Shown here: piece by piece, positions 1-64,000 of the stretch | Layout: each line of letters begins with the position of its first letter | How positions within the stretch are numbered: position 1 is the first letter of the stretch | NCBI GenBank assembly: GCA_963741955.1 | Contig: CAVUKB010000005.1 | Span: 608,001 to 672,000, forward strand | Length of the DNA: 64,000 nt | Origin: an uncultured Acidobacteriota bacterium | GTDB lineage: Bacteria > Acidobacteriota > Thermoanaerobaculia > Gp7-AA8 | Direction of reading: 5' to 3' | Made by a program: the position numbers and the translations under genes | The notes under the pieces: model-generated | What the model saw: only the letters and a program-made list of their open reading frames with translations | The model's database searches: none | Told to the model about the DNA's origin: nothing

Positions 1-925
1 ATCTTCTCGAGCCGCGACTGGCTGGAAAGTACTTTCTGGAGCGTTCCCCAGCGCGCCTTCAGCTGTGCCTTCGCAATCGGCGTGAGCCCCTTCGTCTTGG
101 CCTCGAACCATAGATCGATCTTTTCCTGGGAGGTGATGCTCTGGTCAATGTCACGGGCCTCGTAGCGTAGATCCAAGACGACGCCGTCCTTCACGGCCTC
201 GTCGAACTTGTAGGTGTGGATGTAGCGCCCAAAGATCTCGATGCTCCGCTTCTTGTCGGACTTCAGGAGCGGCGTGCCCGTGAAGCCGTAGAAGACCGCG
301 CCCGGGAGGATCGTCTTCATCGCGTCATGGAGATCCCCCGACTGCGTGCGATGGCATTCGTCGACGAACACGAAGACGTTGCCCTTCGCCTTGAACCCCT
401 TCGGGAGCGCGCGCTTCAGATCCTCGACGAAGCCCTTAATGTCGCCGACGCTCTCGCCATCTTCCTTGCCACCGAACTTGTGGATGAGCGAGCAGACAAG
501 CCACGGGGTCGATTCGTTCAGTGACGCGATGAGGTCCGACCCGGACTTCGTGCGGTGGATGTGCTCATCCACGCCCTTGAAGACCTTCTCGATCTGCTCG
601 TCGAGCTCCGTCCGGTCCGTGATGATGAGGACGCGCGAGTCCTGTACGTTCTCGCGAATCCACTTCGCGAGCCACACCATCGTGAGGCTCTTTCCGGAGC
701 CCTGTGTGTGCCAGATGATGCCGCCCTCGCGGCGCTCGACGAAGTCCTGCGCGGCCCGCACGCCGAAGTACTGGTTATGTCGGCAGAGCTTCTTCACGCC
801 TGCGTCGAAGACGATGAAGTCGTGGATGAGCTCCAGGAACCGGTGCTTCTCGCAGAGTTGGAGGAGGGCCTTGTCGAGGGGGTTCGCTTCCGCGCCTTCC
901 TCCTTCCACGTGAGGTAGTACTTCT
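1..925 (-). pseudogene. hsdR: Type I restriction subunit HsdR, 5'-truncated at the ISL3 end; continues beyond window start
   Basis: Manual minus-strand translation: EKYYLTWKE...RHNQYFGV...GGIIWHTQGSGKSLTM (Walker A)...VFVDECHR (DExH)...GFTGTP. No start codon or N-terminal nuclease domain before the IS end at 926. Confidence 0.9.
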
Positions 926-2509
926 GGATCTCCTAACAGGTGTGTAGCAGAGTTCATAGGCCGAGAGGATGGAATGCGATTGCTGACGTACAGAGGAACG
1001 CCATTGCGATCAGAGCTTCCGCGGTGTGAAAGCCGAAAGCGCGGTGACTGAGCATTCGGATCTTGTTGTTGCAGCCTTCAGCAACTGCATTCGTGAGTCG
1101 ATACTCGAAGTAACGGCGGATGCCAGGCCATTTCGCCGCGACGGTTCGCGCGAAGCGAACGAGGGGTTGAATGCGGCTATGAACCGCGGACTGATACCAG
1201 CGCTTGAACCGTCGATCAGCTTGGCGGACGGACGAGGAGTCATAGATGTCCTGAAAGGATTCCTTGACCAGGTAACTGCGAAAGAGGGTGTGATTCATCC
1301 GCGCGAGCTCCGAGAGTTTCGCCTCCTCGGCATCACGCAGGTTCCAGGGGTTCTTCAGGAGGACGAACCGAGTGGATTTGAGAGCGGAGCGCTCCTCGCC
1401 GGTGGCCTTTCGCATCTCGTCCCGCCTCACCTGATCGATCGCATTCCCGAGGAGTTGGACCACGTGGAACCGATCGAAAACGACCTCGGCGTTCGGCAGT
1501 CGGTCGCGAACAGCTTTCTCGAAGGCCGCGCTCATGTCGATGCTCACCAGACGGATTCGCGCGCAGCGCTCGGGGCCGAGCAGATCGAACAGCCCGTCGA
1601 GAACCTCTGCACTTTTACCCTTCGCCGCCCAGATCATCTGCCCGGTCTCGTGGTTCGTGACCACGGTCATGAACTTCTTCGGCCGCCCCCAGCAGATCTC
1701 GTCGATGCCGATCCGGGTCAGATTCTCGAGCGCGTTCGGGTCGCGTTTTTCGGCAACCACTCGAGCGGCGATCCGTCCGGCCGTGAGCCAGCTGACCTTG
1801 AAGTACGCCGAGACCGCGGTTTGATTGGATCGCTGCAGAAACCAGGCAAGCTCGTCTTCGAACGCGCGGGTGAACATCGAACCAGGCCGTGCCCACGGAA
1901 CCGCGGCCGTTCGCACCCCGCAGCGGCGGCAACGCACCCGCGGCAGATCCGCCCGCAGCATCACCCGGCATCCCCAGAGGCCGAGATGACGCCATTCGCG
2001 ATGCTTCATCACCGTTCCGTGAAGCTCGGGAGCAACCCGTCCGCACCCTCCGCACCGCGGACGTCTCCACGTTGGACTCACGTCGAGATAGAGACTCCGA
2101 GCTTCGAACCGAACCCCGCGAACCGTTACGTTTGCCATGTTGAGCAACTTCCGGAACAATGTCGTCAGGCGCACCGTGCCTGTCCTCCCCGTGTCTTGGT
2201 TTCATCGACTACAGACTACGGGAAATGGGCAGCACGGTTCGCCGATTCCAACCTGCTATCGCTGCTTCGATCTTCACCTCTCCACGAGCAGCGACTTTCG
2301 GGGCTCCTTCAGATCCTTCCGCGACGGCGGGGCAAGTTGTGGGAACGGCGGAAAACGCGGCGGCCGGGTGGCGGCGTTTTCCGCGGTTTCCACAACTTCG
2401 CTTTCCGAACGCTTCGGCGAACACCGACTTGCTCCTCGAAAACAGCCGCGTCGCCGTTCCTGCATGCCTCCGACAATCATTCCGCACCTACACACCTGTT
2501 AGGAGAACC
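926..2509 (-). mobile_element. ISL3-family insertion sequence (~1584 bp)
   Basis: 22-bp terminal IRs with 1 mismatch: GGATCTCCTAACAGGTGTGTAG (926-947) and CTACACACCTGTTAGGAGAACC (2488-2509). Encloses an ISL3 transposase. Flanks (GTACTTCT / CGTTTTTC) are not duplicated. Confidence 0.92.
954..2174 (-). CDS. ISL3-family transposase
   Basis: Zn finger CGGC...CRRC, GIDE, SIDMSAAF, FDRFHVV and TNAVAEGCNNKIR motifs. Confidence 0.95.
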   Translation of the reverse strand: MRLTTLFRKLLNMANVTVRGVRFEARSLYLDVSPTWRRPRCGGCGRVAPELHGTVMKHREWRHLGLWGCRVMLRADLPRVRCRRCGVRTAAVPWARPGSMFTRAFEDELAWFLQRSNQTAVSAYFKVSWLTAGRIAARVVAEKRDPNALENLTRIGIDEICWGRPKKFMTVVTNHETGQMIWAAKGKSAEVLDGLFDLLGPERCARIRLVSIDMSAAFEKAVRDRLPNAEVVFDRFHVVQLLGNAIDQVRRDEMRKATGEERSALKSTRFVLLKNPWNLRDAEEAKLSELARMNHTLFRSYLVKESFQDIYDSSSVRQADRRFKRWYQSAVHSRIQPLVRFARTVAAKWPGIRRYFEYRLTNAVAEGCNNKIRMLSHRAFGFHTAEALIAMAFLCTSAIAFHPLGL

Positions 2510-2633
2510 CGTTTTTCTCTGCATCCAGCATCTTGCCCAGCTGTACAGAAAACTCGTCTCCAACGGTCGATACACCCCAATCCTCAGGGATGACACCCAC
2601 TTCCGTCAGCTTGTATCCGGTCCTCACTTCCAT
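2510..2633 (-). pseudogene. hsdS: Type I specificity subunit HsdS, N-terminal ~41 codons only
   Basis: ATG at 2633 overlaps the hsdM end. Reads MEVRTGYKLTEVGVIPEDWGVSTVGDEFSVQLGKMLDAEKN (typical HsdS start) and is then cut by ISL3. Confidence 0.88.
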
Positions 2634-5050
2634 GATGCGCCCATGCGTTTCAGGTGTTCCTCGACGCGCGAAGCGAGAAATGCCACTTCATCAGTGAGCT
2701 GCGGCAGGGGGGAAGCGTAGCGTTCGGCCAGCTCTCGAATGCGGCCGGTCAGAGTCTGTGACACGCGGTCCAGCTCGCCCTGCACCTCCGCCGAGAGGCG
2801 CGTCATCCATTTGTCGTCCACCACCAGCGCCTTGATCTCGGCCTCGGTGAGCTTCGGATACTTCGAGTAGGTGAGCTTGTCGAGCACCGCTTCCTGCTCC
2901 TTCACGGCACGCTTGAACGTGACCTCACTCTCGGAGAGCTCTAGCCATCGCGTGAGCACGACTGCCTCGTCCTTCGCATCCTTGTCGCCTTTGATCTCCT
3001 TCAGCCTTGCGCTGACCTCGGCCTTCGCGATCTTGTCGAGCGAACCGAGGAAGCCATCTTCAGCGCCGTGTTCCTCCTCCAGCTCGGTGAGGCCGGCAGT
3101 GGCGGCTTCGAGCTCAGCCTGTTGCGCGTCGAGCGCGGCCTGTTCGCTCGCGAAGTAGCGCGCGACGACGAGCGCCTTCGGGATCAGATCGCAGGTCCAT
3201 CCCTTATCCTTCTGCTTGCCCTTCTTGTCCGTCACCACGCTGCGTGCAGTGCGCGCAGCCCAGCCGTCAGCGGCGATGAGATAGGCGTCGTCCTGCATGG
3301 TCTCGTTCCAGTAGTCCATGAGGTGCTGGTAGATGTCGTACGCGTCGAGCAGCGGCACATTCTTGAATCTGTCGAGCAGGCTCTCGGCGATCGTCTCGAT
3401 GAGTTCTTTCGGGTGGCCGTCCTTGCCGAAGGCCATGAGCTGCGGGGTGGTCGTCGCCCGCCATGCAGCGAAGCGCGCGCCTGCGGCCTTATTGAACGCG
3501 GCGAACTCCGAGTGCCCCAGGACAGCGGTCTTCACCTCGGTGAGCGGCACCTTGATTTCCACGTAGCCGGGGCGCCCGGCGGACTCGAAGAGTGCGGCAC
3601 GAATAGCGGGGAGCACGGTCCAATAGTCTGCCAGCGCATCGATGTCGCGCTCGGGGATGCCGCCGCGCAGGTGCGCATCGATGTTCTGCAGGTCCTCGGG
3701 CTCAGAGCTGTCGATGTAGCGCGGCAGGTTCAGGTTGTAGTCGTTCTTCGGATCGGCGATCTCATCGAGGGGAACCATGCGCGCGTAGCGCGGCACTTCA
3801 ACCTGGCGGGTGAAGGTGTCCACGATGCGGTGGATATCCTGCGCTCGCAGGCGATTCTTCGGCCCATCCTTCATAAAGCCCTTCGAGGCGTCGATCACGA
3901 AGATGCCCGTTCGCGAGGCCGCACCTTCCTTGTCGAGAACGACGATGCAGGCCGGGATGCCTGTTCCAAAGAAGAGATTCGGCGGGAGCCCGATGATCCC
4001 CTTGATGTAGCCGCGCCGCACGATCTCACGACGGATGTCGGCCTCGGTATTCCCGCGGAACAGGACGCCGTGCGGGAGAATGATCGCGCCCTTCCCGGTG
4101 CTCTTGAGGCTCGCGAGGAGGTGCAGGAGGAACGCGTAGTCGCCGTTCTTCACAGGCGGGATGCCGAGGGCGAAACGCGCGTAGAGATCGTTCGCAGGAT
4201 CAAGCCCGTTGCTCCACGCTTTGGTGGAGAACGGCGGATTCGCCACCGCGAAATCAAAGGTCTTCAGCTTCCCGGTCTTGGGTTCTGTGAAGTGCGGCGC
4301 CGAGAGCGTGTTGTCCTTCCAGATCTCACCCGTCGGGCAGTCGTGGAGGATGAGATTCATCCGTGCGAGAGCGGCGGTCGCGTTGTCGTTCTCCTGGCCG
4401 TAAACCGCGAGGTCGAACCCCGTCGAGCTCTTCGCTTCGTCGTGCGCTTTCAGGAGCAGGGACCCTGACCCGCACGTCGGATCGTAGATCGTCTGGCTCG
4501 CGTTCTTCGCGCTCCCGAGCCCGATCACCTTCGCCATGATCCGGGAGACCTCGGCGGGGGTGTAGAACTGCCCCTTGCTCTTGCCGCTCTCCGTCGCGAA
4601 GTGGCGCATGAGGTACTCGTAGGCGTCGCCGAGCAGATCGTCCCCGTCCGCACGATTCGCCCGGAAATCGAGATCGGGCTTGTCGAAGATGCCGATCAGA
4701 TTCGAGAGCCGATCGACCATGTCCTTGCCCTTGCCCAGCTTGTCCTCGTCGTTCCAGTCGGCGACGTCGATCACGCCCTTCAGGTCGTTCGTCTCGGCGA
4801 GCTTCGCGACGATCTTGTTCATCTTGTCGCCGATCTCTTTGTCGCCTTTCAGGGCGATCATGTCGGCGAAGCTTCCGCCCTTCGGGACATCGAGCAGGTA
4901 GTTCTTCTGGCTCGCGGCCTTGTCGGAGACGTACTTCACGAATAACAGGACGAGGACGTAGTCCTTGTACTGCGAGGCGTCCATCCCGCCGCGAAGCTCA
5001 TCGCAGGACTGCCAGATGGACGAGTAGAGTTGTGACTTTTTGAGTGGCAT
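2624..5050 (-). CDS. hsdM: Type I R-M methyltransferase subunit
   Basis: LRGGMDASQYKDY, GQFYTP, YDPTCGSG (SAM binding) and ANPPF (N6-MTase) motifs. Confidence 0.96.
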   Translation of the reverse strand: MPLKKSQLYSSIWQSCDELRGGMDASQYKDYVLVLLFVKYVSDKAASQKNYLLDVPKGGSFADMIALKGDKEIGDKMNKIVAKLAETNDLKGVIDVADWNDEDKLGKGKDMVDRLSNLIGIFDKPDLDFRANRADGDDLLGDAYEYLMRHFATESGKSKGQFYTPAEVSRIMAKVIGLGSAKNASQTIYDPTCGSGSLLLKAHDEAKSSTGFDLAVYGQENDNATAALARMNLILHDCPTGEIWKDNTLSAPHFTEPKTGKLKTFDFAVANPPFSTKAWSNGLDPANDLYARFALGIPPVKNGDYAFLLHLLASLKSTGKGAIILPHGVLFRGNTEADIRREIVRRGYIKGIIGLPPNLFFGTGIPACIVVLDKEGAASRTGIFVIDASKGFMKDGPKNRLRAQDIHRIVDTFTRQVEVPRYARMVPLDEIADPKNDYNLNLPRYIDSSEPEDLQNIDAHLRGGIPERDIDALADYWTVLPAIRAALFESAGRPGYVEIKVPLTEVKTAVLGHSEFAAFNKAAGARFAAWRATTTPQLMAFGKDGHPKELIETIAESLLDRFKNVPLLDAYDIYQHLMDYWNETMQDDAYLIAADGWAARTARSVVTDKKGKQKDKGWTCDLIPKALVVARYFASEQAALDAQQAELEAATAGLTELEEEHGAEDGFLGSLDKIAKAEVSARLKEIKGDKDAKDEAVVLTRWLELSESEVTFKRAVKEQEAVLDKLTYSKYPKLTEAEIKALVVDDKWMTRLSAEVQGELDRVSQTLTGRIRELAERYASPLPQLTDEVAFLASRVEEHLKRMGASWK

Positions 5051-5351
5051 GGGCGATTTATGAACCTCTACCTCCGCGGTCGGACGGCACTCGCGGTTCG
5101 TTCGGGACCGCCGGACGATCAGGAAGCGCTCCCACGCTCATGCTACCGAAAGGCACGGCTTCGCGATAGGCCAATCCTCGATCCACCCCCGCTTCGCCAT
5201 CTCCTTGCAGGGTTATCTCTTTGCCCATTTCGGCGTGAGGGAGGTGGATGGATCCGTGAACAGGGACCCGTCGCCGGAGGCCGGGCAAGTGAAAACGCGG
5301 GGCCTAACGGCCCCGCGTCTGGAGTTTGGCGTTTCTCGAGCAAGGCGCGAG

Positions 5352-6764
5352 CTACGAAGTGGCGTACTGGACAGCCATTTCGGGGGTGACAGCGGATTTC
5401 GAGCGCTTCAGGTGTCGTGCGACGGGGGTCTGGAAGTCGGTGAAATTGGGGGGTTCGAAGTTGCGGATGTGGCGAATGCAGGCGGATCGCATCGCGCGAA
5501 GGTACTGGCCGGTGGGTATTCGCCACTGATCGGGGATATCGTTGTCTCTCCACTTGGGCATCAGTTCGGGGGGCGCAGTGGAGCCGAGGCCGAAGCAATC
5601 GGCGGCAGCGAGGAGCATCATCGAGTAGACGGCTACGGCGAAAGCGGGCAGCGAGTCGACCGATCGCCGGTTGCGCACCTGCGCCTGGCCGACACCGAAG
5701 ATCTGCTTTTCGTCGCGGTGATTGACCTCGATATCCCAGCGGCGGAAGTAGGCTTGGACGAGCTCGACGAGCGAGAGTTTCAGGTCGGTACAGATCAGGA
5801 ACGCCGGTTTGCGATACAGCAGGCGTGATTTCTTGCGGAGCCGATAGCCCAGTGGCCGGATCACGACGAGCCGCAGAGGCAGTTCATAACCCGAAGTTTT
5901 CCAAAGCACGGGACCGATGGTCTTGATCGAACAGGCGTGTTCACGACCCGAGGCCCAGACTTGGACCTGTTGCCAGTCGATGGATTGGTCCACGCGGAGT
6001 TGATCGGGTGTTGGGGCCTGATCGCCATACCAGCGCTTGCGTCCGCGAAGCGGTTGAGAGTTTGGAGGAAAGAACAGCTTCGCGTCGCCTCGGATGCGAC
6101 CGATCAGGATCGTTCGTTCCGGCAAGTTCCGCAGAACCGTACGGTTGGTGTAACCGCCGTCAACCACCGGCATCAGCACGCGCTCGCTCGCTCCGAGCTG
6201 GTCAAAGTCCTTGCGAGTTTGGATCAGCAGACGCGTTGCACCGATGGAAAGATTCTGCTCTTTCTGCTGGCGACGATACTCGGCACGTTCCTGCTCGGTT
6301 GCTCCGGCCCCCGGGCGAACCGCCGGAGGCTGGTGATTGAACCGGATCGGGAAGCTGCGCGCCGGACCGGCAGACTGGCCAGTTAAAGGAACACTGATCG
6401 CAGCCTGAATGAACCGTTGGGCGCGGATCAAGTTCGTGTGGAAAGGCGGCGACATCGGATCGCGCTGATAACTCACGCCTGGGATCTTCATGCCCGTCTT
6501 GCGCAACTTCGTGTCATCCAGCGGCAGCACCAGCGGTGCGTCGAGCGGCAAGTACGCGAGCAGGTGTCGTTCGATGACTCTGAACATCTCGCTCACATCG
6601 AACCGACCCTCCGAGAAAACGCGATAGTCTGCCGACCAGTCCTGCTGCGGATCGCGGCCTGCTTCAATCATTCCGCTTACCGTGTGTCGCCCGGTGCAGT
6701 TGAGCAGGCCGATGGCCAACCCACGAACCCGCTGAAGCACCCGAGCATCACAGGATCCATTCAA
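5352..6764 (-). CDS. DDE transposase, IS701/IS4-superfamily type; true 5' end uncertain
   Basis: LPLDDTKLRKTG, VVDGGY and YFRRWDIEVNHRD motifs. Frame stays open upstream to the A9 tract near 6811-6819. Confidence 0.9.
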   Translation of the reverse strand: MNGSCDARVLQRVRGLAIGLLNCTGRHTVSGMIEAGRDPQQDWSADYRVFSEGRFDVSEMFRVIERHLLAYLPLDAPLVLPLDDTKLRKTGMKIPGVSYQRDPMSPPFHTNLIRAQRFIQAAISVPLTGQSAGPARSFPIRFNHQPPAVRPGAGATEQERAEYRRQQKEQNLSIGATRLLIQTRKDFDQLGASERVLMPVVDGGYTNRTVLRNLPERTILIGRIRGDAKLFFPPNSQPLRGRKRWYGDQAPTPDQLRVDQSIDWQQVQVWASGREHACSIKTIGPVLWKTSGYELPLRLVVIRPLGYRLRKKSRLLYRKPAFLICTDLKLSLVELVQAYFRRWDIEVNHRDEKQIFGVGQAQVRNRRSVDSLPAFAVAVYSMMLLAAADCFGLGSTAPPELMPKWRDNDIPDQWRIPTGQYLRAMRSACIRHIRNFEPPNFTDFQTPVARHLKRSKSAVTPEMAVQYATS

Positions 6765-6804
6765 TTCGTCGAAGATCGCGTTGAATGAGCGAAGAAGATT
6801 TCGA

Positions 6805-7014
6805 TCAGCGTTTTTTTTTGACCCGCTTCGCTTCGACGGTTCCGGTCGGATCCTTTGCCCGCTTGAGGATCAGCGTTCGCTTGTCCTCGATGACCCATTC
6901 GACGATCTCACCGCGAATGAATTCACAAGCTTGGGCCACGGCCGCGGGAAGGTTCACGTACCACTGCCTGCTCTTTGCACGAGCGATCAGCTGCACTTTG
7001 GTTGGAAATCCCAT
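6805..7014 (-). CDS. Small AbrB/MazE-like DNA-binding protein (69 aa) inside the IS
   Basis: AGGAGG RBS before ATG 7014. MGFPTKVQLIARAKSRQWYVNLPAAVAQACEFIRGEIVEWVIEDKRTLILKR fits the swapped-hairpin pattern. Confidence 0.72.
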   Translation of the reverse strand: MGFPTKVQLIARAKSRQWYVNLPAAVAQACEFIRGEIVEWVIEDKRTLILKRAKDPTGTVEAKRVKKKR

Positions 7015-7121
7015 GGTGACCTCCTTCTGGTCTAGTGATATAACTAGATACCACGGGACGAAAAAAAAGTCCAGAATTCCTGGACTTCCGCCCAACGACT
7101 CCGAGTTCCGCCAAACTCCAG

Positions 7122-7145
7122 ACGCGGGGCCTAACGGCCCCGCGT
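7122..7145 (-). terminator. Hairpin (10-bp stem) just after radC; the copy at 5295-5318 retains the T-tract
   Basis: ACGCGGGGCC-GTTA-GGCCCCGCGT on the minus strand, followed by TTT in the reconstructed empty site. Confidence 0.55.
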
Positions 7146-7150
7146 GAGAA

Positions 7151-7732
7151 TCACATATTGCCGAGCTGCCGCAGTGAGGCAAACCGGTTCGCGCCGAGGA
7201 TCAGGTGATCGAGGACGTCGATGCCGAGGACCTTCCCCGCCTCGACGAGCTTCCGCGTGAAGAGGAGGTCCTCGCCGGACGGGGCGGGGTCGCCGGACGG
7301 GTGGTTGTGGAAGACGATGACCGCCGCAGCGTGGTCGTCGAGGGCGTGGCGGAAGATGTCGCGCGTCGACACCGTCGCACAATCAAGCGTGCCGACGTAG
7401 ATCTCGCGCTCGCGGACGATGCGGCTTCGCGCGTCGAGGTACACCGCGCCGACGCGCTCCTGCACCTGGTGCGCGTAGCGCGCGATTAACGTCCGCGCGA
7501 GCGCAACTGGGTCGCGGAGCGGACCGTTCGGCGAGTCCGTCGTCGACGCGATCCGCCGGCCCAGCTCGAGCGCCGCGGCGATTTTCGCCGCGGTCGCCGC
7601 GCCGACGCTCCCGCGCGCGCGGCTCCCGCCCCACTCGCGCCGCGCGAATGCCGGGAGGCCGTCGCGCACGAGGTCGCGGCCGAGCTCGAGGGCGTTCTTC
7701 TTACGGGTGCCGTTGCCGAGGATGACGGCGAG
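7151..7732 (-). pseudogene. radC: RadC/JAB-domain protein, 5'-truncated
   Basis: LAVILGNG...AAALELGRR...HNHPSGDPAPSGED...LDHLILG. The usual N-terminal PRE(K/R)L segment is missing. Confidence 0.85.
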
Positions 7733-8482
7733 ACGATTCCCGATGCCGTCGCACTCACGCCCGAGGAATTTCGTAGCGTGCTCGCCGTGGTTTCTCCACC
7801 TAACAAAAGGCGGTTCATTTTCGCGGTGACAACGCTGCTCCGAAGGACGCCCCTTTTCGCGCTGCAGGGCAAGTGGATCGATCTCGAGGCAGGACGGCTC
7901 CACGTAGCGGCGGCATATCAAATGAAAGGCCCGGCAAGGCGCCGGAGTCCGCTCGATGTCCCGCTTTCGCAGTGGAGCCTCGAGCAAGTACGGGATCTCG
8001 CTGCCGCGACGGATGGCTACCTCTGGCCGAATCCCGCGACAGGGATTCCGATGCGCTGGGTGGATGGTATTTTTCGCAGCGCCTTCGAGAAGGCGGGCGT
8101 ACGGCCCTTCAGCGCGCACGATCTCCGCACGACGGGCGCGAGCTGGCTCCGTGCCGCAGGAGTCGACGAGCTCGTCATCGTGATCCTACTCGGGCATCGA
8201 GGCTCGTTCGACGCTGGCGGGCAGACGCATCACGTGCGAAGCGCGGAAGTGACCCGGCAGTACACGAAGGTGTTCAATCGCGCACTCCAGGAGGCGGTCG
8301 CGGTGTTCGACACCTTGCGCCTCGAGATCGATCCGCCGGTGGCCGGCTGCGCAGAGGAAGGCGCCAATGAGAGCGCTCGTGAGAGTGCGCACGGCGTCGA
8401 TCTCACAAGCTATTGGACGGGCAGGAGTTACGGCGGGCAACTGGCGTCCCCAACGGGATTCGAACCCGTGTTGCCGCCGTGA
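7730..8482 (+). pseudogene. Tyrosine integrase, catalytic C-terminal domain only
   Basis: LTPEEF...LLRR...HDLRTTGASWL...LLGH...TRQY (R-HxxR-H-Y). Frame runs antisense into the tRNA-Glu 3' end. N-terminal domains are absent. Confidence 0.8.
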
Positions 8483-8517
8483 AAGGGCGGTGTCCTAGGC
8501 CTCTAGACGATGGGGAC
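8442..8517 (-). tRNA. tRNA-Glu(TTC)
   Basis: GTCCCCATCGTCTAGAGGCCTAGGACACCGCCCTTTCACGGCGG...GGTTCGAATCC...GGGGACGCCA. Confidence 0.97.
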
Positions 8518-8532
8518 GAAAAAATGTCTGGC

Positions 8533-8607
8533 TGGTGAGCCGGGCAGGGATCGAACCTGCGACCAATTGGTTAAAAGCCAACTGCTCTACCACTGAGCTA
8601 CCGGCCC
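8533..8607 (-). tRNA. tRNA-Lys(TTT)
   Basis: GGGCCGGTAGCTCAGTGGTAGAGCAGTTGGCTTTTAACCAA...GGTTCGATCC...CTCACCA. Confidence 0.97.
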
Positions 8608-8784
8608 GGAGCTTTCGACGAGCACGGCCCGTGCAACTTCCCGGCCGCGTCCGGAGCGGTGAAAAAATACGTGCCCCGAGCCCGCGTGTCAACCCGGAAG
8701 TGGCTAACCGAACGGTGCGTCACGACATTTCAGCGGCTCGTCCTTTTTTGCGTCGCGGCTGCTCCGATCCGGAGGAAATCCGCG

Positions 8785-10224
8785 TCAGCCCGTCTGGACC
8801 GGTTGCTCGAGCTCCCGCACCGCGACGTCGAGCATCCCGTCCACCTGATCCTGCACCGGGCTTTCGCAGTAGATGCGGATCAGAGGCTCGGTGCCCGATT
8901 TCCGGAAGAGAATCCACGAGCCGTCTTCGAAGTTGAGCTTCACGCCATCGAGCGATTCGCGCCGGGTCATCGGCATCCCGAACGCGTTGTCGAGATCGCC
9001 GCGCTCGACGCGGAAGAGGAAGTGCTCGATCGCGGTGCGCGGCTCGTGGAGGTCGCGCCGGTCGTAATGAGCTGCCCCGAACTCCTCTTCCATCAGCGAG
9101 ACCACGCGCGAGAGGGGCTCTCGCCTCTCGGCGAGGCACTCCGCAACCAGAAGGCCGGAAAGGATGCCGTCGCGCTCCGGAAGGAACGCGCCGAAGCCGA
9201 TCCCTCCGCTCTCCTCTCCACCCAGCAGCACCCCGTTCTCGAGCATCAGGTCGACGATGTATTTGAATCCGATCTTCGTTTCGTGCAGCCGGACGCCGAG
9301 AGCGGTAGCGATCTTTTCGATCAACCGGGTCGTGGAGAACGTCTTGACCAGATCCCCTCGCATTCCTTTGTCGCGCACCAGATAGAGCGCGAGGAGTGAA
9401 AGGATCTGGTGCGGTGAGACGAAGCGTCCCCCCTCGTCGATCACGCCGAGACGGTCGGCATCTCCGTCGTTGCAGATCGCGAGGTGGTATTCGCCACGCG
9501 CCATCAGTCTGAGGGTGACGCCGAGGTTCTCCGGAATCGGTTCGGGATTCACTCCGCCGAAGGCCGGATTCACGTCCGCACGGATGGTCCGAACGCTCAC
9601 GGTCTTCCCCAACTCGCGCACCGGACCGTCGAGGTGGAGGATGCGGGCGACCAGCGGGGAGCCTGCGCCGTGGATCGGGTCGTGGAGGATCCGCAGTCCG
9701 GACTCACGAATCTTCTCGACGTCGACGATCTCCCGGACCGCGTCGACGTATGGAGTGAGGATGTCTTCCTTGGTGACCGAGCCGCCGCCGCGGCGGTCTT
9801 CCATCCCGAGGCTCTCGGAGATCTTCTCGTACATGCTGGGAAGCGCGGAGCCGCCGTACCACCCTTTGAATTTGATGCCGTTGTAGACGGCGGGATTGTG
9901 GCTGGCGGTGATGATCACCCCGCCGAGAAGCTTCCGGCTCTTCACAGCGTGGGAAACGGTCTGCGAAGGGGTCGGAGCGTCGGAGAGGATCACGTCGTAG
10001 CCGGCCTTGCTGAGCGTCAGAGCGGCTTCGTATGCGAAATCGGCGGAGAGAAAACGACGGTCGTACCCGACGACCAGACGATTCGCGTCGACACCGTCCG
10101 GCGCTTCGAATTCACGCGCCGCCAGACCGATCGCGTCCGCGACCCGCCTCACATTTTCGAACGTGAAGCGGTCCGCGATGACCGCACGCCAGCCGTCGGT
10201 GCCGAACTGAAATTCATCCCGCAT
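8785..10224 (-). CDS. Phosphoglucomutase/phosphomannomutase family protein
   Basis: FGTDGWR, TASHNP, DGDADR and GGEESGG motifs. Confidence 0.95.
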   Translation of the reverse strand: MRDEFQFGTDGWRAVIADRFTFENVRRVADAIGLAAREFEAPDGVDANRLVVGYDRRFLSADFAYEAALTLSKAGYDVILSDAPTPSQTVSHAVKSRKLLGGVIITASHNPAVYNGIKFKGWYGGSALPSMYEKISESLGMEDRRGGGSVTKEDILTPYVDAVREIVDVEKIRESGLRILHDPIHGAGSPLVARILHLDGPVRELGKTVSVRTIRADVNPAFGGVNPEPIPENLGVTLRLMARGEYHLAICNDGDADRLGVIDEGGRFVSPHQILSLLALYLVRDKGMRGDLVKTFSTTRLIEKIATALGVRLHETKIGFKYIVDLMLENGVLLGGEESGGIGFGAFLPERDGILSGLLVAECLAERREPLSRVVSLMEEEFGAAHYDRRDLHEPRTAIEHFLFRVERGDLDNAFGMPMTRRESLDGVKLNFEDGSWILFRKSGTEPLIRIYCESPVQDQVDGMLDVAVRELEQPVQTG

Positions 10225-11554
10225 TCCCTTCCCCACTCCTCAGCTCCGTCACCGTCACGAATCGGAACCCGCGGTCACGGAATCTTTCGATCATCTCCGG
10301 CAGAGCATTCTCGACCCGGGTCCCCTCATCCCGATCCGTTCCAAGATGCATCAGGATGATCCCGCCGTTCAGCGTGGTGTGGTTCGCCACATCGAATGAC
10401 AGCATGCGGCTGGCCACTTCTTCGGGTGAATGATAGAGAGGCGACTGCCGATCCACCACCCAGTCGAGCGAGTCGAGATTGTACCTCCGACCCCGCGTCC
10501 ATCCTACATGGAGGTATCCCAGCTCCGCCGCCCAGCCTCGGATCTCGCTGTTCTCCTCTCCGAAAGGAGCCCGCCAGTAGTGCGACATCTCGTGCCCGGT
10601 CAGGGCGTGGAAAGCGTCAGCGGTCCTTCGAAGCTCGTCCTGTAGTCGCTCCCGCGTCATTCCGGGGAGAGTCCGCTGGCGCCGGTTCTGCGCGAAGGTG
10701 GTCAGGTGCGGGTGGTCCCAGGTGTGGTTTCCCACCTCGTGACCGTCTTCGACGATCCGCTTCACGATCGCGGGATACTTGCGAATGAACTGGCCGGTGA
10801 GGAAGATCGTAGTCCGGATGTGATTCGCTCGCAGAACGTCGAGGATCTGCAGCGCTCCCTCATCGTTCGACCCCGCGTCGAAGGAGAGGACGATCGACCT
10901 CTCGTCTTTCGAACCGCGAGTGAGGCTCTCCACGAACTGCGCCTTGTTGGACCGGACCGACTCGCGCGCGATCGCCAGGTCGAGCTGCGGCGACGAAAGG
11001 CTCGAGGGATTCGGCACGAACGACGCGGTCTTCAGGTCGCTGCTGGAGACTGCGGCGACCGAGAAGCTCGCAGAATTCGTCTCCAGCGGGAGCCGGAAGG
11101 AGAACCTTCCGTCGGGAGAGGTCGTCGCGGTCCTGATCGCCTTTCCGTCGCGAAGGAGAAAGATCAACGCACCCGCGGTGCCGGTCCCGCTGATGGTCAT
11201 GGAGTCCTGACCCTCGTCCATCGAATCGATCTTCGCCACGACCGGCGTCGCTCTGCTGTAGATCGTGTATCCGAAGACCGAGCCTTCGAGCTCCGCGGTG
11301 GCCTGCAGGACGAGGAGAATGATCGGCAGGAGTGCGCATACCACGACGATGGCGAAGGTGTGCAGCGGCACCGCTCTCCTGGCGAGCTCGCGCATCCGCC
11401 GGCCCATCTCCGTGGCTCGGAATCGCAGCCAGCAGTTGCGGCTGCAGAAGATATGGTGATCCCTGCGGAAGTAACAATCGATACAGATGATCTCTCTGCA
11501 CCTGAAGCACTTCCGCCGCGCCGCTTTTTCAGGATGCCTGTGGCAGGCCGTCAT
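10214..11554 (-). CDS. Polysaccharide deacetylase (CE4/NodB) with N-terminal B-box-like Zn finger and TM helix
   Basis: LSFDAG, GHEVGNHTWDHP, RAPFG and ILMH motifs; N-terminus CxxH...CxxC...CxxC...CxxxC. Confidence 0.88.
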   Translation of the reverse strand: MTACHRHPEKAARRKCFRCREIICIDCYFRRDHHIFCSRNCWLRFRATEMGRRMRELARRAVPLHTFAIVVVCALLPIILLVLQATAELEGSVFGYTIYSRATPVVAKIDSMDEGQDSMTISGTGTAGALIFLLRDGKAIRTATTSPDGRFSFRLPLETNSASFSVAAVSSSDLKTASFVPNPSSLSSPQLDLAIARESVRSNKAQFVESLTRGSKDERSIVLSFDAGSNDEGALQILDVLRANHIRTTIFLTGQFIRKYPAIVKRIVEDGHEVGNHTWDHPHLTTFAQNRRQRTLPGMTRERLQDELRRTADAFHALTGHEMSHYWRAPFGEENSEIRGWAAELGYLHVGWTRGRRYNLDSLDWVVDRQSPLYHSPEEVASRMLSFDVANHTTLNGGIILMHLGTDRDEGTRVENALPEMIERFRDRGFRFVTVTELRSGEGNAG

Positions 11555-11560
11555 TCATGG

Positions 11561-12040
11561 TTATTGTACAGTGCTCGTCTTCCTGTCGAGCCTGACACCT
11601 TCGGGACCTCCGCGGATCACGAATCGCGAATTACGATCCGGCTGGGGGGCACCACTGATCATCGGCTCGCCGGACGATGCGAATCCGGCCGGCTCCGAAT
11701 CGGGCTGGAGGTCTTCCGGGGTCGCGCCGAGGATCTGTTCCCGTCGCGCTGCGTCGAGCGAAAGCGGATCGACCGTAGAGGTCTCCGGAATCGCCTGCGG
11801 CGCCTCCTCCGTGACGATCACTTCCGGGGGATGCGAGGGTACGGTCGTCGTCGCAGCGACCCGCTGATTCCAGAGGCGCCCGCTCCGGTGATCCGCAGGA
11901 CCGCGGAACTCCTCGAAAAGAGAGAGAGCCGCGAAACCGACTGTGACCACGAGCAGCAGCCAGCCGAAGTTCTTCAGCGTCACGATGCGGCGTCGTCTCC
12001 TCCGGTCGGGAAGGCGTCTGAGTTCTCTTCGTCCAAGCAT
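11561..12040 (-). CDS. Hypothetical single-pass membrane protein
   Basis: Basic N-terminus, one TM helix and an acidic Pro-rich tail; co-oriented 6 bp upstream of the deacetylase. Confidence 0.65.
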   Translation of the reverse strand: MLGRRELRRLPDRRRRRRIVTLKNFGWLLLVVTVGFAALSLFEEFRGPADHRSGRLWNQRVAATTTVPSHPPEVIVTEEAPQAIPETSTVDPLSLDAARREQILGATPEDLQPDSEPAGFASSGEPMISGAPQPDRNSRFVIRGGPEGVRLDRKTSTVQ

Positions 12041-12274
12041 TTGCGGGCTCTCCTGATGAGTTTTACTCCAAATAACATGCCAACCCGGGTGTTTTCCTCA
12101 GCTTGCGAAGAAGAATCGCACATGCCCCCAACTCTTTGAGCCCCCAAGAGATCGATCTTCGGCCTCGCACGATCGAGTGGGCGTCGGAAGCCGGATGCGG
12201 CCCGAGTCTTACAGTGTCCCATCCGCCCTCCCACTTCGCCTTCCGCCTTCCGCATTCCGGCACGGCGACGCCGC

Positions 12275-12307
12275 AAACGAAACGAGCCGGCCCGAAGGCC
12301 GGCTCGT
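12275..12307 (-). terminator. Rho-independent terminator after pnp
   Basis: ACGAGCCGGCC-TTCG-GGCCGGCTCGT-TTCGTTT on the minus strand. Confidence 0.8.
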
Positions 12308-12333
12308 CTTTTCTGCCGTCGATTTCCGTTGGA

Positions 12334-14598
12334 TCAGCGGCCGCCGTGGCCGCCATGGCCACTGTGACCGCCGCGTCCGCCGCCACCGCCGCCGGGGCCG
12401 CGCCGCCCACCGCCGCCGGGGCCGCGACGATCCGGGCCGCGTCCGCCACCACCCTCGCGGGGGCTGCTCCGATGCTGCTCGGCGTCCTGCTGCATCTGCT
12501 GCTGCTCCTCCTCGGTGGGAGGGGGAAGCAGAGGCTTGCGCGAGAGCCGGATCTTGTTCGTATCGGGATCGATCTCCACGACCTGAACGTCGACCTGATC
12601 TCCGAGCTGGTAGAAGTCGGTCACGGACCGGACGCGCGTATGCGCGATCTCGGAGATGTGGAGCAGACCGTCCTGCCCCGGAAGGATCTCGATGAACGCG
12701 CCGTACGGCTCGATCCTCTTGACCGTTCCGTGGTAGGTCTTGCCGATCTCGGGGGACGCAGTCAGACCCTTGATGATCTCGATCGCCTTCTCCGCGGATT
12801 CCTGATCCGAAGAGGCGATGGTCACCGTTCCGTCGTCTTCGACCTCGATCTTCGTCCCGGTCTCTTCGACGATCCAGCGGATCGTCTTTCCACCGGAGCC
12901 GATCACGTCGCGGATGCGGTCCTTCGGAATGTGCACGGTGTAGAGCCGCGGTGCGTACTCGGAGAGCTCCGCACGCGGGGACTCGATGACCGCCTTCATC
13001 TTTCCGAGGATGAAGAGCCGTCCCTGCCGCGCCTGCTCCAGCGCCTTCCCCATGATCTCGCGGGAGATTCCGCTGATCTTGATGTCCATCTGGAGCGCCG
13101 TGATGCCGCTTTCGGATCCGGCGACCTTGAAGTCCATGTCGCCCTCGTGATCTTCGAGACCGGCGATGTCGGTGAGGATCACCGCGCGATCGCCGCCTTT
13201 GATCAGTCCCATCGCCACACCGGCGACCGGAGCTCCCACCGGAACACCGGCGTCCATGAGCGCCAGCGAACCGCCGCAGACCGAGGCCATCGACGACGAG
13301 CCGTTCGACTCGAGAATGTCCGAGACGCAGCGGATGGTATACGGGAAATCGGCATCCGCCGGGAGAAGGGGCTCGAGAGCACGACGGGCGAGATTTCCGT
13401 GTCCGATCTCACGCCTCGCGGGACCGCGCATGAACTTCACTTCACCGACCGAGAACGGCGGGAAGTTGTAGTGGAGCATGAAGCGCTGGAAGGTCTCGCC
13501 TTCGAAGTCCTCGATCTTCTGGGCTTCCTGAGGGGTGCCGAGGGTGACCGTGACCAGAGCCTGGGTCTCGCCGCGGGTGAAGATGGCGGACCCGTGGGTT
13601 CTCGGAAGAACGCCGACCCGGATGTCGATCGGACGGATCTCGTCGGGCTTGCGCCCGTCGGGACGGGTCTGGTCGACAGTGATCAGATCGCGGAAGACTT
13701 CCTTCTCCATTTCGGCGAAGGCGGCCTTGCGCGCTTCGATCTCCTCGAGGTTGTCGGTCTCGACACCTTCGACGAACTTCGCTGCGACCGCATGAGCGGC
13801 CTCGCGGCGCGCCTGCTTACCCTGGGTGAGCAATGCTGCGCGGAGGTCCGCACCGAACTTCCCCTTCAACTCCGCGTAGAGCTGTTCGGAGTACTTCGGC
13901 GCCCATTTCACTTCGAGCTTCGGTTTTCCAGCCTCTTCGCGAAGAGCGAGCTGGAGGTCGCAGAGGTGGCGGATCTCTTCGTGAGCGCGCTCGAGAGCGT
14001 CGAGCACGAGGCTCTCACTGACTTCGCGCGCTCCCGCTTCGACCATCACGATCGCGTCTTTCGTTCCCGCGACGACCAGGTCGAGGTCCGACAGGTCGCG
14101 CTTCGAATTGGTCGGGTTGACCACCAGCTCGCCGTCGATCACGCCGATGCGGACTGCCGCGATCGGATTCGGGAACGGGATCTCCGAGACCACGAGGGCA
14201 GTCGAAGCCGCGTTGATCGCCAGAATGTCCGGATCATTCTCGCCGTCGGCAGAGAGCACGAGGGCGATGATCTGTGTCTCGTTCCGGTAGCCTTTGGTGA
14301 ATGAAGGACGAAGCGGACGATCGATCAGACGCGAGGTGAGGACTTCCTTTTCGGTCGGCCTTCCTTCGCGTTTGAAGAATCCGCCGGGGATCCTTCCGCC
14401 GGCGTACGTGTATTCCTTGTAGTCGACGGTCAGGGGCATGAAGTCGCCCAGCACTGCTCCCTCGCGATAACAGGCCGTCGCCAGGACGACCGTGTCACCG
14501 TAACGAATCCAGCATGCGCCATTCGCCTGCTTCGCGACCACACCAGTCTCGAGCGAGAGTGTTCTCCCGCCGATTTCGATTTCTTTTCTGTACACCAT
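12334..14598 (-). CDS. pnp: Polyribonucleotide nucleotidyltransferase
   Basis: RIPGGFFKREGR, SNGSSSMASVC, GDMDFKVAG; KH and S1 domains. Confidence 0.98.
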   Translation of the reverse strand: MVYRKEIEIGGRTLSLETGVVAKQANGACWIRYGDTVVLATACYREGAVLGDFMPLTVDYKEYTYAGGRIPGGFFKREGRPTEKEVLTSRLIDRPLRPSFTKGYRNETQIIALVLSADGENDPDILAINAASTALVVSEIPFPNPIAAVRIGVIDGELVVNPTNSKRDLSDLDLVVAGTKDAIVMVEAGAREVSESLVLDALERAHEEIRHLCDLQLALREEAGKPKLEVKWAPKYSEQLYAELKGKFGADLRAALLTQGKQARREAAHAVAAKFVEGVETDNLEEIEARKAAFAEMEKEVFRDLITVDQTRPDGRKPDEIRPIDIRVGVLPRTHGSAIFTRGETQALVTVTLGTPQEAQKIEDFEGETFQRFMLHYNFPPFSVGEVKFMRGPARREIGHGNLARRALEPLLPADADFPYTIRCVSDILESNGSSSMASVCGGSLALMDAGVPVGAPVAGVAMGLIKGGDRAVILTDIAGLEDHEGDMDFKVAGSESGITALQMDIKISGISREIMGKALEQARQGRLFILGKMKAVIESPRAELSEYAPRLYTVHIPKDRIRDVIGSGGKTIRWIVEETGTKIEVEDDGTVTIASSDQESAEKAIEIIKGLTASPEIGKTYHGTVKRIEPYGAFIEILPGQDGLLHISEIAHTRVRSVTDFYQLGDQVDVQVVEIDPDTNKIRLSRKPLLPPPTEEEQQQMQQDAEQHRSSPREGGGGRGPDRRGPGGGGRRGPGGGGGGRGGHSGHGGHGGR

Positions 14599-14774
14599 GG
14601 TTCCTCTCTGCGCAGTCCACTCATCAACGTGCGCAAGTCGTTCCTGTCTCAGGGCCTGAGGTGGCCGGAGGTCATCCTTGTGCGGCCTTGACGAACGGAT
14701 CCTGCTTCAGAATTGCAGGTGAGGGCTGAACGGCCCTTTCGCGCTCGTACCGCGGTCAACCTGGAGGGGGGAAG

Positions 14775-15041
14775 CTACTTGCGAATTCCGAGTCGCTCGA
14801 TCAGCGTGCGGTACCGCTCCACGTCCGTCTTCTTCAGGTAATCGAGAAGCCGACGGCGGCGACCGACGAGCTTGAGGAGTCCCCGCCGGCTGTGGTGATC
14901 CTTTGCGTGCGATTTGAAATGCTCGGTCAGGTAGCTGATCCGGTTCGACAGGAGCGCGATCTGCACTTCCGGCGAGCCGGTGTCGGACTCGTGAGTCCGA
15001 TACTCCGTGATGATGCCCTGCTTTTCCTTGACGTTCAGCAA
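14775..15041 (-). CDS. rpsO: 30S ribosomal protein S15
   Basis: [12 protein letters not shown]...[23 protein letters not shown]; TTG start after an AGGAG RBS. Confidence 0.97.
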
Positions 15042-15235
15042 ACCAGTGTTCTCCTTCTGAAACTCCGAAATATTCATTCCATTCAAGTCGTGACAATCTA
15101 ACAGCGGGTCGGGCCAAAATCAATCCCGAACGGCGGAAATTCTTTGCGACAGCGTGACTTACGCGGATCGACGATCCGGGCTTCGGCCGAGGTTTCGCCA
15201 CCCCTCCAGGCCGCGGCCGACCCCCCTCGAGAGCC

Positions 15236-16144
15236 TCAGAGCACCACCCGGGGCTGGAGCGAGACGACTCCCCTCTCCCCCACCACATCCACCGCCTCGG
15301 CTAGGCCCACGATCTCATCTCCGGTGTTCGTGATGCAGACCAGATCTCCCCGGTTCAGGGGCTCTTCGGCGCGAGTGACGATGGTCTGCCCGCTCATCAG
15401 CTTCCGTTCCTGCATCGGATCGACCATCACGAACGGCAGAGGCATCGGGATGTCCTGCATGCCGCGGAAGTGTGGAACGCGGAAGAGATCTTCGTCTGCC
15501 GCCTCTCTGATCGAATCGGACGGCATGGCCTCCTCCACCGTCAGAGGACCCACCGCGGTCCGGCGCAGCGATTTGAGGTGCGCGCCGGTCCCGGTCATCT
15601 TTCCCAGCTCGTCCGCGATCGACCGGACGTACGTTCCGGCGGAACAGCGAACCCGGAACCTGGCGACCGAACCTTCGACCGCGAGAATGGTCAGCTCCCG
15701 GACCGAGACCCGTTTCGGCTTCAGGTCGGCCCGCTCTCCTCTCCGCGCAAGCTCGTATGCCCTTACCCCTCCGACCTTCTTCGCCGAGAACTGCGGCGGC
15801 ATCTGCTCGATCTCTCCGGTCAGCTTCGCCACCAGAGGAGAGAAATCGACCGATCCGACATCGGCCGGAGTTTCTTCTCCGACCGGAGCTCCCGCTGCAT
15901 CGAAACTGTCAGTCGCCCAGCCGAACTGAATCTCGCCTTCGTACGTTTTCTCGAAGCTCATCAGGTACGACTGGAGCCTGGTGACCTTCCCCACGCAGAG
16001 CACGAGGAGACCGGTGGCGAGAGGGTCGAGCGTGCCGGCATGCCCGACGCGTTTGACGCGCGTCCGCCTCCGGAAAAGATCGACCACGTCGTGAGAGGTC
16101 AGTCCGGTGGCTTTGTCGACGAGGAGAAGGCCGTCTCTGGTCAT
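15236..16144 (-). CDS. truB: tRNA pseudouridine(55) synthase
   Basis: GHAGTLDPLATG and CSAGTYVRS motifs. Confidence 0.97.
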   Translation of the reverse strand: MTRDGLLLVDKATGLTSHDVVDLFRRRTRVKRVGHAGTLDPLATGLLVLCVGKVTRLQSYLMSFEKTYEGEIQFGWATDSFDAAGAPVGEETPADVGSVDFSPLVAKLTGEIEQMPPQFSAKKVGGVRAYELARRGERADLKPKRVSVRELTILAVEGSVARFRVRCSAGTYVRSIADELGKMTGTGAHLKSLRRTAVGPLTVEEAMPSDSIREAADEDLFRVPHFRGMQDIPMPLPFVMVDPMQERKLMSGQTIVTRAEEPLNRGDLVCITNTGDEIVGLAEAVDVVGERGVVSLQPRVVL

Positions 16145-16191
16145 GTCTGAATTTTCGATTTCCTGGATCTGAGCGCGGCCCGGCCGCTGCG

Positions 16192-17172
16192 TCAGACGAT
16201 CTCTCCGAGGATCGAAAGGAGCTTCGTTTTCGCCTCGTCGAGAGGAAGCGGGATCAAACAGCCGGCAGCGGCCTTGTGCCCTCCGCCGCCGAACATCGCC
16301 GCGACCGCCTGGACGTCGACTCCCGGTTTCGCACGCATGGAGACCCGCGTTCCGCCATCCGCTTCCTTCAGAAGGGCGGAGACGAGAACGCCATCGATGG
16401 TCCGGCCGTAGTTGACGATGCCTTCCGAGTCTTCCGGCGTTGCACCCGCCTGGTCGAGAAAACCCTTCGGCATCTGGAGAGCCGCGATCTTCCCGTCCGC
16501 TACGATCTCCATCGTGTTCAGACAGAGCCCGAGCAGACGGATCGATGCCGGCGAGACGCTCTCGTTCAGCCAGAGCGAGATCTCCCCCGGATCTGCACCC
16601 TCGCGGACCATTCTCTCCGCGGCCTCGAAGGTTCGGAGTGTGGTGTTGGTATAGCGAAAGAAGCCGGTGTCACTCGCCAGGGAGACGTACATCGCCGTCG
16701 CGATATCCGCGTTCATCGGCGCACCGAGAACGTCGTTGAGCCGAAGCACCATCTCGCCAACGGACGGCGCTTCCATATCGAGGTAGTTGATCTCTCCGTA
16801 CATGGTGTTGCCGAGATGGTGGTCGATGTTGATCACCGGCCCCGGAAGGATGGGATAGCCGGTCCGTTCGTGCTCGGGGCACTCCATGGTGAAGAGCGCG
16901 TCGTAACCGTCGGGATAGTCGGACGGGAGCTCGTCGGCGATGCGGACGTCCTCCGTCCCGGGAAGATTTCCGAGCGGCTTTCCAAACGGGTCGCGGACCA
17001 CCACCTCTGCGTCCTTCCCCAGGTTGCGAAGAAGTCCGCGAAGCGCGAGGGCACTGCCGATCGCGTCGCCGTCGGGGTTACGGTGTGCGGTGATGAGAAA
17101 TCGTTTGCCTTCGCGGACGCGCGTCGCGATCGCCCTGCAGGCCTCTTCAGGAGTCATTTCGGTCTTCGGCAT
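16192..17172 (-). CDS. nrnA: DHH-family oligoribonuclease/pAp phosphatase
   Basis: HRNPDGD, IDHH, SDTGFF and GGGGHKAAAG motifs; conserved rbfA-truB position. Confidence 0.9.
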   Translation of the reverse strand: MPKTEMTPEEACRAIATRVREGKRFLITAHRNPDGDAIGSALALRGLLRNLGKDAEVVVRDPFGKPLGNLPGTEDVRIADELPSDYPDGYDALFTMECPEHERTGYPILPGPVINIDHHLGNTMYGEINYLDMEAPSVGEMVLRLNDVLGAPMNADIATAMYVSLASDTGFFRYTNTTLRTFEAAERMVREGADPGEISLWLNESVSPASIRLLGLCLNTMEIVADGKIAALQMPKGFLDQAGATPEDSEGIVNYGRTIDGVLVSALLKEADGGTRVSMRAKPGVDVQAVAAMFGGGGHKAAAGCLIPLPLDEAKTKLLSILGEIV

Positions 17173-17545
17173 TCTCGTCCCCCTCTTCCGGCGATTCGCT
17201 CTTCACACCGAGCTCGCGAAGTTTCTTTTCGATCGAGATCGCCTGCTCGGCGGTCCGGTCGAGGTGAAACTCCAGCTCGGGCATCCGCCGGAGCGACGAG
17301 CGCTGCGCCAGAAGATGCCGGAACTTCGGCCTCACTCCCTGCAGTCTCGAAATGGCCTCCTGCTGCTTCGCCTGGTCGCCGAAGACGCTGACGTAGATCC
17401 GGGCCACCTTGAGATCGGTAGAGATCTCGACGTCCGTGACCGTCACGAATCCGAGCTTCAGCTCGGCGAAATCGCGAAGCAGAAGGTCGGAGACGGCGGC
17501 GCGCATCTGATCTCCGATCTGCGTGGTTCTTCGAGTCTTCTTCAT
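17147..17545 (-). CDS. rbfA: Ribosome-binding factor A
   Basis: VTVTDVEISTDLKVARIYVS...LRRMPELEF. Confidence 0.95.
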   Translation of the reverse strand: MKKTRRTTQIGDQMRAAVSDLLLRDFAELKLGFVTVTDVEISTDLKVARIYVSVFGDQAKQQEAISRLQGVRPKFRHLLAQRSSLRRMPELEFHLDRTAEQAISIEKKLRELGVKSESPEEGDENAEDRNDS

Positions 17546-17889
17546 TCGATGTCGAATTCCTGTTCGAAGTCGCCGCCGGGCAACTCCAGCGGTGCTTCAT
17601 CGTCGAATTGGATGACCTCGTGGCCCCTGCCGATCACCCGTGCATCCGTATTCTCTTCCACGAACTCCCCGATTGCCTCGAGGATGCGGTCGACGCTCTT
17701 CGCGTCGCCGGAGACCACTGCGACTGCCAGTCGCGCTCGTTGATGGAGATCCTGGAGTGCGACCTCGGCGACCGAGACTTCGAATCGGTTGCGAAGCCGG
17801 TCGCGGAGGCTCTTCACGATCATCCGCTTCTCTTTGAGAGAATGTGCGTGCGGGATGTGAAGCTCGAATGTCGTAACGCCCACGAACAT
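17542..17889 (-). CDS. DUF503 (YlxP-like) protein
   Basis: HSLKEKRMIVKSLRDRLRNRFEVSVAEV; infB-rbfA context. Confidence 0.9.
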   Translation of the reverse strand: MFVGVTTFELHIPHAHSLKEKRMIVKSLRDRLRNRFEVSVAEVALQDLHQRARLAVAVVSGDAKSVDRILEAIGEFVEENTDARVIGRGHEVIQFDDEAPLELPGGDFEQEFDIE

Positions 17890-17944
17890 GATGAAACGGG
17901 AGCGTCGCCTCGCGGACGACCGCTCCCGGACCCATCAGCAGAGA

Positions 17945-20872
17945 TCAGCGGAGAACGCCTGCCACCTCTTCGATCTTGAACGCCTCGATGACGTCGCCGG
18001 CCTTGATGTCCTGGAATCGCTCCAGGCCGATTCCGCACTCGAAACCGCTCCGCACTTCGGAGACGTCGTTCTTGAAGTGCCGGAGGGACTGGATCTTTCC
18101 TTCGTACACGACCTTGTTGTCGCGGAGCAGCCGGACCTGCGCCGTGCGCGGAATGATCCCTTCCGTGACGTGGCAGCCGGCGATCGTTCCAGCCTTCGGC
18201 ACCTTGAACGTGTCGCGGACTTCCGCCCGTCCCTGGAAAACCTCCTGCTGGGTCGGCTCGAGCAGTCCGGTCATCGCCAGCCGGATCTCGTCGGTCAGCT
18301 GGTAGATGACGGTATGGAGCCGGATGTCGACGCCTTCCTTTTCCGCGAGGTCCGAAGCGTTTCTCTCAGGACGGACATTGAAGCCGACCACGATCGCATC
18401 CGACGCAGTGGCCAGGAGGACATCGTTGGTCGAGACCGCTCCGACCGACGCGTGAAGGATGTTGATCTTCACCTCATCGGTGGAGAGCTTCTGCAGTGTA
18501 TCGGTCAGCACCTCGACGGAACCCTGGACATCCGCCTTGAGGATGAGGTTGAGGTCCTTGGTGGCCCCGGCCTGCATCTGCTCGAACAGCTGATCGAGCG
18601 AGACGCGACGGCGGGTCTGCATCGCTTCCTCACGCGCCTTCTCCTGACGGAGCTCGACGATCGCGCGAGCCTTCGACTCCTCGTCGATCACGATGAACGA
18701 GTCGCCCGCATTCGGCACTTCGTCGAAGCCGGTCACGCTGACCGGAGTCGACGGCGGAGCTTCCTTGATCCGTTCGCCGCGGTCGTCGGTCATCGCACGG
18801 ACTTTGCCGGTCGCAAGTCCCGAGATGAAGAGATCGCCGATCCGGAGGACGCCGTCCTGAACCAGGACGTTGGCCACGATTCCGCGTCCGGCTTCCTTCC
18901 GCGCTTCCAGCACCGCACCGCGTGCCGGGAGTCCGGGGGTCGCCTTCAGCTCGAGCATCTCCGCGGTGAGGAGAATCATCTCCAGCAGATCGTCGATGCC
19001 CTGCTTCTTCAGCGCGGAGACTTCCACGGAGACCACTTCTCCGCCCCACTGTTCGACGAGGACACCGGCGTCGCCGAGCTCGCGCCGGACCCGGTCGATG
19101 TTCGCGTTGGGTTTGTCGATCTTGTTGATCGCCACGATCAGCGGCACGTTCGCGGCGCGCGCGTGGTCGATCGCTTCGCGGGTCTGCGGCATCACGCCGT
19201 CATCGGCGGCGACCACCAGAATGACGATGTCCGTGACCTTCGCACCCCGGGCACGCATGAGGGTGAACGCTTCGTGACCCGGCGTATCGAGGAAGACGAT
19301 CTTCTGACCGCGCTTCTCCACCGCGTACGCGCCGATGTGCTGGGTGATCCCACCCGCCTCACCGCCGGCGACGTTGGTCTCCCGGATCGCGTCGAGCAGC
19401 GACGTCTTGCCGTGGTCGACGTGACCCATCACGGTGATCACCGGAGCACGTCCACCGGTTTCCAGTCCTTCGGTATTCGAAGCCTTTTCCATCGTCTCGA
19501 TCTCGAGGGCGTCTTCGAACGAAACGACCTCCGCGTCGATGCCGAGCTCGCGCGCAATCTCGAGCGCGAGGTCCGCACCGAGAGGCGCGTTGATCGAGAG
19601 CATCATTCCCTTCTTCATCAGGAGATGCTTCATCAGGTCGTTCGCCTTCACTCCGAGCTTGTCGGCGAGGTCCTTCACCGTGACGCCTTCAGTGAGGGTC
19701 ACGGTTCCAGCCGGCTTTTCGAAGCTCAGCACCTTCGCCGTCACCGGCGCACTCTGCTTCCGCATGTCACGTCTGGTGGAGGGGGTATGCGGACGCGCGA
19801 CATCTTCCTCCATCTCCGTCGCTTCGGTGACCCGGGTGCTCACTTCGATGCCGTCTTCGTCGAGCACCTCGTGAGCCGAGAACGGTCCCTTGCTGAAGAT
19901 CTCGGTTCCATCCGGAGCGGCGGCCGGCGCGCGTTTGCCACGCTTGCCGGTGGTTTTCTTCTTGTCGAATCTCTCGTCCTCGTCCTCGGTCCGCTTGCGG
20001 CGGAACGAGCCGGGGGCCGGAGCACCGGTGGGAGGCGGCGCCATCGGCACGCCGGGACGTCCGGGGCCAGTACGGCCGGCAGGACGCGGAGCACCAGGGC
20101 GCGGCGGAACACCCGGACGGGATGCCGGGCTGCCGGGACGCACAGTCCGTCCTTCCGCTCCACGTGTCGCAGCACCGCTGCGATTGTCTGTACTCGGAAT
20201 CGCGACGCGCGGCTGGTTCGCGTAATTCGGTCGGGGACCCTGAGCCGCGCGTGCACGCGGACCAGTCGGTCCGGTGAGTCGCCGTCCCGGAGCCTTTCCT
20301 GCCGCGGGCGGCTTGGCGGCCGCCTTCGACGGAGCGGCCGGTTTCTCGGCTTCCGGTTCCGGTGCGGCAGCAGCTTCCGGTGCGGCCGCAGCTTCTTCCT
20401 TCTTCTCTTCGGCCGGGGCAGCAGCTGCAGCTTTCGCTTCGGCGGCGGCCTTCTTCTTCTCGGCGGCGGCCTTCTTCTTCGCTTCGGCAGCTTCCTGAGC
20501 AGCGCGCATTTCCTGCTCTGCGGCTTCTGCCTCCGCAGCTTGCAGGAACTCGGGAATGATCGGCGCAGAGCTCTCCGTCGGAGCAGGTTCGGGGGCTGCT
20601 TCCTTCGGGACCCGCCTGGGCGGGTTGATGATGGGGCGCGGCGGACGCACCTCACGCCGCTTCTGTTCCTGCTGCGGCTGCTCCTCGCGCATGATCACCG
20701 CGCGCGGACGTGCCGCTATCTTCTTCCCGGAAACGATGGCGGCGATCATCCGCGGATCGATCGTCGATCGCGGACTGTCTACCTCCACCCCGAGGGACTG
20801 AAGCTTGAAAATGAGGTCCTTGTCGGATACCCCCATCTGCTTCGCCAAATCAGTGACCCGAACCTTTGCCAT
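17945..20872 (-). CDS. infB: Translation initiation factor IF-2
   Basis: [17 protein letters not shown] and NKID motifs. Confidence 0.98.
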
Positions 20873-20914
20873 TCGTATCTAGCTCCTTGAGAACACTCCC
20901 GACACAATTCACGT

Positions 20915-22573
20915 TTACTGTTTCATTTCTTCCTCGACGGTCTCACCGTCCGGCTTTTCCGAAACGGCAGATGGTTTCTCCTGCTCCACCGTCGCCGCGG
21001 CGCTCGTTTCGGCCTCGGCTTCGGGCTCCTCCGCCTCGGCTTCGGCTTCGCCTTCCTCGGCACCTTCCAGCGACTCTTCCTCTTCCGGTTCTTCTGCGAC
21101 TTCCGGGTTCAGAACGTCCACCAGAGTCGCCGTTTCGTCCGACTGCATCACGAACGAATCGTGCTGGGCGGCGACCTCGATGATCTGCGCAGCGGTCTCT
21201 TCGTCGATCCCTTCGATCTGGGTGAGATCGTCGACCGACGCGTTCAGGATCGAGTCGAGATCGTCGTAGCCGGCCTGGTCGAGCATGTCGGCCAGTTCCG
21301 GTTCCAGTCCATCGACTTCGTGGATGTCGGTTGCCGCGCGAGCCTCCGCCATCGCTTCCTGAAGCATCTGCGCGAGCGCATCGGCGACTTCGCCCTTGAC
21401 CTCTTCCTCGGACTTGATGTCGATCTTCGCTCCGATCAGCTCCGCCGCGAGACGGACGTTCAGGCCCCGCCTTCCGATGGCCAGCGACAACTGGTCGTTG
21501 TCGACGATGACGTCGAGATGCGGCCGATGCGCCGATTCATCCGACGTGACGCTCACGCGGGTGATCTTCGCCGGCGCCAGAGAGTTCTGTGCGTAGACGA
21601 CGATGTCTTCGTGCCACGGGATGATGTCGATCTTTTCTCCGCGCAGTTCGCGGATGATCGACTGCACCCGGCTTCCCTTCATTCCGACGCACGCGCCGAC
21701 CGGATCGACGTCGCGCTCTCGCGACCAGACCGCGATCTTCGCCCGTTCTCCCGGCTCCCGAACCGCACCTTTGATCACCACGGTGCCGTCGTAGATCTCC
21801 GGAACTTCCATCTCGAACAGACGGATCAGCAGGCGTGAGTCGGTCCGCGAGAGAACGACCTGCGGTCCTTTCGGCTGCGTGTGGACGTCGACGATCACCG
21901 CCTTGATCCGGTCGCCCTGGGAGTAACGCTCCGCACGCGACTGATGGACCCTGGGGATGATCCCCTCGGTCTTTCCATTCAGGTCGATGATCATGTCGCC
22001 GCGCTCGAAGCGCTTGACGTACCCGTTCTCCAGCTCGCCCACCTTGTCGGCGAACTCGACATAGATCTTCTCGCGCTCGGCCTCGCGCACTTTCTGGTAA
22101 AGAACCTGTTTCGCGGACTGCGCCGCAATGCGCCCGAGCTCCTCCGGAGGCTTGGTCAGCGGGATCTCGATGTCGTCTCCCGGCTCGACCTTCGGGTCGA
22201 TCTTCCGCGCTTCGTAAGCGCGGATCTCAGTGAGCGGATCCGACACCACGTCCACCACCGCCTTGATGATGTATGGGAGCTCGATGGTCCCTCCGGCTTC
22301 GGCATTCGGATCGAGCTTCTGCGCCTCTTCCACGGTCAGCTGCTCGAGAGGCTCTTCGATCTCCTCGGGATCCGCGACCACCTGCTTGATGACCCGGACC
22401 ACCACGGCACCGGTCTCACGGTCGAGGGTCGCAACGATCGGCTCCCGGGTCTTGTAGTACTTGCGCGCCGCAGTCGACAGTGCGTCCTCGAGAGCCGAGA
22501 AGACCCTCTCGACGTCGATCGCCTTCTCGTGCGCCAGCGCCCGAATGTCTCTTCCGATGTTTTCACTGAACAT
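20915..22573 (-). CDS. nusA: Transcription factor NusA
   Basis: GRIAAQSAKQ, S1, KH (DPVGACVGMKGSRV), AIGRRGLNVRLA, HhH/acidic tail. Confidence 0.97.
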   Translation of the reverse strand: MFSENIGRDIRALAHEKAIDVERVFSALEDALSTAARKYYKTREPIVATLDRETGAVVVRVIKQVVADPEEIEEPLEQLTVEEAQKLDPNAEAGGTIELPYIIKAVVDVVSDPLTEIRAYEARKIDPKVEPGDDIEIPLTKPPEELGRIAAQSAKQVLYQKVREAEREKIYVEFADKVGELENGYVKRFERGDMIIDLNGKTEGIIPRVHQSRAERYSQGDRIKAVIVDVHTQPKGPQVVLSRTDSRLLIRLFEMEVPEIYDGTVVIKGAVREPGERAKIAVWSRERDVDPVGACVGMKGSRVQSIIRELRGEKIDIIPWHEDIVVYAQNSLAPAKITRVSVTSDESAHRPHLDVIVDNDQLSLAIGRRGLNVRLAAELIGAKIDIKSEEEVKGEVADALAQMLQEAMAEARAATDIHEVDGLEPELADMLDQAGYDDLDSILNASVDDLTQIEGIDEETAAQIIEVAAQHDSFVMQSDETATLVDVLNPEVAEEPEEEESLEGAEEGEAEAEAEEPEAEAETSAAATVEQEKPSAVSEKPDGETVEEEMKQ

Positions 22574-22588
22574 GTTCTTTTCTGCTCC

Positions 22589-23053
22589 TCAGATCTCCAC
22601 TTCCAGCCTCGTCTCTTTCACGTCCGCCAGGTCGATCTCGTACATGGGATCCTTTTTCGCCTTCGGGTCCCTCACCACGATCCTCGACCCGTCGAAGGAT
22701 TCGAGATATCCGACGACGACGTGCAGACCTCTGACCGCCCTGGTCGTTCGCACTCGAACCAGCCGGCCCAGGAACTTCTCGTAATCCGAGTCCTTGTAGA
22801 ACTTCCGATCCAGTCCCGGTGACGACACCTGAAGCTCGTACGCTCCGGGGACGACATCCTCGACGTCGAGGTACGCACTCAACTGATCCGATACCAGCTG
22901 ACAGTCTGCGAGCGTCACCCCTTCCTCCTTGTCGATATCGACCCGGAGGAGAAAATCCCGTCCCGCCCGCCGGTACTCGATGTGAACCATCTCGTATCCC
23001 TCGGATGTGACGATTTTTTCGATTCCTTCGCTCACTCGAGTCGGTAGTTCCAT
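22589..23053 (-). CDS. rimP: Ribosome maturation factor RimP
   Basis: LRVDIDKEEGVTLADC...YELQVSSPGLDR. Confidence 0.96.
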   Translation of the reverse strand: MELPTRVSEGIEKIVTSEGYEMVHIEYRRAGRDFLLRVDIDKEEGVTLADCQLVSDQLSAYLDVEDVVPGAYELQVSSPGLDRKFYKDSDYEKFLGRLVRVRTTRAVRGLHVVVGYLESFDGSRIVVRDPKAKKDPMYEIDLADVKETRLEVEI

Positions 23054-23063
23054 TCGTTACGGC

Positions 23064-23094
23064 AATAAAAAAAGCGGCCTTTTCGGCCGCTTTC
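23064..23094 (-). promoter_or_regulatory. rimP leader terminator/attenuator hairpin
   Basis: AAAGCGGCC-GAAAA-GGCCGCTTTTTTTATT, ~10 bp upstream of the rimP ATG; matches the known rimP-leader position. Confidence 0.75.
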
Positions 23095-23321
23095 GATGAT
23101 TTCGAAAGCTGTCGAGCGCATCCTATCACGCTGCGCCGCAATCCTACAACAGAACCGCCCAGTGGACGATTCCGACGATTCCGCGGACACTTCGTGGATG
23201 TCGGGTGGCCTAGGAGTGTCGAAAACCGCACTCTTCCGGCGGACATTCCAGAGCGCTCAGTCGGGGAAGGGCCGCATCCAGACGGATACGGCCCTTCCAT
23301 AGACAAGCTCTTCAGCAGACT

Positions 23322-24308
23322 TCAGGGATGGTTGACCATCCGATGGGGCGCTTTCGCACCGAACACGCAGGTCACGTCGAGCGCCTGCGAGAACTGCGCT
23401 TCGAGCGTGGTCGGGTCGCTGGTGACGTTGTCGAGCATCGAGCCGTAGGCGAGATAGCCGGGGCATCCATCTTCACACCCCGCCGGAGGAGTCGCAACCG
23501 GTGTGGCGGTCAGCTGCTGGATCACCACGAACGCGCCCGAACCGGCGAACCCGGGGAAGAAGTTGGTGACCGGCTGCTGAGTGTGTGCCAGCGGTCCGAG
23601 GCTCACCAGAGCCGGAGCGCCGACCACGTTCCCCGAGGCGTCGAACAGCGTCAGTTGCAGCTGGGTCGACGAGAACTGGGAAGAATTCACCAGGCCGATG
23701 TTGGTGCGGTAGCCGCTGACTCCGACCGCTCCGGTGTTGCGGATTCCGGTGATGAACACCTTGTCCAGACCGAGGTTCGCGGAGTTCATCGAGTTGTAGA
23801 GGTACCAGGGAATCCCGGGGAACAGCTGGCCGAACGTGCTGACCGAGCCGTCGCCCGCCGTGACCTGATTGTAAATTCGGCCTTCGACCGTGATCAGCTC
23901 GCAGTCCGCCGGATTGGTGTCGCAATCCGAACAGTCACCGCCGGTGCGGCACGCGAAGAAGATCAGGTACCCATTCGCGGAGTCGAGATTGAGCAGAGAC
24001 TTCGCCACGTCGACGTACTCGCGTCTCTCGCCCGGTGCGAGCGGGGTCGGGAGCTTGATCGCACTCGCCGGAAGGGCCGAATTGTCGTTGGTGGCGCCGG
24101 TCGGCAAGTACGCGACCCAGACGTCGACCGTCTGCGTGCTCACATTCGAAATGAAAACATCAGTGACGAAGAACGCTCCACCGCCACCACCGGTCCTCGC
24201 AACGGCCGGCAGATAGACCTGATCCGCCGCCCGAAACTCGCCGGCGATGCTGCTCGTCGCGACCAGCAGCAATCCGACGACGATCATTACTTTCCATACA
24301 TTCCGCAT
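23322..24308 (-). CDS. Secreted hypothetical beta-rich protein with Cys-rich loops
   Basis: Signal peptide MRNVWKVMIVVGLLLVATSSIA; GC-typical coding pattern. Confidence 0.8.
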   Translation of the reverse strand: MRNVWKVMIVVGLLLVATSSIAGEFRAADQVYLPAVARTGGGGGAFFVTDVFISNVSTQTVDVWVAYLPTGATNDNSALPASAIKLPTPLAPGERREYVDVAKSLLNLDSANGYLIFFACRTGGDCSDCDTNPADCELITVEGRIYNQVTAGDGSVSTFGQLFPGIPWYLYNSMNSANLGLDKVFITGIRNTGAVGVSGYRTNIGLVNSSQFSSTQLQLTLFDASGNVVGAPALVSLGPLAHTQQPVTNFFPGFAGSGAFVVIQQLTATPVATPPAGCEDGCPGYLAYGSMLDNVTSDPTTLEAQFSQALDVTCVFGAKAPHRMVNHP

Positions 24309-24533
24309 AGGTTCCCCTTCTCTCGAGAATCTCGACTCTCGTCGTAATACGAGCGAAATCGCTTTTCCGTCCAGCGAGATTGTACCGTTGCTCGTCTGAG
24401 GTGCAAAGGACGTGATCACGAATGAACCCAGATTCTACCCGTGAGTGACTCCGTCCGAACCGGTTTTTTCACCCTTGTCACAAATTCCGCTCCGCCAGCG
24501 ACCTTCTCCCCTCATCCCCTATACTCGGCTCGC

Positions 24534-25487
24534 ATGCCACAGCAGAAGGAAACGATCGTCCCACCCTTCTTGGACGGCCAGCGACTCGACGGGTCACTGG
24601 CGAAGCTCTTCCCAGAGCACTCACGCAGCTTTCTCGCCAGACTGATCGAGGAGGGAGAGGTCGAGATCGACGGAATCGCAGCGTCGAAACGCTCCGTCCC
24701 ACTCACGGCGGGTCAGCGGATCGTGATCCGGATCCCTGAACCCGTGAGCTCGTCCGTCGCCTCCGAGGAGATCCCGATCGCGATTCTCTTCGAAGACTCC
24801 GAGATCGCAGTGATCGAGAAACCGGCCGGACTGGTGGTTCACCCCTCGGCGGGTCATGCCGCGGGGACTCTCGTCAACGCGCTCCTGTTTCACGTGCACG
24901 ACCTGAGCGGAGTGGGCGGCGAGCTCCGGCCCGGAATCGTGCATCGGCTCGACAAGGACACCAGCGGACTGATGGTGATCGCGAAGAACGATCGCGCCCA
25001 CCGCGCACTGACGGAACAGTGGTCGACTCCTGCAGTGCGGAAGGAGTACCTCGCGCTCGTGTACGGCCATCCGCGCGAGAGCGGCGGGTCCATCGATCAG
25101 CCTATCGGCCGCGATCCTCACGACAGGAAGCGGATGGCCGTCGTCACGAGGGGGCGCCCCGCGGTCACCGATTGGAAGCTCGAGCAGACCTACCGCTACG
25201 CATCACTTCTGCGATGCGTGCTCCGAACCGGGCGGACCCATCAGATCCGGGTTCACCTCAAAGCGCTCGGGCACCCGATCATCGGCGATCCCGTCTACTC
25301 GGGACCTCAGTGGAAAGGGATTCCCGACCGGAAACTCCAGAAAGTGATCGCGCACGTCGGCCGCCAGGCCCTTCATGCGGCGGTCCTGATCTTCGATCAC
25401 CCCGTCAGCGGTGAGAGGATGCGATTCGAATCGCCCCTTCCGGAGGATCTGCAGGAAGTCATCGACGTCCTTCGCCAGGTCGAATGA
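24534..25487 (+). CDS. rluD: RluA/RluD-family 23S rRNA pseudouridine synthase
   Basis: N-terminal S4 domain, GIVHRLDKDTSG, TGRTHQIRVH. Confidence 0.92.
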   Translation: MPQQKETIVPPFLDGQRLDGSLAKLFPEHSRSFLARLIEEGEVEIDGIAASKRSVPLTAGQRIVIRIPEPVSSSVASEEIPIAILFEDSEIAVIEKPAGLVVHPSAGHAAGTLVNALLFHVHDLSGVGGELRPGIVHRLDKDTSGLMVIAKNDRAHRALTEQWSTPAVRKEYLALVYGHPRESGGSIDQPIGRDPHDRKRMAVVTRGRPAVTDWKLEQTYRYASLLRCVLRTGRTHQIRVHLKALGHPIIGDPVYSGPQWKGIPDRKLQKVIAHVGRQALHAAVLIFDHPVSGERMRFESPLPEDLQEVIDVLRQVE

Positions 25488-25555
25488 GCGCGACGCCACC
25501 GCCTCCGGAGCAGACGGACGCTCGCAGCGCCGGCGAGTCCCTTTCGGCGCTCGAG

Positions 25556-26806
25556 TCACCCCGCGATGATGCCTGCGAGCGTCGCAGTCATGAACGTCGC
25601 GATCGTCCCACCGAGCAGCGCGCGCATTCCGAGTCTCGCCAGATCCTGCTTGCGCGTCGGAGCCAGACCGCCGATGCCGCCGATCTGAATTCCGATCGAG
25701 GAGAGATTCGCGAATCCGCAGAGAGCGAACGTCGCGATCATCTTCGCCTTCGGTGAGAGGACGGCCTGGATCTTCGCCAGATCGATGTACGCGACGAATT
25801 CGTTGAGCACCAGCTTCGTGCCGAACAGCTGTCCGACCGCGAGAGAGTCTTTCGCCGGCACACCCATGATCAGCGCGACCCAGCGGAACAGCTGCCCGAA
25901 GATCCAGTTCAACGTCAAGCCGGGAAATCCGATGTGCCGTCCGATCCACATCAGACCGCCGTCGGCCATGGAGATGATCGCGATGAACGCGATCAGCATG
26001 GCGAGGATGTTGATCACCAGAATGGCGCCCTGTCCCGCCCCGGCTGCTGCGGCGTCAATCACGTTCACGTGAGTCTTCTCGACGTTCAGCGTCACCTTTC
26101 CCGCCGTGACCGATTTCTCCTTCTCCGGGAAAAGAACCTTCGCGATCAGGAGCGACGCCGGCGCTGCCATCACGCTTCCCGCGAGAAGGTATCGCGCGTC
26201 GATGCCGAGATTGATGTACGCGCCGAGAACCGCGCCGGAGACCGTCGCCATCCCTCCGATCATCAGCGCGAGAAGCTCGGACATGGTCATGGTCGGAATG
26301 TACGGCGCGATGACGATCGGAGCTTCGGTCTGTCCCATGAAGACGTTCGCGGCGGAACCGAGCGATTCAGAACCGGACGTCCCCATCGTCTTCGCCATCA
26401 GAATCGCCATCCCTTTCACCACCCGCTGCATGATCCCGAGGTGGTAGAGGATGGTGAAGATCGAGGAGATGAAGATCACGATCGGCATGACCACGAATGC
26501 GAAGACGATCGAGCCGACCGGCTCGTGTCCGGGGATCTTGTTCAGGAAGGTCTGATCGCTGGCCAGCCAGCCGAAGACGAAGCTCGACCCCTGACCGGCG
26601 TAGTTGATGACGTTGGTGACGAAATCGGCGATCTGCTTCAGGACCCATTGTCCGAACGGCCAGCGCAGCACCGCCAGAGCGAAGACCACCTGCAGCACCA
26701 CTCCCCAACCCACCGTGCGCCATCGGATCGCGCGGCGGTCGGCCGAAAAGAGATACGCGAGCCCGAAGAGGAAGAGGATTCCGATGATTCCGATGAAGCG
26801 GTCCAT
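25556..26806 (-). CDS. nupC: CNT/NupC-family nucleoside:cation symporter
   Basis: FMGQTEAP, GTKLVLNEFVAY and FALCGFAN motifs. Confidence 0.93.
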   Translation of the reverse strand: MDRFIGIIGILFLFGLAYLFSADRRAIRWRTVGWGVVLQVVFALAVLRWPFGQWVLKQIADFVTNVINYAGQGSSFVFGWLASDQTFLNKIPGHEPVGSIVFAFVVMPIVIFISSIFTILYHLGIMQRVVKGMAILMAKTMGTSGSESLGSAANVFMGQTEAPIVIAPYIPTMTMSELLALMIGGMATVSGAVLGAYINLGIDARYLLAGSVMAAPASLLIAKVLFPEKEKSVTAGKVTLNVEKTHVNVIDAAAAGAGQGAILVINILAMLIAFIAIISMADGGLMWIGRHIGFPGLTLNWIFGQLFRWVALIMGVPAKDSLAVGQLFGTKLVLNEFVAYIDLAKIQAVLSPKAKMIATFALCGFANLSSIGIQIGGIGGLAPTRKQDLARLGMRALLGGTIATFMTATLAGIIAG

Positions 26807-26970
26807 TAGTCTCCGATCCGTCGGTCCGGGCAGAGCTGCTGCCGCGATTCACGTCCTCGTGAATCACCGGCTGGCGCGACCATCTGGATGGACACTCTCC
26901 TGCCGAAGCCTGCTGCGTCGAGGTTTTCCCCGATCCGGACCGAGAGAGGATACCGAAGAACGTGGCGGAC

Positions 26971-27810
26971 TCAACGACTTTTTTGGACGGTCACGCCGCT
27001 GAAACGCTCCAGCAGCGCGAGCACCAGTCCGGTGAACTCCCGCTCGACCCGCCTGGTCGTCTCGATCACCTCGGAATGGGTCAGCTTTCGCGGCAGGATT
27101 CCCGCCGCCATATTCGTGATGCACGAGATGCCGAGAACCGGCACCTGCATGTGTGAGAGCGCGATCACTTCCGGCACCGTCGACATCCCGACCGCGTCCG
27201 CACCGAGCACCCGGCAGGCGCGAATCTCCGCCGGCGTTTCGTAGCTCGGACCCGACACGGCGATGTAGACGCCTTCCTTCAGACCAAGCCCCATCCCTTC
27301 CGCAATCTCCCTCGCCACGCGGCGCAGTTCCGCAGGGTAGGCTTCGGTCATGTCGGGAAAACGGACTCCGAGCTCTTCGCGATTCGCTCCCCGCAGCGGA
27401 TTCACACCGAGAAAGTTGATGTGATCCGAGATGAGCATCAGGTCGCCCGGGCGGAAGTCGGGGTTCACCCCGCCGGCGGCGTTGGTCACGATCACCAACT
27501 CGGCACCGAGGCGTGCCAGGAGCCGCGGGAGGAAGACCACGTCCTCGAGTGAGTGTCCCTCGTAGTAGTGCACTCTCCCCTGCATCACGGCAACCGCGGA
27601 ATCGCCGCTGCGGCCCAGCACCAGACGGCCGGAGTGGCCGACCACGGACGACGTCTCCGCGTGCGGAATCTCCTCGTACGGAATCGATGTCTCGATCTCG
27701 AGAGCATCGACGACGTTCCCGAGGCCCGAGCCGAGAATCACCCCGATGCGGGGACGGAGTTTCGAGCGCGAGTGGACGAGCTCGGCCGCTTCTGTGAGCT
27801 TCTCGATCAT
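26971..27810 (-). CDS. punA: Purine-nucleoside phosphorylase (trimeric type)
   Basis: ILGSGLG, GRVHYYEG, GPSYETPAE and VGMSTVPE motifs. Confidence 0.94.
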   Translation of the reverse strand: MIEKLTEAAELVHSRSKLRPRIGVILGSGLGNVVDALEIETSIPYEEIPHAETSSVVGHSGRLVLGRSGDSAVAVMQGRVHYYEGHSLEDVVFLPRLLARLGAELVIVTNAAGGVNPDFRPGDLMLISDHINFLGVNPLRGANREELGVRFPDMTEAYPAELRRVAREIAEGMGLGLKEGVYIAVSGPSYETPAEIRACRVLGADAVGMSTVPEVIALSHMQVPVLGISCITNMAAGILPRKLTHSEVIETTRRVEREFTGLVLALLERFSGVTVQKSR

Positions 27811-27883
27811 CCGGCGGATTATACCGATGTCGGATGGCGGATGGCGGATGGCCGAAGTGGGATGGCGTATGGCCGATCGGGAG

Positions 27884-28228
27884 TTACTTGTGGCTTCCCG
27901 CGACGTACTTCACCACCCGCACCTTCTCCATGGTGACCAACCCCTCGGTGACCATCTCGTCGAGGATGGGAAGGAGGCGATCGATGTGCTCGGACGAGTC
28001 GACGATCTCGATCACCACTGGAAGATCTTCCGACAGCCGGAGAATGTTCGAGGTATGCAGAACGCTGTGCGCGCCGAAACCCGCAACGCCGTGAAACACC
28101 GTTGCGCCGGCGAAACCCTCGCGCCGGAGCCGCTCGAGAAGAGCCGTGGAGAGAGGCTGGTGATGCCACCGGTCGGATTCTCCGATGAAGACACGGACGA
28201 GGACTTGCTCACCATCGAGCGCTCGCAT
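27884..28228 (-). CDS. DUF190 (PII-like) protein
   Basis: RVFIGESDRW...GATVFHGVAGFG...LSEDLPVVIEIVD; typical partner of crcB. Confidence 0.92.
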   Translation of the reverse strand: MRALDGEQVLVRVFIGESDRWHHQPLSTALLERLRREGFAGATVFHGVAGFGAHSVLHTSNILRLSEDLPVVIEIVDSSEHIDRLLPILDEMVTEGLVTMEKVRVVKYVAGSHK

Positions 28229-28246
28229 GGTCGACTCTCCTTTCGA

Positions 28247-28624
28247 TCAGCCGACGATCCACCGCGCCAGGGCGAATCCGAGAACGCCGGCAACCAGACA
28301 ACTCACCGCGGTTCCGATGAGGTTCACCAGGCCGAGCCCCCACGCTCCTTCCTGAAAATAGCGGAGTGACTCGTAGTTGAACGTCGAATAGGTGGTGAAT
28401 CCTCCCATCGCTCCGGTGGTCAGAGTGAGTCGCAGAGTTGCGGACATCACCTCCGTCTCAGTGCCGATGACCATCAGAAACGCGAGGAGGAACGATCCCA
28501 CCACATTGACGATCAGGGTTCCCCAGGGGAAAAACGGCCCAAGCGCGTTGAGCGCAAGCCCCGCGATCAGGTATCGGGCGCCCGAGCCGAACGCACCACC
28601 GACACAGACCCAGAAGAAACGCAT
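28247..28624 (-). CDS. crcB: Fluoride channel Fluc/CrcB
   Basis: GGAFGSGARY, PWGTLIVN and GGFTTYSTF motifs. Confidence 0.95.
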   Translation of the reverse strand: MRFFWVCVGGAFGSGARYLIAGLALNALGPFFPWGTLIVNVVGSFLLAFLMVIGTETEVMSATLRLTLTTGAMGGFTTYSTFNYESLRYFQEGAWGLGLVNLIGTAVSCLVAGVLGFALARWIVG

Positions 28625-28638
28625 CGACGAGAGTCTAA

Positions 28639-30355
28639 CCCGGATTTCTCACAGTAGGGAGAAAAAGACCGCCGTTCCGTGCTATTAAGTTGAGTGTGCA
28701 CAACAACATCAACAGCACGGGAGGCGGCGGTATGAAGCAGACAGAGTGTAGCGGGAACGAGTTGCGATTCCAAGGGGTGGGAGGGCGTGAGATCGTCGCC
28801 AGGTTCGACGGTGGACAGCTCACTTCGGACGGGGGAGGGCTCCTGCTGCTCGAGACGGAAAGGCGGACGAGGATTCTGGAAAGGTTCGTCGGATGCTTTC
28901 GGGATTACCGAAAACGCACTTTGGTTCAGCACTCGCTCGAGTCGATGATCCGGCAGCGGGTGATGGGATTGGCTCTCGGATATGAAGATCTGAACGATCA
29001 CGATTCTCTGCGTGAGGATCCGCTGATCGGGACCTTATCGGGCAAATCGGATCCCAGGCAGCCGCTGGCGGGCAAGAGTACGCTGAACCGGTTGGAGTTG
29101 ACCCCGGATGGTCACGGGGAGGATCGATACAAGCGGATCGTCTATGACGGAAACGCGATTGATAAATTCTTCGTCGACGTGTTCTTAAAATCCAGGTCGA
29201 CTCCTCCGGATCAGATCGTGATTGATCTGGACACGACCGAGGACAGAATCCATGGGAATCAGGAGGGGCGATTTTTCCACGGCCACTACGGGTCGTACTG
29301 CTATCTGCCACTCTACGTGTTCTGTGGACAGGATCTGCTCTGCGCACGTCTGCGAGAGGCGAGCGTCGGACCTGCCGAGGGAACGGTCGAGGAACTCAGG
29401 CGGATCATTGGGCAGATCCGTGAGAGCTGGCCGGATGTGAAGATCGTGATTCGTGCTGATTCGGGATTCTGCTGCGACGAGATCCTGAGCTGGTGCGAGT
29501 CCGAAGGGATCGATTACGCGATCGGTCTGCCCAAGAACCGGCGCCTCGAGGCGATGATCGAGGCGGAGATGGCTCTGGTACGAGCCGAGTCGCAACATCT
29601 CTCCGAGGCGTGCCGCACCTACAAGGATCTGAACTACCGGACTCGCAAGAGCTGGAGCCGGTCCCGTCGTGTGGTGGCGAAAGCCGAGTACCTGGTGGAC
29701 AAAGCCAACGGCAGGTTCGTCGTAACGTCGCTCCCGGTGGAGGCGATGGCGGTGAAGCCGCTGTACGAAGAGCTCTACTGTGAGCGCGGAGAGATGGAGA
29801 ACCGAATCAAGGAACAGAAATGTTTTCTGTTTTCGGATCGGACCTCGGCGGCAACGATGAGAGCAAATCAGTTGCGGCTCTGGTTTTCTTCGGCGGCCTA
29901 TCTGCTGATGAATGCGTTGCGGCGGCTGGGACTGAAAGGAACCGAGCTGGCCACCGCTCAGTGCAACACAATTCGGCTGAAGCTGTTCAAGATCGGAGCA
30001 CGGATCCGCGTGACCACGCGCAAGATATGGATCTCACTCTCGAGTGGGTATCCGATGACGAAGCTGTTCGCGCTGGTCTGCAGCAACTTAGCTCTTGCCT
30101 CTCCCTGAAGGCGGATCGTTCCTCAACTCATCTTCCCGCAACCACGTCTGTTCAACTCTGAACCAGAGGAAACGTGTGTCTGAGCGTTGGCTGCACGATA
30201 CTGCCCGAACCTCCGCCGCCCTCCGGAACCAGCGCCCAGTCAAATAACTTCAGCCTTGTTCGACTCCAACTCTCCCCATTCCGGCAAAATCTACGCTGAA
30301 CGCCCCCTTCAGCTCCGGTTGAACTCCCCCAAAAGAGTCTTGTGAGAAATGCGGG
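28639..30355 (+). mobile_element. IS1380-family element with 4-bp TSD CTAA
   Basis: IRs CCCGGATTTCTCACA (28639-28653) and TGTGAGAAATGCGGG (30341-30355); CTAA at 28635-28638 and 30356-30359. Confidence 0.94.
28732..30108 (+). CDS. IS1380-family transposase
   Basis: FDGGQLTSDGG, GYEDLNDH, IDLDTT, RADSGF and RGEMENRIKE motifs. Confidence 0.96.
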   Translation: MKQTECSGNELRFQGVGGREIVARFDGGQLTSDGGGLLLLETERRTRILERFVGCFRDYRKRTLVQHSLESMIRQRVMGLALGYEDLNDHDSLREDPLIGTLSGKSDPRQPLAGKSTLNRLELTPDGHGEDRYKRIVYDGNAIDKFFVDVFLKSRSTPPDQIVIDLDTTEDRIHGNQEGRFFHGHYGSYCYLPLYVFCGQDLLCARLREASVGPAEGTVEELRRIIGQIRESWPDVKIVIRADSGFCCDEILSWCESEGIDYAIGLPKNRRLEAMIEAEMALVRAESQHLSEACRTYKDLNYRTRKSWSRSRRVVAKAEYLVDKANGRFVVTSLPVEAMAVKPLYEELYCERGEMENRIKEQKCFLFSDRTSAATMRANQLRLWFSSAAYLLMNALRRLGLKGTELATAQCNTIRLKLFKIGARIRVTTRKIWISLSSGYPMTKLFALVCSNLALASP

Positions 30356-30457
30356 CTAACCCGAACGCGATCGATGGCGGAGCGCGGATGGCGGATGGCG
30401 GATTACAGATCCGAGATCTGACAGCTCAGACGCTTCTCCTCTGCTACCATCTTCCTG

Positions 30458-31171
30458 ATGATCCACTTCTACCATGTGACGAAGCGCTTCGATCGGGTCA
30501 CGACGGCGCTGGTGGACGTGAGCTTTCAGATCGAAAAGGGAGACTTCGTCTTCCTCACCGGTCCGAGCGGCGCCGGGAAGTCGACCCTTCTCCGGTTGAT
30601 CCTCCGGCAGCTGGTGCCGACGGAAGGACAGATCATCGTCAACGGCCGCAATCTCAACGCGCTGCGGCGGAATCAGCTCCCGATGTTCCGGCGCGAAGTC
30701 GGGATGGTGTTCCAGGATTTCAAGCTGATCGACCGGATGACGATCTTCGAGAACCTCTCGTTCGTGATGACGGTCCTCGGGATTCCGCAGAAGCAGCACA
30801 AGAAGAAGGTCTATTCGGTGCTCCGCACGGTCAATCTGCATCACCGGCTGAACGCGTTTCCGCTTCAGCTCTCGGGCGGTGAGCAGCAGCGAATCGCGAT
30901 CGCCAGGGCTCTGATCAACGACCCGATGGTGATCATCGCGGACGAGCCGACCGGCAACCTCGATCCCGATCTATCGGCCGAGATCATGGAGATCTTCCAC
31001 GACGCGAACATCCGCGGCTCGACGGTGCTGGTTGCGACGCACGACCGGGAGATGATCCGCCGTGCAGGCAAGAGGGTGATCACGCTCGAGCGGGGGCGTG
31101 TTGCGGAGGAGCGCTCCGCGGAGCCGCCCGCGCCCGAACCGGCGTCGGGTTCGCTCCTCAGCTGGTCCTGA
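30458..31171 (+). CDS. ftsE: Cell division ATP-binding protein FtsE
   Basis: GPSGAGKST, VFQDFKL and LSGGEQQR motifs; upstream of ftsX. Confidence 0.93.
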   Translation: MIHFYHVTKRFDRVTTALVDVSFQIEKGDFVFLTGPSGAGKSTLLRLILRQLVPTEGQIIVNGRNLNALRRNQLPMFRREVGMVFQDFKLIDRMTIFENLSFVMTVLGIPQKQHKKKVYSVLRTVNLHHRLNAFPLQLSGGEQQRIAIARALINDPMVIIADEPTGNLDPDLSAEIMEIFHDANIRGSTVLVATHDREMIRRAGKRVITLERGRVAEERSAEPPAPEPASGSLLSWS

Positions 31172-31258
31172 CCGGCGCGAAGCGACCGGCACTGGGCGGC
31201 CGGATACGCGAGCGCAACGCGGCGGAAAGAGCGCCATCCGCCTCCGCAGCGGAGACGG

Positions 31259-31273
31259 TGTGAGAAATCCGGG
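31259..31273. repeat. Orphan IS1380-type terminal inverted repeat
   Basis: TGTGAGAAATCCGGG is the perfect reverse complement of the IS1380 left IR and is followed by CTAA. Confidence 0.8.
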
Positions 31274-31286
31274 CTAATATGAGCGC

Positions 31287-32228
31287 ATGTCCCGTCTCGA
31301 TCCGCAGGAGTCGCTGAGCAGCACGTTCGTCTACTTCCTGAAGGAAGCCTCCCGGCGGATGTGGATCTCCAAGCGCACCAGCTTCGTGGCCATCGCCATG
31401 ATCGCCATTGCGCTGATCACCCTGGGTGGCTTTCTCCTGATCGCGGAGAACCTCACCCGCGCGATCGAACGATGGGAAGCAAGCTCGCGCCTCTCCCTTT
31501 TTCTGGCCGACGACATCACGCAGCCGCAGATCGAGGCGATCAATCGCGACCTTTCGTCGCATCGCTACTTCGCCTCGCACCGCACCATCACGCGCCAGCA
31601 GGCGCTGGCGCGGTTCAAGAGCTACTATTCCGGTCTTTCCGGAGTGGTGGACGAGCTCGACGAAAACCCCTTCCCTGCGTCGATCGAGGTTCAGGTCACG
31701 CCGGAGGCCATTCATTCGCTCGACTTCGACGATGAGGTGTCGAGAGTCCGGCGACTTCCGGGGGTCGCGGACGTCCAGTACGACTGGGAATGGGTCGCGA
31801 AGCTCAAACGCGTGGTGAGCCTGATCGACACGTTCGGGATTCTGGCCGGCGGAGTCCTCGCGATCGCCGCCGCGTTCACCATCGCCAGCGTGATCCGGCT
31901 GACGATGGTTCTCTACCGGGAAGAGATCGACATCATGCGGCTGGTCGGTGCGACCGAGCGCATCGTGCGCGGACCCTTCCTGATGGAAGGAATCCTCGCG
32001 GGGACGACCGGCGGGGTCGTCGCGGTGATCACGTTGTACGGGATCTTCGAAGCGGCGCGTTACATCGTGGCTCCCGCGAGCGTCCTCGCGTGGCAGTTTC
32101 TTTTCTCCGCGTTTCTCCCCTGGCAGAAGATCGTGATGCTCCTCTGCGGCGGCATCCTCGCCGGGCTGGTCGGAACCTGGCTCTCGCTGCGCGAGGTCTC
32201 CGAAGAAGCGGTCGTGGAACAGCCGTGA
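31287..32228 (+). CDS. ftsX: Cell division permease FtsX
   Basis: NPFPASIEV, EEIDIMRLVGAT...RGPFLMEG; 4 TM helices. Confidence 0.92.
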   Translation: MSRLDPQESLSSTFVYFLKEASRRMWISKRTSFVAIAMIAIALITLGGFLLIAENLTRAIERWEASSRLSLFLADDITQPQIEAINRDLSSHRYFASHRTITRQQALARFKSYYSGLSGVVDELDENPFPASIEVQVTPEAIHSLDFDDEVSRVRRLPGVADVQYDWEWVAKLKRVVSLIDTFGILAGGVLAIAAAFTIASVIRLTMVLYREEIDIMRLVGATERIVRGPFLMEGILAGTTGGVVAVITLYGIFEAARYIVAPASVLAWQFLFSAFLPWQKIVMLLCGGILAGLVGTWLSLREVSEEAVVEQP

Positions 32229-32980
32229 GACGGGGCACGACGTCACGGCGTCTCTTCGCCCGGAGGACCGCGCTGGTCACCGGCGGGGCGAGACGTCTGG
32301 GGCTCGCCATCGCGCGCGAACTTGCACGCGAAGGAGCCGCGGTCGTCTTCACGTTCAACAGCACCCCGCGCGCCGAGGTGCGCAAAGTCTCGGCCGAACT
32401 GCTGGAGGCAGGAGCAGCGGAGGTGAGAGCACACCGCTGCAATCTCGCCGACCCCGAAGAGCTCCGGAAACTCGTCGGAAAGCTCCGCCGCGAGCCGATC
32501 GACTACCTCGTCAACTCGGCGGCGAACTTTCTCCGCGAGGATTTTTTCGACGCGACACTCGAGAGCTGGAGCGAAACGATGTCGGTCAACCTCCGGGCGC
32601 CTTTCTTTCTCTCTCAAGCGGTGGCGGAAGGAATGAAGAAGAACGGCTTCGGGCGGATCGTGAACATCGCCGATGTCGCCGGGGTGATTCCGTGGAAGAG
32701 CCATCTCGCCTACAGCATCAGCAAGGCGGGACTGATCGCAATGACCCGCGGTCTCGCGAAGGCTCTCGCCCCTGAGATCCTGGTCAACGCGGTCTCCCCC
32801 GGCCCGGTTCTCCTCCCGGAGAGCTTCGGCGCGACCGAGAGCCGTAATGCGGTCGAGCCGACCCTCCTCAAACGCGCCGGCGCTCCCGAGGAAGTCGCGG
32901 CCGCGGTGACGTTCCTCCTCCAGTCGGACTACATCACCGGGATCACCCTCCCGGTCGACGGGGGACGGCTGTTGCGGTGA
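32225..32980 (+). CDS. SDR oxidoreductase, pteridine reductase/FolM-like
   Basis: TGGARRLG, NSAA, YSISK and VDGG motifs; GTGA overlap with ftsX. Confidence 0.88.
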   Translation: MRRGTTSRRLFARRTALVTGGARRLGLAIARELAREGAAVVFTFNSTPRAEVRKVSAELLEAGAAEVRAHRCNLADPEELRKLVGKLRREPIDYLVNSAANFLREDFFDATLESWSETMSVNLRAPFFLSQAVAEGMKKNGFGRIVNIADVAGVIPWKSHLAYSISKAGLIAMTRGLAKALAPEILVNAVSPGPVLLPESFGATESRNAVEPTLLKRAGAPEEVAAAVTFLLQSDYITGITLPVDGGRLLR

Positions 32981-33160
32981 TCCTCGATCCTCGATCCCCG
33001 ATCCCCGATCCTCGATCCTCGATCCTCGATCCCCGATCCTCGATCCTCGATCCTCGATCCTCGATCCCCGATCCTCGATCCTCGATCCTCGATCCTCGAT
33101 CCCCGATCCTCGATCCTCGATCCTCGATCCTCGATCCCCGATCCTCGATCCCCGATCCTC
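32979..33160. repeat. Heptamer tandem repeat (GATCCTC/GATCCCC) x26
   Basis: 182 bp of contiguous 7-mers. Confidence 0.95.
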
Positions 33161-33214
33161 GATGCCGTTCAGAGACTCGATCCTCGATCGCAGATGCCTT
33201 ATCATCTCGCCGCT

Positions 33215-34510
<1,296 letters not shown>

Positions 34511-34604
34511 AGCGACGAGCGACGAGCGACGAGAAGAGTCTCACGAATTCTCGTATTGCAGCGTCAGACCTGTCGGACCTGTCCGACACGTCCGACATTG
34601 ATCC

Positions 34605-35345
34605 TCACTCGCCGTGTCCGTTCCGCTCGTCCCTCGTGATCCGGCCGTCGTGGATCTCGATCACTCTTCCGGCGCGCTTCGCGAGTGCGGGATCGTGAGT
34701 GATGATCACCAGCGTCCTCCCCTGTTTCGAGAGGTCGCCGAAGATGGACATGATGTCGGTTCCGGAGCTCGAGTCGAGGTTCCCTGTAGGCTCGTCAGCG
34801 AGGAGCATGTCGGGATCCATTGCGAGAGCGCGTGCGATCGCGACACGCTGCATCTGGCCGCCCGAGAGCTCGGTCGGTTTGTGGTCGAGACGGTCGCCGA
34901 GTCCTACGCGCTCGAGGAGCTCGGAGGCCTTCCGCCGGCGCTCGCGCGCAGAGACGCCCCCGAACAGAAGCGGCATCTCGACGTTCTCCAGAGCGGTGAT
35001 GTGAGGGAGGAGGTTGAAGTTCTGGAAGACGAAGCCGACCCGCCGGTTGCGCACGTCGGCCAGTTCGTCCTTTCCCATCCCCGCCACGTTCTCCCCCGCC
35101 AGTTCGTACGTTCCGGATGTCGCGGTGTCGAGGCATCCAAGGAGATTCATCAGAGTCGACTTTCCGGAGCCGGAAGGACCGACGATGGCGACGAAGTCGC
35201 CCTGTTCGATGACGACGTCGATTCCCTTCAGCGCCTCGACCTTCACTTTGCCGGTGTCGTACACCTTCCGGACGTCTTCCATCCGGATGATGCCGCTGCC
35301 ATTCTGACTCGGAACTTCGGGCTTGCGCGCCAGTGTCAGATTCAT
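34605..35345 (-). CDS. MacB/LolD-type ABC ATPase
   Basis: [17 protein letters not shown] and DEPTGNLD motifs. Confidence 0.93.
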
Positions 35346-35358
35346 CGTTCGAATCTCC

Positions 35359-36615
<1,257 letters not shown>

Positions 36616-36633
36616 CGTCTTCTCCTCTCTCCA

Positions 36634-37863
36634 CTACAGCTTCATCGCCACCACGGGATCGAGCCGCGAGGCGTCACGCGCCGGGAAGTAACCGGCGATC
36701 AGACCGACCACACCGAGAGCCACCGCCGTGAGTGCAGCGACGATCGGGGACACTTCGGGATTTCCGACGTACTCGGTGAGGCCGAGCTTCGGGAAGACGG
36801 CACAGACCGAGAGCGAGATCACGAACCCGATCGCTCCTCCGATCACCGTCACTATCAGCGTCTCCAGGAGAAACTGGGAGAGAATCCAGCGCTGTTTCGC
36901 GCCGAGTGCCATCTTGATTCCGATCTCGCGTGTCCGCTCTTCGACCACGACGTTCATGATGTTCGACACGCCGATCCCGCCGACGATCAGGGTCAGCAGA
37001 CCGATGATGCCGAGGAATGCGTTGAAGCTGAGCATGAAGATGTCGAAGAATTTGAACTGTTCGGTCGTGTCCCAGAACGAAAGCGCTTCCTTGTCCTTCG
37101 CGTCGAAACGGAGCTTCTTTCCGAGTTGCGCGCGGACCGCATCACTCACTGCATCGCTCGCCGACGCGTCGGCCGGCTGGAAGATGAAATTGTCGACGTA
37201 CTCCTGACCGGTCAGAGCGCGGAACGTCGTCGAAGGGATGAACGCCTTCTCGTTGTCCCGCCCACCGTAGCTCGAGTCCTGGCTCTTCGACTTCAGAACA
37301 CCAACCACGAGGAACGGCGACCCGCCGAGCATCACGTGCTGCCCGATCGCCGGCTCCTTCCCGAAAATGTTCCGTGAGAGCTTGTCTCCGATGAAGATCA
37401 CCCGCCGCTGCTGGTCCATGTCGATCGGATTGATGAAGCGGCCTCCGGAGTCGGGGATGAGATTTCTCATCGTTCCGAAGACCGGGCTGACTCCGGAGAC
37501 GTCGACGGACATCGTCTGCGTCCCGTAATCGAGCTTCAGACTATCCGCGTACTCCGACGAGACGCCTTTCAACCCCCGAACGGTCTGGAGTGACTGGATG
37601 TCGTCTTCCGCCAGGCGGATCCGTCGTCCCTTGCCGAGGCCTTCGTACGGAATCGAAGTGAGACCCGGCCATCCGATCACGATCCGGTCGCCGAGTCCGG
37701 CGGTGTTCCGGACCAGCTGCTTGTGCAGTCCGGTCCCGAACGCCAGCATCAGACTGATCGCGACCGTCCCCCACACGATCCCGAACACGGTCAGGAACGT
37801 GCGGAGCTTCTGACTCCGGATGTCGCGAAACAGCTGTCGGGTTACGTCTCGAAGTCCGAGCAT
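36634..37863 (-). CDS. MacB-type ABC permease
   Basis: GGIGVSNIM...ERTREIGIKMALGA; PARDASRLDP. Confidence 0.92.
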   Translation of the reverse strand: MLGLRDVTRQLFRDIRSQKLRTFLTVFGIVWGTVAISLMLAFGTGLHKQLVRNTAGLGDRIVIGWPGLTSIPYEGLGKGRRIRLAEDDIQSLQTVRGLKGVSSEYADSLKLDYGTQTMSVDVSGVSPVFGTMRNLIPDSGGRFINPIDMDQQRRVIFIGDKLSRNIFGKEPAIGQHVMLGGSPFLVVGVLKSKSQDSSYGGRDNEKAFIPSTTFRALTGQEYVDNFIFQPADASASDAVSDAVRAQLGKKLRFDAKDKEALSFWDTTEQFKFFDIFMLSFNAFLGIIGLLTLIVGGIGVSNIMNVVVEERTREIGIKMALGAKQRWILSQFLLETLIVTVIGGAIGFVISLSVCAVFPKLGLTEYVGNPEVSPIVAALTAVALGVVGLIAGYFPARDASRLDPVVAMKL

Positions 37864-37918
37864 GTGCTCTTCCTGTCTCCTCGTTCGGAATGGAAGTGGT
37901 CGGGGGTCAGACCTTCAC

Positions 37919-39019
37919 TCAGGAGATCTCTTTCGGCGGACGCTCGACGATCTGCATTCCCTTCTTCAATCCGGACGTGATCTCGATGTTCAGTCCATCC
38001 GAGATGCCGGTCTTCACTTCGACCTTCTTCGGCTCGCCCTTCGGATCGTTCGCCGGAACTTCCACGAACGCCTTCTTTCCGCCGTCTTCGAACGTGACCA
38101 GCCGCTCCGGAACCACCACGATGTCGCTCTTCTCGCGGATCACGACGTCGGCATTCGCGGAATAGCCGGCGCGCAGGTGGACCTTCTGGCCCCGATCGAG
38201 CTCGATCTCCACGTCGAACAGAGTCGCGCCGTCCTTCTGTTGCGCCTGCGGCGCGATCCGCTGCACGACACCGGTCACCACGTCCGTCGGGAGCGCGCCG
38301 ACCTTGATCCGCGCGGGCATTCCGACCGAGAGTTTTCCTACGTCGATCTCGTCGACCGTCCCTTTGAAGATCAGATCACTCATGTCGGCGATGGTGGCCA
38401 GCTCGGTTCCCGGCTGATAGGAGGTCAGAGGGACCACCGGATCTCCCGGGTCGACGGTACGGGTGAGGATCGTTCCGGCGGCGGGCGCCCGGATGATCGA
38501 CTCGGTACCTCCCTGGCTCAGGCGGCCCTTGCGCGTGAGATCACGATCCTGCACCGCCTTGGTCAGTGAGATCCGCGCCAGCTGGAACGCCTCGCGCTTG
38601 GTGTCGAGCTCCGATTTCGGGAGAACGCCCGAGGAGGAGAGCTCCGTTGCGCGGTCGAATTCGAGCTTCGCCCGGTTGAACGAAGCCTGCGCCGATTCGA
38701 CGCGGCGATCGACTTCCGTCACTTCGAGAGGCGTCGGATCGGGGGCGATCTCGAAGAGAGGATCGCCGGCCTTCACCGAGTCGCCGACCTCGACCATGAC
38801 CGTCTTCACGATGCCGGAGATCTTCGATTTCACCGCGAACTTCTGCCGCGGCTGGACCTGCCCTACCGCAACCGCCTTCTCCGTGATCGAGCCGACGGTC
38901 ACGTCCACGAGCTTCAAGCCGTTGTCTTTTCCCTTCGATCCCCGGGCCCAGGCATACAGCCCGGCGGTCGCTCCGGTGAGGATGACGAGAATGATCAGGA
39001 CTTTGGAAAGCTTCCTCAT
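37919..39019 (-). CDS. MacA-like periplasmic adaptor (MFP)
   Basis: N-terminal TM helix, lipoyl halves, coiled coil, VDEIDVGK. Confidence 0.9.
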   Translation of the reverse strand: MRKLSKVLIILVILTGATAGLYAWARGSKGKDNGLKLVDVTVGSITEKAVAVGQVQPRQKFAVKSKISGIVKTVMVEVGDSVKAGDPLFEIAPDPTPLEVTEVDRRVESAQASFNRAKLEFDRATELSSSGVLPKSELDTKREAFQLARISLTKAVQDRDLTRKGRLSQGGTESIIRAPAAGTILTRTVDPGDPVVPLTSYQPGTELATIADMSDLIFKGTVDEIDVGKLSVGMPARIKVGALPTDVVTGVVQRIAPQAQQKDGATLFDVEIELDRGQKVHLRAGYSANADVVIREKSDIVVVPERLVTFEDGGKKAFVEVPANDPKGEPKKVEVKTGISDGLNIEITSGLKKGMQIVERPPKEIS

Positions 39020-39198
39020 TCGGATATCTCCTGTTCTGCGATCCTGCGAGTTCGCTGCTCTGACCGTGGATACGCAAAACTCCCGAAAAGGTTTGCCAAT
39101 CTCCACGAACTGATCTCTGCTAATCTACGGCCGGCTGCGAGTTTCCGGTCGCCCGATCCGCCCGGCACCGCGAGAGCTCGTATCCTCCGGATGGCCTC

Positions 39199-39996
39199 AT
39201 GTGTCTGATCACCATTTCCTGGAAGACGCATCGCCCCTGGCGCCTGGTCGTCGCCGCAAACCGGGACGAGTTGCGGGAACGTCCGACTGCCCCAGCGGAT
39301 TTCTGGCGGGAGAATTCCTCCATTCTCGCGGGACGTGATCTCTCCGCCGGCGGGAGCTGGATGGGGATCTCGACGAACGGAAGCTTCGCCGCGATCACCA
39401 ACTTCCGCGAGATGGCAGAACCGAAACCGGACGCTCCGTCCCGCGGAGGGCTGGTGCGCGCGTTCCTCGAGAGCGGTGGACCGGCCGATGCGTTTCTCGC
39501 CGGCGTGGTGCACGAGAAGTCGCGCTACGCCGGGTTCAATCTCTTCGTCTGCGACGGCGAGAAGCTCTGCTACTTCTCGAACCGTTCCGAGAGCATCGAA
39601 ACGCTTCCTCCCGGGATCTACGGATTGAGCAACCATCTGCTCGACACGCCCTGGCCGAAGGTCCGCCGCGCAAAAGCCGGATTGCGTGCGATTCTCGATG
39701 AGGGAGAAGAGGAGAAACTCTTTCCAGATCTCTTCGATCTTCTCGCCGACCACACCCGAGCCGACGATGCGGAACTGCCGGACACCGGCGTCGGCCTCGA
39801 GCGCGAACGGGATCTCTCCCCCATCTTCATCCGCGGATCGTTCTACGGAACGCGCTCGTCGACCGTCGTCGGGATCAGGGAGAACGGAGAGATGCACATC
39901 GCCGAGCACACTTTCCATCCCGACGGGAGCATCGACACGGAGAGGGAGTACCTGTTGAAAGCATCGAGGATCGTGGATCGTGGATCGTGGATCTGA
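39199..39996 (+). CDS. NRDE/TANGO2-family protein
   Basis: MCL..., AANRDE, GRDLSAGGSW and YGTRSST motifs; C-terminus extends into the repeats. Confidence 0.92.
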   Translation: MCLITISWKTHRPWRLVVAANRDELRERPTAPADFWRENSSILAGRDLSAGGSWMGISTNGSFAAITNFREMAEPKPDAPSRGGLVRAFLESGGPADAFLAGVVHEKSRYAGFNLFVCDGEKLCYFSNRSESIETLPPGIYGLSNHLLDTPWPKVRRAKAGLRAILDEGEEEKLFPDLFDLLADHTRADDAELPDTGVGLERERDLSPIFIRGSFYGTRSSTVVGIRENGEMHIAEHTFHPDGSIDTEREYLLKASRIVDRGSWI

Positions 39997-40620
39997 AAGA
40001 CATCGAGGATCGTGGATCGTGGATCGTGGATCTGAAAGACATCGAGGATCGTGGATCGTGGATCGTGGATCTGAAAGACATCGAGGATCGTGGATCGTGG
40101 ATCTGAAAGGCATCGTGGATCGTGGATCGTGGATCGTGGATCTGAAAGGCATCGTGGATCGTGGATCGTGGATCGTGGATCTGAAAGGCATCCAGGGTCC
40201 GCGATCCTCGATGCTTTTCAGATATCAGAAGCTCGGTGCCGAGCCCCGAGCCTCGAGCGTCGCGCACCGAGCCCCGAGAAAATGGGATCGTTCAATCGCC
40301 CCTACGGGGCTCTCCGATGGTGGTTTTCCGCGATCAATCCCAGGACTGCGTCCTGGGCTATTGTCAGACGCCCCTACGGGGCTCCCCGAGCCTCGATCCC
40401 CGAGCCTCGAGCCTCGTCGGTTTCAGATCCTCGATCCTAGATCCTCGATCCTGGATGCCTTTCAGATCCTCGATCCTAGATCCTCGATCCTGGATGCCTT
40501 TCAGATCCTGGATGCCTTTCAGATCCTCGATCCTCGATCCTAGATCCTCGATGCCTTTCAGATCCTCGATCCTCGATCCTCGATCCTCGATGCCTTTCAG
40601 ATCCTCGATCCTCGATGCTT
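39957..40620. repeat. Composite intergenic repeat: oppositely oriented (GATCGTG)n and (GATCCTC)n arrays with TGAAAGRCATC spacers around a REP-like core
   Basis: Left units TGAAAGRCATC-(GWGGATC)n; right units are the reverse complement; CGCCCCTACGGGGCT at 40297 and 40369 flank a CCCAGGAC/GTCCTGGG hairpin. Confidence 0.88.
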
Positions 40621-42027
40621 TTAATATGCATTTTCGTGACGGAAGCCGTGCCGGAGCGTCATCACCAGGATCTTCACATCGAGCAGCAGCGACCAGTTCT
40701 CGATGTAATAGAGATCGTGCTCGATCCGCATCCGCACCGACGTGTTCCCCCGCCAGCCGTGGACCTGGGCCCATCCGGTGATTCCCGCGCGCACCTTGTG
40801 CCGGAGCATGTAATGCGGGAACTCGCGCCGGAACTGCGTCACGAACTCCGGCCGCTCGGGACGGGGGCCGACCAGACTCATGTCTCCCCTCACTACGTTC
40901 CACAGCTGCGGCAACTCGTCGAGTGACCACCGCCGGGTCACCCGGCCCACCTTCGTGCAGCGCGGGTCGTCCTTCTCCGCCCACACCGCGCCGCTGATCT
41001 CTTCCGCGTCGACGCGCATCGAGCGGAACTTGATGATCTCGAACGGGACGCCGTCGAGTCCCATCCGCGTCTGGCGGAAGAAGATCGGTCCGCGGTCTTC
41101 GATCCAGACCGCCATCGCGATCACCGCAATCAGCGGTGAGGCGACGATCAGGGCCACTGACGCCATCACCACGTCGAAGATCCGCTTCACGATCCGTCGC
41201 GATCCGTCGAGAGGCGCCTCGGAGAGGTTGATGGTCGGGAGCCCGTCGAGATCCTCGACCCGCGAGCGCAGCACCATGTACTGGAGGAGATCCGGGACCA
41301 CGTGCACCGAGACGTACTCTCGCGAGAGCTCGTCGAGCAGCGCGACCGTCGCAGCCGCCGACTTATGCGGAAGCGCGACATAGACGTGGTCGACGCGATG
41401 TTCCTCGATCACCCCCGGCGCATCGGCGAGCCCTCCGAGTCGCGGAAGCCCGTCGAGTTTCGACTCGGGGTCGTCGGAGACGAATCCGACGATCTGCAGC
41501 CCGAGCTCGCGGTGCGAAGCGATCCGATCGAAGACCGCGAGCGCGAGCTCGCCGCTCCCGGCGATCAGCACGCGGTCCAGACCATGACCGGCCCGGAAGC
41601 GCTTCTCGACCAGCAGCCGCACCATGGTCCGGCCGGTCATCAGCAGAACGACGGCACAGACGCTGAAGATCCCGAGCGTCGCACGCGAGTACGGCACGTC
41701 CGGGTTGCCCGGCCGGATCCAGAGAAGGACGCCCGACAGGAGCAGCGTGCCGAGTCCCGTTCCGACCGCGACTTCGAGAAGCTCCTCGGCGGGGCGCCGG
41801 GTCGGCCGCATCCGATAGAGACCTTCCAGCGCGAAGACGAGGGGAAACAGAATCGTGACCAGAGGCAGAAGATGCGTGTAGACGGTCATCTCCTGCGGAC
41901 CGCGGGTCACCGGGATGACCTCGACCGTGAAGCGGAGGACGTACGCGGCGAGCATCGCGAGATTCACCGCGATGACGTCGATGGCGAGATACGCCGTCGC
42001 CAGCGCCTTGTGCTTTCGCTCGATCAT
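40621..42027 (-). CDS. Undecaprenyl-phosphate glucose phosphotransferase (WcaJ family)
   Basis: KRIFD, KFRSM, SLDELPQL, GDMSLVGPRPERP and GITGWAQV motifs. Confidence 0.94.
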   Translation of the reverse strand: MIERKHKALATAYLAIDVIAVNLAMLAAYVLRFTVEVIPVTRGPQEMTVYTHLLPLVTILFPLVFALEGLYRMRPTRRPAEELLEVAVGTGLGTLLLSGVLLWIRPGNPDVPYSRATLGIFSVCAVVLLMTGRTMVRLLVEKRFRAGHGLDRVLIAGSGELALAVFDRIASHRELGLQIVGFVSDDPESKLDGLPRLGGLADAPGVIEEHRVDHVYVALPHKSAAATVALLDELSREYVSVHVVPDLLQYMVLRSRVEDLDGLPTINLSEAPLDGSRRIVKRIFDVVMASVALIVASPLIAVIAMAVWIEDRGPIFFRQTRMGLDGVPFEIIKFRSMRVDAEEISGAVWAEKDDPRCTKVGRVTRRWSLDELPQLWNVVRGDMSLVGPRPERPEFVTQFRREFPHYMLRHKVRAGITGWAQVHGWRGNTSVRMRIEHDLYYIENWSLLLDVKILVMTLRHGFRHENAY

Positions 42028-43133
42028 CTCTTCAGGAGCCCCTCACGCTCGAGCAGTTCGACGAATTCCCTCCGGAAACGGTTCCGGCTGAATTCGGCGG
42101 CCCTCCGTCTCAGCCGCTCGCGATCCCATACCGTCCGGTCCAGCCGGTCGAGCGCGCCGGCGAGCGACGCGACGTCCGGCCGATCGAAGAATACTCCCGT
42201 CTCGCCGTCGATCACGGATTCGGTGACGCCTCCCTCGCCGAATGCGACCACCGGCGTGCCGCAGGCCATCGCTTCGAGCGGAGTGATCCCGAAATCCTCG
42301 ACTCCGGGAAGGATCAGAGAGCGCGCGCGGGTGAGGTGGTCGATGAGCGTCTCTCGCGGCACGGCGCCGAGGAATCGGACCGTGTCGCTCCCCTTCCGCC
42401 GGAGGTCCGGAAGCATCGGCCCCTCGCCGATCACGACGAGACCGCGGCCCAGAGTGGACGCCGTCTCGACTGCGAGCTCGATTTTCTTGTACGGCACGAG
42501 GGCCGAGACGACGAGGTCGAACTCATCGCGGGGACGGTCGATCGGAGAATCGAAAAACTCATCGTCGACGAACGGGTGAATCACGTCCGCGTCGCGATGG
42601 TAGATGCGCGCGATGCGATCACGGACGAACCCCGAATTCGCCACGAAGAGATCGGGGCGCGACGCGGTCCGGACGTCCCACGGCCGCAGCACCTTCGCCA
42701 CCACGTATGCAGCGGCCCGGAGCAGCGGTCTCCGCCGCGGGAAGTAATCGTCGAAGCGGTCCCAGATGTAGCGCATCGGCGTGTGGCAGTAGCAGACGTG
42801 AGGGATGCCGTTCCCCTTCACACTCTTCGCCACACAGTGACTCGACGAGACGATCAGGTCGAATCCGCCGAGGTCCCAGCCGCGGATTCCGAGAGGAAAG
42901 AGCGGAAGGAGACGGCGGTAGTCGCCGGACGACGCGATGCGCTGGAGGAACGAAGTGTGGATCGGGTGCGCTTCGATCGCAGGAGAGACCCGTCCCTCAA
43001 AATGAAAAAGGGTGAAGACCTCCGAACGTGGAAAGATCTCGAGAATCTCCTGCAGGACGTTCTCCCCTCCTCGCATTCCGGTCAGCCAGTCGTGGACGAC
43101 CGCGACGCGGAGCTCCGCCGGATCGCGACTCAC
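42024..43133 (-). CDS. GT4 glycosyltransferase
   Basis: VHDWLTGMRGGE, YCHTPMRY and EDFGITPLEAMACG motifs; GTG start overlaps the upstream stop. Confidence 0.92.
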   Translation of the reverse strand: MSRDPAELRVAVVHDWLTGMRGGENVLQEILEIFPRSEVFTLFHFEGRVSPAIEAHPIHTSFLQRIASSGDYRRLLPLFPLGIRGWDLGGFDLIVSSSHCVAKSVKGNGIPHVCYCHTPMRYIWDRFDDYFPRRRPLLRAAAYVVAKVLRPWDVRTASRPDLFVANSGFVRDRIARIYHRDADVIHPFVDDEFFDSPIDRPRDEFDLVVSALVPYKKIELAVETASTLGRGLVVIGEGPMLPDLRRKGSDTVRFLGAVPRETLIDHLTRARSLILPGVEDFGITPLEAMACGTPVVAFGEGGVTESVIDGETGVFFDRPDVASLAGALDRLDRTVWDRERLRRRAAEFSRNRFRREFVELLEREGLLKR

Positions 43134-43339
43134 TTCGCGCCGGTCCCGCCGGACCGTTCGGGCTGCGGCAGATCGCATGGAGTGGAAGAGAGGGGAAAGT
43201 GGCCGGCCTTCTCCGCGCATCCGTTGCAGAGAAAGTCGTTCGCGAAATACTCCTCCCCGGGCACCTCCTGCAGGCAGGAGATACAGTGGTGGCGCCCCGT
43301 CCGTTCGGGCAGCTGCCTCGAGATCTCGCGTTCCGTCAT
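43130..43339 (-). CDS. Small CxxC-x16-CxxC protein (69 aa)
   Basis: HHCISC...FLCNGC; GTGA overlap with GT4. Confidence 0.6.
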   Translation of the reverse strand: MTEREISRQLPERTGRHHCISCLQEVPGEEYFANDFLCNGCAEKAGHFPLSSTPCDLPQPERSGGTGAK

Positions 43340-43444
43340 CCGGCGTCTTTTCTAACACGACCCGACAGAAGTACGGAAGCGGGGCCGGATCCGTTGGGGG
43401 CCGGGTGTCGGGGGCCAGGATCGGGGTCGGAGGGAGCGGAGACA

Positions 43445-43531
43445 GACCGAAAGACCGAAAGACCGGGAGACCGGGAGACCGGGAGACCGGGAGACCGGGA
43501 GACCGGGAGACCGGGAGACCGGAGACCGGAG
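43445..43531. repeat. Octamer tandem repeat GACCGGGA/GACCGAAA
   Basis: About 11 units, the last two shortened to 7-mers. Confidence 0.9.
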
Positions 43532-43661
43532 AATAATATTCTGCAAATCGTTGAAAACGATGAATATTATTCTGAAATCATTCCACTTTTGCGAACAATA
43601 TTCGCACCAGGCTCAGAGATCTGCGGTGAACCCCCTGACCCCCAGCTGCCCCTTCCCCACG

Positions 43662-44906
43662 CTACTTCGGCGCGTCCGCCAGCGTCTTCGCGGACGGCTT
43701 CAGCCCGGCGGTCGTGTTGTAGACCATCTGCACCTTTCCGAGACTGATCTGGTCGTTGTTCTTCAGCTCGACCCGGGTGATCCGTTCGCCGTTCACGTAC
43801 GACCCGTTGCGGCTGTTCGTATCCTCGAGCACGTATCCCCCGTCGGAGCGGACCAGGCGCGCGTGCATGCTGGAGACGCTGCTGTCCTTGATCCGGATCT
43901 CCGCCGCCGGATCGCGTCCGAGCTTGTATTCCTGATCGATCAGCGGAAACGTGGTCCGGTTCTCGTCGTGGAGGATCAGGCACGCGGGGGCAAGCGGCAG
44001 ACCTCCGATGATCGTCTCCGCCGAGGAAGACTCCATCGGCATCGGCGGGGGTGGCGCGTGAAGCTGGGGCGACTGCCCCTTCACCGTCTCGTCACCCGCG
44101 GGCTGCGCCGCGGCGGCCGGCTCCTCCGGAACGGACTTCTCAGGCGCGGGCTCCGGCTGCGGAGCTTCCGCCTCGATCGGAGCATCAGTGACCGTCGAGA
44201 CGCTCACCTCTTCGAGGAGTGCGTTCTTTCGCAGCGAATCGAGCGTGTGGTACAGCTCGATCGGGTCGCGCTCCAGAATCCGGACCAGCCGCGAGAGCGA
44301 CGTCTTGCCGTCGATCTTGAACAATACCCGGAACTCATCCGCGGTGAGGGTGATCTTCTCGCTCTCCGGATCGCCGACGACCCGGAAAACCACCTCCGGA
44401 TCGGGGAAGAGCTTCTGGCACTTCTCCCACTCCGCGATCCGTTTCGATCCCTCCGCGATCAGCCCGTCCACTTTCAGAGCGACGGGCTGCGTCCCTTCGG
44501 GGAGCTCGATCTCCCCGCTGAATTCGAAGAGCCCTCGCTCCCACATCAACGCGTCGTAGACGACCTCGGATGCGAGGACCTCCCCGAATTCCTTCAGCGC
44601 CTCCGCGGAAAATGTCTTCGCTTTCAGAAGATCGTCCGCCCACCCTTCGGCGTTGCGGTTCATCGCCGCTTCGAGCTTCTGACGGCTTTCGCGATCGATC
44701 TTCTTCCGGCGGGTCAGCACCGTCGGGAGCTGCATCGTCTCCTGCCCCGACCGGGCCCGGACCACGGCGCCCGAGTCGAGACAGATCTCGGATTCATTCA
44801 TCTCGTGCATCAGTCGGAGGGTTCCGGTCCGCGATCCTCCGGAGAGGAACAGGAGGATCTCCTTTAGACGGAACGCCCCCAGGTCGCCCTGAAGTTGAGT
44901 TGTCAT
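43662..44906 (-). CDS. DUF4388 (PatA_N-like) + C-terminal FHA domain protein
   Basis: LQGDLGAFRLKEIL...WERGLFEF; LGRD...VSSMHA...DTNSRNGSYVNG. Confidence 0.88.
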   Translation of the reverse strand: MTTQLQGDLGAFRLKEILLFLSGGSRTGTLRLMHEMNESEICLDSGAVVRARSGQETMQLPTVLTRRKKIDRESRQKLEAAMNRNAEGWADDLLKAKTFSAEALKEFGEVLASEVVYDALMWERGLFEFSGEIELPEGTQPVALKVDGLIAEGSKRIAEWEKCQKLFPDPEVVFRVVGDPESEKITLTADEFRVLFKIDGKTSLSRLVRILERDPIELYHTLDSLRKNALLEEVSVSTVTDAPIEAEAPQPEPAPEKSVPEEPAAAAQPAGDETVKGQSPQLHAPPPPMPMESSSAETIIGGLPLAPACLILHDENRTTFPLIDQEYKLGRDPAAEIRIKDSSVSSMHARLVRSDGGYVLEDTNSRNGSYVNGERITRVELKNNDQISLGKVQMVYNTTAGLKPSAKTLADAPK

Positions 44907-45163
44907 GATCTGCTGATGTTAGCGGATTTTCGAGCGGTGGGTCACGGGAAACCGAATAGACGGGGGAAGAAGTTTGCCGGCCCCGGCAGCGATCTCGTTG
45001 GAAGGCGAGGTGACGCAGGCAAAGCGCCGGGACCGGCTGGAGCTTTCTTGCTCCCTGCACAGAAGTGATCCTGCCCGCCCGGAAAATACAGGACGAGCCC
45101 GGTGTTTGCGCGCCCGATCGGCGCCCGTGATAGTAGCGAGCGGCGAGAGATCTTGAATGTATA

Positions 45164-45221
45164 CCCGGATCATTCCCGGGACTTCTCCTGCGGGGCGACG
45201 AGATCTCGTGAATAATCCGGG
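45164..45221. repeat. 58-bp MITE-like element with IS1380-like ends
   Basis: CCCGGATCATTCCCGGGA ... TCTCGTGAATAATCCGGG (15/18 inverted match). Confidence 0.6.
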
Positions 45222-45262
45222 TTAAACTTCAGCCCGCACTACTCAGAGGAGGTCTCTTCGAC

Positions 45263-47236
45263 ATGCCGCGACTCAGCCGTTCTTCAGCAGCCTGGTTCGT
45301 CACGCTCGCAACCGCCGCCCTTCTTTCGATCCCCGCGCTCGCACAGAGCAGGAAATCCGTCACCGGGACGAAAGCGCCGGCAACCTACTCCGCTCTTCCG
45401 AGCGAGACTCCTGCGAAGCTCGAACCGGTGACGGACTTCCTCGACTACGTCCGCCGCGAAGCGATGATTCCGATGCGCGACGGAGTGAAGCTCCACACCG
45501 TCATCCTCGTGCCGAAGGGTGCGAAGAACGCTCCGATCCTCCTCACCCGCACTCCGTACGACGCAGACGGGCTCACCAGCCACGCGAGCAGCGCGCATCT
45601 CGCATCGATCCTCCAGGGCTACGACAACGCCACCGACGTGATCGTCGAAGACGGCTACATCCGCGTGGTCCAGGACGTGCGCGGAAAGTACGGCTCCGAG
45701 GGGGATTACGTGATGAACCGGCCGCTGCACGGGCCGCAGAACCCCACCCCGGTCGACAACTCGACCGACACCTGGGACACCATCGACTGGCTGGTGAAGA
45801 ACGTCCCGGAGACGAACGGCAAGGTCGGAATTCTCGGCATCTCCTACGACGGCTTTCTTCCGCTGATGGCGCTGGTCAATCCTCATCCGGCTTTGAAGGT
45901 CGCCGTTCCGATGAACCCGATGGTCGATGGATGGATGGGCGACGACTGGTTCCACAACGGCGCCTTCCGTCAGATCAACCTCCCGTACATCTACCAGCAG
46001 GAGGCGTCGCGCAAAGGCGACGCGAAGTGGTACTCGACGCACTTCGACGAATACGAGACGTACCTGCAGGCCGGATCGGCCGGAGCACTCGGGCACAGCC
46101 GCGGCGTCGAGCAGGTCGGCTTCTGGCGGAAGATCCTCGCCCACCCTTCCTACGACGCGTTCTGGCGCGATCAGGCGGTCGACAAGGTGCTCGCGAAGGA
46201 GCCGCTCAAAGTCCCGACCATGCTCGTCGCGGGACTGTGGGATCAGGAGGACATCTACGGTGCGCTCGCCGTGTACAAGGCGATCGAGCCGAAGGACACC
46301 CGTAACGACATGGTGTACCTGACCCTCGGACCGTGGTACCACGGCCAGGAGATCCACGAGGGAAGCTCCCTCGGCGCGGTGCAGTTCGAAAGCGATACCG
46401 CTCTCTACTTCCGGCAGCACATCCTCCGTCCGTTCCTCGCCCACTATCTGATGGATTCCGCGCCGGCGATGAAGGTCGCACCGGTCAATGCATTCGAGAC
46501 CGGCACGAACCATTGGGAACAACTGCAGACATGGCCCTCCGGCTGCGAGAGCGGCTGCCGCATCGTGCCGGCGCCCCTCTATCTGGAGTCCGGACTGAAG
46601 GTCGGATTCACTCCCCCCACGGCGCAGAGCGGGCAGTTCGACCAGTACGTCTCGGATCCGTCGAAACCCATCCCGTACGTGCAGCGTCCGATCCACAACA
46701 GCGGCGAACAGTGGAGGACCTGGCTGGTCAGCGACCAGCGGCAGGCTTCGGGACGCACGGACGTTCTCGCCTTCGTCTCCGATCCGCTCACTGCGCCGGT
46801 GACCATCGCCGGAGAGCCGGTGGCGAACCTCGTCGCCTCGACCAGCGGCACCGACTCGGATTGGGTGGTGAAGCTCATCGACGTCTATCCCGACGAAGTC
46901 GCGTCGCAGCCCGAGATGGGCGGGTACCAGCTGATGGTCTCGGCCGACATCTTCCGCGGCCGCTACCGCGAGAGTCTCGAAACGCCGAAACCGATCGCGT
47001 CGAACGAGCCGCTGTTGTATCGCTTTGCGCTTCCGGCCGCGAACCACGTCTTTCTTCCGGGGCACCGGATCATGGTCCAGGTGCAGTCGAGCTGGTTCCC
47101 TCTCTACGACCGGAACCCGCAGACGTTCGTCCCGAGCATCTTCGAAGCGAAGCCGTCCGATTATCAGAAGGCGACGCAAAAGGTCTGGCACTCGCCGGAG
47201 CATGCGAGCTTCATCGAGCTTCCTCTGGTGAAGTAA
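45263..47236 (+). CDS. CocE/NonD-family hydrolase (alpha-amino acid ester hydrolase-like), secreted
   Basis: MRDGVKL, RTPY, DVRGKYGSEG and GISYDG nucleophile motifs; signal peptide. Confidence 0.93.
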   Translation: MPRLSRSSAAWFVTLATAALLSIPALAQSRKSVTGTKAPATYSALPSETPAKLEPVTDFLDYVRREAMIPMRDGVKLHTVILVPKGAKNAPILLTRTPYDADGLTSHASSAHLASILQGYDNATDVIVEDGYIRVVQDVRGKYGSEGDYVMNRPLHGPQNPTPVDNSTDTWDTIDWLVKNVPETNGKVGILGISYDGFLPLMALVNPHPALKVAVPMNPMVDGWMGDDWFHNGAFRQINLPYIYQQEASRKGDAKWYSTHFDEYETYLQAGSAGALGHSRGVEQVGFWRKILAHPSYDAFWRDQAVDKVLAKEPLKVPTMLVAGLWDQEDIYGALAVYKAIEPKDTRNDMVYLTLGPWYHGQEIHEGSSLGAVQFESDTALYFRQHILRPFLAHYLMDSAPAMKVAPVNAFETGTNHWEQLQTWPSGCESGCRIVPAPLYLESGLKVGFTPPTAQSGQFDQYVSDPSKPIPYVQRPIHNSGEQWRTWLVSDQRQASGRTDVLAFVSDPLTAPVTIAGEPVANLVASTSGTDSDWVVKLIDVYPDEVASQPEMGGYQLMVSADIFRGRYRESLETPKPIASNEPLLYRFALPAANHVFLPGHRIMVQVQSSWFPLYDRNPQTFVPSIFEAKPSDYQKATQKVWHSPEHASFIELPLVK

Positions 47237-47353
47237 GGGAGGGAGGATCACGGGTCGGGGTCCGCTGCGGACTGGGAGGGGGATCATCGCTCTCCTTGAT
47301 CGTCCGCAGAAACGGAATAGAGACGCGATGAGGAAACCTTCTGGCTATCCAGG

Positions 47354-48640
47354 GTGGCAGATCTCGGATGGCAGTACCTCACGGCCGCAGACAAGCGCCT
47401 GATTCTGCGGGGCATCCGCGACGGACGAGCCTACGGCGGTCCGTTCCACGCGGAGATCCATCCCGCCGACCGGTGCAATCTCGACTGCTTCTTCTGTTCG
47501 ACGGCGACGTTGCGCGGAACCGACGAGATCTCTCCCCCGTCGTTTTCACGCCTTCTCACGGAGCTCAAGGATGGAGGGACGCGGTCTCTCCGCCTCTCCG
47601 GCGGTGGCGAGCCGCTCTTTCACCGGAACATCAACGCCGTCTTTTCGCAGATCATCGAATCGGGACTCCCGATCGAAAATCTCACCACGAACGCCGTTCT
47701 CCTTCGGGATCGGGTTCTCGACGCCGTGATGGAGTGCTGCGACCTGGTGACGGTGAGTCTGAATACCGCCGACCCTTCCGGCTACGCTTCGATGATGCGC
47801 TCGACCGAACGGAACTTCGATCGCGTGGTGGCGAACGTTCGCGAACTGAAGCGCCGCTCCCGTTCGAGACGTACCGCGCCACGGGTGAACCTCCAGTTTC
47901 TCGTCTGGAAGGGCAACTACGAGACGATTCCGAAGATGTACGAGCTCGCGAGAGAGCTCGAGGTCGACACGATTCAGTTCAATGGACTGGCGTTCCTCCG
48001 TCCCGAGGAACGGATGACACCGGAAGAGACGGAGAGGATGCTGGGGCTGTACGAAGATCTCGTTCGCCGCGACGAGTGGCGGCGGATCACCGGAATCTCG
48101 AGCTTCGAACAGGACCTCACTCCGTGGTTCGAGAGTATGTCCGGGCGTCTCGCGCGTGAGCGCGCAGAGGGCGGACTCGGCGCACGGGTCCGGCGGTATC
48201 TCACCCGCTCCGACTTTCCGCTGCGGGAGAGAGTCCGTCACTCGGTACGGATGCGCGCGATGCGACGCCGCGACCGGCAACTGGCCGATACCTCGCTCTA
48301 CTGCCTGGTGGCGTGGCATTCACTGGTGATTCGGACGACCGGCACGGTCGCTCCCTGCTGCATCCTCCAGGGGACCAGCATGGACGAGTGGACGAAGTCG
48401 AGCATCCACGATGTCTGGCACGGGCCACAGTACCAGCGCCTGCGGCAGGAGCTCTCCCGGATCATGCGCGAAGGCGAATCGTGGGAAGCCCGTCCTGCCG
48501 GTGAAGAGCTGGTCTCCGAAGGATGCCTTCCGGCCGCCTGTCCGATGAGCACTTTCTACTTCCAGTCCGACGTCCGCTTCGCTCGTGCGTTTTCGCACCT
48601 GGTGGAAGAGAGCCGGAACACGGCGTCGCCTCACTCTTGA
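47354..48640 (+). CDS. Radical SAM protein with SPASM/twitch-like C-terminus
   Basis: CNLDCFFC, SGGGEP, TTN; C-terminal CLVAW...GTVAPCC...C...C. Confidence 0.9.
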   Translation: MADLGWQYLTAADKRLILRGIRDGRAYGGPFHAEIHPADRCNLDCFFCSTATLRGTDEISPPSFSRLLTELKDGGTRSLRLSGGGEPLFHRNINAVFSQIIESGLPIENLTTNAVLLRDRVLDAVMECCDLVTVSLNTADPSGYASMMRSTERNFDRVVANVRELKRRSRSRRTAPRVNLQFLVWKGNYETIPKMYELARELEVDTIQFNGLAFLRPEERMTPEETERMLGLYEDLVRRDEWRRITGISSFEQDLTPWFESMSGRLARERAEGGLGARVRRYLTRSDFPLRERVRHSVRMRAMRRRDRQLADTSLYCLVAWHSLVIRTTGTVAPCCILQGTSMDEWTKSSIHDVWHGPQYQRLRQELSRIMREGESWEARPAGEELVSEGCLPAACPMSTFYFQSDVRFARAFSHLVEESRNTASPHS

Positions 48641-48646
48641 CTCGCG

Positions 48647-49122
48647 CGGGGTGCGACGAATTGATCGCGTTCCTCTCTTTCACCGGCTAATCTCCATTGC
48701 CCCTTCGGGGCAGGAGGACGACTTGAATTCGCTCTCGCCATTCGTTTGGTCAAAGGTGGCCGTCGCCCGCCCGTGGCGCCTGAATTCTGAACTCAGAATT
48801 CTGCATTCTGCATTCTGCATTCGTCGGGCTCGGCCGCATCACGTCACTCCTCAAAGCGAAACTCCGGCACCCCTTCGGGGTGCGACGAATCATCGCGCTC
48901 CTCTCTTTCCGGTGGCGGCCGCTTCGCGGCAGCCACCGGCTAATCTCCATTGCCCCTTCGGGGCAGGGGGACGATTTGAATTCGCTCTCGCCATTCGAAT
49001 GCAAGAATGCAAAATTTTGAGTCGAGAAACGACACCTGCCCTTCTCTCATTCTCAATTCTGCATTCTGCATTCTGCATTCTGCATTCGTCGGGCTCGGCC
49101 GCATCACGTCACTCCTCAAAGC
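48647..49122. repeat. Two-copy intergenic duplication with REP-like hairpins and (TTCTGCA)n
   Basis: GGGGTGCGACGAAT...CACCGGCTAATCTCCATTGCCCCTTCGGGGCAGG...TCGCCATTCG and TTCTGCATTCGTCGGGCTCGGCCGCATCACGTCACTCCTCAAAGC each occur twice. Confidence 0.85.
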
Positions 49123-49161
49123 TTGTGCGCAATGCCCCCGACCCCCGACCCCTGACCCCCG

Positions 49162-50505
49162 TTACCTCGTCACCTTCCCGCTCTTCACGACATCGCTGTA
49201 GAACCGCGCGCTCTTCTTCGGCGTGCGCTTCTGCGTCGCGAAGTCGACGTGGACGATTCCGAAGCGCTTGCTGAAACCGAGACTCCATTCGAGGTTGTCG
49301 AGGAGAGACCAGACGAAGTAGCCCCGCACGTCGACTCCCGCCTCGATCGCGCGCGCCACGGCGAAGAGGTGCTCGCGCAGGTAGTACACGCGAATCGGAT
49401 CGTCGATGACTCCGTCGATTGCGGAGGGAGGATCGAAGAGCGACGCGCCGTTCTCGGTGATGTAGACCGGTGTCGCTCCGTAGCGATCGCGGAACCAGAC
49501 CAGGATGTCGGTCAGCCCCCGGGGATAGAACTCCCATCCGGTCTCGGAGTAGATCGCGGCCGGATTTCGTACCCGGCTCGCGCGCTCGACGATCTTCGAC
49601 GGATCGTTCTTCGTCAATCCACGGGTGTAGTAGTTGATCCCCACGAAATCGAGGGGTTGGCGGATCGTGTCGAAGTCGGCAGCGGGAAACGAGGGCCACG
49701 CCTCTCCGAACATCTCGCTCATCTCGTCGGGGTAGCGTCCGAGAAACGCGGGATCGAGGTACTGCCGGTTCATGTACGCGTCGGCACGGCGGGTCGCAGT
49801 GCGGTCCTCCTCCGAGTCGGAGGCGGGATACTTCGGCTCGAGGTTGACCACCAGACCGACCTCGTGTTTTCCGACCGCGCGGTACGCCGCAACCGCCTTC
49901 CCATGAGCGCGCATCAGGTTGTGCGATGCGATCGGCGCTTCGAACAGATTCGCGTGGCCGGGAGCGAGCGCTCCGTGGAGATAGCCCCCGTCGCTGACGA
50001 CCCACGGCTCGTTCAGCGTCGCCCAGAGGTCGATCCGGTCGTCGAGCGCGCGGTACGCCGTCGTCGCGTAGTCCGCGAACCACTCCGCGACGTCGCGATT
50101 GAGCCACCCTCCCTTGTCGTCGAGGGCTGCCGGAAGGTCCCAGTGATAAAGCGTCGCCATGGGGCGGATTCCGTTTTCACGGAGTGCATCGACGAGCCGG
50201 CGGTAGAAGTCGAGACCCTTCTGGTTCACCGCTCCCTTCCCCTCGGGGAGGATGCGGCTCCACGAGATGCTGAAGCGGTATGCGCCGAGGCCGAGCTCGT
50301 GCATGAGAGCCACGTCTTCCGCATAACGGCGATAGTGATCGCACGCCACGTCTCCCGTGTCGCCGTTCGCAGTCCGGCCGGGGGTGTGGGTGAACCTCTG
50401 CCATATGCTCGGGCCCGCTCCGTCGGCCAGCGGCGATCCTTCGATCTGGTACGCGCTCGTCGCGGCTCCCCAGAGGAATCCGGAAGGAAAACTCGCCTCA
50501 CTCAT
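49162..50505 (-). CDS. GH1 beta-glucosidase
   Basis: FLWGAATSAYQIEG, TLNEP and ITENG motifs. Confidence 0.96.
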   Translation of the reverse strand: MSEASFPSGFLWGAATSAYQIEGSPLADGAGPSIWQRFTHTPGRTANGDTGDVACDHYRRYAEDVALMHELGLGAYRFSISWSRILPEGKGAVNQKGLDFYRRLVDALRENGIRPMATLYHWDLPAALDDKGGWLNRDVAEWFADYATTAYRALDDRIDLWATLNEPWVVSDGGYLHGALAPGHANLFEAPIASHNLMRAHGKAVAAYRAVGKHEVGLVVNLEPKYPASDSEEDRTATRRADAYMNRQYLDPAFLGRYPDEMSEMFGEAWPSFPAADFDTIRQPLDFVGINYYTRGLTKNDPSKIVERASRVRNPAAIYSETGWEFYPRGLTDILVWFRDRYGATPVYITENGASLFDPPSAIDGVIDDPIRVYYLREHLFAVARAIEAGVDVRGYFVWSLLDNLEWSLGFSKRFGIVHVDFATQKRTPKKSARFYSDVVKSGKVTR

Positions 50506-50529
50506 CGATTCCTCCTCGCTCGACGTGGT

Positions 50530-50583
50530 TTGACATCGCGATCGTAGTGCAGTAGTTTACCCCAAAATGTAACCGGTTACATT
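50530..50583 (+). promoter_or_regulatory. Sigma70 promoter plus LacI-type operator
   Basis: TTGACA (50530)-N17-TAGTTT (50553); perfect 18-bp palindrome AATGTAACCGGTTACATT (50566-50583). Confidence 0.85.
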
Positions 50584-50586
50584 GCG

Positions 50587-51672
50587 ATGACCGAAGAGCG
50601 TTCGAACACTCGCAGAAACCGCCGCCACGAACGGCATCCGACGATCCGCGACGTCGCGGCTCGCGCCAATGTCTCCGTGGCTACGGTCTCCCGCGTCTTC
50701 AGCGGAAAAGACATCGTACGCGAAGAGACCTCCATCCGGGTGCGCGAGATCGCCCGCACGCTCGGGTACGTTCCGAACGTCGCTGCGCGCGCGCTCAGCG
50801 TCCGCCGCTCGCACACCATCGGCATTCTTCTGCCCGACATTCACGGTGAATTCTTCTCCGAGCTGCTGCGTGGCATCGACATCGCCGCGCGCGGGGCGGG
50901 GTATCACATCCTCGTCTCCGGCTGGCACAGCGATCTCGAGGAGATGATCGCGATGACCAACGCGTTCCGCGGGCGCGTCGACGGCATTCTGGTCATGGCT
51001 CCCGACATCTCGGTGGCTCAGTTCCGGGAACGGGTTGCACCCCGCATTCCCGTAGTGCTCCTCAACACCGCTGCACACGCCGAGCTCGATTCGATCGTCG
51101 TCGACAACTCGGGCGGAGCGCGCGCAGTGATGCGACACCTCCGGGAGCTCGGTCACGAACGGATCGCATTCGTCAACGGTCCGTCCCGGAACCTCGACGC
51201 CCGGGAGCGCCGGCGCGGATACCGGCACGGGCTCCAGACCGCCGCGCCCCCCCTCGCGCCTCTCGAGATTCCCGGCGACTTCACTGAAGAATCCGGATAC
51301 GCCTCAGTGGAGACGATCCTGGAGATGGAGCCCCGTCCCACCGCAGTCTTCGCTGCGAACGACTCGATGGCGATCGGAATCCTCGCCGGACTCGCCGAGC
51401 ACGGTGTCTCCGTCCCCGACGAGATATCGGTGGTCGGGTTCGACGACATTCTCATCTCGCGTTACGTCAACCCTCCCCTCACGACGGTGCGCATCGACGT
51501 CGGCCATCTCGGCCGGCGCGCGTTCGCCCTTCTGCAGGAGGCATTCGACGAGAACGGCCAGACGCCGCTCCGGAGGGAGCGGGTCAGCACCTCTCTCGTG
51601 GTGAGGCAATCAACCAGTCCGCGCCGGCCAGGACACGCTCGACCGGCGCAGAGAAGAACGCGTGATCGATAG
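50587..51672 (+). CDS. LacI-family transcriptional regulator
   Basis: TIRDVAARANVSVATVSRV HTH; ISVVGFDD. Confidence 0.96.
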   Translation: MTEERSNTRRNRRHERHPTIRDVAARANVSVATVSRVFSGKDIVREETSIRVREIARTLGYVPNVAARALSVRRSHTIGILLPDIHGEFFSELLRGIDIAARGAGYHILVSGWHSDLEEMIAMTNAFRGRVDGILVMAPDISVAQFRERVAPRIPVVLLNTAAHAELDSIVVDNSGGARAVMRHLRELGHERIAFVNGPSRNLDARERRRGYRHGLQTAAPPLAPLEIPGDFTEESGYASVETILEMEPRPTAVFAANDSMAIGILAGLAEHGVSVPDEISVVGFDDILISRYVNPPLTTVRIDVGHLGRRAFALLQEAFDENGQTPLRRERVSTSLVVRQSTSPRRPGHARPAQRRTRDR

Positions 51673-51687
51673 GTAAGGAGAGTACTC

Positions 51688-54516
51688 ATGAGACGAGGAT
51701 TGAAGGTATTCCTTTTCGCAATGCTCGTGGGAGCGATCGCATTGTCCGCGTTCGGTCAGGCGACGACGGCGACGATCCACGGGAAGGTCACCAACGACCA
51801 GGGCCAGGCCCTCGCCAACGCCGAAGTCGACGCGGTCGGAACTCAGACCGGCATCGTGGTCACGGCGAAGAGCGGGAACGACGGGCGGTTCAAGCTCAAC
51901 GGAATCAAACCGGGACCGATCAACCTGGTGGTCTCCGCACCCGGGTTCGAGCCGAAGTCCCAGACCCTGACCGTACTCCTCGGCCAGGACCTGGAGGCCA
52001 ACTTCGTCCTCAGCGCAGGCGGCGTCTACACCGAGGCCATCACCGTGGTCGGCAATCAGGCGGTGGAGATGAGGACTGCGGAGGCTGCGACCAACGTCAG
52101 CCCTCAGCAGCTCGAAAGTCTGCCGCAGGATGATCGCAACTTTCTGCGATTCGCAGAGCTGGCCCCCGGCATCCGGATGTCGAACAACCCCGAACGGAAG
52201 GTCATCGCAGGCGATGCACAGGACCCCGAACAGACGAATATCTTCATCGACGGGGTGAGCTTCAAGAACGACGTATTGCAGGGTGGTGCGGTCGGACAGG
52301 ATGCATCCCGCGGCAACCCCTTCCCGCAGAGTGCAGTGCAGGAGTTCCGGGTCATCACCCAGAACTACAGCGCGCAATACCAGAAGGCCTCGAGCGCGAT
52401 CATCACCGCGGTCACCAAGTCCGGCGGCAACGACATCGACGGCGAGGCGTTCGTCTTCTACCAGCCCGAAGCGTGGGTCAGTACCCTGGAGAAGAATTTC
52501 CAGTACGCCAGTCTCACATCGAACCCCGACTACCGACGGTATCAGCCGGGCTTTTCCATCGGCGGCCCGATCATTCGCGATCAGCTCCACTATTTCCTTT
52601 CCTATGAAGCCGACGACGAGCATGCGACCCGTCAGGTGGCCATCGGCAACCCCGGCCAGTACGGATCGCAATTCGGCCAGTATGCCGGCGTCTTCGACAG
52701 TCCCTTCAAGTCGAACCTCGGATTCGGAAAAGTGACCTGGCAGCCGGTGCCGAACCAGATCGTCGACTTCAGCGCCAATTACCGGCGCGAACATGAAGTC
52801 CGCGACTTCGGCGGCCAGACGTCGTATCAGTCCGCCACCGATCTGCGCAACTGGGTCTATGGCGGCACCGTCCGGCATCAGTGGAACAATGCGGAGTCTC
52901 TCAACCAGGCAAGCCTCAGCTATCAGAAGTACGGCTGGAACCCGACCCCTCTCAATCCGGACATGGTCGGCCTCAATTACGAGGGAGTGATCCGGCTGGG
53001 CGGCAACAGCACGACACAGAAATTCGATCAGCGACGGATCGAGCTTCGCGACGACTACACCTTCCCGACCATCACTGCCGCGGGCGATCACAGCATCCAG
53101 GCGGGTTTCACTACCGACTTCATGCATTACCGGGTCGACAAGAGCCTCTTCGGCAACCCGCAGTACAACTTCCGGGTCGATCCGAACAACGGCCTGACCT
53201 TCGAGCAGCCGTACGAAGCTCAGTTCGGATTCGGCAATCCGGTCCTCTCCACCAGCAACAACGAGTACGGCATCTACGGCCAGGATTCCTGGACCGTCAA
53301 CGACCGTCTCAACCTGAACCTCGGCGTCCGCTGGGACTACGAGACGCAGATGCTCGACCAGAACTACGTCACGCCCGCGAACATCGTCGCGGGTCTGACC
53401 GGGAAGATCGATTCGAACTACTTCTCGAACGGGAGTCAGCGTTCCGGATACAAGGGAGAGATTCAACCGCGACTCGCGTTCACGTACGACCTCACCGGAA
53501 AGGGACAATCGATCATCTTCGGCGGCGCGGGCCGCTACTACGATCGTCTCTTCCTCAACGCCACTCTCGATGAGCGGTACAGGCTGCAGTACCCGGTATA
53601 CCGGATCGAATTCTCCCCGAACGGCGAACCGCGCGACGGCGGTGCGACCATCATGTGGGATCCTGCTTACTTCACCCGCGCGGGACTCAATCAGCTGATC
53701 GCGTCAGGGCAGGCCAACCCGGAGATCTACCTCCTCAACAACGACACCAAGCCTCCCTACTCGAATCAGTGGAACCTCGGATTCCGGCAGTCGTTAGGCT
53801 CGTGGGTCGGCTCGATCAGTTACAACGCCGTCCGCGGCTACCGCGGATTCACCTGGCTCTCGGCGACCGGAATCTGCTGCTCCGCGCTCGTCCCGGGCTA
53901 CGGCAACGTGATCATCTCCGACCCGAACGGAAAACGTCACTGGTACGACGGGGTCTTTCTCACCCTCGACCGGCCTTACACCTCCTCGGATCGCTGGGGC
54001 GCGCACGTCGCGTGGACGCATGCGAAGGCGACCCAGAACGGCAACGACCTCTTCAGTCTCGATTACCCGAGCGCTGCCGCCTATCCGCGGCACGAAGTTC
54101 CCGGCTCTCAACGTGACAACATCGTCCTGAGCGGCATCGTCGGGCTTCCGTGGGATGTCCGCGTCAGCACCGTCGCTCAGTTCGGAACCGGCGGGGCGTA
54201 CAACGTGCTCGACTTCTCTCAGGGTTTCAGTCTGGAGAACCGGCTCGCGACGCACCCCTTCAAGAACTCGATCCGTCCTCCGAAGACGTGGGGATTCGCG
54301 GAAAGGAATGTCGACTTCAGCCTGGAGAAGGCGTTCCCGGTCGGAGGCGGCGCGTCCATCGGCCTCGTCGCACAGATCTTCAACGCGTTCAACTGGGCCA
54401 ACTACGGCTGTCTCGACAACTTCATTCCGCCCGAAGGAAACCCGAATCTCGGAAACCCGAACTGCGTCATCAATCTCGGCCGGCGCGAGCAGGTAGGACT
54501 CCGTGTGAAGTTCTGA
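51688..54516 (+). CDS. TonB-dependent receptor (Oar-like, carboxypeptidase-regulatory N-domain)
   Basis: Signal peptide, plug AVQEFRV...TKSGGN, YGQDSW..LNLGVRWDY, C-terminal F. Confidence 0.92.
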   Translation: MRRGLKVFLFAMLVGAIALSAFGQATTATIHGKVTNDQGQALANAEVDAVGTQTGIVVTAKSGNDGRFKLNGIKPGPINLVVSAPGFEPKSQTLTVLLGQDLEANFVLSAGGVYTEAITVVGNQAVEMRTAEAATNVSPQQLESLPQDDRNFLRFAELAPGIRMSNNPERKVIAGDAQDPEQTNIFIDGVSFKNDVLQGGAVGQDASRGNPFPQSAVQEFRVITQNYSAQYQKASSAIITAVTKSGGNDIDGEAFVFYQPEAWVSTLEKNFQYASLTSNPDYRRYQPGFSIGGPIIRDQLHYFLSYEADDEHATRQVAIGNPGQYGSQFGQYAGVFDSPFKSNLGFGKVTWQPVPNQIVDFSANYRREHEVRDFGGQTSYQSATDLRNWVYGGTVRHQWNNAESLNQASLSYQKYGWNPTPLNPDMVGLNYEGVIRLGGNSTTQKFDQRRIELRDDYTFPTITAAGDHSIQAGFTTDFMHYRVDKSLFGNPQYNFRVDPNNGLTFEQPYEAQFGFGNPVLSTSNNEYGIYGQDSWTVNDRLNLNLGVRWDYETQMLDQNYVTPANIVAGLTGKIDSNYFSNGSQRSGYKGEIQPRLAFTYDLTGKGQSIIFGGAGRYYDRLFLNATLDERYRLQYPVYRIEFSPNGEPRDGGATIMWDPAYFTRAGLNQLIASGQANPEIYLLNNDTKPPYSNQWNLGFRQSLGSWVGSISYNAVRGYRGFTWLSATGICCSALVPGYGNVIISDPNGKRHWYDGVFLTLDRPYTSSDRWGAHVAWTHAKATQNGNDLFSLDYPSAAAYPRHEVPGSQRDNIVLSGIVGLPWDVRVSTVAQFGTGGAYNVLDFSQGFSLENRLATHPFKNSIRPPKTWGFAERNVDFSLEKAFPVGGGASIGLVAQIFNAFNWANYGCLDNFIPPEGNPNLGNPNCVINLGRREQVGLRVKF

Positions 54517-54528
54517 ATCGAGGCCAAC

Positions 54529-54553
54529 GGGGCGGGTTCGCCGGACCCGCCCC
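54529..54553 (+). terminator. Hairpin after the TonB receptor gene (no T-tract)
   Basis: GGGGCGGGTTC-GCC-GGACCCGCCCC. Confidence 0.45.
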
Positions 54554-54627
54554 ACCCGGTTGGCGCGCGCTGATCTGGTGAATCATCCGGGACCCGTTTC
54601 TGCATTCGTCGTATCCTCATCCCGAGA

Positions 54628-56085
54628 ATGAAAATGCGCAGACTCGCGGTACTCCTCACTCTCCTGACTCTCGGGTCAGCGTGTGTCGCTCCCCAGGTAC
54701 CTGCGGCCTCTCCTTCGCAGCAGGTCACCGCAACCGGATCCCACCGCCACACCGTAAAGTTTCCCGTCACCGATCCGCTCCTCGAAGACATCGAGCAGCG
54801 GACGTTTCACTTCTTCTGGGATCTCGCCGATCCGAATACGTATCTGATCCCGGACCGCGCGCCGGCGCACTCGTTCTCCAGCATCGCCGCAGTCGGCTTC
54901 GGGCTGACCGCATATGGTATCGGCGCCGAGCGCGGATACGTCACCCGCCAGGAGGCAGCGGAAAGAACTCTCGCCACACTTCGGTCGCTTCTCTCGATGA
55001 AACAGGGGCCGGAAGCGCGTGGCGTCTCCGGCTATCACGGCTTCTACTACCACTTCCTCGACATGGAGACGGCCGAGCGCTTTCAGACCGTCGAGCTCTC
55101 GACCGTCGACACGTCGCTCCTCATGGCCGGAGTCCTTTTCGCCCAGTCGTACTTCGACCGGGATGATCCGACCGAAGCCGCGATCCGGGACCTGTCCGAA
55201 CAGCTCTACGAGCGGGTCGACTGGACGTGGGAGCAGCCGCGGGCCCCCGCCATCAGCATGGGGTGGACTCCCGAAGAGGGCTTCCATACCTACGACTGGC
55301 ACGGCTACAACGAAGCGATGATCGTGATCATCCTGGCGCTCGGATCGCCCACTCATCCGGTGACGCCGGACGCCTGGGACGCATACACGAGCACGTACCG
55401 CTGGGGCGACTTCTACGGACAACACTATCTACTCTTCGCGCCGCTCTTCGGCTACCAGTACTCGCACGTCTGGATCGACTTCCGCGGAATCGAGGACGCG
55501 CCGATGCGCGCGCACGGAATCGATTACTTCGAAAACTCGCGTCGCGCCACGCTCGCGCAACAGGCCTATGCGATCGACAATCCCGGCGAATGGCGCGACT
55601 ACCGCGAGAATGTCTGGGGACTCACCGCGTGTGACGGTCCGATGGATGCGACAGTGACCATCGATGGCCGTCCGCGAACGTTTCATGCGTACGCGGCTCG
55701 AGGGGCGACCGGGGGCGACATCGGGGATGACGGAACGATCGCCCCGACCGCGGCCATCTCTTCGATCGTCTTCACCCCCGCGATCTCCACTGCCGCCGCG
55801 CACGCGATGCACGACCGGTACGGCAGCGATCTCTATTCGACATACGGCTTTCTCGACGCCTTCAACCCGACCTTGCGCAGCGCGCCCCATCTCTCCAACG
55901 GCCGCATCGATCCCGAGCTCGGATGGTTCGACACCGACTACCTCGGCATCGACCAGGGACCGATCATCGCGATGATCGAGAACCATCGCTCGGGCCTGGT
56001 GTGGAAGACGATGAAGAAGAATCCGCACATCGTGCGCGGACTGCAGCGTGCGGGCTTCACCGGCGGATGGCTCGAGGCGAAGTGA
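54628..56085 (+). CDS. GH144-like (DUF3131/'glucoamylase') endo-beta-1,2-glucanase, lipoprotein
   Basis: SIAAVGFGL, GFYYHF, ELSTVDT, YNEAMI, WGLTACDGP and GIDQGP motifs; lipobox GSAC. Confidence 0.85.
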   Translation: MKMRRLAVLLTLLTLGSACVAPQVPAASPSQQVTATGSHRHTVKFPVTDPLLEDIEQRTFHFFWDLADPNTYLIPDRAPAHSFSSIAAVGFGLTAYGIGAERGYVTRQEAAERTLATLRSLLSMKQGPEARGVSGYHGFYYHFLDMETAERFQTVELSTVDTSLLMAGVLFAQSYFDRDDPTEAAIRDLSEQLYERVDWTWEQPRAPAISMGWTPEEGFHTYDWHGYNEAMIVIILALGSPTHPVTPDAWDAYTSTYRWGDFYGQHYLLFAPLFGYQYSHVWIDFRGIEDAPMRAHGIDYFENSRRATLAQQAYAIDNPGEWRDYRENVWGLTACDGPMDATVTIDGRPRTFHAYAARGATGGDIGDDGTIAPTAAISSIVFTPAISTAAAHAMHDRYGSDLYSTYGFLDAFNPTLRSAPHLSNGRIDPELGWFDTDYLGIDQGPIIAMIENHRSGLVWKTMKKNPHIVRGLQRAGFTGGWLEAK

Positions 56086-56336
56086 TGCGCCGCGCGCCGT
56101 TCCAAATCGCGCGCCGCTCGCCGAGGAGTGCGGACTCGCAGACCGCCTCGAAGATCGTGTTCGACGCGCGGAAGACCGCGCTCGCGGCCACGCGCGGAGC
56201 GTCGGTGGTGCGATCGTCCCGATCGCACGAACGCTCCGCTTCTGCCAACGGCATCCTCTCGATCCGCGCCGAACGCGATTCGCGCGGCGGATTGAAAATC
56301 CGCACTCCATTCCACTTCGCGCGCAGCGCAACGCGC

Positions 56337-57653
56337 GTGAAAATCCGCATTCCACGGCGCGGCACACGTCTCCTCCGCAGCATTCTCTCCTTTCTCCTCG
56401 CCCCGCTGGCGCTCGCCGCGCTCCTCTCCTGCTCCGCACCCGCGGCGGAAACGCGGGAGACGGTCGAGTTCTGGGGGCTCGGCCGCGAAGGGGAAGTCGT
56501 CGCACAGATGATCCCGGAGTTCGAGAAACGCAATCCCGGCATCCACGTCATCGTGCAGCAGATTCCGTGGACCGCGGCACACGAGAAGTTTCTCACCGCA
56601 TGGGTGGGCGAGTCGGCCCCCGACGTCGCACAGATGGGGAACACCTGGATTCCGGAGATGGTCGCCCTCCACGCGGTCGACGATCTGACCGCATTTGCGG
56701 CCGGCTCGAAGAGCATCGACGAACGTGATTACTTCCCCGGCATCTGGGCCACGAATGTCGTCGACGGAACGTTGTACGGCGTGCCGTGGTACGTCGACAC
56801 GCGGGTCCTCTTCTACCGCAGCGACATACTCGCCAGCGTCGGCTACACCAGGCCTCCGCAGACGTGGGACGAGTGGGTCGATGCGATGACCCGGATCACG
56901 AAGGAGAAGAAGGCGAAGTTCGGAATTCTCCTCCCGACCAATGAGTGGGAGCCTCTGGTCTGTCTCGCCCTCACCGACCACTCCACCCTCCTGAACGGAG
57001 GAGGAACCGCGGGGGCGTTCGAGCAGCCTCCGTTCCGGGACGCGTTCACGTTCTACATCAGCCTCTTCCGGCGCGGCCTCGCACCGAAAGTGAACAACCT
57101 GCAGGTTGCGAATCTCTATCAGCAGTTCGCCCGGGGTGACTTCGCGATGTACATCACCGGGCCATGGAACGTCGGCGAGTTCCGCCGCCGTCTTCCTCCT
57201 TCGATGAACGGGAAGTGGGCGACCGCTCCTCTTCCGGCACGCAACGCGGCGTCGCAGACGGGCATCTCGATGGCAGGCGGCTCGAGTCTGGTTCTCTTCC
57301 GCTCGTCGCATCACACCGCGGCGGCCAGGAAGCTGATCGAGTTCCTCTCCGAGCCCGCGCAGCAGATCCGGTTTTACGAGCTGACCGGAGATCTTCCCGC
57401 CCGGCGGAGCGCCTGGCGCTCGCCTTCTCTCGCCGGCGATCCGCATTTCCCTGCGTTCCGGATTCAGCTCGAGCGCGTCGAGCCGCTGCCGAAGGTCCCG
57501 GAGTGGGAGCAGATCGCGACGCAGATCTACCAGCATGGAGAGGCGACCGTCCGCGGAGCGACGACGATCGATCAGTCGCTCGCGGACCTCGACCGGAAGA
57601 GCGGAGAGATTCTCGCGAAGCGCCGCTGGGTACTCGCGCACGAGGGACGATGA
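56337..57653 (+). CDS. Sugar ABC substrate-binding lipoprotein (alternative start 56085)
   Basis: Lipobox LLSC, PDVAQMG, YGVPWYVDTR and AMYITGPW motifs. Confidence 0.9.
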   Translation: MKIRIPRRGTRLLRSILSFLLAPLALAALLSCSAPAAETRETVEFWGLGREGEVVAQMIPEFEKRNPGIHVIVQQIPWTAAHEKFLTAWVGESAPDVAQMGNTWIPEMVALHAVDDLTAFAAGSKSIDERDYFPGIWATNVVDGTLYGVPWYVDTRVLFYRSDILASVGYTRPPQTWDEWVDAMTRITKEKKAKFGILLPTNEWEPLVCLALTDHSTLLNGGGTAGAFEQPPFRDAFTFYISLFRRGLAPKVNNLQVANLYQQFARGDFAMYITGPWNVGEFRRRLPPSMNGKWATAPLPARNAASQTGISMAGGSSLVLFRSSHHTAAARKLIEFLSEPAQQIRFYELTGDLPARRSAWRSPSLAGDPHFPAFRIQLERVEPLPKVPEWEQIATQIYQHGEATVRGATTIDQSLADLDRKSGEILAKRRWVLAHEGR

Positions 57654-58522
57654 GAAGCGAAGCCCGAGCCGCTGCACTCTTTCTCTCGCCGGCACTCGCC
57701 GTCCTGGTGATCTTCTTCTTCCTTCCGGTGATCGCCGGCTTCGCCCTCAGCCTCACCGATTTCGATCTCTACGCGCTCGGCAACATCCACAACGTCCGCT
57801 TCGTCGCGCTGGCGAACTATCGCGCCCTGCTGACCGAACCGATCTTCTGGACCGCGTTCTTCAACACTCTCTACTTCTCGCTCATCGGCGGACCGCTCAC
57901 CGTCGCGGTCTCGCTCACCGCCGCGCTGCTGGTGAACGCGAAAACCGCGAGGTTCAAGCCGCTCTTCCGCACCGTTTTCTTCGCGCCGGTGGTGACCACG
58001 CTCGTCGCGGTGGCAGTGGTCTTCCGGTATCTCTACCATCCGCAGTTCGGCATGATCGACCGCGCGCTGGTCTCGATCGGGCTTCCGGCGGTCGACTGGC
58101 TCGGCGACCCGCGATGGGCGATGCCCGCGGTGATCCTCCTCGCGGTCTGGAAGAACTTCGGCTACAACATGATCATCTTCGTGGCGGGACTGCAGACCAT
58201 CCCCGAGGATCTGTACGAGGCGGCGAGGATCGACGGGGCGGGCGCGTGGAAACAGTTCCGGCACGTCACCCTCCCTATGCTCGGGCCGACGTTCCTCTTC
58301 GTCGGGATCGTCACCGCGATCGGCTATCTCCAGCTCTTCGCCGAGCCGTACGTGATGACGCACGGAGGTCCGCTGAACCGGACCCTCTCCGCGGTGATGT
58401 TCATGTACGAGCAGGGGTTCCGCTGGTGGAGGATGGGATATGCCGCGGCAATCGCGTTTCTCCTCTTCCTGGTGATCGCGGCGGCGACGGCGCTGCAGAT
58501 GCGCTTTCAGGAGAAGCGATGA
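57650..58522 (+). CDS. Sugar ABC permease (CUT1)
   Basis: EAA loop LYEAARIDGA; ATGA overlap. Confidence 0.93.
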   Translation: MRSEARAAALFLSPALAVLVIFFFLPVIAGFALSLTDFDLYALGNIHNVRFVALANYRALLTEPIFWTAFFNTLYFSLIGGPLTVAVSLTAALLVNAKTARFKPLFRTVFFAPVVTTLVAVAVVFRYLYHPQFGMIDRALVSIGLPAVDWLGDPRWAMPAVILLAVWKNFGYNMIIFVAGLQTIPEDLYEAARIDGAGAWKQFRHVTLPMLGPTFLFVGIVTAIGYLQLFAEPYVMTHGGPLNRTLSAVMFMYEQGFRWWRMGYAAAIAFLLFLVIAAATALQMRFQEKR

Positions 58523-59340
58523 CCAGGCCGGCTCGATCGATCCTTCTGCACGCGGCCCTCGTCGTGACGGGAGCGGTCACCCTCTTTCCCCTCTTCTGGA
58601 TGATCGCCGCATCATTCATGTCGAGCGGCGAGGCGACGATGTTCCCCCCGCACGTGCTCCCGCATGCCCCGACGCTCGTGCAATACCACGCGCTCTTCGA
58701 GCGGCTCAACGTCGGCCGGGCATTCCTCAGCAGCACCATCATCTCCGTCACCGTCACACTCGTCTCGCTCCTCTTCAACTCCATGGCGGGCTACGCATTC
58801 GCGAAGCTCCGCTTCCACGGACGGGAGCGGATGTTCGGACTCCTTCTCGCCGCGCTGGTGATTCCGGCGCAGGTCGGGATGCTTCCGCTGTTTCTGCTCA
58901 TGAAGTCACTTCATCTCGTGAATACCTACTGGGGCGTGATCATCCCGTCGCTCGCCAGCGTCTTCGGGATCTTCCTCATCCGGCAGTTCATGCTCTCGAT
59001 CCCGCAGGAGCTCCTCGAAGCGGCACGCATCGACGGAGCGGGCGAGCTCCGGATCTACTGGTCGCTGATCATGCCGCTCGCGCGCCCGATCCTCGCCACC
59101 CTCGCGATCTTCACTTTCATGACCACATGGAACGACTTCATGTGGCCGTTGATCGTGCTCACCGATCAGTCTCACTACACCCTCCCCGTCTCGATTGCGA
59201 GCCTCGTCGGCGAGCACGCACAGGACGTCGAGCTGATGATGGCCGGATCGGTCGTGACGGTACTCCCGGTGCTCATCCTCTTCCTCGTGCTCCAGCGCTA
59301 CTACATCGCAGGGCTGATGGTGGGAAGCGTGAAGGGATGA
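58519..59340 (+). CDS. Sugar ABC permease (CUT1)
   Basis: LLEAARIDGA and WNDFMWP motifs; ATGA overlap. Confidence 0.93.
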   Translation: MTRPARSILLHAALVVTGAVTLFPLFWMIAASFMSSGEATMFPPHVLPHAPTLVQYHALFERLNVGRAFLSSTIISVTVTLVSLLFNSMAGYAFAKLRFHGRERMFGLLLAALVIPAQVGMLPLFLLMKSLHLVNTYWGVIIPSLASVFGIFLIRQFMLSIPQELLEAARIDGAGELRIYWSLIMPLARPILATLAIFTFMTTWNDFMWPLIVLTDQSHYTLPVSIASLVGEHAQDVELMMAGSVVTVLPVLILFLVLQRYYIAGLMVGSVKG

Positions 59341-62336
59341 GGCACGCGACCTCACTCTTTCTCCTTCTTTTCGCCGCCTCTCTTCAGGGCGCAGTGGTCG
59401 ACGCTTTCGACTCGGTCGCCGCCTGGTCGGCTCACCCTTCCGACGGCGTGGAGCTCCACATCAGCCGTGACCCGGCAGGACATCACGGCTCTGCGATGCG
59501 GCTCGACTTCGACTTCCACAATCACGCCGGCTACGCCATCGCGCGGAGGAAGCTCGACATCGATCTTCCGCCGAACTTCGAGTTTCGCTGGTGGGTGCGC
59601 GCCGAGGCTCCGGTGAACGATCTCGAGTTCAAGCTGATCGACGCGAGCGGAGACAACGTGTGGTGGCTCGACCGGCGCAATTTCACGTATCCGAAAGAGT
59701 GGACGGAGCTCGTGACGCGCAAACGGCAGATCTCCTTCGCGTGGGGACCGCTCGGCGGAGGCGAGCCTCACCACATCGCGTCGATCGAGATCGTGGTGAC
59801 TGCCGGAACCGGAGGGAAAGGGACGGTCTGGATCGACGACCTGACTCTCGACGAGCTCCCTCCCGCGAAGAGCGGTCCCGTCACCCGCGGTCCCTGGCAG
59901 GCGCCCGCCGGACCGCAGCAATGGATCGTCGACCTCGGCGAGACGCGCGAGATCGGCGCGATGCAGATCGCGTGGGATCCGGCGCGGCTGGGACGTGATT
60001 TCTCCGTCGCGATCTCGCGCGACGGGACGAACTACGAGACGGTCCGCGAGGTCGCCGACAACCGGCACACCGACGAGCTGCTCGCCCTTCCCGACCGCGA
60101 CGCGCGGTTCGTCCGTCTCTCGTTCAGAAGGAGCGCAGGCGGAAAAGGATACGCGATCCGATCACTGACACTGCAGCCGCCGGGATGGGCGGAGACGCCG
60201 AATGATCTCTTCTCCCGCGTCGCTGCCTCTGCGCCGCGCGGCTCCTATCCCCGCTACCTCGCCGGCGAGCAGCCGTACTGGACGGTCGTCGGCGCGGACG
60301 GAGCAGACCACGAGGCGCTGGCCGGAGAGGACGGCAACGTCGAGCCATTCAAGAGTGGCTTCTCGATCGAGCCGTTCCTCTTCGACGGACGGCTGATCAC
60401 GTGGAGCGACGTTTCGATCGAGCACTCGCTCGAGGAGGGCGATCTCCCGATTCCGTCGGCGGGGTGGAAGAGCGACCGCGGGATCGAGCTCGTCGTCACG
60501 TCCGGCGTCACCAGCACCTCGATGCTCCTTCTCCGCTATCGGGTCCGAAGCACAGCCGCTCGAGACCTGACCCTCTTCCTGACCGTGAGGCCGTTCCAGG
60601 TGAATCCGTCGACGCAGTTCCTCAACATCACCGGAGGGGTCTCGCCGATCCGCACGATCGGCTTCGACGGACGCGTGGTGACGGTCGAGCCGCCAGATCG
60701 AACGTCTCCCCCGCGATGGCGGATCGAACCGATGACGAAGCCATCCGCGTTCGGCGCAGCGACGTACGACCAGGGGGGCGTGATCGCGTTTCTTCGGGAC
60801 GGACGGGTTCCGCCGACGGCGACCATCACGGATCCTCAGAACTTCGCGTCCGGCGCGCTCGCATATCCGCTTCGTCTTCGCGCTCGTGAGTGGCAGGAGG
60901 TCGATCTCGCCGTTCCCCTCTCCCGGAACGCGCTCCCCGTCTCGAATTTCGATCAGGCATTCGCGACGATCGCCGCCAGCTGGCGGGAGAAACTTCATCG
61001 CGTCGCGATCGAGATTCCGGGGGCTCCCGCGATCGCCGACACGATCCGGAGCAATCTCGCATGGACTCTCATCGACCGCGACGGCGCGGCGATCGAACCG
61101 GGATCGCGATCCTACGACCGCGCCTGGATCCGTGACGGCGCACTGATCTCCGCCGAACTGTTGCGGCTCGGGCACGACGTCGAGGCGAAGGAGTTCGCGG
61201 AATGGTTCGCGCCGTACCAATTCCCGAACGGCAAGGTCCCGTGCTGCGTCGATGTCCGCGGAGCCGACCCGGTTCCGGAGAACGACAGTCACGGAGAGCT
61301 GATCTTCCTGGTCGCGGAGATCTGGCGCTACACCGGAGATGCGGAGTTCGTCCGCCGCCTCTGGCCACACGTCGATGCAGCAGCGAGCTACATCCAGACT
61401 CTCCGCGCCGCGAACCACGGTGAGTTCGAAGGACTGGTCACCGAATCGATCAGTCACGAAGGGTATTCGGCGAAACCGGTGCATTCGTACTGGGACGATT
61501 CCTTCGCGCTGAAGGGACTCCACGACGCTGCGCAGCTCGCCGGCGTCCTCGGGTTCGACCAGAGGAAGCGCGAGCTCGAAGGCGATGCCGCATCGCTGCA
61601 GCGCGATCTCCTCGCGTCGATGCTCCGCACCATCGATCAGCATCACCTCGACTATCTCCCCGCCTCCGCGGAGCTCGGCGATCTCGACCCCTCGGCGACC
61701 GCGATCGCGATCTCTCCGCTCGGCATTCTCGACTGGCTGCCGGAGCCGCATCTCCGCCGCACGTTCGATCACTACTTCGCCTCACTCGAAAAACCTCGCG
61801 ACCTCTACACACCGTACGAGATGCGCATCATCGGTGCGCTGATCCGGATGGGAGAGAAGAAACGCGCGCTCTCACTCGTCGACCGGTTTCTCGCCGACCG
61901 CCGCCCCGCAGGGTGGAACGAGTGGGCCGAGGTCGTGGTGCGCGATCCGCGGAAGCCGCAGTTCCTCGGAGACATGCCGCACGCCTGGATCGCTTCGGAT
62001 TTCATTCGGTCCATCCTCGACGCATTTGCGTACGACCGTGACGACGGGACGCTCGTCGTCGGCGCCGGCGTGCCGCGTTCGTGGATCGGTCGAGGGACGC
62101 TCCACGTCGGACCGCTTCCGACCTGGCACGGCCCGATCGACATCCGGATGACGGCCCCGGCAGGCGATCGCATCGTGGTGGAGCTCTCCGGAACCGCGTC
62201 ACCGAAGGCGATCGTCGTCCATTCTCCCGACGAGCGGCCGCTCCGCCGCTCGGTAGTGGATGGTACCGAAGTCCCTCACCCGAACGACACCGTCACCATC
62301 ACTCAGCTCCCTGCAGCGATCACATTCGAGTACTGA
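59337..62336 (+). CDS. Secreted CBM/discoidin (F5/8) + six-hairpin glycosidase-like protein
   Basis: Signal peptide, CBM-like N-domain, WIVDLG..ARFVRL discoidin, PGSRSYDRAWIRDG, HSYWDD, MPHAW. Confidence 0.8.
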   Translation: MRHATSLFLLLFAASLQGAVVDAFDSVAAWSAHPSDGVELHISRDPAGHHGSAMRLDFDFHNHAGYAIARRKLDIDLPPNFEFRWWVRAEAPVNDLEFKLIDASGDNVWWLDRRNFTYPKEWTELVTRKRQISFAWGPLGGGEPHHIASIEIVVTAGTGGKGTVWIDDLTLDELPPAKSGPVTRGPWQAPAGPQQWIVDLGETREIGAMQIAWDPARLGRDFSVAISRDGTNYETVREVADNRHTDELLALPDRDARFVRLSFRRSAGGKGYAIRSLTLQPPGWAETPNDLFSRVAASAPRGSYPRYLAGEQPYWTVVGADGADHEALAGEDGNVEPFKSGFSIEPFLFDGRLITWSDVSIEHSLEEGDLPIPSAGWKSDRGIELVVTSGVTSTSMLLLRYRVRSTAARDLTLFLTVRPFQVNPSTQFLNITGGVSPIRTIGFDGRVVTVEPPDRTSPPRWRIEPMTKPSAFGAATYDQGGVIAFLRDGRVPPTATITDPQNFASGALAYPLRLRAREWQEVDLAVPLSRNALPVSNFDQAFATIAASWREKLHRVAIEIPGAPAIADTIRSNLAWTLIDRDGAAIEPGSRSYDRAWIRDGALISAELLRLGHDVEAKEFAEWFAPYQFPNGKVPCCVDVRGADPVPENDSHGELIFLVAEIWRYTGDAEFVRRLWPHVDAAASYIQTLRAANHGEFEGLVTESISHEGYSAKPVHSYWDDSFALKGLHDAAQLAGVLGFDQRKRELEGDAASLQRDLLASMLRTIDQHHLDYLPASAELGDLDPSATAIAISPLGILDWLPEPHLRRTFDHYFASLEKPRDLYTPYEMRIIGALIRMGEKKRALSLVDRFLADRRPAGWNEWAEVVVRDPRKPQFLGDMPHAWIASDFIRSILDAFAYDRDDGTLVVGAGVPRSWIGRGTLHVGPLPTWHGPIDIRMTAPAGDRIVVELSGTASPKAIVVHSPDERPLRRSVVDGTEVPHPNDTVTITQLPAAITFEY

Positions 62337-62369
62337 GGCCGCGTCGGACCGACGGCATCCCGGAGGAGC

Positions 62370-63464
62370 GCCGGCATCCCCAGGAGCGCCGGCATCCCTG
62401 CCGGCTCGTGACGAGCGCCCCGTGCTCGTCACCTTCTTCGCACGATCCTCCGACGCAAGAATCCCAGCACTCCCGAGATCCTCGCGGTCAGGCGCAGAGG
62501 CCTGACCGCAGCCGGCTTGAGGCCGGCATCCCCAGGAGCGCCGGCATCCCTGCCGGCTCGTGACGAGCATCCCGTGCTCGTCACTTCATTTCGCGCACGA
62601 TCCTCCGACGCAAGAATCCCAGCACTCCCGAGATCCTCGCGGTCAGGCGCAGAGGCCTGACCGCAGCCGGCTTGAAGCCGGCATCCCCAGGAGCGCCGGC
62701 ATCCCTGCCGGCTCGTGACGAGCATCCCGTGCTCGTCACTTCATTTCGCGCACGATCCTCCGACGCAAGACTCCTCAGCACTCCCGAGATCCTCGCGGTC
62801 AGGCGCAGAGGCCTGACCGCAGCCGGCTTGAAGCCGGCGCCCCCAGGAGCGCCGGCATCCCTGCCGGCTCGTGACGAGCATCCCGTGCTCGTCACTTCAT
62901 TTCGCGCACGATCCTCCGACGCAAGAATCCCAGCACTCCCGAGATCCTCGCGGTCAGGCGCAGAGGCCTGACCGCAGCCGGCTTGAAGCCGGCATCCCCA
63001 GGAGCGCCGGCATCCCTGCCGGCTCGTGACGAGCATCCCGTGCTCGTCACTTCATTTCGCGCACGATCCTCCGACGCAAGAATCCCAGCACTCCCGAGAT
63101 CCTCGCGGTCAGGCGCAGAGGCCTGACCGCAGCCGGCTTGAAGCCGGCGCCCCCAGGAGCGCCGGCATCCCTGCCGGCTCGTGACGAGCATCCCGTGCTC
63201 GTCACTTCATTTCGCACACGATCCTCCGACGCAAGAATCCCAGCACTCCCGAGATCCCTCGCGGTCAGGCGCAGAGGCCTGACCGCAGCCGGCTTGAGGC
63301 CGGCATCCCCAGGAGCGCCGGCATCCCTGCCGGCTCGTGACGAGCATCCCGTGCTCGTCACTTCATTTCGCGCACGATCCTCCGACGCAAGAATCCCAGC
63401 ACTCCCGAGATCCTCGCGGTCAGGCGCAGAGGCCTGACCGCAGCCGGCTTGAAGCCGGCGCCCC
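62370..63464. repeat. Tandem array of 7 near-identical ~155-bp REP/BIME-like units
   Basis: Unit starts at 62370, 62522, 62677, 62833, 62988, 63143 and 63299, with a partial unit at 63454. Confidence 0.95.
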
Positions 63465-63503
63465 TCCGCTTCATTCCGACCTATGCGATCATAGGCGCCG
63501 GCC

Positions 63504-64000
63504 ATGGCATCACTGCAATTCACGATCGACGAGCTGGGTCGCCTCAGCGAGTCGGAGGCGTGGCGACGCGACTCCGATCACGGCATGCGCCGGACGCTGC
63601 GATGGATGCTGCGCGCTTTCCTCGGGATCTCATTCCTCGAAGTGATCGCAACGTCCCAGCACGGAGCGAGCTATCCAGCCGGCGTCGTCATCGCCGTGGT
63701 GAATCTCCTGGTGGTCCTGCCACTCGTCCTGTCGTTCCGGGTCTGGGACGATCCGAACGGCTTCAGCTCCCACCTCCCCGGAATCACTCCGCTGTCCCGT
63801 TTCGTTCAGCGCCAGATCCGAGCGGTCGCTCTCGTCTACATCGTCCTCCAGCTCTGGATCGTGCTTTCCCTCACTCCCGGGCTCGAGTCGTGGTCGCCGT
63901 GGCTGACCCTCTTCCCCTTTTTCCCGGTGCTGTTCCGTTTCACCCCGGCGGAGCGATTCGCCGTGCACACGATCTTCATCCTGACCGGCGTTGCGGCGTG
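63504..64000 (+). CDS. Multi-pass membrane protein, partial (runs off the window)
   Basis: Open frame MASLQFTIDELGRL... with several hydrophobic helices. Confidence 0.65.
   Translation, partial: MASLQFTIDELGRLSESEAWRRDSDHGMRRTLRWMLRAFLGISFLEVIATSQHGASYPAGVVIAVVNLLVVLPLVLSFRVWDDPNGFSSHLPGITPLSRFVQRQIRAVALVYIVLQLWIVLSLTPGLESWSPWLTLFPFFPVLFRFTPAERFAVHTIFILTGVAA

Follow-up and report, generated by a model that had tools for sequence, protein, structure and literature searches.

Whole-hairpin duplication by an IS701-type insertion sequence of an uncultured Acidobacteriota bacterium, and the probable selection of its targets by DNA structure

In a 64,000-nucleotide stretch of DNA from an uncultured Acidobacteriota bacterium (the whole of which is called the window here), an intact IS701-type insertion sequence (IS) of 1,803 bp is bracketed by two identical 24-bp perfect hairpins, and the duplicated hairpins prove to be target DNA which differs from one copy of the element to the next. 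As hairpins of any sequence are duplicated whole, the transposase appears to read shape rather than sequence, and we consider it probable that this is an active element and that the large, uncurated clade to which it belongs has a DDE transposase that chooses its targets by DNA structure. The clade comprises at least 3,375 protein clusters at E<=1e-20 and is abundant among uncultured soil and water bacteria; a source name was present in 32 of the best 120 hits, every one of them generic.

The element and its flanking hairpins

The features of the locus are collected in Table 1. The bracketing sequence, ACGCGGGGCC-TAAC-GGCCCCGCGT, has the same orientation on both sides of the element, as an earlier note on this DNA had described together with the 13-bp inverted repeats, and chance cannot account for an exact repeat of 24 bp. 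The inverted repeats are perfect, and the first 11 bases of the terminal repeat are conserved clade-wide. Folded with DNA parameters, the left hairpin forms 10 of its 10 pairs at -15.0 kcal/mol. This left copy has also retained, on the minus strand, the original downstream tail TTTCACTT, and the reconstructed empty site, read on the strand of the RadC-JAB gene, passes from the stop codon of the gene through 5 nt into the hairpin and then into the tail, which agrees with the earlier proposal of a hairpin situated right after radC.

In a public run, a unitig spans exactly 5319-7121 at a depth of 62.5, compared with 14.1 for the left flank (approximately 4.4x). No contig that joins across the element, and would thus represent an empty-site allele of the window locus, was found in three public runs; the sole joint listed, at 7219-7386, has a side of 23 letters, is unrelated and was rejected as evidence of such an allele. 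Within the element itself, a terminator scan lists a terminator-like hairpin with a T8 run upstream of ORF A, and runs of T7-T8 occupy the equivalent place in several relatives; this structure probably shields the transposase gene against read-through transcription.

Table 1. Features of the insertion sequence and its target site (window coordinates).
Feature	Position	Strand	Remarks
Left target-hairpin copy	5295..5318	.	24 bp: 10-bp stem, 4-nt loop
Complete IS701-family IS	5319..7121	-	Transposase genes on minus strand; boundaries from 5 identical genomic copies
Terminal inverted repeat, transposase-distal end	5319..5331	.	CTGGAGTTTGGCG
ORF B, DDE transposase core	5352..6764	-	470 aa from first listed TTG; frame open to about 6869
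ORF A	6805..7014	-	69 aa, conserved small N-terminal module
A9 run (T9 on plus strand)	6811..6819	-	ORF A/ORF B overlap; ORF B of the window in +1 frame
Terminator-like hairpin + T8	7065..7089	-	Inside transposase-proximal end, upstream of ORF A; from terminator scan
Terminal inverted repeat, transposase-proximal end	7109..7121	.	CGCCAAACTCCAG; reverse complement of the distal repeat
Right target-hairpin copy	7122..7145	.	24 bp, 5 nt past stop codon of RadC-like gene
RadC-JAB gene	7151-8119	-	Stop 5 nt short of hairpin

Five genomic copies and their target sites

The genome contains five copies of the element that are 100% identical over positions 1-1803, with identity ending exactly at the element ends. 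A hairpin adjoins each of the ten ends, and the duplicated hairpins of the five copies, which measure 20, 21, 24, 21 and 27 bp, are all different; across the genome at large, perfect hairpins (stem of at least 8, loop of 2-5) occur at 0.39 per kb, or 2,109 in 5.44 Mb. Contigs of the public runs show two more junctions of the element, with other hairpins. In a search of the genome for MITEs and solo ends none was found, the only exact matches to the terminal 13-mer being the ten ends of the five copies.

The comparison of flanks among copies had been put forward in the earlier note as the test of its idea, and the outcome is clear: identical copies with different duplicated hairpins place the arms in the target DNA, outside the element. 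The note had also offered an alternative in which the arms belong to the IS tips, as 23-bp inverted repeats, and only the 4-bp loop TAAC is a true duplication. Viewed alone, the window suits that account, for at the left GGCCCCGCGT followed by CTGGAGTTTGGCG is reverse-complementary to the right end together with its arm, and 4 bp is the usual duplication given for IS701 in the family survey (PMC2266710). It is nevertheless refuted, and we leave it virtually no probability: the copies are identical only as far as the element boundaries and their flanking hairpins are unrelated in both arms and loops, the public-run unitig stops exactly at 5319 and 7121, and relatives carry many other hairpins in the same pattern.

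The window copy (L003) and one other (L001, between convergent genes) lie at unique hairpins downstream of the 3' end of a gene, while the remaining three (L002, L004 and L005) occupy hairpins within REP-like tandem-repeat units of about 200 bp that have no T-tract. For each of these three, the empty site, when reconstructed, is matched across the junction by paralogous repeat units that carry no interruption (33, 168 and 173 spanning matches, respectively), and that of L005 agrees with a neighbouring unit at 97.8% over 227/227 bases; elsewhere in the genome no spanning match was found among 3 hits for L003 or 77 for L001. Two of the repeat sites share one hairpin with an 11-bp stem, which was duplicated as 21 bp at L004, where the cut fell 2 bp inside the foot, and as 27 bp at L005, where it fell 1 nt outside, and from this difference it follows that the cut position is not rigidly fixed to the foot.

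Hairpin duplication across the clade

Exact palindromic duplications of 12-28 bp were recovered for 36 complete elements, comprising 5/5 copies in the window genome, 5/6 in a genome of the Acidobacteriota and 16/16 in one of the Opitutales, together with 10 single elements; the transposases of the relatives are 35-58% identical and their hosts belong to the Acidobacteriota, Verrucomicrobiota, Planctomycetota and Kiritimatiellae. These 36 sites are partly non-independent, four of them belonging to a single repeat family within one genome, and two further loci (L089 and L091) were excluded from all analysis. A hairpin spanning the duplicated repeat folds in 35 of the 36 elements; among the poorer cases, L067 has a 12-bp duplication with a palindrome of only 4 bp and the hairpin of L036 is weak. 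When distinct end flanks were scored for a hairpin of at least 6 bp with its foot 0-2 nt from the IS end, 105 of 113 carried one, and in 75 the distance was exactly 1 nt, compared with a rate of 203 of 11,200 random positions in the same loci (1.8%). The target hairpins have no consensus in their loops or flanking bases, and the element is found in both orientations within one repeat family. Another 14 elements have unlike hairpins at their two flanks; their contig names suggest short-read assemblers, and we tentatively ascribe the mismatch either to chimeras that the assembly made from several copies or to inter-copy recombination.

The whole-hairpin duplication postulated for the window element is therefore shared by its relatives, and the boundary of the duplication tracks the end of base pairing. 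Its offset, equal on both sides, is +1 nt from the last base pair in 26/36 elements, 0 in 3/36, -1 in 3/36, +2 in 2/36, and -2 and +3 in 1/36 each. One might instead suppose a fixed stagger of about 21 bp, or roughly two helical turns, made on plain duplex by an enzyme that merely prefers symmetric sequences, with no hairpin or cruciform at all. The duplication lengths do concentrate between 18 and 25 bp, and their mean of 20.9 is near two turns of B-DNA; at L004 and L005, moreover, cuts made in one and the same palindrome lie 3 bp apart on each side. Against this stand the full range of lengths, which follows that of the maximal hairpin (r=0.87), the smaller standard deviation of duplication minus hairpin length than of duplication length alone (1.8 versus 3.2), and the 26 boundaries placed exactly 1 nt past the last complementary pair on both sides. 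Given that the target sequences share nothing, a reader of plain duplex could not sense where pairing ends, and we judge a fixed stagger to be very unlikely.

The earlier note spoke of terminator targeting and of a safe harbour. Specific targeting of intrinsic terminators as a safe harbour, for instance via the T-tract or the transcription machinery, has to be distinguished from a preference for hairpins as such. The location of the window copy 5 nt past the radC stop, with its tail TTTCACTT, the placement of L001 between convergent genes and the T-rich tails on several relatives' hairpins all lend themselves to such a scheme. The three repeat-borne hairpins and many sites in relatives, however, have no T-tract or T-rich tail, a simple terminator scan does not list the hairpin flanking the window element, and the Opitutales copy L033 splits a Kelch-repeat gene (Pfam), with L036 and L040 probably within genes as well. 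The Pfam scan of gene context covered these three sites; stop-to-stop frames span 31/36 sites, a count that is uninformative in GC-rich DNA. Terminator recognition consequently strikes us as highly improbable: it would describe the sites of L001 and L003 and not the other three of the five, and the safe harbour amounts to a tendency with exceptions and not to a rule.

Small upstream ORFs of three kinds (AbrB-like, HARE-HTH and DUF6788) occur among the subclades, all of which are hairpin-flanked, and this constancy implicates the shared transposase core. An outgroup on plasmids of Microvirga ossetica, with a transposase 25% identical and similar termini, makes ordinary 5-bp duplications (TTGAG, CTTAG), which argues that the hairpin-duplicating trait was derived inside the clade.

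Proposed mechanism of target capture

Duplication of the target, its hairpin nature, the lack of a shared target sequence, the symmetry of the cuts and a boundary that follows the end of pairing are established. To accommodate them, we propose that insertion would be directed to short, near-perfect inverted repeats able to form hairpins, and that both 3' ends of the transposon would be joined, one to each target strand, at the hairpin's 5' foot, in most cases 1 nt beyond the terminal base pair. The entire hairpin would then be copied by gap repair and the element left between identical hairpins of 12-28 bp. If the target took the form of an extruded cruciform, the cut sites on the two strands would face each other across a four-way junction at a spatial distance of about 2 bp, comparable with the 5-bp stagger of the conventional distant relative. 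We infer extrusion at capture, the chemistry of the cuts and the residence of specificity in the conserved catalytic core. Stems of 6-12 bp are poor at spontaneous extrusion, and the protein would thus need to bring the structure about or to trap it. [quoted passage not shown] 2017 (PMC5678879) predicted on paper for joining at a cruciform's 5' feet. Of the cut at the base of an extruded cruciform that the earlier note had envisaged, the boundary behaves as predicted, whereas the cruciform itself would be a further step. The fuller proposal, in which a DDE clade captures or extrudes a cruciform and attacks it symmetrically across the four-way junction in the manner of a Holliday-junction resolvase, the change from conventional 5-bp stagger to junction having arisen in the catalytic core, is accordingly offered as a tentative one, which we hold at somewhat less than even chances.

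It may be asked whether the structure captured is rather a hairpin in transient single-stranded DNA, on the lagging-strand template or in the transcription bubble at terminators, with the second strand cut or joined later. Stems of this size fold readily when single-stranded and extrude poorly as cruciforms, and some sites are terminator-like. Symmetric cuts and a clean duplication, on the other hand, require both strands at one place, the two orientations of the element are both met with inside a single repeat family and this small sample reveals no strand bias, and many sites are REP-like or in genes and not at terminators. A single-stranded target seems to us unlikely on balance, if less so than a fixed stagger.

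Relation to known insertion sequences

The assignment to the IS701 family made in the earlier note was right, as was the usual duplication length it gave (NF049999, PF13546; PMC2266710). According to De Palmenaer 2008 (PMC2266710), members of the family normally duplicate exactly 4 bp, or 5 bp in one subgroup. Our element shares with the family its transposase model, terminal inverted repeats and an invariant D, D, E, and departs from it in duplications of 20-27 bp (the five local copies) or 12-28 bp (the 36 elements) set by the target structure, in an extra upstream ORF and in a probable A9 slippage site. The termini, CTGGAGTTTGG, are unlike the partial end consensus published in that source (---YACT-Y--YR), which by that paper's own account is unrepresentative of the family as a whole. 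Two other families that had been mentioned for long direct repeats were rejected: no IS1182-type family appeared in the Pfam or NCBIfam scans, and the IS1634 model NF033559 scored only 15.1 bits against a cut-off of 100. The ISAba11 group belongs with the canonical IS701 family.

The closest published case is IS1272 / TnSha1 of staphylococci (IS1182 family), a DDE-type IS described in two reports as having for its targets inverted repeats that can form hairpins and that vary in size and sequence, terminators included, without primary-sequence specificity and in both orientations (PMC4923244, PMC5678879). The present clade likewise targets hairpins irrespective of sequence and in both orientations, with a transposase of IS701/DDE_5 and not IS1182 type. 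As those reports present it, however, IS1272 removes the hairpin or puts itself in its place, wholly or in part, and duplicates no target, whereas in the clade described here the hairpin is duplicated whole; in the terms of Fig. 13 of PMC5678879, this clade would follow 5' feet joining (pathway b) and IS1272 3' feet joining (pathway a). Hairpin targeting by an IS is therefore known; for duplication of the hairpin by an IS701-type element, we found no report in the open-access literature searched.

The REP-targeting ISs, such as ISPpu9/ISPpu10 (IS110 family), insert into repetitive extragenic palindromes (PMC1525189, PMC8450116, PMC12288879), as do three of our five copies into REP-like repeat hairpins. 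IS1397 and ISKpn1, of the IS3 family, also target REPs. Particular REP sequences are recognised by these elements, in the IS110 group by means of a guide RNA, and insertion falls within the REP with short or no duplication, whereas here any hairpin serves and is duplicated whole.

Implications

To our knowledge, DDE transposases that choose their targets by DNA shape alone are rare, and IS1272, the one close case in print, destroys its hairpin, so that its mechanism is difficult to deduce from genome sequences. The insertions described here keep the target twice, and natural copies thereby record the points of attack on both strands relative to the structure, giving the rule of +1 nt from the last base pair. 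A practical corollary is that automated IS annotation expecting 4-bp duplications will misplace the boundaries of this clade. For the host, a likely consequence would be that intergenic hairpins or terminators, and REP hairpins, remain intact on both sides of an insertion; the long palindromic repeats would also be likely to favour precise excision and render insertions unusually reversible. If the cruciform reading is true, each duplication length is a direct natural record of extruded DNA in living cells, and the enzyme would be the first transposase with junction-specific, sequence-independent capture that duplicates the structure. Three questions become directly testable: whether cruciforms can be recognised or induced by a transposase, which residues convert a 5-bp stagger into one measured by the structure (with the Microvirga-type relative as the contrast), and whether such an enzyme can serve for mapping or tagging hairpin-forming DNA.

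Transposase reading frames and the A9 run

ORF B matches PF13546 (DDE_5) at 1.4e-16 and NF049999 (transpos_IS701_3) at 171.9 bits, or 177.1 in the six-frame match, barely exceeding the cut-off of 170; NF033540 gave 53 bits only (cut-off 150). The families listed for the element in the Pfam and NCBIfam scans are IS701, IS4, IS1634 and NF041680 (putative transposase family). From their motif context, D83, D202 and E346 are the candidate catalytic residues, and an alignment of 14 sequences of 35-82% identity shows no variation at these positions or at N348, H349, R350 and K353.

ORF A has 14 invariant columns among 22 sequences, and nothing significant was found for it (P0002) in the Pfam and NCBIfam scans, although one relative gave PF04014 at an E of 0.024, under the cut-off. 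Its profile matched 7xi6 in the PDB weakly (E 0.37). The structural model, of low confidence (pLDDT 62.6), is beta-beta-alpha-beta-beta, and its best Foldseek matches are mostly of SpoVT/AbrB type but weak (E 0.27-3, none at E<=0.001); taken together, the product is probably a SpoVT/AbrB/MazE-type (swapped-hairpin) DNA-binding domain.

At the A run in the overlap of the two frames ORF A terminates and ORF B goes on, and an A9 or A8 run stands at the same place in 29/39 distinct elements. The run is probably a programmed transcriptional-slippage site that would fuse ORF A to ORF B, in keeping with the fusion by A9 slippage that Baranov et al. 2005 (PMC1088944) report for 27 IS elements. The conserved A9 (sometimes A8) run in a two-ORF overlap is common to those elements and this clade, which differs from them in that its one run serves an ORF B at +1 in some elements and at -1 in others.

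Duplicated hairpins in the genome of origin

The window element is bracketed by a 24-bp perfect hairpin with a TAAC loop, present twice in the same orientation, and 13-bp perfect inverted repeats lie directly inside the two copies, as the earlier note had described. That note left two readings open: either the transposase duplicates a whole hairpin, or the arms are tips of the IS and the target duplication is TAAC only. The window's own genome (G000; 5.44 Mb in 16 contigs) holds five IS copies (L001-L005) with 100% identity over exactly 1-1803, and in every copy the flank is a hairpin that is exactly duplicated (see table). Because these hairpins differ from copy to copy, the arms are target DNA and not IS tips; the TAAC-only duplication is refuted, and the comparison of flanks proposed as a check supports structure targeting. 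Perfect hairpins (stem of at least 8, loop of 2-5) occur in G000 at 0.39 per kb, and the finding that 10 of 10 IS ends adjoin one is far beyond chance.

Features of the window element, its neighbours and its copies in G000 (C4, C5 and C6 are contigs of G000)
Feature	Location	Strand	Remarks
HsdM gene	2624-5050	minus	type I restriction-modification methylase (HsdM_N + N6_Mtase); left-hand neighbour
Left hairpin copy	5295-5318		24 bp
Window IS	5319-7121		1,803 bp
Left inverted repeat	5319-5331		CTGGAGTTTGGCG
ORF B (DDE transposase core)	6764-5352	minus	470 aa; frame open from ~6869
A9 region	6805-6869		probably joins ORF A to ORF B
T9/A9 run	6811-6819	minus	
ORF A (small upstream ORF)	7014-6805	minus	69 aa
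Terminator-like hairpin + T8	7065-7089	minus	
Right inverted repeat	7109-7121		complement of CTGGAGTTTGGCG
Right hairpin copy	7122-7145		24 bp
RadC-JAB gene (radC)			right-hand neighbour; stop 5 nt from hairpin
L001			duplicated flank GCCACGAC-TCCA-GTCGTGGC, 20 bp
L002	array, C6:~487,200-489,600		duplicated flank TCCCAGGACTCCGTCCTGGGC, 21 bp
L003 (window)			duplicated flank ACGCGGGGCC-TAAC-GGCCCCGCGT, 24 bp
L004	array, C5:~441,900-444,400		duplicated flank TCCCCGGCATCCTGCCGGGGA, 21 bp
L005	array, C4:~654,500-656,800		duplicated flank CGCTCCCCGGCAGGATGCCGGGGAGCC, 27 bp

In a public soil-metagenome run the IS assembles as its own unitig, which spans exactly 5319-7121 with a depth of 62.5x (left flank 14.1x), and each window IS junction is covered, by separate contigs. 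Contigs from two public runs (X1 and X2), compared with window positions 4700-7700, contain two more IS junctions into hairpins outside the five G000 sites, which count as additional insertion sites in the populations sampled.

Of the five copies, L002, L004 and L005 lie within arrays of ~200-bp tandem repeat units. The hairpin of L004 and L005 is part of this unit family, with 108 copies of its 21-mer in G000, and it is mainly in the arrays that the IS has landed in this genome. When empty sites were rebuilt as flank, one repeat copy and flank, uninterrupted paralogous units matched across the junction (33 spanning matches for L002, 168 for L004 and 173 for L005); the rebuilt L005 site is 97.8% identical to a neighbouring unit over all 227 bases. 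As the rebuilt sites match such units, each of these sites held one hairpin before insertion. At L001 and L003, which are unique sites, an empty allele was looked for and none was found.

Duplications follow hairpins among relatives

Scanning a single genome for each species gave 80 loci with relatives (L006-L085); by best segment, the transposases of these are 37-58% identical. The loci are in Thermoanaerobaculia and other Acidobacteriota, Opitutales and other Verrucomicrobiota, Planctomycetota, Kiritimatiellae and others; within its own class the element is patchy (a match in 4 of 201 genomes, G000 counted). With IS ends called from the conserved terminus CTGGAGTTTGG (at most 2 mismatches), both ends were called in 59 of 85 loci, and in 36 of these the flanks repeat exactly over 12 bp or more: 5 of 5 in G000, 16 of 16 in an Opitutales genome, 5 of 6 in one Acidobacteriota genome (the sixth has the same hairpin, shifted by 1 nt) and 10 single elements. 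The exact repeats measure 12-28 bp (mean 20.9), are all distinct in sequence save within one repeat family, and fold, in 35 of 36 cases, into a hairpin that spans them, so that homologues do carry hairpin-forming duplications of differing sequence, as structure targeting had led the earlier note to expect. Repeat length follows the maximal hairpin length at the site (r=0.87, 36 elements), and the overhang past the last base pair, equal on both sides, is +1 nt in 26 of the 36 (0 in 3, -1 in 3, +2 in 2, -2 in 1 and +3 in 1). Among the 113 distinct end flanks, each entered once, 105 adjoin a hairpin (stem of 6 bp or more) whose foot is 0-2 nt from the IS end (exactly 1 nt in 75 of the 105), as do 203 of 11,200 random positions in the same loci (1.8%). 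Loci with one called end adjoin hairpins too (e.g. L006, L015, L026, L047, L062, L066, L073 and L074).

Some elements are less regular. In 14, all on contigs with names in short-read-assembler style, the left and right flanks are two different hairpins. We take these elements to be, probably, different copies joined to one another in assembly or by recombination; in support, a hairpin that flanks L027 on the right recurs on the left of the related L028. Flanking repeats are near-exact in L009, L013 and L085; L067 has a 12-bp repeat with a palindrome of 4 bp only, L036 has a weak hairpin, and L070 and L071 are without a left hairpin. Finally, one 11-bp-stem hairpin yielded duplications of different length, 21 bp (L004) and 27 bp (L005): the cut, although symmetric, has no rigid tie to the hairpin foot.

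Proposed mechanism and precedent

In target duplication by DDE transposases, two 3' ends join the two target strands at offset points, leaving 5' overhangs. For a product in which the hairpin (H) is duplicated (L-H-IS-H-R), each strand must be joined 5' of the H copy that it carries. No sequence is common to the targets, yet the duplication boundary tracks the end of complementarity; the enzyme must therefore sense paired structure, which would imply in turn that the repeat is extruded when captured. Cutting at the base of an extruded cruciform, as previously suggested, is favoured by this boundary, but the L004 and L005 duplications argue against a fixed cut at the foot. The structure may form in supercoiled duplex or in transient single strands. 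If it is a cruciform, attack would occur at two points across the junction, each 1 bp into a flanking arm, and the effective stagger of ~2 bp would be near the 5 bp of relatives.

For IS1272, Wan et al. propose 3'-feet joining with deletion of the hairpin, and they also set out a hypothetical pathway in which 5'-feet joining duplicates the stem-loop (PMC5678879). IS1272 deletes its own target hairpin, whereas the present clade duplicates its target. Within the open-access literature searched, hairpin targeting was found only for IS1272/TnSha1 (PMC5678879; PMC4923244 for TnSha1), palindrome targeting by some IS1182 members was mentioned at second hand, and no report of hairpin duplication in the IS701 family was found. 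For ORF B the Pfam match is DDE_5 (1.4e-16), and the cut-off of NCBIfam IS701_3 is narrowly passed (171.9 and 177.1 bits, cut-off 170). At E<=1e-20 its homologues number at least 3,375 clusters (8,000 candidates scored); among the best 120, 32 have a source name, all generic, and most are on ~1.8 kb contigs.

Origin and proposed location of the specificity

The nearest plasmid matches are two nearly identical Microvirga ossetica copies (L095 and L096; transposase 25% identical), whose termini CTTGAGTTTGGCC and CTGGAGTTTGGCC are similar to those of the clade. Both have plain 5-bp target duplications, TTGAG and CTTAG, without hairpins, and the published IS701 norm is exactly 4 bp (PMC2266710). 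In contrast to both, the clade duplicates 12-28 bp, and hairpin duplication is for this reason a derived property of the clade; the Microvirga copies offer a natural contrast for mapping the change in specificity.

Ahead of the conserved DDE core, in which D83, D202 and E346 are invariant across 14 sequences, stand unrelated small ORFs: a probable AbrB/MazE-like module (a weak match) in the window subclade, HARE-HTH in L051 and L054 (PF05066, 1.7e-8) and also of this type in L070, L076 and L078, and DUF6788 in L080 and L083 (PF20586, 2.8e-11) and also in L079. The DNA-binding module appears to have been swapped. As all three subclades are hairpin-flanked, we infer that target choice resides in the conserved catalytic core.

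Terminators and safe harbours

At the window site a GC-rich 10-bp stem, 5 nt past radC, is followed by TTTCACTT; the empty site with hairpin and T-tract reconstructed in the earlier note holds, and the site fits a terminator. Targeting of terminators as such would suit this copy and L001, which is between convergent genes, but not L002, L004 and L005, whose hairpins belong to repeat units, nor the many relatives' sites without T-rich tails. The proposed safe harbour fares similarly: locations are intergenic mostly because hairpins lie there, but among the copies of the Opitutales genome L033 interrupts a Kelch-repeat gene, whose Kelch domains continue in one frame either side of the IS, L036 is within a beta-propeller gene and L040 is probably within an endonuclease gene. 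It is the hairpin that determines target choice. The HsdM gene is ~245 bp downstream of the window insertion on the same strand, and the retained hairpin copy lies between it and the IS.

Expression of the transposase

Of 39 distinct elements examined, 29 have an A9 or A8 run where ORF A meets ORF B. Because this one conserved run serves ORF B at +1 (G000, L007, L009, L011 and L029) as well as at -1 (L008, L017, L021, L025, L035, L048, L058 and more), transcriptional slippage would fit better than a ribosomal -1 frameshift; RNA-polymerase slippage at A9 runs in IS elements has been described (PMC1088944). The terminator-like hairpin and T8, just within the transposase-proximal IS end and upstream of ORF A, probably insulate the transposase gene from outside transcription, and T7-T8 runs are seen at the equivalent place in several relatives.
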